A stretch of DNA of 64,000 nucleotides from Psilocybe cubensis. Its lineage: Eukaryota. Under the pieces are notes generated by a model. The model did no database searches. It saw nothing but the letters and a program-made list of their open reading frames with translations, and was not told where the DNA came from. Below, piece after piece: positions 1-64,000 of this stretch. The DNA is taken from the NCBI GenBank assembly GCA_017499595.2, contig CM039010.1, positions 310,001 through 374,000 on the forward strand. The letters are read 5' to 3'. How positions within the stretch are numbered: position 1 is the first letter of the stretch; every line of letters starts with the position of its first letter. The position numbers and the translations under genes were made by a program.

Positions 1-421
1 CGCCGCGATTTGTGTTCCCAACACCACGGAACATCGGACAACGGAATTCGCAGAATCGCAATTCCACATACTGCCTGTGTACCCACATGCTGAAAATGTT
101 GTGAGTGGAGAAACTTGAAGGAAATGTAAAAGGAACATCTCATCACCATAAAACAAATAGTCAAAGATCAGTGCAATAAGTGCAAAACATCATCTATGTA
201 AATACAGAAAAACGAAGCTAAGAAAAAACTTGCTAAGGAAATATGTATGTATGTGACAATGCGAATGTAAAAGAAAGTCCCAAATGAAAAACGACATTAA
301 TAAGAAAACCAGTGCAGACGAAAGAAAGAAAGAAAGATTGATAGCAGGTTTATGGAGGATGAGGGTGGTAATACAATTGAAAAAATACAGGTGCTAGATG
401 CGATCGCCTCTTCTGACTCAC

Positions 422-2441
422 TCACCATAAGGATGGCTGCCAAGAGAGTGTTTCAAATAAATGTTCAAGCGTATGGTCTTCACCGACAAGGAAGCTTTTC
501 TTCCCCACTTGCACATTGCCTTGAAAAGGTAGACCTGAAAGAACAATTTCGCCGACCTTGCGTCCGGGTCCTTGGAGAGGCAACCCTGCGACAGCGATGT
601 TAACAGCTGCGGATCCAGAGAGCCCGGCCGTTGCACCACCAGACCCGAAAATAACCTATGAACCGACAAAAAACCATTTAGTGAGGCAACGTACGTATTG
701 CAAGAAATATAAGATGTACCTTTCCGACAAAATTACTGAACTCTTTCTGTCTGCCAGGTAGAACTTGCACAGGAACATCGACAACCTTCGCTGAAATAGC
801 GTAGCTCTTTCCTTCGCCTGGTCTAGGAACGACAGGGACACTAACCGAGACCAACCAGTCATCTGGCCTTATGTGTCCAAATGCCTTTTCAGGTAACGGG
901 TCCGGGAGGGGGACTTCTGGCGGAAGATCTGGAGCACTGCTGTGCTTCTTATGCCAATCTATGGATGGTGGCACCTCGCCATCGAAGATGATTAAATCGG
1001 GTAGTACATGAAAAACTTCGAGGCCAACTGTAATTCCCGTAGGAAGGACCAGTCGTCCCTCCACAACACCACTGGCTAAAAACTGGCTACCGGTTGGGAT
1101 AATCTTCATGTCGCGGATGGTGACGTCACGAAGAATTCGTGGCCGAGGGTGTGGTGCTGGAAAATCAGCTTCCATATAGACGTCGGATATCAGGTCAGAC
1201 GACACAAGTACTGTATTGGATTCGCCTGATAGGTAACGGGAGACAAAGTGGGAGAGAACAGGAAAATGTTTTGTTGAAATAGGGAGAACTTCGCCAGACA
1301 TAGATACGGTAGCATTTTGAGGGGTAAGGCTGAACGGTAGTGTCGTTACAGAGGCAAGTGCGATGGCTACAGTATCTGGAAGAGATACTGTAAAAGGTAG
1401 TGACGGTACTGATAAGCTGAATGATGGTGGTGCTGGATTTATGACACTGGCAGTAGCCTGGAGATTGAGTTGGTCGTCATTGGAAGAAACGTTGAAGGAT
1501 TTGAGCGTAATTAGCTGTGATATAGGAGGCATATCTCTCCCAGGACGGGGAAAACCAGGTAAAGATGGAACTAAAAATGAATAAGTTAAGCGGGATGAAA
1601 ATGGACAATAATACATACGTTTTATCTGTAGTGGGGTGCGGATGTTGGAGAGTTTACTACTGAACCTGCGTCGCCAATCATACGAATTCAGGGAACCGCC
1701 CTGAATATTTGCTTGCCCTACACTTGTTCGTACGGAAAGTACGCCATTCTTCCACGAATTCTTCACGAATTGAAGCAATAAACTGTGATTGGAAGAGATT
1801 TGCACTCGTACTGGCTGTGACATTGGGGTTAACCAGGAAACATCATTCGGCGGTTCAACTGAAAGTGGTATTTCGACAGGCGGGATATCCAGGGTTGCAA
1901 GAACGATTGTTGGGTCGTATTCAGGTGATATTGAGATGGTGGTGAGGTTGACTGAGACTACATCCAGAGCACGCACACCCCACCGCCCAATAGACTTCCA
2001 TATATCTGTAAAGATATTATCATTTTCATCAGACTGAACTCCAATGACTGATCCTGCATCCAATCCAACTCTCCCGCGGATGTTTAACCAAATATCACCC
2101 TCCTTTGTAATGTTTAGAACGTCGATTCGATCTGGACCGCGGAACACCAGGTTATTCTTGATGATGGCTTGTGGATCCAAGTTGGAAGCTCTGGATGCAT
2201 AAGACCAGGCCAAGAGAATAGTGAGGACTAGCCCGACAGTGCATATCAAGAATGACGCTACGAATACGGTGAGGAGCTGGGACCTAAGCCCTCGTTGTCG
2301 TGAGTTAGAAGACTCAACTGCGTCCTCAAGGATGCCCGATGTTGAGCCAAGTAGTGGAGTTCGTTCAGTAGGTTCACGTGCGCGCGCCTTGCCTTTGTCG
2401 ACATGCACCGCGCGTGGCTCAGTGTTGTCGTCGCCGTCCAT
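422..2441 (-). CDS. Single-pass membrane protein, Tag1/DUF3712-like
   Basis: 587-aa ORF with an N-terminal ERTPLL dileucine-type motif, one TM helix (LLTVFVASFLICTVGLVLTILLAWSY) and a long beta-rich lumenal part. A GT-AG intron near 718-656 leads to a last exon VIFGSGG...WQPSLW* ending at 422. Confidence 0.65.
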
Positions 2442-2767
2442 GACGAGCGCGACAATTGGTCCGGGTGGCGGTTAATGATGAGAAGGTGTTTAATTTGGAA
2501 GATGAACAAACAAGGGCAAGCTCGGTCAGTCACAATGCGTCACGGATTACGATTCTGTTTTATTTGCCGGGGTGCCGAACGCAGGTTTAGTGAAATCAAA
2601 TTTGACCCTTTCTTTTATTTATGATCTTTCGTTCAAGTTGGTTACCCTAAGGGCACCGACCGATATAGTCCCTTCAGTTATATGTAGGGCACGATCCTCT
2701 CTGCGAGAGGCCGCATAACGTTTACTATTTGTTCAACGTACATGTATCATCGCCCGTAGTGTAGCCA

Positions 2768-4373
2768 CTAGTTGAAATGTTTCACTACGAATCCGTTGAT
2801 AATCTCCTCTTCTACTCCTTTATCCGTACCCTTAAGTTTCGTTCTTCCATAAGCAGCTGTTCTTGCTCTCCTCCAAGCTTCCATAGTCAACGGTCTTGTT
2901 ACTGTGCTATCGTGCTGACTTTCCTTGACCGGTTTCAACAATACATCATCATTAGCCATGCAAAAGTAATAGACACCAAGGCGAGAATATCCCTGCTGAT
3001 CCCGAGGGGGTTGTACCACGCTTATATTCTCGTATCAGCCAATGATATTTTTCAGTAACTGGTGGCCTTACCGATGAATCGTTGTGCGATAGAAACCACC
3101 TGATATAAACTCAAGAGCATCACCGACATTGATTACCTATCATTTCCTTCAAAATTTCTCCTTGTGTTCGAAATATGCGTGCACATACCAACGAGTTTTC
3201 AATGTGCTTGATCCATTTCCATTTTCCATCCTTAGTCAAAATTTGGAGTGCAGCAACCGGTTGGCTATACAGAATCGTGATGGTACCCATATCTCATGAC
3301 GCAAGTTGATTGGGTGACCTCTACAACTATAGAACAAAAGCGTACCTGTGTGACCCTTCAACCAGACATTCTTCGCTTTTATTTCGTCCTCTTCAGGCCT
3401 AGGATAGCTAAATTACAGCCCAAGTGAATTCAGAAACCGCATTAAAGCTTCAAGGTGTTAAGACTTGCTATTTCATGAAACGAACTATACGCTAGCGGTC
3501 AGGTGTTATGTTCCAAAACACTAAACTCAGGACGAACTATAGGTCTCGCCAACACTAGAAAAGCCGTGCATGTCTACAAAGGTTTCCTCTGGAAGCTCCA
3601 TACCTAGCGCGAGAAGCCTGACATACCCTGATAAATTTTAAAGACTCCAGGAAAGAACATCTTACCGCAAAATTGGATGTAAGACGCCTTCGTGGCAATG
3701 TCGAGCGTGTTTTTCAAGCTCAGGAACAAAGGGTCTCAGTGCTTCAGGGTGTTGGCGCCTTGCAACATCTCGGTTTACTAAATCCAATTAAAATTTGGCC
3801 AAATATTAGCAAGTTCAAATAAGAATCGCACTGTTATACGTCTCTATTTGATCGCGGACGCCGCCGTCAATATGCTTCAAGATTTGTAAGATACAACAAA
3901 GCATCAAAGAAAGCGACCAAACTCACCCAGTATCCTCTCGGCTTGTAACCCTGAAAAGAACCTGTCTCCTCTATCTGAGCGATGTATTCCTTTTTCTCAT
4001 CCTCCGGTACTCTGGAGAACGGGATATCGGCAATGTCAAATATTCTTTCCGTCTAGTGTATTGCGATTACTATGACCATGGTTGTCGACATATATAACAC
4101 GAAACGGCATACCTGCGCAGTATCATATCCGTGGTTAATCACATATAGAAAACCATGCTCCTTCATCGCATCTCTGACTTGCGATGCAAGTGAATGACGC
4201 CCTTCAGGCGTTCCGACCGTGGCGAAATCGATGATCGGTAACTCTGCATAATCCACTTGGTACATTGATGATTGAGCCGCAAATACACTGCCAAATTATG
4301 CTATATAACTCTTACGTTTTTCATTTGTGGGAGGGGCAGGCATCCAACGTGGTGGTGACTCAAGGAAATTCAT
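2768..4373 (-). CDS. 2-oxoglutarate/Fe(II) dioxygenase (IPNS/clavaminate-synthase-like), copy 1
   Basis: Spliced exons give DIOX_N motif LPIIDF...GFLYVINHG, the HxD motif (WLKGHT|D), INVGDALEF, the distal His (TIHR) and R-x-x-x-x-YF. Confidence 0.9.
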
Positions 4374-5081
4374 TCTCAGTGCGAAGTGGCGATTTGATAT
4401 TTTGCTGAAGGGGCGAAGTTTGAGATAGTCGGAGTAGCGCTGAGAATGATCCCAGAGATTTGTGTCCAATTTGATTATGTTGCGTGTTATCGCGATTGTT
4501 CCACGCCAATGTACGTAAGTGCCTCGCCCCTTCCCAGCATGTCTCAGTAGCCCAAAAGTAGCCTTTGATATCAATAAGAAATATATAAATATAGAACAGC
4601 ACTTATAGAGAAGACTGGTGATGAAAAGGGTATATAGAATTTGTGTAACGAGAAGGGCAAGCTGGACAATATCTCCTAATGTTAATGCCGAAAGACGATA
4701 ACAATTGCGGGTGCGCGTACTTTATCCACAATCCGCCACTTATTTATGTTTCCATGCATATCTTCTTTGCGTCATTTTGATACTATACCGTTCTCCGCCC
4801 TATTTTTGTAAGAGAAACTGAAGTTATTTCAGCACGTCTGCAGGTGGTACAACTCGGAGAACAAGGCTTTCATTGACGGGCGCTAATATAATTTGGCCAT
4901 CAGCCAATCCTCGACAGGGCGCCTAAAGGCAAATGATGAGGTCTGTTCAATCCACCACGCCTTAAAGCTTATTGTATTGAACGGTATTATTCATTTAGTA
5001 ACACCAGGGGTACTTTACAAGTATAATGCCTGTAAACAGATTCAACTATCGGTGTTACTTGCTCTGCAGATGTGCTTTACA

Positions 5082-6728
5082 TCAATTGTAATGCTTGACT
5101 ACGACACCATTGATGATCTCTTCTTCCACTCCATTCTCGTTGGCTTTCAGCTCTGTTTGCCCATATGCTGCCGTCCTACCTTTCCTCCACGCTTCCATGG
5201 TAGGAGGTTCGACGCCGTCAAATCTTTTTGTTACTCCAAATCTTTGGAGAACTGGGCTCTCCATAATTGGTGCTAATTTGACATTATCATCAGTCAAGGC
5301 AAAGTAAAATGCACCAAGACGGGTGTATCTGTGTTGATCCGGCGGTGGTTGTACGACTCTGACTGGCATATCAGTCTTGGAAACTATAAGAATCAAAACA
5401 GACGTTACCTATGAATTGTTGCGCGATAGAATCCGCCAGAAAGAAACTCGAGTGAATCTCCTACGTTGATCACCTGTTACGAAATATAAATAATTCACGG
5501 CGGCTTGCGATAGTTGGCTGAGACACACCAGGCCATTTTCAATGTGTTTAACCCATTTCCATTTACCATCCTTGGTTAGGATCTGGAGCGCCGCAACTGG
5601 CTGGCTGTACAGAATTGTAATAGTCCCAAAGTCTAGCCTCCCTTTCTATTGAATTTCTCTAGTTATGACAACAATGATGATAGTACGCACCTGTGTGACC
5701 TTTTAACCAAACGTTTTTCGTCTTACTTTCTTCCTCTTCAGACCTAGGATAACTATGCTTTCATGTGAATTGGTTGATATGGGAAGGCAGCAAATCCAAG
5801 CAATTTACTATTTCATGAAGCGAACTTTATCAAAAGAGTAGGTTAGGTCTATGATGCGTTTGTTCTCTGTTGAGTTCGCACCGTATGTTTCGCCAATGCT
5901 GGAGAATCCATGCATATTAACGAACGTTTCCTCGGGGAGTTCCATTCCAACAGCCAAAAGCCTAAAATATCCTCTTCAGAAGCAGAAAAACACAGTTTCA
6001 AATGCCAGGACAGGTACCTCAGAATGGGGTATAGGACTTCTTCATGGTTATGTCGAGCAAACCTGTCAATCTCAGGCAGGAAAGGACGCAGAGCCTCAGG
6101 GTGCTGGCGTTTATTGACATCTTTATTGACTAAAACATTATTGTGTATGAGTTGTTTGTTGCCCCGGTCTCGTAGCATGGGATAACGTACTATTGTAATG
6201 CTCTAGTTGGTCCCGAACACCACCATCGATGTGCTATCCACATAGCTACAGTACAGCAACTCGCTTTCGCCAAAACGACTCACCCAGTATTGACGCGGTT
6301 TATAACCTTGGTAGGAGCCCGTCTGCTTTATCTGTGCAACATACGTCTTCTTTTCTTCTTCCGTTACCCTGGAAAATGGTATATCGGCAATGTCAAATAT
6401 TCTTTCAGTCTGAAGATGTATACCTGAGCGTTCAAGCGATAGCGCATTGGTCGGACTAAGCGTACCTCAGATGTAGTATATCCGTGATTTATAACATAAA
6501 GGAATCCATGCTCCGCCATAGCATCGCGTGCTTGCTGAGCGAGCTTTAAACGTCCTTCTTTAGTCGCCATTTCCGAAAAATCAATAATGGGCAAATCGGC
6601 ATATTCCACTTTCAAATAAACCAATGTTAGCCTAACTAAGATGCATTTGATGGCGACTTACAATCGACTTTGGTGGGAGGCGCCGGTACATAGTGTGGGG
6701 TTTCCGGGTTGACGATCAGTCCAGGCAT
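5082..6728 (-). CDS. 2-oxoglutarate/Fe(II) dioxygenase, copy 2 (tandem paralog)
   Basis: Same motifs and intron positions as copy 1 (LPIIDF, GFLYVINHG, LKGHT|D, TIHR, RLGAFYF). Confidence 0.9.
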
Positions 6729-7094
6729 TATTGTTTGGCTTGCACGTTAAAGGACGGTATGTGGGGTGGTTTCCAAGACGTGGGTAGATAAAGGATTTTT
6801 GATGGTCAGGTGTGTCCGAACCCCCAAGTCATGCTCGAATGACGCCATTCATACCCAGGCAATGCTATAAACACTGCGATTCTCTCAGGGGTGGAGGTAG
6901 TAGGTTGAAGGTGACCAATGGAGGATTTGTCTTCGGCAATATTCAAGTTCCTCCCTAAACACACCATTAAAAATTGAACTCATATTAACTTCGGCATAGC
7001 CGTTGCCGTCAAAAATTTGGGATGCTTATGCTAACGCTAACACGGACTTGTGAACTTCCATGATTGTGATTGTAAACTATTCATGCGACCCCAA

Positions 7095-9413
7095 TCACGT
7101 TAAGCCGGCGTAAACCGGTCCCCCTGGTGAACATATGCCTATTAGAACACAGTATTGTAAGTTTAGTGTCATTAACAAAGTCATGAGAGGCACTTTCCTG
7201 GTTAGCGGCATCCCTACGGTAGACATTAAACAGAATACCAGGGTCAGTTGCCTAAAAGCGTATCAAATTAGCAAAATTAACACAAACCAATATCAGAAAT
7301 CTTGCCTTGTATGCACCAGGGAAGTTTAACCCGGATGGGTTAAGGCTTCTTCCATCGGTAACTAATGAAAGATGGTTATATTGTTCGTTTTGAAAATTTT
7401 TAGAGTGACTGGTTACCTGTAAGTTGTATGCAAACTTCAAGAAGAAAATTGAGCAGTAATTTATATCTCCAAATATTGACTTACCGGGATAGAATTGAGG
7501 GCCTCCTTGACTCGATGCTGCATGCAAAGCTAGATTCTCGTGACGGAGGAGCTATTATCAACGTTAAAGGCGATGACTACGTCTGTTCAGTGTTATACCT
7601 CACATAGCTGCCTGAAGAAATATTATTTGGGATCCTAACACTGTACGTATAATTATTCTTGGCCAAAATATCGGATGCCCATATACCATTAGAATAGACG
7701 TCTTGTTGGATCTGAAATTGCGAATCGGGACATTAAAAGCATCTCAAGTGCTTACGCCACATTACCTTAAACCATGGAGATCCGGTATCTCCTTTGAACG
7801 TTGAGCAGTCGTTCGTTGGACACTTAGCCATGTAGTTCAATACAGGACCGTAATGTCCAAGGGGCCAAGTGTTCCATAGCACTTGAACCGTCCCGCCTGC
7901 CGATATATTTGCCTGAATAGGTCCCTTTAATAGAAAGTATCTCAATCATTCAATCATATTAGGCGGGAGTTCTTAACTTACGGGTGGAAGTTTCTGATTG
8001 CCAATGGAGCAGGTGATGTCGCGAGATGTGACGTTTGTGATGAAACCACTATCGAGCTTGGTGCCCCGGACAACTCTCAAGGGCTACGGTGATAATTAGT
8101 ATATCACAACTGGGGCAAACATCCGTGATTCTTACCTGAGGAGTAGTATATGGATCTGGCATGAGGGAGGTTGGTGATAAATATAATGATGAACAAGTTA
8201 TGCCCTGCCTTTATGGCTGTCCGTTTGCACATTTAATGTCAAAGTATAAACTTCTTTCCCCATACATATAAGTTGCAATTTTGATTGAACTCAACTACAT
8301 ACCTTGGTGTCCCGGTTGTAGAGAAATGGTTTCCGAGCATAGAAGAAATTATCCCGATCATTGTCTTTGCATGCCCTTCAGTTTGAATGGGAGCTGCACA
8401 CATAAGGGTATGCTACCCGTACATAAAAAATTCAGTACCATAGTCTGTGGCCCTCTCCGCATGTATCTTAATTTTTGTCCGAAGATATAGAGTTGTCCAG
8501 AAGAACATTATGCGTGCCGTCCGTGCCGTAGAGGCGTGGGAACTCGACTTTTGTCCCGCTTTGCAGTGGATTGCTACTTGTGAAGACAGTAGGATGGTCG
8601 TTACAAGATTATACAATTCATTAGGAGCATAATTTCATACATTAAAATAACATAAGACTACATATAGGCTATTCCAATGCAATTTTCTGTCTTCAACCTC
8701 AACGTTAGGCCTTTTTAAGCCTTAGCACGCAAAGCACTCGTATCACATTATGAAGACAATCTACTTATGCAATTCAGCATTCACAGGAGGATATTTACTG
8801 ATTGTATAAATGTGAATCTTTTGAAGTGTTCAATCAGCGTGTGTCGACAGGCATACAGGCAATGAACTGTAATTTGTGTCCTTATTTGCCGAGATTTGCC
8901 GATTCTCACGATGTCTAGGCATGCACGGCATCGACAGAATGCCGAAAAATGACAGTATATCTTCGGGATGAAGAAAGGTAGAAATAATCATACGAGGAAC
9001 ATTCAGATATAAGTGAGGGAACAAAATATGTGTAAAAGGGAGTGTTTGCCCTATGTAAGGGATTGTGATTTGTATATGTGGGCACCAAAACTACATGTAT
9101 GGTACTGAAAATTGTATCCGAGGGTGCAACCTATGAATGTATGGATACAAGATTTATATGTTCGGAAACCACCTTTCTCTATACTGGACACCAGATTATG
9201 TATATGGAATTGTGCATAATTGCGACTTCTATGTATGGAAAAAAAAGTTTATAGATTGGTATTAAATGTGCAAACGGACAGCCATATGCCTTTGGTGACA
9301 TCCCACCCAGGTATGTCTTTTCCATTTATTCTCAAAAGGGGAACGTAGCCGTGTGCGACAGCCTGTCCGATGACAGTGGAAGATACAAGCGCGAGAATTG
9401 AGAGAAGACGCAT
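7095..9413 (-). CDS. AA9 (GH61) lytic polysaccharide monooxygenase, secreted; interrupted by a TIR element and possibly a pseudogene
   Basis: Signal peptide MRLLSILALVSSTVIGQAVA followed by His1 (HGYV), then HYGPVLNYMAKC, WFK, LLRHENLALH, GGPQFYP-VC and FPGAYKATDPGI. The last intron donor reads GAAAGT and the last exon appears out of frame. Confidence 0.85.
8212..9286. mobile_element. Non-autonomous TIR DNA transposon (~1.07 kb)
   Basis: 26-bp perfect TIR: TATGGCTGTCCGTTTGCACATTTAAT (8212-8237) and its reverse complement (9261-9286). Flanked by the direct repeat TGCCTT (8206-8211, 9287-9292). Confidence 0.85.
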
Positions 9414-9873
9414 ATCGCAAAATCTTAATAATGATTGTCTACTTCGCCGCCAACTCTTTTATTCCCTGGAATAATTCATGGAATAATTGAGGTTAATGGA
9501 CAAATCCCGCTTTGCGCCCAAACAACCAAGTCTTGATTCTGTTCCAGGGTCACATAAACTTGGCATTTTTATGGTGTCGTGATGTCGATGACTCGGTACC
9601 AGGTTCTGTAAATTCCCCACCATTACCATTCGATATTCAACAATCTTCGGCAATTTTCGTATCTTCGGATATGGCAACCTCCAAAGTTCTGTTGTCAGAT
9701 CCAAATTTAGTCTGATGGGAGCTGCCTTGTTAAAAGCATCATATTCGGATTCTTGGTCAGCATCTGTCTAAAATGATCGTTCCTACACATTTCTGCCGAC
9801 TGACGACGAATGGCACCTCAGCGCACCTTGCTAGCTCAATGTTTCTCTTTCACTACAATTTGAGTTGGACCTG

Positions 9874-12800
9874 ATGTCAAGCAAAACACAAACACAATTC
9901 GACTTGGACAAACCTATTATAAGACGTTCGAGAGGAGCCTGCGCGGAATGTAGGAGGAAGAGAAGTGAGTACCTGCGTATACAGTTATGGTACCGGTTGA
10001 TTTCATCAATTGTATTTGAATAGGTAGATGTGAGTTGCGCTGTTCAGCAACTATTTCATGCAGTTTTATACCTTTCTTTAGGCGACAGTGCCAAACGGCC
10101 GGGAAAAAAGTGTACCAGTTGCGAGCTGGCGAACATTGATTGCAACCCAGTGGTATCCCAGGCAGGCATTGCGTTTCTTTGTCTTTTCGTTTCATCGCCG
10201 TTGATTCCCTTTACTGCAGAAACCACAAATACAGAAGCAACAAGAGTACGCCTAATGATTACGAACAGAATGAAAGACAACTGATGCGTCGCGTGCATAG
10301 TTATATTCGAATCTTGGAGGCGAGAATTAAGAGATTAGAAGGGTATATACAGGCAGTGAGTTGTTTTAATATTAAGCCTCCAGACAAATCACTGTAACTA
10401 TTGCGTTGATAGCTCTATCCAGACGAAGAGGTAGATTACATCATTGGAAAACCTCCTCCCGTCATCAAACGCAGGGATCGAGCTCAATGTCCCGTTCCCA
10501 TTATCCCCTCTCAAGAAGAATCCATCGCGGAAACACCTGAAGACTTTGCCGAAATTTCCGAGGCTGATGACATGGCTCATGTCATGCTGGCGAAACAACT
10601 TGAGCGTATAACATTAACGCCCACCGCTTCAAACCGTTTCTTTGGCCAAGCGAGGTGCGCCGATGTCCTAAAACATAGACATTTCCATTAAAATGCAAAT
10701 GTAGTCCTATCATGGCGGTTCAACAGGCTTCAACGCTGAGAAGCCGGCTGACAGGTGTCCCTGATACAGGATTGGATCCTAAGGAATATCGACGGCCGTT
10801 ATACTGGACAATGAGCCCGGTACGTGGGTCTTGATCGCAAGATGCAGTTGTTTGACTAGATATTGCACAGTGGGCATACGACTACGTTTGTTCTCCTGAG
10901 TCACCATATGTATATCCAGAATTCGATCTTCTCTTAAGCCTGGTCACCATTTACTTTGAGAAAATTAACTGTCTAATTCCTATCCTTCATGAACCTACCT
11001 TTATGCAGGATCTTTTGTCCTGGAAGCATTGTCACGACCAATCTTTTGGAATGACTGTTCTCTTAGTATGCGCAAATGCGTCGAAGTATTCGTCGGATCC
11101 TCGGGTACTTGCATCTCCAGATCACCCTCATTCAGCTTCTTCCGCTGGATGGCATTATTTCTCTCAGGTGCCGATACATCGAAAAATAATGCTGTATACA
11201 GCAACAGTCTATGATTTGCAATACTACGCTGTACGTGGATGACTTCCTTGATCATGTAATCGTGTTCATTGAACGCGAATGTGCAGCTCGCGGCAATCTT
11301 TATCGGTGGAACTTCGCTGTGTCCTGTATCATGCAATTTGCTTGGCATAGGATTAAGATACGCCGTAGAGCTGGGTGCACACCGCCGAAGGGGAACAAAG
11401 CGTTCATCTGTCGATGAAGAGCTGCTAAAACGTGCATTTTGGTTCGCCCAAGACACTTAATTGCTCCATTGCCCATCCTGACATATTCCGCAGGGCATTG
11501 TACTGTTTGGATACGATTAACAACTCATTCTATGGTCGACCTGCCGGTATCTCCCATGAATCGTGAGCTTAAGTATTTTCGATTTAAATCTCACAATAAT
11601 TCTACGTTCCTAGGCTCGACATTGAGTACCCAATTGAATGTGATGATGAATACTGGAGAAGCGATGATTCAGAGGAAGCTTTTAAGCAACCCTCAGGGAA
11701 ACCATGCTCGATTTCTAATTTTATTTGTTTAATCAAGCTATGCGAAATCCTGGGTTTCGCAACAAGAACTCTTTATTCCACCAAGAAGAGCAAAATTCTT
11801 TCAGGATATTTTGGGACTGATTGGGAAATTCGAATGGTCTCTGAACTCGACTCGTCTCTGAATAAATGGAAAGCTTCCCTCCCTCCCTATTGTATGTTGA
11901 ACTCTCCCTCATTGAGCCACACTGACTTTCCCATAGTGGTTTGGGACGCTGACAGAGAGGACTCGGTGTTTTTTCACCAATCCGTCAATCTTCACGCAAT
12001 GTTTTCCTATGTTCAGATGCAGGTTTATAGGCCTTTCCTGACAAAACAGTCTCCCTTGTCAGCATCCTCTCTTGCTATGTGTACAAATGCTGCCAGACTG
12101 TGTACGCACATCCAGGAGGTAGCCATTGCCAGGGATCTCTGTGTCTCATCACACACAATTGTATGATTTTGACTTGTTGTTGGCAACCTACTACAAATTC
12201 GATTGCTGAAATATACTTCTAGTATAGTGCGTTCACTGCGGGGATAATTAGTGTTCTATGTCTATGGGGAAGCCAAAGGCCAGGTTACGTTGGCGATCAC
12301 CAAAAAGAAGAAGAAAATCTTGTGAAATGTGTTAAAGTCTTGGGAAAATGCGAAACATTGTATGGTACCGCGTTCTGACTCTGCAAGATTATTTTCTGAT
12401 TCATTAGCATGTCCTAGATTTCATTTGGCCGGCTCATTACGGTACGTGGTGTGTAGCCCCTCTGTTGTTCCTTTGATTGTTTACTGTTGGATTGATAGCG
12501 ACATTCTGTGTGAAGCTGGGGCTGTCAGCCAGGTCGACGACACTCGTGATCCACAGAGCTTCCGGTTGGGAAGTAGTCAAACCGAAAGCAATATACATGA
12601 CCACGCCTTTGACACGCAAACCGTAGTAGAAGAGACCACTTCATCTGCAAACACCGATTGGGACCTTTATAGATTAATCCTCACCGAGATGGGACATCGT
12701 GAGGTCGGGTCCACGAGTGCACCTACCGTCGATACTCAGGTCACAGCACACGAGGCTTCGCAACCACCCGACCCTGCGACTTTCAACTTTTGGGGCGATC

Positions 12801-12940
12801 CTTCCGCAACCTATACCAGGTATGTTACTCTGACCATTGCCGCGCGACTGTTCCTCCTATCTCTTTCCTGTAGCTTCGAGGAATGGGACACACTTGTTCG
12901 GGATATACGCCATTTGCAATGGTGCGCTATGATCTTTTGA
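9874..12940 (+). CDS. Zn(II)2Cys6 transcription factor with fungal-specific TF (Fungal_trans) domain, paralog 1
   Basis: Spliced CAECRRKRSRCDSAKRPGKKCTSCELANIDC; GIGLRYAVELGAHRR; KRAFW; YPIECDDEYW. Confidence 0.9.
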
Positions 12941-13513
12941 GCACCATCTGTAACTTCCACCTAATGACGTGGATGCAGAGAATAACGCTCTACGCCACTG
13001 GAAATTTCCTTGGAAGGAAAACCTTTGTCAAACTGAGGTCGTCAAAATATTCCCGGGCCGGGTGTAAGTGCGAAACTTTGGAAGCTGGTGTACTGAACAA
13101 GCTGGATTACTGTGTTCCATCTATCGCTACTAAACTGCCTCTATGCAGAATTGTCATGTAGCTGGGTAAAGCAAGCTTGGCTGTTCATACTCTGGTCCTC
13201 TCATCGTACGATTCGGATATTAAATATTCAATAAGTACTATCATTGACCAGACGTTCGGTTTGACCACTGATTCGGTTTACCCACCTTCCCGTGCTCCGT
13301 TTCTTCTGTAAATTGAAATTTACTTATGACTGAGTCACTGAGCCGGACTCTGCGATTTACTCTTATCTAAGCTTACATAAAGTTAAACACAACATGATGC
13401 ATGGCGCCTCCGCAGTTATTGAACAGATTATCCTTACCAAATTTAAACCAAAAGTGGAACGGTTCAAATGCTTAAAATCCCCCTTCGTCCTATAGGAAGC
13501 TCTGCTACACAAA

Positions 13514-16500
13514 ATGTCAGCTAGTACAATGGCTCCTGCAAACTATGAGACTCTACAGTCAACCCAAAAGCCAATGAGATCGCGGTTGAGAGGTGCATGC
13601 GAAGAATGTAGGGCGAAGAAAAGTAAGTCCACCTTTTTTGTCATCCGAATGGGCGTGGTCTCATTAACCTTTATCGTTTTACAGCTCGTTGTAAGTAGCT
13701 TAAATAGCTGGTATCGGAGGGATGTGAGAGCTTGAACAAACCTGGTGTAATTAGGCGATAGCGCCAAACGTCCAGGGAGAAGATGTACGGGTTGCGAATT
13801 ATCCAATACACCTTGCATTCCAACCATCCCAAAGGTGCTTCATGCAATCTTGCGTTGAAAACTTACACGTTCTTGGAACTGAACTATAGCCTATAGAAAG
13901 CGCAGATGCAGCAATCGTACGAGTCTTCTTTATAGCATTCCTGTCTTCGTGTTCACACTACTACCCGTCGCAGCTATATCACCATTTTAGAGGCAAGGAT
14001 TCGCAGGCTAGAGGGATACATTCAAGCAGTAAATCTGACCAACGCTATTTATGTTCTTTATTGGCTTATAAATTGTTGAACAGCTTCACCCTGGAGTGGA
14101 CGTCGATATCATTATCAGCAAGCCACCACAACCATTCAGCGGCTCCTCGTCCAACTCTTTGAATCAGTCACCGTATCCGGACATCGTTCAAGAACCATCA
14201 CTCCGACCAGCATCAGAAGATGATCCAGATGACTCAGATTCCGAAATTCGTTCGGTTGGAGATCAAATACGACAACTTTCTATGACCCCATTACCACATA
14301 GTCGTTTTTATTACGGACAAGCCAGGTGAGCCAGCATTTTATACTAAACATCCATATAGTAAACATTTATATAGCCCCTTTATGGTTGGAAAACGAGTAT
14401 CAGCAATCAGGAGTAAGATTACAGGCGAAGAGGACACTGGACTGGATCCCAAGTCAAACAAACGAGCTGTGTACTGGGCATTAAACCCTGTATGTATTTC
14501 TTGCCACCTGAACGGGCCTACGCTTATCGCCCATATCTAGTGGGAGATGGAGTATATATCCGATCCTGAAGTTAGCTACGTCTATCCAGAACACGATCTT
14601 CTTCTCAGCCTGGTGTCTTTGTATTTCGAAAAGACAAACCCTTTTTTCCCGGTTCTCCACCGTCCAACTTTCCTGCGCTCGTTGGCATCTGGACAACATC
14701 TCTATGACCCGTCTTTTGGGATGACAGTGCTTCTAGTTTGTGCTATTGGTTCTCGATATTCTAGTGACCCTCGCGTGATCAGCGTACCAGACGCTCCTCT
14801 CCCTGCTCTTTCGGCGGGTTGGCATTACTATTGCCAGGTTCCAATCCACCGTAAAATGACTCTATTCAAGTCAAGCGTCTATGATTTGCAATACTATTGC
14901 GTACGTATGTTATTGATCACTGGCACACCGTGTAGTCCCTTGTGAGTTGACGTTTATACCCCAGCTTGCAGCCCTTTACCTCCCAGGTACATCTCTAGGC
15001 TACGCTGTTCCTAACATGGTCGCCATAGGCCTTAGATACGCAGTTGAGGTTGGTGCGCACTGTCGTAGATCCCCGGCTGGGTCACTCCCATCTACTGAGC
15101 ACGAGTTACAAAAGCGGGCTTTCTGGTACGTATGTCAATGAAGTATTCTCGTTGCCTTATGTAAAAACTGGCGTATACTCTCTTCTAGGGCCCTTTTTTG
15201 TCTGGATCAATTAGCGAATTCATTTCTCGGTAGACCATGTGCTATATCGTATGATTCGTGCGTATAAGAACATTTAATATACTGTTTTCATGGCATAACA
15301 AAACGACAGAATCGACTTGGATTATCCAATTGAATGCGACGACGAGTATTGGGATTGCGAAGATTCATCCCTTACATTCCTACAGCCTGATGGAAAACCA
15401 TGCGCCATGACATACTTTGTCCAATTCATCCAGTTGTGCCAGATCCTTGCATCAGCCTATTCGACGCTATACGGAGGCAGGGGCACTAAAGCCCCGTCAG
15501 GTACAAGTAAGAATGAATGGGAGATATCGATGGTCGCAGAACTTGACTCGTCGATGAACAAGTGGAAAGATTCGCTCCCTGAATATCGTAATCTTTCGAA
15601 ATCTATTCAAGTTACAGGCAGTCTCTGACCGATTTCGCAGTGCAATGGGATCCTGCAAGAGAAGATGAAATTCTCTTCCATCAGTCGGCAACCCTTCACG
15701 CCACCTTTTGCTACATCCAAATACATATACATCGTCCATTTTTGACCCGAAAGTCGACATCATCATTCGTCTCCCTCGCTATGTGCTCCACAGCGGCTAA
15801 GACGTGCGCTCGCATCCAGGAATCTGCGATGAAAAGAAATCTGATTGTGCTTCCATGCACACTTGTACGCCATTTTTTATTTGTGAAACGATTATGCAAT
15901 CTAAATGTTACCGTTGGTCGATAGTCTACTACGTTCACGTCAGCGATAATTATCGTACTGTGCTTATGGGGAAGTCAAGACTCTGGATATATAGGTGATT
16001 ACACCAAAGAGATGGAGCATCTGCAAAGATGTCTGAAAATTCTCCGAGCTATAGAGCAAAGGTATGTAACTTTTTTAGTCTCCCACAAAGTTACCTGCAT
16101 GAACTCCTGATGTATTTAGGTGGCACAGTGCTGGAGCACTAGGGTAAGGTTTTTGCAATCTACCTTTGCATGTTTGAACCCTTATTTGATACACACCAGG
16201 GACATGCTCAGCGAAGCTGGATCGATGCATTGTCACCCTTCAATCAAAGAAAAGATAAACCTTTCATCTCTCAGCAACGATGACCGTGATCAAACGGCAT
16301 TATCTTCTACCCACTCTGCTCACTCCAATTCTTCCACCATAGCGGCGAACAGATGGGAAAATCAACTTTATTCTGACACTGCCTTGGGTGCAGGCTTGGA
16401 AGCATGGAACTATCCAGAAGCTACTTCACAAGTTACGTCTGTGTCTGGCGAGAGTACATTGGAATCACTCACTAGAGATAGCACATTAACGTATTGGTCC

Positions 16501-16632
16501 GACGTCCCAACGGCATATAACTAGTGAGCATTTTATTTCACTCTACGTTATTCCAGCCATTGAGTTACCTGTACCTCTGACAGTATGGACCAATGGGATG
16601 CGTACTTCAATAATATGAATGGACAGCAGTGA
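13514..16632 (+). CDS. Zn(II)2Cys6 transcription factor, paralog 2
   Basis: CEECRAKKTRCDSAKRPGRRCTGCELSNTPC; PVLHRPTF; GLRYAVEVGAH; KRAFW; YPIECDDEYW. Confidence 0.9.
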
Positions 16633-16906
16633 TAAATAAGTGATAGAATTAGTTTCTAGTTTAGGGTGAAATATTAAAGAACGTTGAGTACTTGAGTTCT
16701 GAGTGCTGACTCAGTCAAGTCCAATATTAGTCAAATACTCAGGGATCGTATAAGGCGACGAACCTGTCTAATCGTGTGCGATTTGTAGCAGTCGGCTTCG
16801 TTTTGATTGAGGTATTTATAAATCTGGTGATGCGCAGGAGCGTGCACTGAACTCACAACTGCTGTCCCAGGTTTTCCAGCCTTAGCTGCTAGTTGAAGCC
16901 TTCATA

Positions 16907-19128
16907 CCTGGCAGTTGCCAGGTGTATGGGAAGTATCTACGCTGGCAACTGCCAGGTGCCACAATTGAAGTCTTCAGCTGGGCAATGGTCAATACGGCCA
17001 AACAAACCCCAAACACAGTGAGCGGGTCCCCGCCGGGCGCGAAAAATGGCGTAGCTCGTTGTTCGGGCGGCCGTTTGGGGCGGGAAAAATGCGTCGGGGT
17101 CGGTTCGATGAGCAGACCACGTCGGCATTGTTTGCGCGACGTTATGGACAGCGGGCGGGGTGGATGGGGCGGGGCGACGTTGGATGACGCCCGCATTATT
17201 TCTGGGTGATTTCCCGATTCGGGTTGCAGATCATTGATGTGTTGATATGATCAAATTGATCATCACCATCAATCCCATCACGCCGCGGCCATCGATTCAG
17301 CCAGCGCATGCACCGTGCGCGTGGGTGCGCTGAAAGCGCGCACTGCTCGATGTCCCGGCAGTCTTCCAGCGCGGATAAAGCATCGAAGTAACCTGTACAG
17401 GTATGCGACAGAGGTATATGGTAATATAGACCCATAACTACGGAGTTCAGCCAGTCTCCCGTGGGTAATTGCCTTGGATAGGCTTGGGGAAGCAGAGGCA
17501 TATGATACCTTGACTAGCAGAAGCGCTGAGTAGACAACTTATTTATCTCAACCTATAGTCTACTAATGTCACTTAAAGCCTGGATCTTGTGTATGTAGTC
17601 ATGTATACCAAAATTATTGTAAGAAATCTGATGTAAAATGCATTTGCTGCTGCTTCGCAAGTATCAATGATGCAAAAACAAAGGGTCACTGATTACTTTC
17701 CCATTCCGATGAACTCCAGGTCAAATAAAAGGGTATATAAGTAACGAAACAAATATACTGGTCATTCATATTAGAAGTACAAAGATTAAAACAGTGTTAT
17801 ATTTGCTGTTTCACTCAATATCAACACGTACACGGTCTCGGAATCTAGTTTGGTGATCTCGGATTCAATTTTTTTGATGTATTTCTGAAATTCTGGACGC
17901 AGTTCTGAAGATTACGTTAAGAAAAAGGTACCAACATGTAGCTGGTTTAAAACTAAATCAAAATGCATACACTTTATAGTGTGTGTTCTATTTTGCCACA
18001 TGGTGATCTTGGTGGACGAATTTATGGTTTTAGTGGTTTATGAGGTTGGCCTTCCGAGCTTGAAGCACACCTTTTGAGGCATCCATTTTTTTTTCACCGT
18101 ATATTTGGATATAGAATGATTTTACATTATTTTAACAATAATTCTTTTTGCAACTTCAACATGAAGATGTATCCCAATTGAATATTTACTTTTGGAATTG
18201 ACGTAGAAAAAGCGTCCGGAAAGGTGGCTATTTTTAGATATTGACATAAAAAAGTGTTCTCGAGATGCTTTACAGTTGTGCATAAGAATATACATATATA
18301 GCAATATCTGTTTAACTTTCTTAACAACATACAAAGAAATATAGCATCCACAGGAAGGGCACGACAAGTGCCAGTCAATATAGCAGCAGCAACATTCATC
18401 AAAATCCATCACATGAACTGTATTTGACAAGTATTAAGAAATTACTCAGGTATTGATCATCTTATTGCTATGTTTTCTAATCCATAGCCACTCAAAATAT
18501 GTGCGGTGTCCATCAACTATCTAGAAACATGTAAAGATACCAGTGCTGTGTTGCATAATGCATTGTGATCCTTTAGATATCTCATTGGTTTGATTTGGTG
18601 AGCATACGGCGTCGCAGGACGTCACTCTATTAGTAATATTATGTCTCATAACAACACCTCTGCGCGAAAGACTTACAGGACAACGAGCAGTGCGCGTTTT
18701 CAACGCGCGCGCGCGCACGGTGCATGCGCTGGCTGAATCGATGGCCGCGGCGTGATGGGATTGATGGTGATGATCAATTTGATCACATCAACACATCAAT
18801 GATCTGCAACCCGAATCGGGAAATCACCCAGAAATAATGCGGGCGTCATCCAACGTCGCCCCGCCCCATCCACCCCGCCCGCTGTCCATAACGTCGCGCA
18901 AACAATGCCGACGTGGTCTGCTCATCGAACCGACCCCGACGCATTTTTTCCCGCCCCAAACGGCCGCCCGAACAACGAGCTACGCCATTTTTCGCGCCCG
19001 GCGGGGACCCGCTCACTGTGTTTGGGGTTTGTTTGGCCGTATTGACCATTGCCCAGCTGAAGACTTCAATTGTGGCACCTGGCAGTTGCCAGCGTAGATA
19101 CTTCCCATACACCTGGCAACTGCCAGGG
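16907..19128. mobile_element. Non-autonomous element with ~415-bp terminal inverted repeats (foldback-like)
   Basis: 16907-17321 is a near-perfect reverse complement of 18713-19128, which explains the mirrored spurious ORFs. TA lies on both flanks and the AT-rich interior is non-coding. Confidence 0.85.
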
Positions 19129-19364
19129 TACAAAGGCTTCAGGGCGCTACTACAGGTGGGTTTTCCTGTCCAGTGAATGCCACATTCGCTTAGTCCAATT
19201 ATGGTTCATCATGCGGGAAATATTTAGACCCCGTATATTCCTGAGAAATGTCAATTCAACGATCACATGGGAAGGAATTGAAGTTCTGATAAGGCGAGTC
19301 CTTTCTATCGTGCTTTCTCAACCCCCCCGAACACACTTACATACCGTCTACCACACTCGAGCCA

Positions 19365-21680
19365 ATGGCTTCAAAGCACTGGAAGCAACTGATTGCCGAA
19401 AAACGGGAACGACAGGCTGCCACGATTCCTAAAGAATGGATTTTAACTAATCTTCCACCCAAAGAGGCACTCAACGTTATTGACTTTCCCGAGAAGAGTG
19501 GCCTATTGACAGATAAGGAGCTGGAGATAACTTCGGCGCATGTAGAGGTCCTTTTAGAGAAAATATCAACTGGCATATGGTCTTCTGTAGAGGTCACTAC
19601 TGCCTTTTCCAAACGAGCGATTATCGCTCATCAACTCGTACGTTTGTGTGTCCCGCTTGGAGTTGTTGTCGATAAACTGACTGTCTATGTAAGGTTAATT
19701 GTCTGACCGAGATATTTATTGAAAGGGCTTTGGAAAAAGCAGCAAAGTTAGACGAATACCTCAAGAGTACCGGAAAGGTTGTCGGTCCTTTACACGGTAA
19801 GTGGTACATTGATTGTGATTGTAATATCTTTCTGATGGTTGTGGTATCGCAGGGCTTCCGATATCGTTGAAAGATCAAGTCAGTATCAAGGGTATAGAGT
19901 CTACTTTAGGTGCGTTATTATGCCTACGTCGCTGCCTGATTACGGGTCCTGATGGGGATTATTAATTTAAGGCTATGTTTCTTGGATCAACCACTATGCA
20001 GAGAAGAACTCTGTTTTAGCTGATATTCTTGAAGCATGTGGAGCTGTTCTATATGTGAAGACTAACATACCCCAGACTCTGATGGTAATTGGCTATTTTA
20101 TTGTCCCTCATTTTCCATCTCTTAAAACGTTATATCTCAGTGGCCAGAAACCTTCAATTACGTCTTTGGTCGTACACTAAACCCTTTCAATCGCTCTTTG
20201 ACCTCGGGAGGGTCATCTGGCGGTGAAGGCGCTCTCATTGGTGCGCTAACTCCGATATGTACCCCTGGAGAAACTCTTATGTATTTTTACAGCTCTCAAA
20301 GGAAGCCCTTTAGGCAAATTTTGTGACATTTCTTTGATGTATCTTCTCTGATGCTCCTTCAAACATAGGCGTAGGATCCGACATTGGAGGGCAAGTTGTT
20401 CATTGCATCAATTCCTTATTTCTGACATTTCAAAAACTAGTTCTATTCGCATACCCTCCGCTTTCAATGGACTATACGGCCTTCGACCTTCTTATGCACG
20501 TGTACCGTACGCTGGGTGTGTAAATTCCATGGAGGGTCAAGACTCCGTACCGTCAGTTCTGGGTCCTATGTCTACCAGCTTAGAGGGTGTAAAGAGTTTT
20601 ATGAAAGCTGTGGTAGGGCAAACACCTTGGCTTAAGGACCCTTTGGCAGTCAGAAAGCCATGGAGTGAGGAAGAATACCAGCTTAGTGATCACGGAGGCG
20701 ACAAAAAGGCTCTGGTTTTTGCAATCTTATGGCACGATGAACTCGTTCTTCCCCATCCGCCTGTGACCAGAGCTTTGGAACACACCAAGACTGCGTTGAT
20801 TGATGCAGGACATAAAGGTCATTAAACGTTCCCTGTACATGATGATTCTGGTGACTCACTTCTTGGTCTAGTTCTCGATTGGAAACCACTCAAACATTCT
20901 GATATATATAGAACGATTGTAAACGCCTTGTTTGATTTCATTTAAGCGTATGATCTCAGTATTAAAGTAGGGCGGGATCTGGTCTTCCGGCGCAGCTGAA
21001 GATTATCGTGTGGCTACCCAACCTACCGGAGAGCCTGTTGTGGCAAGCATGAAACCAGGCGTCGAAGATCCCGACCATACTGATCCGGAGATTCCTCCCT
21101 TCCGGCCGTTGGCTGATGGTATATCTGCATTCCAACTTTGGCAAATACAAAAGGAACGCAGGGATTTACGACAGGAGTATATGGATCACTGGAATGCGAC
21201 GGTTAGATCTACGGGTAGCGGAAGACCCATTGATGCAATTATTTCCCCATGTGCGGCGTATGCAGCTCCTCCCCATGGCATGAACAAGTAGGTTGATTTT
21301 TGTGTGTCATTCGGCGAATCCTTAACTTTCCGTCATATAGATCTGCAAACTATACTATGGTCTGGAATGCGCTTGATTACACTGCTCTCGTTATTCCTAC
21401 TGGTCTTTCCGTTGACCCAGTCTTGGATGCAAAGAAACCGCCGCACGAGTTCTTCGGCGACCTTGACAAGGCCAACTATGAATTTTGTGAGATTGAACGT
21501 TTGTTAGGCTATGCCATCTAATTCTGATCTCGTTTGCTCTTAGACGATCCGGCTACCTTCAAGGACGCTCCGCTCTGTATACAGGTAGTCGGGAGAACAC
21601 TTGAAGAGGAAGGAGTGATTGCAATGGGCGAAGTCGTTGATGCTGCGTTGAAAGTAAAGTTTATGAACTCAAAGCTATGA
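19365..21680 (+). CDS. Amidase-signature family enzyme (acetamidase/general amidase)
   Basis: GPLHGLPISLKD (catalytic Lys), KTNIPQTL, GGSSGGEGA and GSDIGGSIRIPSAFNG (Ser-cisSer-Lys triad). Confidence 0.92.
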
Positions 21681-21790
21681 GGGAAGGACGTCAACATACA
21701 CCCTGTGTGAAGATAGTATAAGTGCTAACGTCTGCTGAAATCGACTGCGTATTTATGTAACGTAAGATCAAATCCCGTTTACCAAATCGT

Positions 21791-24685
21791 TTAGATATAC
21801 TCATTGTGAGTATCATTATTTTGAAACACTCCAAAACCTGAAGACGGATCCATCTGCGACAGTAGGAGCTTGTAGAAATCCCAGTCATCTATGCGCAGAT
21901 TCGGGTCGGCGACGAACATTGACGAGATATCGTCCCCAGCAGCAAAAGAAGGCATCACATCAGAGCTCTGCCTTTCCATTCCTTCCAAAGATCTACTCAT
22001 TGTGGATTGATGATGTTTCAAAGCACCGGCATCCTTTAATACATCTCTGAGGCGCAAAGGTGAGAGATATCATATACAGTTAATCAAGGATAACTTACAC
22101 AAGCGATCCAGCAACATGCCATCTGCTCCTGTTAATAGGTGCATGGTGAATAGAGAGGCTATATCTTACCTTTTCTCGCATTCGCTCAGAACATTAACGC
22201 ATTTAAGAAGATTTTCCATATCTTTGTGAGGGTCTCCCACGTATCCTGGACGTTGGCTACCCCATAGGAAAAGGACCGTGATAATTGCTGCGGTAAAAGT
22301 GCCGAACTATCACAGAAGTTAGACTGGTATTAAGGTAGATAAAATTGGACTGACAACCGTGTTCGGTAGCACGCGAAGGCCGCGTAACATGGCTGCCTCT
22401 TGAATACTAGCACAGGATCGCGCTGCATACGTACACATAGCGAGTGAAGAGAACGACATTGGTGATTTTTTGGTCATGAATGGGCGGTGCACTTGAATTT
22501 GTACGTAATAGAACGTAGAATGAAGGTTTGCAGACTGGAAGAAGAACAAATCATTCTGACGGCGAGGGTCCCAGACAACTATGAAAAAAGGATTCATTAA
22601 AACCATAGGAGATGATAATAGGAAAGGGACAATACGATGTTCGGGAATGGAATCCTTCCACTGATTCATTGCCGAATCAAGCTCGGCTACGGTTTGTGCC
22701 TCCCAGTCGTGACCAAAAGAGCCAGACTGAATTTTTGACTTCTTGGTGGTGGTATACAAAGCCCTAGATACTTTCCCGAGAATCTCGCATAATTTTATAA
22801 ACTGGATAAAACCAGTTATGGAAGAGGGCTTCTCAGCTGGCTGTCTGAATGCTGCCTGCGGATCTTCAATATCCCAATATTCATCATCACACTCAATAGG
22901 ATACTCTACGTCAAATCTGAGCATGTATTAAAAAAAATTAGCCATTTTGGTGTAATATTGGGGCTCACGCGTCATCCGCAACACAGGACGGGCGCCCGAA
23001 ATACGCGTTGTTTATTTGCTCAAAGCAATATAGGGACCTATTAATTATTTCAGTGGTGAGCATACAAAACAAGTTGCCGATATGTGACGAACCAAAAAGC
23101 ACGTTTCAACAGTTCTTCTTCTGCAGTTGGCCGGTTCCCTCCTCGCCGTCTATGGGTACCCATATCCAATGCATATCGGAGGCCTATTCCAACAATATTA
23201 CAAACCACAGGAGCCATGGAAGTTCCTTGAAGGTATAAAGCCGCTAACTTGCAATCGAGTTAGAGAACGACAAGATTTCAGATTATTGCCTCACAAAGTA
23301 ATATTGAAGATCATAAACAGTTGTCGTAAACAACTGAAGTCTCCTATGCACTGGAACCTGCGTGAAAAAATGCCACCCAGATGACAGCCCAGGCGCTCCG
23401 GCATCCATTTCGCTGAAGACGCGTGGATCGTCGGAATACCTTGATGCAACAGCGCACACCATGAGTACCGTCATTCCAAAGGACGGGTCCCAGTAGTGCT
23501 GTCCAGCCGAAAGTGATTTCATGAAAGTCGGTGCATGGAGGAGTGGAATTAGGCTATTGGTCTTATCAAAATACAGATTGACCAGGTGTATGAGAAGGTC
23601 GTGTTCTGGATATATGTAGGATGCTTCCGATGTATTTACGTATTTTGCTTCCCACTAGAAAGTAGTCAACTATGTGCAGAGATACAGTGTCCAAGGGATA
23701 TACCGGGTTCATAGTCCAAAAAATCAGTCTTCTGTAGCCACCTGGATCCAAGCCGGTATCAGGAACACCGGTTATCTTACTTCTGATTGTTGATGCGTGC
23801 TTCGCAATCATGAATGGACTGTACATCCAGGTTCTCAGTTGATTCGGTTCAGTTTAAATTTCTCCAGTAAGACGTACCTGGCCTGACCAAAAAAACGAGT
23901 TTTTTGTACAGTAGACAAGGAAAGTCTACTTATGTGGGCCGTTAATGCGATATGCGCGAGATCATCGTCGTCTTCAGGGATATCCATATCGTCTTCAGCC
24001 GCTGAGGGACTCGAAGGACCTGAAGATTTCCCTGATGAGTCGGAAAATTTGCTGTCAGGGACTACTGGATTCTTGAATTTGAACGAGCTTTTCCCTAGGC
24101 TTGGTGGTGGTCTTGATAGAATTTGATCCACCTCCTCATCCGGGGAGAGCTGCGAAGCGTTAGAATTGGATTTCTCAGTGATAAATAGAGTCCTTACTGC
24201 CTGAATATAGCTCTCTAGTCTCTTTATTCTTGCTTCCAGTATACGAATATAACTGCAAACTTAATGTGCAGCGTCATTAAAAAAGATTTCATGTACCCTT
24301 ACGCTTGCTGTTTGCGTATCTGGGGTCTCTATATGTATGATTGAGTTCATGACTCGATAGTGACCTTGAATTGTACCACTTACTTGTGGAGGAACAGCAG
24401 AGCATTCAATACCAGCTGTTAGACAAGATGTGCATATCTTGTCTGGCATCTTAGCGCTGTCACCTGGTTAAAATTGTTCATCAGGTCGAGAAAATGAGAC
24501 TAGATAAAACAATCAAAAGGCATGTGTACATTTGCCTGGAGCGATCGCGTCAATGTTGAAAAGATCGTTTACAAGTAGTCCTCACTCTTCTTCCTCCTGC
24601 ACTCCTCGCAAGCACCCGGCAGACGTTTCTTGATAGGTTTGTCTAACTGGGATGCGGAGTCAGACGGAGGCGTAGCGGCCAACAT
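21791..24685 (-). CDS. Zn(II)2Cys6 transcription factor, paralog 3
   Basis: MLAATPPS...CEECRRKKSKCDSAKMPDKICTSCLTAGIEC; DPSFGMTVL; YPIECDDEYW. The 3' end is approximate. Confidence 0.9.
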
Positions 24686-25354
24686 ATTGGTTCTTGGTAG
24701 AGTTGTAGTAACCGGTGACCGCGGTCCGCATGTGGTCTTTCAAGACATTCGAATCCGCTTGGACCACGCATCCTTTCACGGCTAGCTATTTTGCTAATTA
24801 GTGCCGATCTTACAACATACTGGAACCCCAAAGAATGTTCAGTGTGTGTACAGTGTGCCGCAGTGCACGCAGTGCAAACTGCGTTGTCGGCGATATCGAT
24901 AGTATTTCGTAATGATCATACTAAATAAGTACGATATTTTACACGATATTACGCTTTAAGGTGTTTTGGGACGTTACCGGGTTACCGGTTACCCCTCGCC
25001 AATTCGTCCTCCAGTTGAACCTGAGATTGAGCGGTGACAAGCACCGCCACATGCATGTCTGAATATTTCCCTGTTTCACGTCAGTTGAGCGCTTGGGAAA
25101 TCCATCTTCCTGTGTTATTTCCCCCCAGAGAAATCGTTCACGCTTGGAGCCACTCGGTATCAGGGGCATACCGTTATGATGATCTCCGAGGTTATGGAAT
25201 CTGCTGCGCACTTAGCTTCAAGAACAATGGACGTACCAGTATGTAGGGTGTTACAGCCAAAATCAATGATTGAATGGTTTTATGGAAAGGAATTCGCAAA
25301 ATGGGTGGAGAGGGTCTTTGTAGTACACACATAGTGGTATAGGAGAAAATTATT

Positions 25355-26689
25355 CTAGCAATCCCATATCATGATATCCTTGCTCATAATGTCGAAAGAA
25401 AAAACAACTGCCGCCTCGTCAATATCAACGCTCTGTGTTTCCTGACGAAGCAGGTCAGCTTTCCTGGAGCGGAACGCGTCCAACCTCCCGCTCTCTTCGA
25501 GTTGCCCAAGTGACATGGGTACACGTTGTGGGAGGACCCACCTCATCTTGGCCAGACCGACTCTACTCTCCATATAATTTACAGCTATACCATAGACTTG
25601 CAATGGCCGCAGACGTGTCAAGTCGAGAACAGAGACCGGGGACCCTCCACAAAGCTGCTGATTCAAAAACTCCCACAAGTGCTCTAGATCATTCACAGAT
25701 TTAGCGGATAACGGCGTGAGTTTGAGAAATCGAAGAGACGGGAAGATTCTCCCGCCGATATCATCATTAAAGTACTGCAATGTGTCTTCATCTGTCTTGA
25801 GTTGCAGGAGAGATGTGAGTGAGGATGGAAGTGCAGACAGAGAGGTAGAGTACGTCCTTGAGATGTCGAGTTGGATGGATATCTGTTTTATGATTTGTGG
25901 TCCCGATCCGTGGGTAAATGTACCATTAATCAAGAGTCCTGCTGGATGGGTTAGTTGGATGTAGTCGTTCCTGCTGTAAATGGTCAATTCTTCTGGCCGG
26001 TGCATTAGCAGGTACCGCTGCAGGTACTCAGTAGTTTTGAGCTACACCACTTCAATGCGTACTTTATCCTTCTGAGCTACACTGCATGGACGGGTAACTC
26101 ATCTTTTCGCGGAGTCCAAGATCAGATGCAAGATGCACCCATCTCGAGGTACGATACTTGATATAAGCGGAGAGAGTTTTGGTACCTGATCTCACAAAAA
26201 TCCCTAAAGTAATCGCTCGCAAAAATAGTGAACTCCTCGAGAAGTGGTGCAGGGCTAGTAAAGAGATCCCAGCTTTGTTATACCCTGTCCGTATGCTGGA
26301 GAAGAGGTGTCCATATCGCTATACATTACATCACTGTCGACTTGGAGAGACAACCTTTGGATCCTTGACCATGATGTGCGGAAAGTCCTGGGATTTGGCT
26401 TGAGTATCTAAGGAGATGGTCCCGTATACCCAGAGTGGTGCGTTCTGGTTTTTTTCTATCACTGTGATCGCCCATTTGCGATGACAGGCATATATGGAAT
26501 CTAAATGAATCAGTCGTCCCCATAAAATGCTTGAGTTGAGAATTATATTACGCCATTCCCTGCATACTTGCGAAGAGAAGCGCGTAGTGGTTAAAGGTGC
26601 TTTGTTAGACTTAATTCTGTTGATTGCATGAATATCAGCCATAATATGTCTGAGCTTAGACGCTCTATTGGTGGAAATTCGGCGGTCAT
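25355..26689 (-). pseudogene. F-box/LRR-like protein, frameshifted
   Basis: MTAEFPPIERLSSDILWLIF is in one frame, SSQVCREWRNIILNSSILWGRLI in another, and WSRIQRL and PAPLLEEF in further frames, so there are several frameshifts. Confidence 0.7.
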
Positions 26690-26830
26690 GATATGCGAAT
26701 TAATGGGACTGAATCCGATACCACTTTGAAACTTGTTTTAGTGGGCCACCGCGGAGCGTGGCATGACGAGTCTTTACGATTCAGCGTCACGCTTTGTAAT
26801 AATATAATATATATATAATATAATATAAAT

Positions 26831-27805
26831 ATGTCCAACTTTGACGTGGATATCGGTGCAATGGACGAAGTGATATTCAGACTCCAAGGCATAGTTAGCG
26901 ACAAGATGCTACCACCAATGGCAAAGCCTGCTTCGTACATCCACTCCATTGAGGTGAATTAATTACAAATGAGGACTGTTACAGCCGCGACAGAACGGTC
27001 AAGCAACAACCATATTTACGTACCGCCATTGCTATCACGGGACTCGGAGACATTGTGTTCAATAAGGTGATAGAAAAGCTAGAAGAAGTTTTTCTCCATT
27101 TTGCAAACAATTTTCCCGCGGACAGCGTCAGCGGCTATGACCCAGTTCTTCACAAAGACACGGGTTTCAATGTTTTCCATGCGCATAGCCAATATTTCAC
27201 GAAGGTATCCGCATATCAAGACAAATCTGACAACATAGGTTTTCATCCCCTGGTCGACCCTGATAATGTGTTGGCGTCCATGGTAGGGGACAGTTTCATC
27301 CACGCAATCAATAACAAGGTACAGTTTCTTCGTCGGGAGATACTTCCTGATGGAACAGCCAGGTATGTTTAGAAAATACCAACAACACATCACAACCAAA
27401 CTAATATCATGTTGCAACAGATATTATTCTTATAATCCTGCCTCCATACGAATTGGAGACATTGTCGAGATTAGTGTTGCCTTTGTTGCATTTCCTGCCC
27501 AAGGAAACAAGTACAAATTTGTTGTCGCTCTTCGCGGAATACTTGTCTTGGACCAGGAGGCAAGAGAGGTAAGCAATGTTACATTGAACAGTCTCATAGC
27601 CATTCATAACTTCCAACAGAAAGCTGATATTCTCAGAATGCGGTCGCGCTATACTCCAGCGAAAAGACAGGTTGCTGTTTTGTGTAGGACAAAGAGGCAG
27701 CTGTACAAAGGTCAGATTGACATTGAAGACACGCAACAGAGGATGGCACGTATGCGCTTAAATGAGGACACAGTCCACAATAGCAATACTATGTTCCAAG
27801 ATTAA
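26831..27805 (+). CDS. Element-borne hypothetical protein (repeat-associated agaric family, possibly OB-fold-like)
   Basis: Spliced ORF with EVIFRLQGIV..LPP, ITGLG, VDPDNVL and PASIRIGDIVEISVAFV..KFVVALRGILVLD. The fold assignment is an inference. Confidence 0.55.
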
Positions 27806-27950
27806 TACATATGTACATAGAAAGACAAGGATATCATAAATGTGCTGAACGAACAATCAATCCATTTGCGTGAACATTGTAAATAACAAGGAATTATTTG
27901 TCAAGTCATTTTCATGACAGAAATTATCTGAAGGTGTTAGTTGGCACCCC

Positions 27951-28131
27951 ATGGGAGAATCCTGCGTACACTGTACGCAGAATATTTCCACACTCGGCTG
28001 AATATCGGCGAAGAAGTCCGTGGGAGAATTCTGCGTACACTGTACGCAGAATATTCCCACACTTGGCTGAATATCGGGAGAGGTTGACCGTGGGAATATT
28101 CTGCGTACACTATACGCAGGATATTCCCACG
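27951..28131. repeat. Three tandem ~41-bp palindromes (period ~69 bp)
   Basis: GTGGGA(G/A)(A/T)ATTCTGCGTACA-C-TGTACGCAGAATATTCCCAC hairpins at 27951, 28020 and 28089. Related copies occur at 29831-29875 and 30068-30110. Confidence 0.9.
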
Positions 28132-28211
28132 CTCATCCACAAGTCAAACTTACAAATTAAGACAAAAAGAATGAGGACGAGAACACAAGTTTATTTCGAA
28201 CAAAAATTTGA

Positions 28212-31064
28212 CTAAGGATGGAAGAAATTACAAATATCCATTCCACAAGAGGCTTTGTGGTTGAGGGCAATGCAACCAAAAAATATCTGCCTTTCTGGAT
28301 AGCAAATACAAAACAGTTGCATGTACACAGTCATCTTTTTGCCTACATTACAGGAATTAAATTGACAAATACTAAAACTAAAGAGCACACACCTTATACC
28401 CCTTTCCCAGGATTTGATAGCTTTTTTGACACGCTTGTGTAATTGGTAAACATCTGCCGCTGTGTAGTGAAAATCTAATGCGATACCGCTGATGCAACGG
28501 ACACCAAAATGCAAACAATCAAATTCATTAAGCAACAATGCCCACAAATTGGCTTCAACAAAGGAAGTCTGATTTGCTTGGGGTAAAAGAGGCAAAGAAT
28601 AAACCCAACAATGCCTGTCGCCAACCCGTCTAATCCCAGGAGAGAACAACTCTGGATAAGGATCGTAATCCAGCACAACGAGAACATGACCACAAGATGA
28701 ACTATACCCAACATTTACGTTGTCCCTGATAGACTGTATCCTGCTTTGGATATGGCGGTCCATTTTCAAAGTTTGCGATGGAATGGAAAGAACAAATTTC
28801 AAGCCACGGGAATGATATTTTGCAAGAAATTTTTGCGCGTGCTTGAGGTCGGCAGAAGGTTGCAACAGAGAGACTTGATGTCCAAAGGTAGCATTTGGAT
28901 ACAAGCTGTACACCTTCTCAAAGGTAACAAAATTCATGACGCCGGCTGCAGTAGAACAAAATTGAAGTTAACATTGTTTTGACACATGACATTGGGGACA
29001 TACTGCTATGATACCCCAAAATGCACTCTACCACCGATTGACAAGTCATAATCAGTTGGACAAAAGAACCTTGGCACCATAGGTTAACAACCACTCCAGT
29101 GGTATTGTAATGTCAATGAAGAGGATGTTTATCTGTGCTCGACATACATGTCCATGTTACCCGGAATCCATATATTAGCACGATTGATTACGAAACTTTA
29201 TGTAAGTAAAGCAAGTTCTTTTATCCCCACAACCCACTGTACAAAAATATGTCCTTGCCAATTGTCCCCATTAGTAAATCATTGATGCCATCAAAATTGC
29301 GTGATTAATACCGGTTTTTTACTTAACCGGTATGCTTGACTTAATAATCGGTTACTATCATAGAATTTCTGTTAGTTTTTGTTCCTACCAAGGGGATATG
29401 GAAATTAAAATACTAGATATTAGCTACGTAGATAGGTTAGCTGCCATATGGTAGAAAACAAAATTAGATACCATTACATTATGACTTTTTAATTGCAAGT
29501 TAAACATTTTGACGCAGATAATCATCGCTCATAACCAAAAATTTTATAATAATGACCTCATTCAACTGATTTAAGGCCATTAATTAGTCACAATCAATTA
29601 CATACCAACTGTTTTGCATGCTTTATACACCTCTAACGGCAAGTAGATGTAAATAGAATGCTTTATTGTTATCAAAAAAAATTTAGCATGAATGACTAGC
29701 AGACTGTGGTGGCATAGAATAAAGAATAATAAACATTATGTATCTAGCTATTATCTTTAATGCCACTTCAAATAACTTGTCATATTAAACTTGTTGTGCT
29801 GTTCATACTGGCCATGAATTAATAAGCAGACTGTGGGAATAACTTGCATATAGTGTATGCAAGTTATTCTCACGGTTGCTGCACTTTGCATTGAGCAACT
29901 TGAACTTCTCTGGTAATTCCTGATATATTACTGAGATGCATTGCATATACTTTAGGTAAAATACAAGTATTTTTGGCAATAATAATTATTTTCAGTCCTA
30001 GTTTAGATGATCTTATTATATTTTACTTGCTGTGGTGTTTGTACTGGCCGTGAATTAATAAGCAGGTCGTGGGAATATCCTGCGCACACTGTACGCAGGA
30101 TATTCCCACGGTCACTACACTCAATTTGCATTGAGCACTGGCCACTTTGGTCAAGAGATGGTCATTTTGAATAATGTTTTCCATGCATTGAATGTATTTT
30201 GGGGCAGAAATAATGCACTAACACTTGCAAATTATGCTTGAAATATGTTTCCACACAGCCAATTGTGTTCACAGCAACATCAAACTATACCAAAAAGAAA
30301 TATGCGCACCAAACAAATGTTTTTGCACACAATATTGTTTCACTCTTGATGCACTTTTCAAAAATAAGAAAATTATATTTATGGGAAATATGTCCCCACT
30401 TGGGCAGCCATACACATGAGCATTCTTCCATCAGTTTTCTATACGGGATTCTCCCAGCAGATCTGGAATTCTTCAATATTTAGCAGGTATGAAAATTATA
30501 ATAGACAAGTTCTTCCTTACAATTAGGCCTTATAACCTGTGCAGCTATTTTTTGTGTCTGACACAACTAAGCTTGTAGTAGACCTAAGTCATAGTAATTA
30601 ATCATAACCTTGCCCAGTATCTGGCTGTGCATTCAGAACATATTAATATATATTAACTATGTTATATAAATCTAGATTAAAAAATATTTTATACAATTGT
30701 GAGATGTAAAGTCTTGTCATGCCACGCTTTGCGTTGGACCACTAAAACAAGTAAAATGCAAAACGGTGGAACCTGAAATAACCAGGCCAGTCTTGAACTG
30801 GAGAAGACGAAACAGCAAATGTTCATTGGGTTTGAAGATAGGAGCAAATAAATTTTTGGGACAGAAGGCGCGGCGCATATAGCCCGAAACGCGGTCGTTT
30901 AGCTCCTTGCAAGTCCAAGAGAAACGGTAGAGGGTTTTCAGATCCATCTGATCCATGTACACATCGTCCATGGGAGGCGGAAAGACTCTAAAAAATAAGT
31001 AATAACCAAATGAGATAAAACAGTGAACATACTGTTGGAAACGGGGGGATAACGCGGAAGCCAT
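28212..31064 (-). pseudogene. Element-borne F-box-like + Pol-beta-type nucleotidyltransferase-like gene, split by a nested insertion
   Basis: N-terminal part LYRFSWTCK...TGLVISGSTVLHF. Removing 29188-30751 continues the frame as INRANIWIPGNMDMYVEHR before a stop. The C-terminal part reads MNFVTFEKVYSLYP...KYHSRG...RRVGDRHCW. Confidence 0.6.
29188..30751 (+). mobile_element. Nested, shorter copy of the same Helitron2-like family in opposite orientation
   Basis: Its first ~110 bp match the outer 5' end (inverse of ~31620-31735). Its 3' end GTAAAGTCTTGT-CATGCCACGCTTTGCGTTGGACCACTAAAACAAG matches the outer 3' end. Excision at A^T without a TSD restores the host frame. Confidence 0.75.
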
Positions 31065-33612
31065 GGGTAAAACAGTGCGGAGAAAAGTGCATTGTCTATA
31101 CTACGTCAATAAATATATTAACCGTAAGCCAATAGACGCCCGACGTAGGGGAAGAACAAATTGGTATGCGTGAGAAACGATCATGAATCAGAAAATCAAA
31201 TTCAAATAGTACAGAACGCCCAGAACCCAAGAACGCGTAATTATTTCTATTTGAACTCTGATTGATGAAGCTACCGATATCAAGGAACGTGTGTGCCTGC
31301 ACAGTTCTATTTCCAACCTTTCAGACCCATAGTTCAAAGAGTGCATTTGTTCCATCTCTAAGTATTAGTACAATATATAAGCACGTTGGCTAGACGGTTC
31401 CACATGGTTTTAAAAATTAAACAACAACGCAAAAAAGTGAATTGAGTAGGACTATTGTTGTTGGGTATAATTAATTTTATGGAAACGCACATTCACATTG
31501 CGATCAAAACAAATCAAAAACAACCTTTAAAGTAACCAATGGTAAAAAGAAGTCGTAGAATGAATTGGAAAGGGGTTGCTTAGGGGGTCCTGTGACCGCT
31601 TAAGGAAAATACCGATAGCGGTAACAACATTGATCGCATCAATAATATTTTGATGGGGACAATTGGCGAGGACATTTTTGCTCGCTGGGTTGTGGGGATA
31701 AAAGAACTCATCTTTACTTACGTAAAGACTCGTAAAGAGTAGCCTGATGAAAATTACATTTCATCCCGTGATAATGATTTGATGGAGCGACGTACTATAT
31801 ATTCAAAAACTTATAAAAGCTGTATCTGGAAAGGATAAACCAGAGAAATTGTGTAAAAATCTATAAGAAATAAGATGATTGAGCTGAAGATACAAAACCA
31901 ATGATTGATAATCGATCAGATCAACTGGATATTTTGAACTTGAAGCGGAGTATATCGTAGAATGAATTACTTACTTGGTGAATCGGATGCCGAAAAATGC
32001 CGTTTACAGTTGAATCTCCGAAATTTCCACCGAAGGTGAAAGATTTGCAGGTCCTTCATCCTCCCCCAACATCTATCCAGACAATCCGTATCTCAGAGTT
32101 ACAGTTTCTGTACTAAAAATACTATCGCTACCACCCGGAAAGAGGTGAGAGTTGCTGTATGATTTAATCTGTCAGTGAGCCAACAGTGAGCACAAAGTAT
32201 GCTCAAAGAACCCGTGCCCAAGTCAACGTCTTTTGTCAAAAAGAACCTTGGGGCTTGTTCAATGGAAGCCTTCCTAACGAGATTTGAATTTGAGGTGTTG
32301 TCTTTCTTTTATAAGTGACTTTTCCTAGCTATCATGCTAAGTTCAGGTCGTCGTCTTTGGCTGGATTGGTGAGACTCTGGGAGGTGCACATATATTTGAC
32401 TTTCTTTGCTGGTTCCGTGTGTTCTGACTTCGCAAAACTTACATTGGTTCGAGGAAAAGAATGTCGCGGCTTTGGTCTTTAGTTTGCGTCTGGGCCTAAC
32501 TTCCTAGAAATATAGAACCGATCCGCCCAGCTCTTGTTATGAAATTTAATGTCATTGAATATCCCTGCGTTTATGGTCAAAATCGGGGAAAAGCCCAAGA
32601 ATCCTACACCATCAATCTATACAAGCAAGTCTCCAAGCTTCAATGACTCGCTTCATGTTTCTTTTGCCCAGTAAAATCATCAACCCGTCATCCGTACAGT
32701 TGCGATTAATTGGCCCAATATTTGTCGAGATGATTTCTTGCTGATCCTATAATATGTTTCCAGACCTGAGTACTCTATTGGTGACGTTATTCCGGATCTT
32801 CAAAACTTTGGGGTGTCTGTCATCAAAAATGTCGGGCATGCACTGGGGAAATATCGCGGGTCTGGAGCGGTGCTGCAAAGTGTTCACTCAATGGTCACCC
32901 CTCAAGTCCATTATCGATTCGTGATCGTCTGCATCATTGCTTCCGTACACAATGGCCTCCCCATACATAATTATTATTACGTGCTTTTTGGTCTCTCCGC
33001 CGTATCCTTCGCTTAATGCCTCTTACTCGGACCCATACTGACCTACATTGATGACGAACACCGGACCACGTTCCAGTCTAAGGTACGAAGCAAATAACGT
33101 AAATTATTAAATGACGCATTTTGATATCCTTACCTTGATAGCGTTTTTTAAAGTTTTTTTTTTCCTCGCAAGGCAGGTCACTGAAGCTGAACGAGAATGT
33201 CAATGCAACCGGCCGCGGACGATATGTTTTCGGCAATAGACCGGCATCGACGTGGCCCGTGAGAGTCTCAGATGAAATGTTGTTTTGTTCCTGAGCCAAT
33301 TTGAAATGGCTTGGGGTCCGGGGAACGGCAGCAACAAGAGGCTCCCCATTCCTCTCTGCTGCCACCACAGAGGAATGCCTTCTTCTCTTCCACTTCACTG
33401 TCCCTTTCCACTTTAGGCGGTTGCTTCACGACGTATCTTTCGGAAAATCAGACATCACATATCAGCGCTCATTGCTGACGAAACTCCTGTAGAAACGGAA
33501 TCATTTACACGCGTGGCACACTGTCCCCAGATACACACGCTAAACCTACAACATAATATCTTTGGCAGGTCGATAACGCTTCATTCCCCTTCATTCCTTC
33601 CCCATCCTCGCA

Positions 33613-35660
33613 ATGCCTCCCAATTTCAACCACCCGACGGCGCCGCGCAGTCTGACCATTTCTCTTGACGACACACTCAAATCACCCACACCGAGACCAG
33701 GCCACGGCTACTTCACGAGACCGCTTCAAGGGAACGGCAGCAGCGTCAGCGTAAATGAGCCACTTCAGCACCCTCCTCAGACCCCTCACACACCACACAC
33801 ACCCATACCGGGTCTTCGCCAACTTGGCCAGCTCCTGCCGCGCCACACCTACTTCCGTGCCCGGGTCACCATCCACCAGATATCAAGTGTCCCATTCGTA
33901 AGCGGCGAGTTTGGTGTGCGGTGGAAGTTTAAAGGTGTACAGACACCCACGGGGAACAAGTCGGGGTTGTTGGACAGAGTAAAAGCGCGAGCGGAAAAGA
34001 GGACGGTGTCGGATAAGGGCAAGGCACGCGAAGACTCTGGGGAGATAAGTGTTGATCACACTGCTCAGAGTTTGATGAGTCCCCTTGCAGCGTCAAGTAA
34101 CGGGCGCTCCGAATCGCGCCCTCCCACTGTCGACCGCAGCGGAACCGGATCGTCTGTGTCCTCCCATTCCTCCTCCACTGCAGATACATCCCAGCACCTA
34201 TCAGTGGACTGGGGGACGACCGCGTCCTCTTCTTCCACAAACGCATCTGCTATCACTGTCTCCGCGTCCCCGACTACGACCACATCTGATCTTCCACTCC
34301 CCTCCCCTTCGACACTTATCCCCCCAACCACAGCCACAGCCGCGCGTGGAATGACGCCTTTCCTCAAATTAAAAGACCACTCCGTCGTCTGGTCCCAGAC
34401 ACTGGACACGATTCTCAAGCTTGATGTCGATAGAGAGACGACGATGATCCAACCATGCCCTCTCAAGCTCGTTGTGATGCAGCGAGTCATCCCCGACGAT
34501 CCTCGTGGCTCTCCGCAGAATCCGCGTCTCGGCGCGGTGTATCTCAATCTTGCCCAATACGTGGGCCAGGGTGTCGTGGAACGAAAGTATCTTTTGAAGG
34601 AAAGCAAAACAAACGCAACGTTGAAAGTAAGTCTACAATTTTTCCTACTTTCTTCCGCTGGTCATGCAAGAGTGACACATGCTTATGTGCTATGTTTAAA
34701 TAGATTACAATTGAAATGACGCATGTCAGTGGTGAAACCAATTATACGGCTCCTCCGCTTGCAAAGGGCGAGATTCTCAACGGCATCGCTGGGTTTCTGC
34801 AAAGCGACATTGTGAAACGGCGGCCCCGCGCACTGGACATATACAGCCCCTACCCCGACGAGGATGATCTGGGCATCAAATCCACCGCGACTGCCATGCC
34901 CCGCACGTCGCGAACAGCGCGCAAAGACACGTTCCCTGGCACAGGTGGAGGCCGCGAGAGCGATAGCGAGGACGAACACGACATCGACATCGGCCCAGAA
35001 ACGGATATCGTGGTAGGCGCGTTCGACGTACAACGCCTCCCGTTCACACATACGACCAAGACAACAGAGATGCTCATCGATGCACTGTTCAATCCGGTCA
35101 AGATCTCGGATAAAAGGGAGGAGAGTCCCTTCACGGTGTACACTCCGCCCTCGCCTTCCGCGCTTCAGCAGCGCGACAGCAGTAGAAGCAGGAGTAGGAG
35201 TCGGCAGCGCTCCGAGTACGGACTCGGGCTAAGTGGTGTAGCGCTGGACCGCGAGCATGCCGTTTGCTTTAGCGGGGACGACGCGCTTGGATCGCATATG
35301 CACGTTCCTGGGCATGGACCAGTGCGGGTCCCATCGACGAAGAGACAAGGCTCTATCTCGTCGTCGGTGTATACGACCACCACAACGGCGAGTAGCGTGT
35401 GCAGTAGCGTGAGCTCACGGGCAGCGACCATCGATTCGGCATCGGTGAAGGATAGCAGTGGCGCTCGAAGTACATTGGATGCGAGTCCTGGGAAGCAGTC
35501 CGTGGGCGGGGGGTCGCTAGCGCGTGGCACACCGACACCAACGCCAGAAGGCCGTGTTGTTGTTGGCCCTGTCCAGGAAGAACAAATCGGGGGCGTAAGA
35601 GCGTGGTGGAGGAAGCGGACGGCGAGACCTAGCACGCCGACCATGAAGATCAAAGTTTAA
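33613..35660 (+). CDS. NT-C2 (EEIG1/EHBP1-type N-terminal C2) domain protein
   Basis: FRARVTIHQISSVPFVSGEFGVRWKFK...LKDHSVVW...RLGAVYLNLAQYV...KYLLKESKTNATLK; intron 34627-34703. Confidence 0.85.
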
Positions 35661-36385
35661 ACGTTTAGGCGCTTAAGCTTGAAGTGATTTGTTGTTTTTA
35701 TTGATTGGTTTATTTTATTTTTTCTTTACCTTCGTTTCTCTCTCCGTATGTTCTCTGTTTCATTTTTGCCTTCTCTATTTTTTGTTCACTCGTTTGGGTG
35801 GAAGTGGTTTTCCGGTATGTTGTTCTTTTCTTCGCTTTTTTTTTCCAATTTCTGCTATCGTTTTTCCTTTGTCCTTCGTTCCTCGCCTCCCGCTTTCCGT
35901 TTTCGACATTTATCTCTGTCCAACCTACATGCCGACACTCACGTTTATATCCCTCCATTCCTTTGGCCTTCGTGTTTCTTCCCTTTCTTTTTGTTGTAAC
36001 ACTACTTGCAAATTATATATTCCCGCTGTTCTTTACAACAACGCATATTACATACCCCATCCTTTCCGCTTTCATTCGTTTTCGTTACCGTCTCCACTTC
36101 CTCTCTTTTTCTATTGTGTTGCATTCAATTTCGAGTTTCACATCGTTTCATGACCCATTATGTCCCCTCTCTCTCCAAAACCATACCACAACTTTATCAG
36201 TTACTTGTTACTTAATTCTGATTCTTCCATGGCCTTGGTACGTCCATGTTGGTGGATAGTTCGATTTTAGCTTCCTCTTCTCTGAATCCCATTTCTATCC
36301 TATCAGTAATCATATACATACATAACATAAACACCTACGTAGTATCATCCCACATTAATTTATTACTGAATTTCATTGGAAAAAG

Positions 36386-37012
36386 GCATTTTGCATAGCC
36401 TTACAGGATTCCCAACGATTGAGCACGGCCTTGTCAAACCCCGCCTAAAACACCTTGAATCCGGTCTCGCCTCAGATGCCATCACACCCCTTCTCGCACC
36501 CAACATTCCCCAGTTGCACACCTTCCTATCCATAACCGAGGCCGTCCTACCTGGGTCCCGTTCTAGCTATCCAAAATTCATGTTTACCGACACACACCCT
36601 ACCTATGCAGACTTTTATCTTTTCCCTATTTTGGCTGATTTACGCCCTTTGCCGGAATGGATATCGGGTGTATTGGAGCATGAATATGGGCAGAGAATGA
36701 ATAACTGGATGGACTCGATGGATGGGCTCGATTGCGTTAATCGCACGAAAGAAGGTACCTTGAGTGCCGGTGTTGGGATATCTTAGGATAATCCTCAGAA
36801 CGCTGATGTATCCCGTGTCTTCTGTAAAACAATACCAATCGGTTGTGTGTTTCTATCCGTTTGACTAAAACCAAATTAATTGACTCAAGGACAGGCGCAA
36901 TAAGTGCTCCATTATATTGCTACGTAGGTCCATGACAATTGTCTTTTCCCAAGACTATGCCGAGAGTTGATGGATTCGGCAGAAAGCAGCTCCGCCGATA
37001 ACTGCCGGTTAA
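36386..37012 (+). pseudogene. Inverted partial duplicate of the GST gene (intron 3' end, exon 2, 3' flank)
   Basis: Near-identical to the reverse complement of ~49497-50130 (GFPTIEHGLVKPRL...GVGIS*); exon 1 is missing. Confidence 0.85.
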
Positions 37013-37341
37013 CTTAACTTATAGCTATTTTCATATCGATAGACCTATCCGCTAAATTTACACGTACACGGATAAAGAATTTTATTGAGCGGAGCATAAA
37101 ATTTAAAGACGGCAAATTACGGGAACTAGCAAAATCGTCGATGAGTATTTACAAAAAAAGTCGAGCTACAAGAACTAAAGCAATACCACCACATCAGCAG
37201 CATCCTAGAGACACTCCCTTCTCAAACTGAAAGGCATGTCAGCGCTTTTCTGCAAGATCGTACCATAGATTAAAATAAAATCAACATGGGAGCATTCTTT
37301 ATGTAACAAGGACCAAGGTTACGCACAAATTCAAGTCCGAC

Positions 37342-37815
37342 AGGCCCCGGGAAGCTCCCCTACAGGCGTATCCCCGCCGGACCCAAAATATTTGTCTGAA
37401 ATCCGCGAGATTTTGGGCCTCCAATCCGCGAAACCGGACGGTCATTTTGCCAAGACCTTCTTATTTAGGTAATTTTTCTCACCCTCGGACGGAGTTAAAG
37501 GAGCAAAAAAAAAGGCGCAAAAAATTCTACAGCTTTTTTCAAGCAGTCTTTTTCACAGTTCTTCTGTTGTTGGCAGTCAGAAAGCGTTTATGTCCTCACA
37601 AGGAAACTAATTTTTGTCCATATTTGGCAGCGCGCCCTATTTGCCGGCCAGACCAGCCGCCCATGCAGATTCTTCTCCTCAAATCCGCAGTGCCCCGGTC
37701 AAAGGTAGGCCTCCGGACCTCTCAAATCCGCGAAAAACGGACAGTAAAATGCTATTTTCTCAGGTCTCAAATCCGCGAAAAGTCGATACGCCCCTAGGGG
37801 AGCTTCCCGGGGCCT
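37342..37815. mobile_element. MITE (474 bp) with ~31-bp TIRs and an 8-bp TSD
   Basis: AGGCCCCGGGAAGCTCCCCTA... / ...TAGGGGAGCTTCCCGGGGCCT; TSD AGTCCGAC at 37334-37341 and 37816-37823; internal AAATCCGCG repeats. Confidence 0.9.
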
Positions 37816-38334
37816 AGTCCGACTGTATGAATATATTTTTACGTTGGGCCTATCGATATGAAAATAGCTGTAAGTGTTGAAGAATGAACCAATCGGGGGT
37901 TGAATTTTCGTGGGCAGCTCACTGTATGCCGTGTTTGTTGCCAACCGATTCCCAATCAAGGGGATTTGACATTTCTGAATGATGTTGTAACTGATGGTTT
38001 GGTTTTTGTCCTATAACAAGCAAGATGAAGACGAGCAATTACCAGAACGGCTACTAAGAACGTGATCTTTACTTTTAGCTTCACTTCGTCGCTCTGTTCA
38101 ATCCGCCAATGTCTCTATGCACAAAATTGATCACATAGCCATGATATATATTAATGAAATATAAATTGGAACATTGTTCAATTGGCTGGATTTGAAAAGA
38201 TAAACAAGGACAAGAGGCTGCCATTAAGATAGTCCAGTTCAACGTCGTGGGAGCCGGGACAAATTACACGATGTTCTTCGAAATTGACGATGACAAAGGA
38301 ATCCGATGATTTCCCAGCGTTTCCCAGAACCACA

Positions 38335-39673
38335 ATGTCTGAATTTCAAACTGCATCACAGGCGAAACAAGCGCAAAATACTGAAGGCATTCCGCTGACA
38401 GAGCTCTCAATATTTCCGGCCACAAAAGCCCAGATTTACGAATCCCGTAAGAGGACATTCACAATGTGGGGGAGAGGGGTGACACTAGAAGAGTACCTAA
38501 AGCGAGATGCGCGATACGGTGGCCATGAGGTTTCAGCTGACGGACGATTGGTTACTTGGTATGTGCAACTACCTTGTGTCCATTGAGGTATTCCGTGACT
38601 TGGCTATAGGGTTTTAGCACGGAGGGATGACCCCAAAGGGATAGACTTTCTATGCTCTTGCGAGACGTATGTATTCTTAAAACTATCAATATCTATTGAA
38701 ATATTCATACAATATCAGATATAAACGAGAGGGTTTTGTAGTAAACGCCAATGCCACCACCGGAAACTCTGTAGTAGCCTACTCCGTTGCAGCACTCTTT
38801 ACATCTCCTAGGAACCGGAAGAAAGGGTACGCAACACATCTAATGCGTATGCTACACTGGATCTTGGCGCCCCCGGATGATCTTCCGCAGTTTCCAACTG
38901 AGGTTTGGGGAAACCAGCCTGATAGAGGGAAATGGATTGATTCTGAGCAGATTATAAAAGGTCATGGCGGTGACGCAGTTTTTTCAACTCTTTACAGTGA
39001 TGTTGGACCCGAAATCTACAGGGGGTGTGGGTTCCTACCTGGAGCAGAAGGGTGGGTAGTAACCGATTTCCTTTCCAGTGGTTGGGATGTGGATTCCGTG
39101 GGTGTATTTGGGGTAGACGACGAGGACGGCTGGGAATGGCTTGATATAAAAGGGGTATACGATTATTGGAAGGTAGATGCTGATCTCATGAAGCGAGAGA
39201 TGGAGGAATCAAATCCGACAAATGCAATATGCACATTGCTGCCTGACAAAGGAGTTGCCGAATTTCAGATAATCCGCCTGTCATATTTCTGGAACCCTCT
39301 AGGTATAACGGACTGGGGCTTACGTCGGGGAAAAACATTTGCCAGCTGGACAATCGATGTAAGGCCAGATTCGTCATATGTCATGCTCATTACGAGGCTT
39401 AGGGCGGAGGTTGACGAGTTTGAAAACCTGGTTAAAATGCTGGTCAAATTTGGAAGGAGACACAAAATCAGTCATTTTGAAGTTTGGGGACTGAAAGAAG
39501 AGTTTCGAGAGCAATTTGGGTTTGTTAAGACGTGGAACAAAGATATTCACCTACCGTCCATCAAATGCTACAATTCGGATGACTTGAAATGGCTTTTCAA
39601 TGAAAGGTATATTGATACTCAGCGCTCATTAATTACGCATTGCTGACGCATCTGTAGGTTTTGCTACTGCTAA
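38335..39673 (+). CDS. GNAT acetyltransferase, LYC1-like (lysine N6-acetyltransferase family)
   Basis: WGRGVTLEEYLKR, TWVL, LCSCETYKR, VAALFTSPRNRKKGYA (acetyl-CoA loop), STLYSDVG and C-terminal NERFCYC*. Confidence 0.8.
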
Positions 39674-40480
39674 TTCAACTCTTGCCTTTTCCTATGTACC
39701 AAGCGTGGGGACTGATAACAATAGTGGTAATAGGTTTCCAGATTGTAATTGTCATCCTTTAATAACGGGGCATTGACTACTATGGAGCATAATGCAACGT
39801 GCATGGCTAGCAGATAAAGTCTTTTGCCTCCCATGAGATCGTCTCAATTCCATGTGCGCCAAAGATATTTTTAGGTAGCACTCTCAGTGTGATATCGGCA
39901 ACATTATGATAATGTTCACATAGCGCACCAAGTTAAATGTGAAAATGAGCAGATGATGTATATTATACCTTGGTCTAAGAAGCACAATCAAATTCTCGAG
40001 GAGTCTGTGATAACTCTCCTATAGAGGCAAGGTTTATTCAAAGTGTATATATCAGAATTTCATGACTGGAATATTCTCAAAGACAGGTTACTCGTTCATC
40101 TATGTATCACTCCCATCCGTCATTGTACAGACGAGCTCTTAGCTTTAGAATAGATTCTTCTATGAAAGTAGCATTTCATTACATGCTCATGTGGAGATTA
40201 CTTCCGGCAGTGCACGTTGGCTCTCAACACCTCCCCACGGTTGGTGGCAAAGAAGTTTATGATGAATTTCAAGTGATGACAGCTAATCATGACAATGACG
40301 GGGTAGAGTACTTCTTATCCTTATTGCAAACGCGTACACGCATGAATTCTGAGTTATCTCGCACTTATAGTATCCTCCTGATCACAGGCGTACACGCGAG
40401 TGTGGAAATTAAAAAGGACAAATCTGAAGTATTTAAACTGGGTTCCCAAAGGCAACTTTATCTATCAACACTTGACAACC

Positions 40481-41377
40481 ATGTTTCGCTCACTCATATT
40501 ACTTCCCGCTCTTGTCGCCTCATCTTATGCCTTGGTATCCGCCGTGGACTCGTCCACTCTTGTGCCGAAAGCTACCTACGTCAAGGCCTTAGGAGAAGGC
40601 TTTACCAAGGCCATCATACGCGGATATTCAGAGGCATGTGGCATTGGAGGCGAGGTTGACCCTAACTTTGTTGGGTCTTACAACAACGCTCGAGCGGCAG
40701 GATACACTGACATCGATACATACTGGTTCCCATGTAACGGTTCTGGAAATAACTGCAAATCATACGCAACCCAGTTATCCGAGATCGCGGCAACGTTCAA
40801 GGCCCATTCCATGAAGATTGGAACTATTTGGATTGACTTGGAAAAGGACTCCGCTATCTGCAACAACGTGAGCTTGACTATAGAGGCGTATCTTTATATA
40901 CCATTAATTAAACTTACTTCACAGTGGAACTATGGAACTGCCGGAAATCAGGCCCAGGCCAAATCTTTGCTTGCTGCAATGAAGGCCACTGGGTTTAACT
41001 TTGGAATTTACAGCACACCCGGAGTTAGTACTTTTTACCAGCGTGTTTAAAATTTTGCTTATGGTCAATTTAGGAGTGGAGTACGCTCTTTGGGTCAACC
41101 AGTTTTGTTCTCGATAGCTCCGCACCTCTCTGGTTTGCTACCTTTAATAATGTCAAGGTATGCCTGTCGATTTATCGAAGTACAATTGAATTTGATAGGT
41201 TTTTGTTAGACGCTTACTTTAGGAACGCACTTTGGAGGGCAAGTCCAATAGTTTCCCATTTCTTTTGCAAGAAAAGCTGACCATAGCACGTTGGATAGAT
41301 GGACATCAGCGGTTGGCCACCAGTATACTGATGTTTCGGCATCGGGATTGTTTGATCTTAGTGTATTTGCGCACTGA
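40481..41377 (+). CDS. Secreted GH25 lysozyme (muramidase), copy 1
   Basis: Signal peptide, AVDSS, IIRGY, VDPNF, YWFPC, IWIDLE (DxE), GIYS, and a spliced C-terminus HQYTDVS...DLSVFAH*. Confidence 0.85.
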
Positions 41378-41582
41378 GAAGTTCGGCCAAACTTTGAATT
41401 GTAATACTAGTTCCAGATCCCATGCACCAACAATACATGTCCAAGCCGCGTCCAGACTTCGAGGCTGCTCCAAGGTGGCAGATTGAGGCTACCAAGCAAA
41501 TTCAAAACAAAGTAGGCCGAGTTGCCAATGTCGGCTTTGAGAAAAAATACCTCCTTTGCTCTTTGCTCCATGTTCATTGTTG

Positions 41583-42093
41583 AGTGAACGAAAAACCGTC
41601 CAACAAATTCTACGCCACACGTGATCTGCCGGCCTGCCGCGCCACTGAGTACCTGCCGGCTTGTGGCACATAATAACCACTCCGCTGCCCTTGGCACGGA
41701 CTTCGCGCTTTTTGTCTAGTTGTAGGTAGATCTTAGCTGGTTTTGGAAGCTAACGCTCTTATTGTTATCATTTTATTCATGTATAAAAAGTGAAGAAATG
41801 AAGAACGAGTCTATTTGTAAAGAAACAGTGTTGATTGGGCCGCACAGTGAGAATACTATTAAATAATCCCCTTCGAGAGCCTTTGTATTTTTGCATGAGT
41901 TGCATTTGGGGCACTCGGCAGGCATTTAAACTTCCAAAGACGCATTAAAAATAGTTTTGAGAGTGTTTTGACGCGGTGTGGACACGGTATCTTAGCACAG
42001 ATTGTTGAAGAGACGTGTAACCTATCAAATCCGTCACGGCATGCCGGCAGAATCACGTGTGGCGTAGAATTTGTTGGACGGTTTGCGTTCACT
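41583..42093. mobile_element. Putative MITE with ~55-bp imperfect TIRs
   Basis: AGTGAACG..AAACCGTCCAACAAATTCTACGCCACACGTGAT.CTGCCGGC at the left and its inverse at ~42036-42093; no clear TSD. Confidence 0.65.
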
Positions 42094-42233
42094 ATTTTTC
42101 AACACCGCGACAAGTACAACCCGCCCGCAAGGTTCGAGATAAAGTTAACGACAATCATGTCATGGTGCACGCGCTTCTTTGGTCTTATATTTAAAGAACG
42201 TATATCGGGATATACTATGTCATTTGGTATGTG

Positions 42234-44556
42234 CTATACTAGTGCTACTCGATGCACCGCTGCTTTTTTCGTCCAGATTTCCTTGTTATGCACCCAATCT
42301 TCAATATGTTGGGTCCAGCGACCTATCCTTTGAAATTTGTCAGTTTTCCTGACAGGTTCCAATATCAATCCCCGATGTTTGATATGTGGCTCAGAATCGT
42401 GACCAAAACGTTCACTGAAGGAGCCGATAAACAAACAGTAGACAACGCCACCAGAAGAGCTTGCGGCCGTGGAGGTATCGTAATCCAGATGAAGGGAGTT
42501 GAAGACACCATATCTAACAGAGAGTATGTTTCTCAGGTATGCTGGTGGGCGTGGAGCTGTTGGATGGTCTTTCAGAGTTATCGCACACAGTGCTCCTTCA
42601 ATGACGGCGCATCCTCCTTTGACGATTCCATATTTATTTTCGCCGTCAACCTCGACTTTGACGCTTATGATTCGGGTTCTTGGATCCTGTCTGTAACTTG
42701 TCACCCCAGCCCATTCTGCGAGTTTTGGCTTGGTTTCATATTCCCATTCCATTCCGCATGCGGATTCGTCGCCACCCCAAGTTAGGGATGCCCAGGACCA
42801 TGAAGGTGCAGTCGTATTCCGTTTTCTTGTAGGTCCAGCGGTTTGTGTACCACCTCCAGACTCCCATAAAAGATCACGGACAAAGTCTCCCTCCCATAGC
42901 CCTGCAAGATATCTCTCATTCTTGGGAAGATACTTTGCAAATCTGGATGCCAACCCGGCAAGTGCTGGAAGTCGATCGGATTCGTACGTCAAGTCCAACA
43001 AAGTCATGTCCTCGACTATTGTTCGCCAAAGGCCATACAACGCCTTGATGTCTCGTTTACTGGTGCCCTCGAGTTTCACAACCTGGTCCTTACTTGCACT
43101 CCATCCGTCTCCATGAACAGGATTTCCATCGAGGGATTTGCACTCGCATCTCTGGGAAACATTACATACCCATACCATCTCATTTGCGTGGAAGTGCACT
43201 GTTCGTGTCGATAGGAAACGTTCTTGGTATACCCAACCGCGTGGCAACAGAGGTGCGGTATCGCTATGATATCGGATCCAACGAGGTGTCTGCAGGGCTT
43301 CATGGCATCTCCATGGGCACCAGGTACTATCAGTGATTTTACTGGCGCTTTCCGCATCTTGGACGGAGGGTTTTCTCTCCTCCTTCCACTTGACACGGCT
43401 CTTGTAAATTCTGCAGCCCACTTCAGTGTATCTCGGAGAGTCCATCTGCTGCCTAGACACCCTTCATGGCCGCCACCGGCTCGCGTAGTGGCGATGTTTA
43501 AATAACATCGACTATATATGTCGGCCATGACAGCGCTTTGCTGCTCCCAATCCAGCTTGTCCTGTTGAATGATACAAAGGGAATCAATCCAGATGTACTG
43601 TATGTTCAAGCCTCTGGTGATTGCAATAGCGTCTTGGAACGTTTTGGGCAATTGACCCCAAGGTATACCTCTCATTCGGTCTGCGATGGTATCCCGAGTA
43701 GTCGTCAATAACTGTTTCTTTCCCCAGCAGTGACTAAGTGCAACGTAATGGCCACGTTGTCCTGTCGAAGATTCGATGAGGCGAACGCTGTCTCCGGATA
43801 TATCAAGAACGCGTCGAGGAAGAATTTCCGCTTGATTTTCAGGTCCATTCCACTCTCCTCGACATGTTCTGTGGTTTCTGTCACACTCCAACAGCCACCC
43901 CTTAATGACTTTAGCACAGTCCGTTGCTGTTGGCCGAGTCGGGACTTCACCCGCTGCCCCAATTGACTGGTATGAAGAAGGCCTGCCTGGATCTAATCAG
44001 CATCTCTTGGGAGCTTGCTCACAAATGGACAGAATCTACCTTCAAAAGGTGTGTACAATTCAACCTTGAACTCTTCCCGGAACCCATCTTCCTCTTTTCC
44101 TTTGATCGCAGCTCCGCACCTCATCATTACAATAAGTCCTTTCGACCCGTCAGACTCTTTGGTGCCTGTCTTCTTGTTTGGTCCGTTAGTACTGGGCTTT
44201 TCGTCGTCTCGGTCTAGAATGGCAATAGAGTAACTGATTTCGGAGTCTGAGGGTGCATCGATAAGCTCGCCGTCACGCACAAGGGTGTCGAAGGCAGACT
44301 TTAGAAGGCGGCAGGATGGACAATTGCTATCTTTGGCCAGATCAGTGCTCGAAATCCATTGACGTGCAGCTTGGCCTATGGAGCAGAAGTTGGGGTCTTT
44401 GTGAGGCTGAGGAATGTAACGGAGATCAAGATCAAAGCAAGTGGGACACTTTGCACGATTGCGTGGCCGTTTACTGTCAGTACGCACTGCTCTAGGGCCC
44501 TCGTCTGGAGGGCCAACATATACTGGCGGCTCCCAGACTCCTCCTTTCCTTGGCAT
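42234..44556 (-). CDS. HET-domain (heterokaryon incompatibility, TOL/HET-6-like) protein with an apparent frameshift near 43310
   Basis: LPRRVLDI, YVALSHCWG, LPKTFQDAI, YIWIDSLCIIQQD..DWEQQSAVMADIY; in the next frame PLLPRGWVYQERFLS, DRLPALAGLA, YLAGLW, APSWSWAS. One intron near 44030-43988. Confidence 0.88.
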
Positions 44557-45153
44557 GATGCAATGACGCAGAGAAGGCTACGATTTGGCACGCGAGGGGC
44601 CACAGATTCAAAGCGAGGCCCAAACGCTCATGCATCATGAAACTATTGATTATGTATACACTTATTTGGAGACTTCGGGAATGACCACTATGCCGACTCT
44701 AAAGTCCTGACCATGAAGTCCCAACCTTGAGTTTCAAAATAGTGCTCTTTGGCTCTAAATTTTATTAAATTCGTAACGAGGTTTATTTGCATGGTAGCAT
44801 AGTCCACCAACGTATCATATGGCATCGTCGGGGAGTCCATCTCGCAGCCTCGCTGGTCTTTCAAACCGTACAGTATCATTTCTAATACCTTGAATGATTG
44901 AGTATCAGGCACTCAGAAAGTAAAACATCCCTAGGCAAGAGGCTCACAACCTGATATTGCATTGAAGGTCAAATGAGCGAGGCCATTGAGCTTATTTCGA
45001 AAGTGATTAGTATCAATAAACAAAGCGTCGAAGCCATCAAAGCGGGCCAGTGAGTGGCAACATAGCGCACCCGCTTTGACAATACGAGGCCCTGTACCGT
45101 ACCTATTTATTCTCGATACAACGGCAAGTTTTTTTGATTTCGCATTCACTATC

Positions 45154-45894
45154 ATGCCTAAAGCCCCAGGAGACAAGAGGCCCCCAAATGCCTGGATTCT
45201 CTTTCTATCCGCGAAGAGGAGGGAGCTGGTAATCCCTTCCATCCCTGGAGAAAGTGTCCATGACAAGTTTACTAGAACCATAAGGACGATCTCCGCTATC
45301 TGGAAGGCGACTCCAGAAATCGAAAAAACTACATGGCGCACGGCCGCAAAGGAGGCAAAGCACAGGCATTTGACTTTATACCCTAATTACAAGTTTAAAC
45401 CTTATAGAAAGTCCCATCATAAATCCCTCGCACATAGCGCAGTCGCCTCGCCTCAAACCATCTCTTCTCCATCTTCTCTACAAACTGCTCAAACAAATGG
45501 AGAGAGTACTCCAGGTTGGGCCTCATCTGTGCTCTCTGGTAACGACTTTGTTCCAGTATCCACCCTTGTTTACGAAAATTTTGATGGACTACACCGCCCA
45601 CTCGTAAAAAATGGAAATTTCCAGCAAGATCTACTGGTCAATTCCGAACAGCCTGGAGAATCGTTCTTTGAAGACTGGTTGCAGCTCGATGAGAAGCTTG
45701 ACTCTTCTTGTGGAAACCACTTATCCACCGATTACCGCGACCACTTTTACTCCGATGAAGACACTGTACGTCCCCGGGATAGCGCCGAGAATGCTCAATC
45801 AAAAGAAAACAGTATTTGGATGGGTAATAATTTTGACGACCCAGGAAGGGACGCTCATCCTGTCCAACAGTACACTTACTTGAATCTCAACTGA
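45154..45894 (+). CDS. HMG-box transcription factor (MATA/SOX-type)
   Basis: KRPPNAWILF...ISAIWKA...WRTAAKEAKHRH..LYPNYKFKP; intronless. Confidence 0.88.
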   Translation: MPKAPGDKRPPNAWILFLSAKRRELVIPSIPGESVHDKFTRTIRTISAIWKATPEIEKTTWRTAAKEAKHRHLTLYPNYKFKPYRKSHHKSLAHSAVASPQTISSPSSLQTAQTNGESTPGWASSVLSGNDFVPVSTLVYENFDGLHRPLVKNGNFQQDLLVNSEQPGESFFEDWLQLDEKLDSSCGNHLSTDYRDHFYSDEDTVRPRDSAENAQSKENSIWMGNNFDDPGRDAHPVQQYTYLNLN

Positions 45895-46491
45895 GTAGCA
45901 CATTCAATCAGCAGCCAGAGTTTTATTCGATCCACTACTACCTTATTATTCGTAGATACCATACGGGTGCTTGAATTTACTTACCTTTTTTTATTTAATC
46001 AATATAAAGCATTGACTACAGTTGATGTTATGCGAGCCAAATCCATTCACCCTGTACCTTCTACAAGTCGCGACGCGCGTGAAATGCGCGGTGTATTCTG
46101 TGCACGTGAAATATTCAGACTTGTGGTGAGTCGTGACGAGCGAGGAGAATCCGAAAATTTCATCTTCGAACTCCCACGCAACTCTCATGTGGACATGATG
46201 TGAAAGTCGGTGGAAGCGCTCCCGTACTACATGTCATCGTTCTCTAAATGCCTTGACCTGCTCCTATTCCCACCCTATGGAGTTTCCGCAAGGTAAGGCA
46301 GCCATATATAGCCGATATTTCTGGAAATGGATTTCAGATCGCACTTTGCCTGGCATCGGCGGATGGATTGATAATTCAACTGACAACACTCAAAGGACAT
46401 TTCATCCCCAACACAGCGTGTTATACCACCATTTAAACCCACGTATTTTTGAAGCAGTACTCATCGGATCCCCATCATTGCGCCAGTAGTG

Positions 46492-48908
46492 ATGTTGCTG
46501 CGTTCTATCCCTTACATTCTTTCAGCTATAGCCGTTGGATATGCTGCCCCTCAGGTCAAACTTGGTAAAACCACGCTCGTCGGCAGGGACATTACCGAGC
46601 TGAAGTTGGATTTCTTTGGAGGTGCGGAGTTGACAGTCCTACGATCATTTGTGAAATCCTTGTTTGATTAATAATTACATGTTACATTCAGGGATTCCGT
46701 TTGCTGAACCACCCTTGGGCAAGTTGCGACTGAAACCACCCGTGTTAAAAACAAAGCTGGACGAGAAAACATTCGACGCCAGTAACTTCGGTAAAGGTTG
46801 CTTTCAACAGGTGAATAAGCAGCTTGATCCCCTCCCCCGTGCATTATATTAATATGTGAATTACTCAGAGCAGCTCTGTAACCGAATTCTCTGAAGACTG
46901 TCTAACCATCAACGTATACCGTCCATCGGGACTTAAATCAAATGCAAAGCTTCCCATCGTGAGTCCCGGCCAAAGAAAAAGAATTGTTAACTAATACATC
47001 TCCAGTTGTTCTGGACGTAAGCAATTTTTATATCTTAAGCTACCTTGTTGACTGCATATAAAAGTCCAAAATTTCTAGATACGGAGGAGGATTTGATGCT
47101 GGGGAAGCCTCTATCTACAACGGGAGTGCTATCGTCGCCCAGAGTGTCGCTCGGGTACGTTATTCCCTATCACTTTCAGGATCATAGCAGCCTCATACTG
47201 TCAACCTTAGGGTACACCTCTCATCTACGTGAATTATAATTATCGCCTCGGACCTCTTGGATTTCCTCAGGGGCAGGAAGGTACGTGATGTATCATCATC
47301 AATACTCTCTATTCTTACACCTTCATTGTCACTTCGGAAGCTGACGATCGCGGTGCCCTAAATTTGGCATTGAGAGATCAGTTGACGGCATTGGAATGGG
47401 TACAGGCAAACATCCATTTCTTTGGAGGTGACAAGTCGAAGGTATGATCCAAGGTACTCTTCCAGGTTTCATTACTTAAACTACAGGGCATTCACATCAG
47501 GTTACTGTCTTTGGTGAAAGTGCCGGTGCAATCATGACTGCGATTCTATTTTTGAATTCTCCCTTGGATAAATTGGCAAGAGCAGCAGTGAGTAACCTGA
47601 TATCTGGAATATTTTGTATCTTTGTGTAGCTGACTAACATTGCGAAATCTGACAGATCTTCGAATCAGGATCTGCTGCGACTCCTCAAGAGTTTAACGCG
47701 GAACGTCGTGAAATAGACTGGCAAAACTTTGTGGCTGGGGTACCATCTTGCGCGTCTCTTGCTACGAGTGGGAATACATTTGACTGTATTCAAGCTGCCA
47801 ATTCCACAGAAATTTTCTCAGGCGTCATTAACGGTCTTACGAAAGCCAACGAAGCCTTTGGATATGATCCTACGTTTGACGGCCCGAACGGTCTCTTCCC
47901 AGATATTGCTTCCAAATTTCTTTCCTCAGGACATTTCGCTCGTCTGCCATTCATAACTGGTACAAATCTTGATGAAGGTGGGTACTTCAACGATTCGTAT
48001 CTTCTCATTTCAGAAGAGACTTATAAAATCTGCAATGCCAGGTGCTGTATTCACCCCAACAACTATTCAGTCCGCGGCCGATATCGAAGCTTTCTTGGTT
48101 GCTGGATACTCGCCTCTTGCAGTCAGCCCAGCTGCTTTCGAATCCACCGTCGCGAAACTGTTGGAGTTATACCCTGATGACCCTGCCCTCGGGTCCCCAT
48201 TCAACACTGGCAATCAGACATTTGGTTTAAATTCCAACTTCAAGCGGGCAGCAGCCCTATGTGTGTTTGCATCCTTGTACATTCTATGCCAAGTACCAAG
48301 ACTAACTAATATTTATTTAGTTGGTGATCTCGCTTTCCAAGGCCAGCGCAGAGCCTGGATACAAGCCGCAAGCCGCGTAGGGGTGAAGACATTCGGATAT
48401 CTTTTTACTCAACCACAGCCAAACAGCGGCCCCTTTGGTGGTACGTAGCGTTAAAATTTCTTTGTAATTCCATACATTGTTTGGTTTATTTTCATCAATC
48501 GTAATCTTCATCTAACTTGTTATTGATCGACAGTCTTCCATGGATCCGAGGTTCCATATGTCTATGGAGCACCGAGCGACACATCTGCGTCCTCATTGCG
48601 CATCAGCAGTCTCATGATCGACTACTGGGTCTCATTCGCAACGTCGCTTGACCCCAACGATGGCCGCGGTATCCCACGTACGTCTGCCTTGCCCTCATTG
48701 ACATTACCCCGTCCCACACAACGCTGACATCCTAATCTTTGCACCAGGTCCACACTGGGCACAGTATACCCCCGAGAACCAAGTCATCATGCAGCTCAAC
48801 GGCGACAACACGACGCTCATCCCAGACAACTATCGGAAAGAGCAGATCGCGTTTATTAATTCGGACCCTGCTGTCTTCCATCAGCGCCGCTCTATAAACA
48901 AGAGTTAA
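46492..48908 (+). CDS. Secreted type-B carboxylesterase/lipase
   Basis: GIPFAEPPLGKLR, SEDCLTINV, YGGGF, NYRLGPLGF, FGGDKSKVTVFGESAG (nucleophile Ser), GTNLDEG, HGSEV. Confidence 0.92.
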
Positions 48909-49735
48909 ATTTGAAACTAAGGTCGATCGCTGAAGAATCATGATCGCCGCGATCACCCCATGTACTCACTACTAAACGTTAAAAAGCTTCTTTTCAGTGT
49001 ACTTCTTCACGATGCAATGCTATAGCTTCAAATCAAATTTCTTCGTAAAGTTTTACTTCTTGGTTCTCTTCTAAGACTTGAAGCTGGAGGTTGGTTCTCA
49101 AGGAAGCTAAATTAAAGGTTGTAGCGAATGCACAGTTGATCTAATTTCTGCATGTAAATTGAAAGTTCCATGCTACGCAAAATGCGATACTGTATCCGAC
49201 CCTGAAAGCGGCCATTTCAACTTGCGTCCCAAATTTAATTTCACACACTTAGCTTTATACTTAAACGTCTGTAGGATTGTGTCGGCGTATATTTTTAGTA
49301 TATGCCTCTGGTTTTTACAAATTTTACAAGGCGTAACTCTGTGCAGTTTTTGTAGGGCTCCAAGCGTTTATTTTTCGTCTGAATTTTTTTTTTTACAAAC
49401 TGAGCACCTGAGGATCCGGTTTCGCGGATTTCAGGCCAAGTTCACGCGGATTTGAAGGGGAAATCAGGAAAATTGTGATTGTTCAACGTTCAACACTTAA
49501 CCGGCAATTATCGGCGGAGCTGCTTTCTGCCGAATCCATCAACTCTCGGCATAGAGTCTTGGGAAAAGGCAACTGTCATGGACGTACGTAGCAATATAAT
49601 GGAGGTCTGTAGCAAATTTATTACGCCTGTCCTTGAATCAATTAATTATGGTTTTAGTCAAACGGATAGAAACACACAACCGATTGGTATTGTTTTACAG
49701 AAGACACGAGATACATCAGTGCTCTGAGGATTATC

Positions 49736-50555
49736 CTAAGATATCCCAACACCGGCACTCAAGGTACCTTCTTTCGTGCGATTAACGCAATCGAGCCCGT
49801 CCATCGAGTCCATCCAGTCATTCATTCTCTGCCCATATTCATGCTCCAATACACCCGATATCCATTCCGGCAAAGGGCGTAAATCAGCCAAAATAGGGAA
49901 AAGATAAAAGTCTGCATAGGTAGGGTGTGTGTCGGTAAACATGAATTTTGGATAGCTAGAACGGGACCCAGGTAGGACGGTCTCGGTTATGGATAGGAAG
50001 GTGTGCAACTGGGGAATGTTGTGTGCGAGAAGGGGTGTAATGGCATCTGAGGCGAGACCGGATTCAAGGTGTTTTAGGCGGGGTTTGACAAGGCCGTGCT
50101 CAATAGTTGGGAATCCTGTAAGGCAAAAAATGCTCAATACTTGAATAAACTTGACGGATATTCCGATGTATAACCTCACCATATGATGATACGAAGCTCA
50201 CGTATTCCCACATCTTCTCTTCGAGTATCCCTTTACCAAGAGAGAACTCATCATAATGCAGTGTTGGATTTGGTTTGATGCGATCGATGTAGCGAATGAT
50301 CGCCTGAGTCTCACACAACTTTACTGAGTTATCCTCATACCCCTCCTTCCCGTCATCCACTCCCTTCGATTCCTCGATAATCAACGTGGGTATAATCCCA
50401 AATGGATGCGCAGTTTTTGCCTCTTCAGAATGGGGATATACTTTGATCTGAGTGAAATCTAGGGATTTGTATAGCAGAGTTAAAGCAATGGTACGAGTAA
50501 ACGTGGAGAAGGGAGTTCCAACAAGTGTATATCTCGTTGTCTCTCTGGAAGACAT
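49736..50555 (-). CDS. Glutathione S-transferase-like protein
   Basis: STFTRTIAL, HPFGIIPTL (cis-Pro), LCETQAIIRYID, PTYADFYLFPIL; two exons. Confidence 0.85.
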
Positions 50556-50806
50556 AATAAGGCGAGTAAACCCGTTTGTAGGAGTAATTAGACGGAAATC
50601 GCGTTGATGTGAAAGTAGGTGGAAATGCACATGACCCTTAGACGAGCTTATAAAGTTGGAAACCCAATTTCTATTTCCATTTCGGTCACTATTTTTACAG
50701 GGGAGAAGCAAGAAGCGGTAAAATTCGATGCATTGAATACGGATCTCGCTTTGCCATTTTCATGACTAAAATTGAATGGTAAGGTACTGATAACGAGGTA
50801 GTAAAT

Positions 50807-51710
50807 TCAATGTGCAAAGACGCTGAGGTCAAACAATTTGGATGCTGATACATCAGTATATTGATGTCCAACGGCCGTATTCCATCTGTTGAGTTGTGTT
50901 AATAGCTGTACTAAGTATCATCAGGGCCACCGTGAACATACCCTCCAAATGGAGTTCCCAAGGTCAGAGTCTGTAAGATGAATTGATCATGAACAAGTTA
51001 TCTTATCTAGAAACCGGCCACATCTCAGGTGCTTACCTCGACATTGTTGTAAGTAGCAAACCAAAGAGGGGCAGTGTTATCAAGAATAAAGCCTGTGGAT
51101 CCAAAGAGAGTCCCCCATTCCTGATATAATTAATCAAAATAACCCCCGCCTACGATGAATGAGACCATACCCCAGGAGAGCTATAGATACCAAAGTTGAA
51201 CCCGCTGTTTTTCATTGCCTCCAATAAAGATCTGGCTTGCTGTTGATTTCCGGATGTGCCATAGTTCCACTCCTGACAGTTAGAACAAATACATCTTGAA
51301 ATCGATAACAAATTAGTATTTACGTTGTTGCAGATAGCCGCGTCTTTCTCAAAATCAATCCAAATAGTACCAATGTTCATTGAATGCGCTTTGAAGGTTT
51401 GGGCAAGCTCGGATAGCTGTGTAGCATAGGATTTGCATTTGTTTCCGGAGCCATTGCACGGGAACCAGTACGTGTCAATGTCGGTATATCCCGCTGATCG
51501 AGCGTTGTTGTACGATGGCACGAAGTTAGGGTCTACTTGACCTCCGATACCGCAAGCCTCTTGATATCCGCGGATGATTGCCTTAGTGAAGCCTTCAGCA
51601 CGGGCCTTCTGATAGGTGGCCACAGGGACGAGGCTTGCAGAGTCGACTGCGTGCACCAATGCGTAGGACGAGACGATGAGCCCAGAAAGTAATAGAAGTG
51701 ATCGAAACAT
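50807..51710 (-). CDS. Secreted GH25 lysozyme, copy 2
   Basis: Paralog of 40481-41377 (IIRGY, VDPNF, YWFPC, IWIDFE) with the same intron layout. Confidence 0.85.
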
Positions 51711-52332
51711 GGGGGTCAGTACTCTGTATTTTGTGGAAAGGGTTAAAGGTGCGTGCCATTTTATACAGAAATCTATGTATACAGCATTTCTGAGGCTCCA
51801 CAGCGCCGAACTTCAATGAATAATGAAATTTCACTGAGCAACAAAACACGTTTACCTTAATATCTTTATGGTATAGTTCAGCCTGATATTTGAATTAAAG
51901 CTGATGTTAACCAGCGGTTCACTTCATTTATGTCAGAGCTTCATCTGATATAGTGGAATGATGTATTCATTTTAACAACGCTATACACTTAGCTTCGAGC
52001 TAGTAAATATCCATCATGAACATGAGACAGATTGGCTTAAAACTCCGAGTCATGATTAAGACAGAAGCCTGAAGGACGTATATATCTTTATGAGTTGTTA
52101 TGTAGTTGAGCGCTGAGCGCTTGTGTTCCAATTGAGCCGACGTCGGCATATCGCGGTTGAAATGGCACCGATCCCGAGAAATATGGTAATTATGTACAGA
52201 GTTGTCACTCAAGGATGACTTTGCATCAGAAGTATCCAAAGCTTTTATAATTATCACCAACGGTCAATATCCAACATGCATTATACATAGAATTAACTTT
52301 GAAGGAATAACTTCCGCTCAAGCTTAGTAGAA

Positions 52333-54078
52333 CTACTCGCTACTATCGGGGAGACTCCATACTGGGTCATGATATTCAAAGACCTTATTCAAGCCTCCGG
52401 TGACGGCAGGGGCGACAAACTGAGAAATGCCCGTAGTGCGGTCATATTTCTGATATGACGAAGCTAATCGCTTCCCCCCTCCTCCAGGAAGATCAACAAT
52501 GAATTGGGGCATCATGAACCCACCAATACTACCCCGGATTTGCGTCTCTAGCTCGAGGATGGTGGATAATGGAGTGCGCAAATCTTCGACGCCTCGGACC
52601 ATGTCTCCTTGGTAAACATAGTACTAAACAGTGAAATACAAATCAGCCGACATTTGAGGTACCCGGAAGCGAACACCTTACAGGCAGAATGTTGATGTCC
52701 GCCAAATCGCAGATTAATTTTTTCATGACGTCGACACTGTCATTGACCCCCCGAAGAAGAACTGTTTGGTTTCTGACAGTGACTCCGTTTTCGAAGAGCT
52801 TCTGAGCAGCAAGCTTTGTGACCCAAGTGATTTCGTTTGGGTGATTGAAATGAGTGTGCATGGCCACCGCTTTACCCATTTTTTTACCCTTGTTAGATAT
52901 CTCAATCAACGCGGCGCTCCAGGGGTCATGTGGGTCCAGGATACGAGATGGGCACACCGCAAGTCCTTTGGTGGCATAACGGAAACGTCTGATATGAGGT
53001 ATGGCGAGCAAGCGGTTCCCAATATCATAAAGTTGCTCGGGAGAAAGATAAAATGAATCACCGCCCGAGACCACGATGTCGTTCAATTTTGGTGTTTTCT
53101 CGATGTAATTAAAAACTTCATCCCAGCGACGCTTGGTCGGCTTCAAGGAGTTTTTTGTGACAGTACTGGTGTTCGCTCCCACTGCGTAGGATCGGGTGCA
53201 GAAGCGACAATAAACATTGCAAACCGATGTAGCTTCCGAGCCGAATAGTCAGAAAGATGCCGAATAATCAATAAAAAAAAAATCTTACCGAGGAATAGAG
53301 CCTTCGTCGGGTATCGATGGACGAGTCCTTTGACTGGCGAGTCATGCTCTTCGTTGAGAGAATCGAGTTTGAGTTTATGGTGGTCTGGAATTAGTTCATT
53401 TCCCATTGGAATGAACTGGCGACGGACTGGATCGTCGATTGGATTGGTCCAGTCAATAACACTCAGGATGTGGGGCGTTAACCGAATAGCCATTGGAGCT
53501 CTGGATATTGCGTCAGAAACGCTGTCAATGAACGCTTCTGGAGTGTTGATGCCTATTATATGAGGTAGCGCCGTTCGAGATGGAGGGATAGAGGGCGGTA
53601 GAACAACAGACAGGAATTCGCGCAACTTCTTCTCTCCCTGCACACTGTTTGAAAGCTGCCGGCGCACGATGTTAGACTCGGACAACTTCGTCATGAGAAA
53701 AGCAGAGAAACACACCTGCCATTGGTAGTTAAGAAATTCTTTGTGAGTGACTTCTTTCCAGAGAGGTATATTGGTCCAGTATGGATAATGAATAAGATCT
53801 GATTCTGAGCCAAGGAGGTGTTCCGTATGATGTTTTATCGCTGAGTCGCCAAAATTCCCGATAAACCGTCCATTTTCAGGAGCATCTGGGAAAGCATGAT
53901 GTTCGGAAGGCAAGGCAGTTGCACGACGCTGAGACGAGGTTTTGGCGAACTGAACGCAGGAATTAGTTCGAAAGCTGCGGATTGAATTGCTGACAGTTGC
54001 TGAAGAGGGATGCTGGAACATGTCCAAAGTCGCCATGGGGGAAATTCGAGGATATTTGAGCAAGTTAGTGAAGACCAT
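52333..54078 (-). CDS. kamA: L-lysine 2,3-aminomutase (radical SAM/PLP, KamA family)
   Basis: DPVRRQFIP, SPVKGLVHRYP, spliced CNVYCRFCTR (CxxxCxxC), VVSGGD, THFNHPNE, NQTVLLRGVND, YYVYQGD and FIVDLPGGGGK (PLP lysine). The start codon is uncertain (54078, 54036 or 54021). Confidence 0.93.
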
Positions 54079-54607
54079 TGTTGTATAAGGAAACGAAAAT
54101 GTCTGAAGATGTTCCACTCAAGGAGACGATCAGAATGTTAGTTCAGACTCATGCTTTATGCTCATTTTATACTGTGGGCAGACCTTACCCCTAAACGCAA
54201 TTCGCCAGACGATTTGGAATCTGGATGATCATGGAATATGGAGCATTGGTTCAGGGAATACGCCGGACACATAAATGGAAGCACTGGCGAGCTCCTGGAA
54301 CATGGGTTTTTGCGTGCAATAGTGAGAGAAGTGAGTAATAAATAGCTCTGCCGAACAAGCTACTGAGCTCGATTGCCATATTTAACCCTCCGCTGGCCAT
54401 TTTCGATGTGACTATGTTGAGGAGAAGAGAGAAAAACCCCCGAAATGTCGTCATGAACATTAATTAACTGCTTCTCAATTCTCTCACCATTGGTCAAGGA
54501 CCGTCAAATGGTCCGTGGTTGGCATATGTGTAATTTTTATTGCTCCCATAGGATGTTCCATGATTTATAAATGGTGAATTAGAGCGTGAGTTGAACAACC
54601 CCCCAAA

Positions 54608-55880
54608 ATGCCGTCCAACAATTCCCCAGGTTCTCCACCCCCACTGAAAATAGCCTTCACATATGACTCTCGATCTGAATGGCTAGCACGGGGATTTTCT
54701 CCTGAGCAGTGTGCCGAGTTTGACAGCGACAAAACAATCGAAGGAATCGCTATTTCGCTGAGAAAGCGAGGTAGAGTGCAGATGGTTGGGGGATTGAAAA
54801 ATCTCGTTACAACCCTCGCTACCTCCAAGCCCGATTGGGACATTGTTTTCAACATCTGTGAGGGCTACGGAAGTCCGGGTCGAGAAGCTCAGGTTCCTGC
54901 ACTTCTTGAGGCATGGGACATACCGTACACCTTTTCTGACTCAGCCACGCTGGGTTTATGTTTAGACAAGGCCAAAACGAAGGTGAGACCCACGTTTGAG
55001 TGATCATTTAGCTTTATAATTTTGACTTTAAGCATATAGATGGTACTCGATCATTACGGCGTACCTACTGCACCATTTGCATGTGTTCCGCCTAGAATTA
55101 CATGGGCGCGAGAAAGCGTTTCTCACAAAGTCGTAATCAGCAAGTCTCCCCACGCCACAGCGTTGCAATCATTTCCTCTTTTCGTTAAGCCTGCTGGGGA
55201 GGGCACGGGTTTGGGAATCGCCCAAGCTAACAAAGTTACTGATGACGAACAACTCGCAAAAGTCGTCGACGACCTGACTCAGCGTTACCCAACACAAACA
55301 ATCCTGATCGAACGATTCCTTAGGGGACGCGAATTTACCGTCGGCATCATCGGGACAGGCGCAGAAGCTAGAGCAGTTGGGGTCCGAGAAATAGTTTTCC
55401 TCAAAGGTAATCCAGGGCACCACATCAATCCCAACACTGTATACACCAGCACGGATCCAACCCTTCTAGAGGTGGACGTGTATGGTTACGACTTGAAGCG
55501 TGTCAGCCACCCAAACCCTCAATACGTTGAACTCGATTTATCCGGTGACCCGATAGCACAGAGAGTGGCAGAAGTCGCCGTAAGGGCCTGGATATGTCTA
55601 GGATGTCGTGATGGTGGTCGTGTAGATGTTCGCAATGACTCCGAGAGTGACGATGCAATTCCGAATGTTATTGAGGTGCGAAACTCTCGCCCCGGAGCGC
55701 TGAAGCTCTGATGATTAAAGTATCACTCACCATACTCGATAGGTGAATCCGCTTGCAGGCCTAGCGCCCGGTTTTTCCGACTACCCCCTTCTTGCAGAAG
55801 CCAATGGTATTATGTACGATGATCTAATCTCCATGATCATAGATGAAGCGTTGAAGCGCAGTAAGTCAGTAAACGCATAA
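54608..55880 (+). CDS. D-Ala-D-Ala-ligase-like ATP-grasp amino acid ligase
   Basis: IVFNICEG, REAQVPALLE, IPYTFSD, LCLDKAKTK, FPLFVKP..EGTGLGI, IERFLRGREFTV, GRVDVR, spliced IEVNPLAGL. Introns 54983-55039 and 55676-55742. Confidence 0.9.
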
Positions 55881-56356
55881 TAACTTGGGCATGATAAAAA
55901 TCAATACATGTTGATATATGCAATGGATTCAAGTTCGATTTTACATTTCTTCATCGTCCGACTTCAAGACATCATAATATCATTAATGTACATCTGTGCA
56001 AAGACATCAGTTTGGAACACAGATGAAAAGGAGCGTATGACTGATTTGTCTTTTCGTTTTTTTGTTTTTTGAGAGAGAGATGGGCGTGAAGTCACATTCC
56101 CTGTTCACAAAGGTTTTCTCGACACCTTTTTGTAGTGGTCCCAGATGGTTGTAGGCGTTTCGAGACTTTGAGTTGAAATTTGCGGCAGAAAGATTCAAAG
56201 GGCCGAAAATTCACACGACACAAGTTTGTGAATGTGACCAGGTCCGCGTCGGCAACCAGTTCGTATCCAACTACAACTTGACTAGATTACTTATCAGGCA
56301 GTGTCCGGCGTTGAAGGATGTCGGCTTCCTTCTCTAGCTTAGATGCGTCCTTTATC

Positions 56357-59300
56357 ATGGTCGACAACGAGCGTCATATAGAGCCGCAGAAGGAGAGTGA
56401 AGTGAAGAAGCCTGTGCGTTCACGCCGGTTTCTTTATGCGCAAAGAATTGACTTGGATGGTTTATACAGCTTATCCATCCTTCAATGAACAGTGGTTATA
56501 AACCTGGGTCCGTACTCTCATACGCACACGACTGGTCTCCTAATGGAACTGGAGGATCGATTGCGGCCGAAGGACGTCATTTCTTGGACATGTACGGTCG
56601 TGTTTGTAGCTTGAGGGGTGTTAACTTGTCTGGGACCTGTAAAACGTGCGTTGTCATCCATACAAATACGCATCTAGTATATAACCTTCGATGCAGTCCA
56701 GTGGACCATGACCATGAAAACTTCCCCGGAGACCACAAGTCAGTGACATTCGTTGGGAAACCATTTCCACTGGAGGACGCGCAAGAACATCTCTCTCGAC
56801 TGCGACGCTGGGGGTTAACTTTTGGTATGTTTCCTCTCTATATATCCACCAATACTAAACAATTGTGCAGTTCGTTTCCTGGTTACATGGGAAGCCGTAG
56901 AGCACGCAGGACCGTACGTGCTGACGACAGAGAGCTTCATGGCACTTACATTTTTAAAGAGGAATCTACGACACAGAATATCTCACTTACGTTCGGGCTT
57001 TGCTGTCCATGTTTCCAAAATACGGCCTCTCTGCCTTTGTGTCGATGCATCAAGACGTGTGGTCACGGTATTCTGGGGGCTCAGGGGCGCCGGCGTGGAC
57101 TCTGGAAACAGTGGGCTTTGATCTGCATGCAATAGAGGAGACAGGTTCTGCTTGGCTGCACGGGCAGCGAGGTGGAGGACATGTTGAAGCGGAGCGTGGT
57201 CTGTGGCCCTGTGGATACCACAAGCTCACTGCTTCAACGATGTCGTGAGTTGCGGCTTTTTGTTTTATTAAATCCCCGGCTGAGTCCCTCAGGACGTGTT
57301 TCTGGGCAGGTGATATATTCGCTCCAAAATTGCTGGTTAAGGATAAACATGGTCAAGAAGTGTCGATCCAATTCTTCCTGCAGACATGTTTTCTTGATAT
57401 GTGGGAGATGGTGGTTAGGGCAGTGGGCGACTTGGACGGTGTCATTGGCTTCCAAGTGAGTAATATGTATCTTTAGAATGATGACCTTTCAGACAAATCA
57501 TGTAGATGATCAATGAACCTCATCCAGGCTACGTGAATGTCGATTTACACGCTTTCAATTATAATACTGATCTTCATCTGTCTCATATACGTATGTCCAT
57601 GTCCGGGATTGTCCCTATCTCTTTTAATGACGCAGTTTGTAGCATCTGCTTTTCAATCGTTCCAACTAGGCGCAGGATACCCAACACTAGTACCCACTTA
57701 TACCCGTTCATTCCCTATGCCCACAAAACTCACTTCCTATACTACGCTCAACACTGCTAAAGTCAAGGCCTGGCGCCCGGATGGACCAACAAAAGGGAGA
57801 TGCCTATGGGAGTTCCACGACGTGTGGCGGTGGAATGAAGTTACTAATAAGGCTGTTGTCCTACGGGAGAATTATTTCCGCAAGCATCCTGATACCGGCG
57901 CCAAGGTAAGTTCACCCAGAATTGTTGCACTACAACTGACGTTTTTGCTTAGATCAACTGGTATACCGATATGTACTACCCCTTCGCCAATAAATGGAGT
58001 GAAAGGATTAGAAAGGCGTCGTCTCCTTCGAAGCTCGTTTTTTTGGAACCTCTCCCAAATGAGGTACGCAATTGGTGAATGCAAGATGTTGGGAATAATT
58101 TATAATTTTGCACAGTTCTGTCCCAAATCTTGGACGAAGGAAAACCAACCTGCTAATATGGTCTTCGCACCTCATTGGTAAAGGCACTTTTTTTGTCAAT
58201 CCAGTGTGCAGCTCATCTCGATATACCCAGGTACGATCTCAACGCTCTTTTTGCCAAGGCTTTTGGTGATTTCACCGTAAATGTGCAAGGCCTCTCGCGT
58301 GTGAGTGAATTCGGCTGCAAATATCGTGGTATTTGTCATTAATCGTGTGTTTAGGGCATGTTCCCTCTCAAGGCCTTCTATTGGGGACACTTGGGGGCCC
58401 GCGAGAACTTCTCCCTCCAAATTCGCAATATTGTCGAAAACGGATACAACTCTTTAGGAGAGACTCCTGTTCTGATAGGGGAATGTGGTATCCCTATGGA
58501 CATGAAGTAAGTGTTACTCTCGAATATTGAACTTTGGCATCCTAATTATTGACGGCCGAACGCAGTAAGAAGGAAGCCTTCGAGACGGATGACTTCATCT
58601 GGCAGACCAGAATGATGGATGCTATGATCACTGCATTAGAGAATTCTCTTGTCGGCTTTACGTGCGTCGCATCTCTTTTCCGGATGGAATATCATAGACG
58701 GTCCTCTCATCCTCTTTGTCATAGATTATGGAACTACAACCCTGATAATGACGACGAAAGGGGCGATGACTGGAACGGCGAAAACTTCTCGTGGTTCAGC
58801 AGCAAGCGAGCCCTCCCCAAGTCCGTACTGTATTATGAACAGGACGCCCCTTCATTAGACAATGGAGGCAGAATACTTCCTGCTGTTGTCCGACCTTACC
58901 CAGCCAAGACAGCAGGAATTCCTCTCCGCTTCCGGTACGAGATGAACACAGGAACGTTCGTCTACGAGTGGATGAACCCCGAAGCCATTGTCTCAGGCAG
59001 TGATGATAACTCGAGCCCAAAGTCTGGGTCGCCCAGCGTGTTCGATCCACCACGCACACTGCGCCGCCCCCTCATCTCTAGAGAGACTGAAATCTTCCTT
59101 CCATCGATGCTCGCACATTCAAGGAGGGTTATTGTTGAAGGTATCAAGGACCAAGCGGACGAGTATCAGTATGACGAGAAGCGGCAAACGTTGTTCGTCG
59201 TCATGTCCGATACAACACCTGGGGTCAAACATCGCATCAGAGTGTCATTTGACCCCCCACCTAAACCAGCCTTCATTGTCAATGACTTATGGAGCGATTT

Positions 59301-59373
59301 TGGTTCTCACATTCTTTCTGGTTTAGTCGTTCTTTTGGCACTTACGGGGTACTGGTTGTTAAGTAGTATTTAA
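56357..59373 (+). CDS. GH5 subfamily 12 beta-glucosidase (EGCrP2/steryl-glucosidase-like) with C-terminal TM anchor
   Basis: LRGVNLSG, FVGKPFPLE, RFLVTWEAVEH, HQDVWSRYSGGSGAP, NEP (acid/base), GECGIP (nucleophile), WNGENFS, VRPYPAKTAG. Confidence 0.88.
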
Positions 59374-59457
59374 TTTTGCATGGAATCAGGAAGGATATAT
59401 AGAATCAGGACCTTGAACAGGTAGGTACACATATAGTACAGATGGAAAAATGCGATA

Positions 59458-60444
59458 TTAAACGTTAGTTTTCTGAAGGTCTCCAACTTTAGCACGGTAG
59501 GAAAGAGCCTGAAGCACGATGTTCCGAGACTCAATCAACTCGTGCCACAATTCTTTGTTATAGTGTCCCAACACAACGAGATTGTCGCGAAGTGCTGTCA
59601 GCTTGGCAGCAGTGGATAACAAAGGGTCTTCCCGGTCCCCCAAGTCAAGTTGCAGAGCGGCTTCTGCAATCTCAGCCGCAACAGTATAGAATGACCTTGC
59701 TGATTCGCAAGCATCTTTGGGCGGGCGGTGCCCTCGACCTAAATCAGGAACCAGTCTCCCAAAAATCCTTTTGGCTTTTGAAGTTTCCATAGAGACAAGG
59801 CCACAGCTAGAAGTCGTCGTATCCAGGTCGGACATGATATTCATCGCTTGCGGGCTTTGTGGTAAAGGATGAATGAGGTCGCGAACCCATTCTGTAATGA
59901 TCGACCGGAATAGCGCAGCCTGGTTCTTAGTATGCAAATAGACCATAAGCTCCGGGAACGTTTCAAGATGTGGGACATGCAGTAGAACCTTTGGAAGCTC
60001 GTTCTGGAGACGCGGTGGCAGGATCGCCAGGTCGCCAAACGAGCCATTGGGGATCAGGTTGGGCACGTTCACTAAGAACAAAAGGTCGTTGATCGGAACT
60101 TCAAGTACCTCCGGTAATGTAGGGGCCACCATGGTTCTGCAACGAGTATCGCGGAAAGTGTTCAGTCCGTCGCGTTTTTGCGCTCGGGAATACGTGTTCT
60201 TGGTCGGTTGGGAAGCATACACCACCAAAATATGTGTGGGCCCTAATTGTCGTGGAGAGATCAATTTGTCCAATGTGCTTAGGTTTGGAATACCTGTGGC
60301 CTCCATTTGAGCGGCAAGAGAGGAACAACTGGACTGAGGCACGTCCAACGCCGATGCAGATAGGACACGTCGTCTCACTCCTTTGGCTGTGCACCGCTTG
60401 GTAGCATTTTCTTCGCTATTTTTGCTGTTGGAACTACTTGTCAT
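59458..60444 (-). CDS. Clampless-1 (Clp1)-like basidiomycete protein
   Basis: PTHILVV, LPKVLLHVPHLETFPELMVYLHT and LRDNLVVLG...ELW resemble Clp1-family blocks as I recall them; intronless. Confidence 0.5.
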   Translation of the reverse strand: MTSSSNSKNSEENATKRCTAKGVRRRVLSASALDVPQSSCSSLAAQMEATGIPNLSTLDKLISPRQLGPTHILVVYASQPTKNTYSRAQKRDGLNTFRDTRCRTMVAPTLPEVLEVPINDLLFLVNVPNLIPNGSFGDLAILPPRLQNELPKVLLHVPHLETFPELMVYLHTKNQAALFRSIITEWVRDLIHPLPQSPQAMNIMSDLDTTTSSCGLVSMETSKAKRIFGRLVPDLGRGHRPPKDACESARSFYTVAAEIAEAALQLDLGDREDPLLSTAAKLTALRDNLVVLGHYNKELWHELIESRNIVLQALSYRAKVGDLQKTNV

Positions 60445-61659
60445 GGCACCACCAAACGTCGAGAAACGTTTGCTAATATGCTCTCCAACCTTTACATCCT
60501 GTATGCTTTGGGTGAGATGCAACCAATGCCTACTTGATTATTAGGACCTAGGTGTGTGGCATGAACGACTAGTGTACTTACGTTTGGGAGGACCCGAAGC
60601 GCAACTTGAGAGATTGTCTGATCTCTTCTATGTTCGCAGTGGACTTGAAAAGGTCTTCGCGATCAGGCGCAACTTGGATAAGCATGGATCTGTTTATCTC
60701 GCGTTCTGCAGGAATTCGAGAATTTGGCTTCTGGCCATCGAGGCTGGGGATGAGGGCTAAAGTAGGAACTGTAGTGTGCATGGCCGGCATGTCGACTTAG
60801 AAGAATAGTGGTGGTATAGTAGTTAAAGGAAAGTTTATGAGTTGTATCTCTTTATATATTCTACTCGGCTTGCGTTGTGGCACAGAGCCTTAAACCTTGA
60901 AAACAATGGCCCAACTATGAATTACGGCCATTATCTCGAAATGAAATGGCACTCACGGCTAATGTAAATTACGGAGCAACAAGTCATTGTTCGACCACTA
61001 GATCACCACAATTCACAGTTCCAATACAAGTTGAGCCATTGGAAACCTTTGAGCAGAAACAAAAGTCATTGAAACCTCGATAGCTCATACACGCAAAGAA
61101 GCACAAATCGGGCTCAAGCAAAAATGAAATACTTTAGATTCTTAGGTTAGAGACGAGCTGCTGAAAACCCGCAAATCCTATCATGGCTACTATAACCAAC
61201 TTTGAGACCAACAACGAGGGACTTTTATATTAGCTGTCGCTTTGGTGATCTCCAACTTTATTGGTAGCTGGATCAGGTACCGTCTGTCCGAGCTTGGCTC
61301 GAACTCTGCTCTTAGATGTTGAAGGTCGGGAGAATTCTATTTGTTATCAAGCCATGAAAACAGGACCCGGGAAGCTCCCCTAGAGGTCTGTCCGCTTTTT
61401 GCGGATTTGAGGGCCAAAATTTGGCCAAATCATTGTCCTACTTTTGGCGGATTTGAGGGCATTTTGACCCAAGCATTGTCCGCTTTTTGCGGATTTTAGG
61501 GCCAATTGGACAAGATTTTTTCAAAAAATTTTCATCATGTCGTCCATTGGAAACCGTGCCCTAAAAAAGCTGACTATCGTCGTTACTGACGTGATGCGGG
61601 AATTTCCATAGAATTCCATGGAATTTAAAAATCACGTGTTACACATGGTACACGTGCCT

Positions 61660-62025
61660 CGCGGCACTCCAGTGCTGCACCTCTGTGCCACTCCGGTGAA
61701 GCAGACCTGCGGCACTCCAGTGGTGCAGATGTGCAGCACTCCGGTGATGCAGACTTGGGGCATTCAGCAGCACCCCGGTGATGCAGACCTGCAGCACTCC
61801 GGTGATGTAGACCTGCAGCACTCCGGTGATGTAGACCTGCAGCACTCCGGTGATGTAGACCTGCAGCACTCCGGTGATGTAGACCTGCAGCACTCCGGTG
61901 ATGTAGACCTGCAGCACTCCGGTGATGTAGACCTGCAGCACTCCAGTGATGCAGACATACGGCACTCATGCAGCACCCCGGTGATACAGACCGGCAGCAC
62001 TCGCGGCACTCCAGTGGTGCAGGCC
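61660..62025. repeat. 24-bp minisatellite GGTGATGTAGACCTGCAGCACTCC
   Basis: Six perfect units at 61801-61944 with degenerate units on both sides. Confidence 0.95.
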
Positions 62026-63428
62026 TGCTGTGACACTAGTGACTACTGTGACTCGGAGAGTAACAGCAGTTCCGTAGCGGCACACGGAAAAGGTTTCGAA
62101 AGGAAGCTTAGAGATCAAATAGACAGGTTAAAGTACTCTGTATTCAATGCTGGTTTTCTAGCTACTACATAGCTGTATTTATACTGTAAAGAATAAGGTG
62201 TCCAAAAGAAGTAGACAAAGCAAAAGATAAAAAAGGGTTAATTGGAAGACACATAAAGGTGGAGTAAAAGTCAGTTTCAAGGAGAATAGAATGAAGGAGT
62301 AGGAATATAGAATGGAGAAAATGAGCTAAAGGAGTGTGTGTATCGGGTGGACGGAACGAAGGTGAAGTCCACAGAAACAAAAGTTAAAGATAAGATAAAA
62401 AAGATGATTATCGGGGTGTGGGAAACAGACCGGAACATCACATACGCCCTCCGGGTATTGTGCAACAATGCCCAACAAAATACGAGTGAAATATTGTTAA
62501 ATGAGTGTGGTTTGGATTGCAATAACTGCCTGAGAGTCGTCCGCCGTAAGAATTTGAGTCAGAATGATGGAATAGGTGTGTCTCGTGGTGCGCGAGAATT
62601 TAGCGCCCGTCTCGTGAAATGATGTTTGTGATGGTGAATTTCGAGTCGCGTCGCGTCGCGTTGATAAGGAGTGTGAAATCATGGTAATAATATGCATCGT
62701 AAACAATACGCATGAGTAGCATTGGATGCAAATAAGAAATCGTGAATGTTGTTGTTTTGTTTGTGCGTCCTGGATGCGCAAATAATAAAGCGAGAGAATA
62801 GGTAGGCGATTGCGATGTGTGATGATTGAGACAGATGAAAAGACGATACTGGTGCGATGATGAGTTGTGCAAGGATGTGGTTAATTTTGAATAATAGATG
62901 GCGTGCACGAGATAACAACTTCGCGGTCGTGAATCGTGACATGAGGTGTGCGTGATAAGATGATTTAAATGATAAAGTGATTAGGAGCAATGAACGGTTC
63001 AAAAGAAGTGATAAAAGTAGTAACAAATTTAATTGAGGAATCAATTGAGAGTGAAAACTCAAAGCAACAGAAAATCATGCGAAGACGGATAAGAGAAAAT
63101 AATAGAATCATAAACGAGCAATGAAAACAATGGATAAAGGAGAGGTTTGGCGACATGCAGTGGCCCGGAGAGGTGATATTGAGATAAAAAGGAAAGAATC
63201 GACGATGGCAAACAGATGCTGGAGGAACTATTGATAAGAAATGAGTGTGATGGTTGGCCAAATGAGTCTAGCGCAACGGAGTAACCTAGTATATAAGAAC
63301 AAAATTATCAGTGAGTAAACTTGAAGGGAATTTTTATTGTTTTTAGACGCTCTCGCCCTCCGTTATGAGTTCTAGGCATTAAAGAGCGTCATAATAATCA
63401 TTAGAATCATTGGACATCGTGTCAAAGT

Positions 63429-63963
63429 CTAGCCTTCACGCTGGACGTAAACTGTGCAATGAAAGCACATTGCTAGACTGTCTTTCTTTGCGTTTTTTGG
63501 TTTTTTGCTTGGGACATCAATTAGACAAGTGTCCGGAGTTTTTGCATTGACTGCACTGCTCAATTTTAGAGCTTTTAAATTGTTGCAAGTCAGTTTCATC
63601 AAAATTTTCATTTTCAGAACTTTTAGAACTTTGTGATTCTCTTTGTTTGGACTGTTTACTGTCCGATTGACCTGAGTTTGTAGAATGCGAATTGGTATCT
63701 TGCCAGGATGACTTGCTATCTTGTCCAGATTTTGATGGGCGCCTATTCCGGCGCATTACATCTTCGGAAATCTCTATAATTTGCATTTGCCCTGCAACCT
63801 CATCCCATGATAATGAATCGGGATTTAGGCCGCTGCGCCATAATTCTTTGCGGATATAATCTGCGGCTCTATCCCAGAAGCGATTTACAAGGTCACGCTC
63901 AGTGACTGATCTGAGCATATTAAATTTCTTTGTACATAGACACTTTTTGAATATAGTAGTCAT
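63429..63963 (-). pseudogene. Degenerate LTR-retrotransposon (Ty3/gypsy-like) Gag fragment
   Basis: RFWD..ADYIRKELWRSGLNPDSLSWDEV.....IIE, then a CX2CX4HX4C zinc knuckle broken by a stop (CSQCKNSGHLSN*C). Confidence 0.65.
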
Positions 63964-64000
63964 ATGTCTTGTCTGTCAAGCAATAAGATAATGCCAAAAG

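Follow-up and report, generated by a model that had tools for sequence, protein, structure and literature searches.

What use has a mushroom, which contains no peptidoglycan, for an enzyme resembling D-alanine-D-alanine ligase (Ddl), and why should the gene for such an enzyme lie head to head with one for a protein of the lysine 2,3-aminomutase (KamA) family? We have addressed this question for a 64,000-nt stretch of Psilocybe cubensis DNA (hereafter the window; contig CM039010.1 of assembly GCA_017499595.2, positions 310,001 to 374,000), in which positions 52333-55880 hold two intact, divergently transcribed genes, one for a KamA-family protein on the minus strand and one for a Ddl-like ATP-grasp ligase on the plus strand. 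In the aggregate, our observations tip slightly in favor of a conserved fungal two-gene unit, in which KamA would form beta-lysine and the ligase, as a non-Ddl enzyme, would build a beta-lysine compound from it; the substrates, product, compartments and co-regulation in this scheme are those that we infer from the comparisons described below.

The gene models are summarized in Table 1. The KamA model has three introns and a product of 523 amino acids, and the ligase model has two introns and a product of 382 amino acids; all five introns are of the spliceosomal GT..AG type, and neither spliced frame contains an internal stop when the models are translated. The KamA start was placed at 54078, where the open frame has its first ATG, and the N-terminus predicted from there aligns with that of the P. 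cyanescens orthologue; the public annotation places the start at 54036. With these 2 starts, the distance from start to start is 529 bp or 571 bp, in agreement with the first-pass annotation of this DNA, which had described two intact, intron-containing genes placed head to head about 530-590 bp apart. Several observations bear on the splice sites. The 20 residues that KamA intron 1 would encode are missing from all 9 aligned homologues, splicing across KamA intron 2 gives a gapless alignment to homologues, and the exon break at ligase intron 1 is the same in fungal contigs L088 and L089. Also, coding exon 3 of KamA matches P0001, the annotated product of the KamA gene, which is recorded under the name Psilocybe cubensis, with 100% identity.

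Table 1. Positions of the KamA and ligase gene features in the window
Feature	Positions	Strand	Remarks
KamA coding exon 1	53716..54078	-	open frame from ATG 54078; N-terminal extension
KamA intron 1	53656..53715	-	60 nt, in frame, GTGTGT...GGCAG
KamA coding exon 2	53289..53655	-	N-terminal domain to 'HRYPTKALFL'; NCBIfam KamA models match
KamA intron 2	53233..53288	-	56 nt, GTAAGA...GGAAG; splits codon after first base
KamA coding exon 3	52682..53232	-	radical-SAM core, CNVYCRFC (C248/C252/C255), R257; PF04055 and TIGR00238 matches
KamA intron 3	52624..52681	-	58 nt, GTAAGG...TTTAG
KamA last exon	52333..52623	-	D434 (YQGD), D471 (IVD), PLP lysine K478 (PGGGGK); stop 52335-52333
Divergent intergenic region	54079..54607	.	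529 bp (571 bp with start 54036); candidate shared promoter
Ligase exon 1	54608..54982	+	N-terminal domain, 'IAFTYDSRSEW...AEFDSDKTIE'; ATG at 54608
Ligase intron 1	54983..55039	+	57 nt, GTGAGA...ATATAG
Ligase exon 2	55040..55675	+	ATP-grasp core; PF07478 at 6.3e-19
Ligase intron 2	55676..55742	+	67 nt, GT..AG; spliced out in public run X1
Ligase exon 3	55743..55880	+	C-terminal helix; stop 55878-55880

We compared the locus with four public runs, whose cover is limited to positions 55197-55770, with KamA uncovered. Ligase exon 2 is matched from 55197 to 55673 by contigs of both X1 and X2, and in one X1 contig 55675 is followed directly by 55743, precisely at the GT..AG borders; the ligase gene is thus transcribed, and is spliced as modelled at this intron. 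It should be noted that the runs matching the locus carry no RNA label on record, and that X1 is the single run showing RNA. When three divergent intergenic regions were compared, those of the window and of the metagenome contigs L089 and L090, they had two 8-mers in common and no longer match; shuffled sequences give up to five, so that the regions have no common motif above the chance level. Elsewhere in the window, the neighbors of the pair include HET, HMG box, carboxylesterase, GST and GH5 C-terminal domain frames, together with unassigned frames.

Alignment of KamA to the Clostridium subterminale lysine 2,3-aminomutase (structure 2A5H) matched C248, C252 and C255 of the CxxxCxxC motif with C125, C129 and C132, K478 of PGGGGK with the PLP lysine K337, and R257, D434 and D471 with R134, D293 and D330, respectively. 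This alignment bears out the first-pass claim that the motif, the PLP lysine and both acidic residues are kept. We take R134 to hold the carboxylate of lysine in 2A5H, and D293 and D330 to hold its side chain. The equivalents of Asp293 and Asp330 bind the lysine side chain in the Clostridium enzyme and differ in glutamate 2,3-aminomutase. All 10 myxobacterial and all 69 operon KamAs compared keep the 2A5H-type active-site residues, as do 25-26 of the 26 eukaryotic KamAs. At the zinc-site position C268 of 2A5H, KamA has serine, its 45-residue tail is free of cysteine, and the LAM_C model matches only 24 of its residues, under the cut-off of that model.

The family models gave a less specific answer. 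As a whole protein, KamA (P0001) passes TIGR00238 for the general KamA family, with 246.6 bits against a cut-off of 199.2, and falls below the cut-off of every substrate-specific NCBIfam model: the AblA/KamA equivalog TIGR03820 scores best (258.1 bits, cut-off 525.4), followed by the glutamate model TIGR04368 (199.2 bits, cut-off 650) and the arginine model TIGR04468 (194.2 bits, cut-off 600). The assignment to lysine therefore rests on residues and not on family membership. One could suppose from this, and from the placement of eukaryotic and myxobacterial KamAs apart from the others on a long branch (length 1.38, support 100), that the pathway is real and that its aminomutase acts on arginine, ornithine, a lysine derivative or a peptide-bound residue, with a product other than a beta-lysine compound; indeed, the arginine and lysine models are equal at 119.7 bits when only the radical-SAM exon is scored. 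We consider this improbable, since over the whole protein the AblA model leads the arginine and glutamate models and since the equivalents of R134, D293 and D330, whose roles we assume as stated above, are conserved throughout. Judging from these residues, KamA most likely forms beta-lysine (3,6-diaminohexanoate) from L-lysine. The N-terminal extension of the protein resembles a mitochondrial presequence, and 17 of 19 eukaryotic KamA homologues have a presequence-like N-terminus by composition, the one property scored; these observations suggest that KamA resides in mitochondria. In the literature searched, we found no study of a eukaryotic KamA-family aminomutase.

The ligase matches Dala_Dala_lig_C (PF07478) above its cut-off when searched as exon pieces. 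The predicted model of its P. cyanescens orthologue, P0121, which is 76% identical, has a pLDDT of 93, and its top matches among solved structures are all Ddl folds, with TM values up to 0.83. Relative to Escherichia coli DdlB, the ligase keeps K97, K144, E180, K215, R255, D257, E270, N272, G276 and S281. In contrast, it has the substitutions H63E, E68R, Y216R, L282D and S150T, and the N-terminal 'GGxSxE' motif with E15 is replaced by a motif specific to the family. The D-Ala site of DdlB presumably consists of the E15 motif, H63, S150, Y216 and L282. Two acidic residues are added in the ligase by these changes and would suit a cationic substrate. Against the NCBIfam Ddl and Van models, the window exons gave partial matches only, the best score of P0121 was 124.8 bits against a cut-off of 243, and the Orbilia and Aspergillus members were likewise below every cut-off.

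By these criteria, which are those of sequence and predicted fold, the ligase is a Ddl-fold ATP-grasp enzyme but not a true Ddl, and the first-pass view of a Ddl-like enzyme without a canonical task is upheld by the failed models and the altered D-Ala site. Several fungal records annotate the protein as 'D-alanine--D-alanine ligase'. That the enzyme is a genuine D-amino-acid dipeptide ligase, acting on environmental D-amino acids and unrelated to KamA, would accord with these annotations and with the Ddl fold of its nearest solved relatives, but we regard it as very improbable in view of the failure of all Ddl, Van and related models, the replacement of H63, Y216, L282 and the 'GGxSxE' motif, and the nature of its bacterial sisters, which are partners in KamA operons and not cell-wall genes.

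The latter point emerged from the bacterial relatives of the ligase. The ligase N-terminal motif (TYD.R..., AEFD, TI) is the consensus in fungal and bacterial members alike, and KamA lies directly upstream of the ligase relative in 70 of the 80 best bacterial loci; the ligase thus belongs, as the first-pass annotation had stated, to a Ddl-like subfamily encoded beside bacterial kamA. The gap between the two bacterial genes is -246 to +186 nt in 61 of 68 measurable loci, and the 2 proteins are fused in P0148 and P0178 (by Pfam) and in 6 further representatives. Altogether, 589 loci tie the ligase family to KamA in hundreds of bacterial genomes. A published pathway that combines KamA with an ATP-grasp or Ddl-like enzyme, or a report of beta-lysine in Psilocybe, was not found in the literature searched. 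One published screen examined PF07478 for transfers into eukaryotes, and no link to KamA was found in it; the supplements of that paper may list these genes (PMC5169069).

The pairing recurs in fungi. Metagenome contigs L089 and L090 show the divergent layout of the window, and across these three the pair alone is conserved, with differing flanks; no neighbor gene of the window is conserved beside the pair in the other fungal contigs compared. In P. cyanescens, a single contig of 8.6 kb carries tags 008063 and 008065; in Dactylellina haptotyla, tags H072_4 and H072_5 adjoin; and in Orbilia oligospora, the KamA and ligase tags are 2 apart in all 10 strains for which both are listed. One further gene thus falls within the pair in P. 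cyanescens (tag 008064) and in O. oligospora (tag g319). In Galerina, KamA and the ligase each occur in two copies, with each KamA-ligase pairing on contigs of equal recorded size, and in P. cubensis both genes are duplicated, every copy being recorded on a contig 2.30 Mb in size; adjacency in Galerina, and the place of the second pair in P. cubensis, are judged from these equal contig sizes only. Adjacency is thus found in Agaricales and in Orbiliomycetes, which represent two phyla.

Not every fungal genome conforms to this arrangement. In Calcarisporiella, KamA and the ligase are on different contigs, and in contigs L092 and L093 an intact KamA adjoins a mere remnant of the ligase. Also, the taxa overlap in part only: many fungi among the KamA matches listed are missing from the ligase matches listed, and vice versa, although each list holds the best 120 matches and a mismatch between the lists does not show absence. 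Such exceptions would be expected if KamA and the ligase were functionally independent, with KamA in a stand-alone role, like that in most fungi and in Myxococcota-type genomes, the ligase acting on other substrates, and their adjacency an accident of history or of regulation. The bacterial KamAs nearest to the fungal one, which stand alone and are not enriched in ligase-bearing genomes (see below), and the differing compartments that may apply to the 2 proteins point in the same direction. We nevertheless judge independence to be unlikely, if the weightiest of the alternatives, because it leaves unexplained the adjacency in two phyla, the conservation of the pair amid changing flanks, the duplication of both genes in Galerina and P. 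cubensis, and the bacterial operons with their occasional fusions. The linkage of these families separately in bacteria and in fungi is evidence for a joint function.

We also asked where the fungal pair came from, using trees with EpmB as the outgroup for KamA and the second ligase of the bacterial cassette (described below) as the outgroup for the ligase. The fungal KamAs and the fungal ligases each fall in a fungus-wide clade (support 99). The fungal KamAs group with stand-alone KamAs of a Myxococcota-type phylum, to which they are 46-55% identical, and apart from the operon KamAs of the cassette, which form a clade of their own (support 98). The fungal ligases are sister to the first ligases of the bacterial operons (support 99 for the joint clade). 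The best non-fungal relatives of the ligase are bacterial, with 38-48% identity; Myxococcota-type ligases reach 48%, but they scatter among other bacterial ligases in the tree, and for this reason no ligase donor can be named. Among 10 loci encoding the bacterial KamAs nearest to the fungal one, none has an adjacent ligase gene, and 6 loci of 14-16 kb around myxobacterial-type KamAs share no conserved neighbor, so that their context gives no hint of function. Within the Myxococcota-type phylum, this KamA type occurs in 10 of 27 ligase-bearing genomes and in 140 of 401 genomes overall, and is not enriched in the former.

The first-pass annotation had proposed a bacterial source for the module, to be checked through phylogenies and gene neighborhoods. 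Linkage in other fungi was borne out, apart from Calcarisporiella, but a common origin of the 2 genes was not: both families form fungus-wide clades, with KamA placed among the stand-alone type and the ligase beside the operon type. Since KamA and the ligase group with different bacterial lineages, the fungal pair is a mixed combination, seemingly assembled by fungi themselves. It is probably old, to judge from these trees, and not a recent import from bacteria. A recent transfer into the mushroom, or contamination of the assembly by bacterial DNA, might be suggested by the mainly bacterial distribution of both families and by the bacterial relatives of the ligase, but we find it scarcely credible for a locus that has five spliceosomal-type introns, one seen spliced, and fungal-type neighbors (HET, HMG box, GST), and whose products both lie inside fungus-wide clades, with no bacterial relative above 55% (KamA) or 48% (ligase) identity.

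The two-gene unit that we favor could operate as follows. KamA, as a radical-SAM, PLP-dependent aminomutase, would convert L-lysine to beta-lysine in mitochondria. The ligase would then activate a carboxylate as the acyl phosphate and join this to an amine; its substrate would most likely be beta-lysine, and the product an amide of beta-lysine or a dipeptide or isopeptide containing it, for which the first-pass annotation had proposed a role in defence or as an osmolyte. Should the two enzymes lie in different compartments, KamA in mitochondria and the ligase in the cytosol, beta-lysine would need to be exported between the two steps. A fuller version, which we put forward tentatively and with distinctly less assurance than the unit itself, is that fungi independently united the KamA and ligase lineages, and so re-created the bacterial pairing, and that the unit makes a beta-lysine dipeptide or isopeptide in Psilocybe, Galerina, nematode-trapping Orbilia and others; beta-lysyl-lysine may serve as an example of such a product, by analogy with PylC.

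These observations place the KamA family across fungi, with putative mitochondrial presequences, and give it a conserved partner ligase, which yields a defined pathway of two enzymes that is open to testing in a well-studied mushroom. Having no NRPS or PKS, the pair would probably be passed over by standard cluster finders. If the scheme is correct, this would be the first fungal small-molecule pathway built on a radical-SAM aminomutase, and it would offer a eukaryotic route to the function of a widespread bacterial cassette; a solution of either the fungal or the bacterial system would explain the other.

How, then, does the fungal pair compare with known systems? It is closest to the cassette of bacteria and archaea in which KamA is accompanied by a GNAT acetyltransferase and by two Ddl-like ligases of the ATP-grasp type. 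The first of these ligases is the sister of the fungal one and has its N-terminal motif and active-site pattern in common with it, and in both systems the partner of the ligase is a KamA-family enzyme with lysine-type residues. The fungal KamA differs in belonging to another subfamily, the fungal genes are divergent, intron-bearing and unfused, and the lid region of the fungal ligase is longer by an insertion of about 25 residues. A second ligase or a GNAT protein was not found in the 64-kb window or the fungal contigs, where 27 second-ligase queries and one GNAT-bearing query matched one ligase gene only.

With the Clostridium enzyme 2A5H, and with AblA of the AblA/AblB route to N-epsilon-acetyl-beta-lysine, the fungal KamA shares the cysteines, the PLP lysine, the carboxylate arginine and both aspartates, and AblA is its best-scoring NCBIfam equivalog. 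It differs from these enzymes in the serine at C268 and the lack of the C-terminal cysteine-bearing domain, and from the AblA/AblB system in its N-terminal extension and in having a ligase, not an acetyltransferase, as its partner. DdlB (2DLN, 1IOV) resembles the fungal ligase in fold and in the residues for ATP, Mg and phosphoryl transfer, whereas the fungal protein fails the Ddl models, is altered in the substrate site and has its bacterial relatives in a KamA operon. In the EpmB/EpmA system for beta-lysylation of elongation factor P, a KamA-family enzyme likewise supplies beta-lysine to a ligating enzyme, but EpmB is the most distant model for the fungal KamA (172 bits against a cut-off of 369), and EpmA is a paralogue of lysyl-tRNA synthetase and not an ATP-grasp enzyme.

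The PylB/PylC pair offers another parallel. PylB is a radical-SAM lysine mutase, and PylC is a Ddl-family ligase that joins the mutase product to the epsilon-amine of lysine, so that here, as in the scheme proposed for the fungal pair, a radical-SAM rearrangement of lysine is followed by Ddl-fold ATP-grasp ligation of the new diamino acid. PylC gave a weak match to ligase exon 2 (E = 4.7e-4) and was not among the solved structures matched by the ligase family profile at E <= 0.01, and PylB, unlike the fungal enzyme, is no KamA-type PLP enzyme. The resemblance to PylB/PylC is one of working logic and not of membership.

The window segment 52333-55880 contains two divergently transcribed genes, one of the KamA family and one encoding an ATP-grasp ligase, with start codons separated by 529 or 571 bp (see the table). 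KamA exon 2 is 100% identical to P0001, the annotated P. cubensis KamA protein, which carries the NCBI name L-lysine 2,3-aminomutase of Psilocybe cubensis. The first KamA intron, at 60 nt and in frame, reads through, and the 20 residues encoded by it are missing from all 9 aligned homologues. We also observed that the public model P0001 (window 53289-54078) begins at the second ATG and drops, by means of a 45-nt "intron", a 15-residue stretch kept in P. cyanescens; this "intron" looks wrong. Likewise the paralogue model P0005 is without the CxxxCxxC segment, probably because of a mis-called intron. As for the ligase gene, a contig of the public run X1 joins position 55675 to 55743 exactly, that is, without ligase intron 2, which shows the gene to be transcribed, with splicing in agreement with the model; KamA had no coverage in the same run. 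In two protein searches the listed matches did not include the ligase encoded in the window itself (54608-55880), the best match being the P. cyanescens orthologue P0121 at 75.6% identity, so that the public record may lack an annotation of the gene or may model it wrongly. Long frames at 42237-43463, 51153-51812, 56452-57132 and 59461-60537 gave no Pfam family match.

Coordinates of genes, introns and related loci (window positions unless a contig or genome is named)
Feature	Position	Strand	Remarks
KamA-family gene	first ATG of open frame 54078, public annotation 54036; stop 52335-52333	minus	product 523 aa
KamA introns	53715-53656, 53288-53233, 52681-52624	minus	all three GT..AG
ATP-grasp ligase gene	ATG 54608, stop 55878-55880; introns 54983-55039, 55676-55742	plus	product 382 aa
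Neighbour	43079-43996	minus	HET domain
Neighbour	45007-45891	plus	HMG box
Neighbour	47653-48174	plus	carboxylesterase piece
Neighbour	49739-50759	minus	two-exon glutathione S-transferase
Neighbour	58546-59370	plus	GH5 C-terminal domain
Ligase remnant and KamA, L092	5442-5703, 7346-8841	same strand	~1.6 kb apart
Ligase remnant and KamA, L093	6001-6262, 7910-9408	same strand	~1.6 kb apart
Tandem fused ligases	G290:C7:129868-131868; G082:C188:20007-22013; G296:C60:1646-3724		

Several fungi keep the two genes together. Two fungal metagenome contigs (L089 and L090) show the same divergent layout as the window, and between these and the window the pair alone is conserved while the flanks differ. 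KamA and ligase share one 8.6-kb contig in P. cyanescens (tags 008063 and 008065), have adjacent tags in Dactylellina haptotyla (H072_4 and H072_5), and lie two tags apart, hence with one gene between them, in all 10 Orbilia oligospora strains for which both tags were listed. In Galerina both genes are present twice, and the members of each KamA-ligase pairing are recorded on contigs of equal length. P. cubensis also carries both genes a second time, recorded on a contig equal in size. Three observations count against linkage: KamA and ligase are on separate contigs in Calcarisporiella; the taxa bearing the two genes overlap only partially among the matches listed (at least 120 each); and the near-identical fungal metagenome contigs L092 and L093 carry an intact KamA beside a mere remnant of the ligase gene, comprising parts of exon 1 only, in which the partner gene is apparently decaying.

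Scanning a single genome for each species gave 589 bacterial loci with relatives of the ligase. Among the best 80 of these, KamA lay directly upstream on the same strand in 70, and a second, distant Ddl-like gene lay downstream in 27; we refer to the two Ddl-like genes of this cassette as first and second ligases. The KamA-ligase gap was -246 to +186 nt in 61 of 68 measurable loci, negative values stemming from liberal choice of start codons. The Desulfosarcina genes run in the order KamA, ligase 1, ligase 2 and then a protein of 751 aa that has GNAT at its end, and KamA-ligase fusion proteins were also found. Some Myxococcota-type genomes have two Ddl-like domains within one open frame of 753-891 aa, and further metagenome proteins have the ligase fused to GNAT or SET domains.

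P0001 passed the cut-off of only one family model, the general KamA model TIGR00238 (246.6 bits, cut-off 199.2), and was below it in every substrate-specific model (score/cut-off in bits: AblA 258/525, Glu 199/650, Arg 194/600, EpmB 172/369). Its sole solved relative is the Clostridium lysine 2,3-aminomutase 2A5H (E = 1e-65), to which it aligns with all of the cluster cysteines (three), R134, D293, D330 and the PLP-binding K337 retained, residues whose roles are described in the literature. The same columns are kept in 25-26 of 26 eukaryotic, 10/10 myxobacterial and 69/69 cassette (operon) KamAs. In P0001 the zinc-site cysteine is replaced by serine and the C-terminal cysteine-bearing domain is missing. 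Eukaryotic KamAs have an N-terminal extension of 37-100 residues, which in 17 of 19 members is basic, rich in Ser/Thr and almost without acidic residues; from this make-up we infer a putative mitochondrial presequence. The ligases have no comparable extension.

Exon 2 of the ligase matches Dala_Dala_lig_C, and the whole P. cyanescens orthologue was below cut-off in all Ddl and Van models (top score 124.8 bits vs 243). Relative to E. coli DdlB, the residues for ATP, Mg and phosphoryl transfer are retained (K97, K144, E180, K215, R255, D257, E270, N272, G276 and S281), and H63 to E and E68 to R are changed family-wide. L282 is D in the window ligase, as in 80/80 bacterial first ligases and 13/30 fungal rows; Y216 is R, a variable position elsewhere (R in 4/30 fungal rows, mainly E in bacterial ligases). 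At the N-terminus "TYD.R.E...AEFD" stands in place of the "GGxSxE" motif, and the fungal enzymes have ~25 additional residues in the lid region. The predicted structure of the P. cyanescens orthologue is confident (pLDDT 93) and its top solved matches are all Ddl enzymes; structure searches found no solved member of the ligase's own subfamily.

The first-pass annotation had the module come from bacteria. In ligase trees of 106 rows, and of 77 rows without the long Aulographum row, with second ligases as outgroup, the fungal sequences (29-30 named fungi and 2 metagenome rows) formed a single clade (support 99), sister to bacterial first ligases. Its order runs approximately from early fungi through Ascomycota to Basidiomycota, with Amanita and Metarhizium as exceptions; these two ligases (P0133 and P0252) fall among Eurotiales instead of their own classes, a hint of transfer between fungi. 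The 87-row KamA tree held named eukaryotes, selected representatives, 10 myxobacterial KamAs, a random 10 of 66 operon KamAs, 3 fusions and a further Desulfosarcina KamA (Des_L083), with EpmB from E. coli as outgroup. A single clade (support 99) took in every one of the 26 named eukaryotic KamAs as well as 5 unnamed representatives, and it joined stand-alone KamAs of a Myxococcota-type phylum in a wider grouping (support 100, branch length 1.38). Operon KamAs were a separate clade (support 98), and the two fusion KamAs outside it also fell outside the eukaryote plus stand-alone clade; a 180-row FastTree was concordant. The stand-alone subfamily is the nearest bacterial kin of eukaryotic KamAs that we found. 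The Physarum polycephalum transcript P0020 lies within the fungal KamA clade beside Orbiliomycetes, suggesting either a transfer or the presence of RNA from a fungus in the material sampled.

KamAs 46-55% identical to P0001 (residues ~63-493) occurred in 140 of 401 genomes of the Myxococcota-type phylum, counted from the listed rows, and the stand-alone KamA was not commoner in the ligase-bearing ones (10/27); operon KamAs reach 33-41% identity at most. No ligase was found within 1.5 kb of the stand-alone KamA at 10 loci (L096-L105), nor any conserved neighbour in 6 longer loci. Since each gene forms a supported fungal clade, both are probably old in fungi. Judged from these sequences, the fungal pair looks to have been assembled from two lineages and not imported whole.

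We consider the two-step beta-lysine pathway proposed in the first-pass annotation to be the best explanation of the pair, the strongest argument being the separate linkage of these families in fungi and bacteria; their partial overlap in fungal distribution is among the weakest points of this reading. The aminomutase would turn lysine into beta-lysine, which the Ddl-like enzyme would then ligate, in an ATP-dependent step, to give a beta-lysine amide or dipeptide. In the literature library searched, no published study of such a KamA and Ddl-like ligase pair was found. PylB and PylC provide a working analogy for the two enzymes, and this analogy suggests beta-lysyl-lysine as a candidate product.
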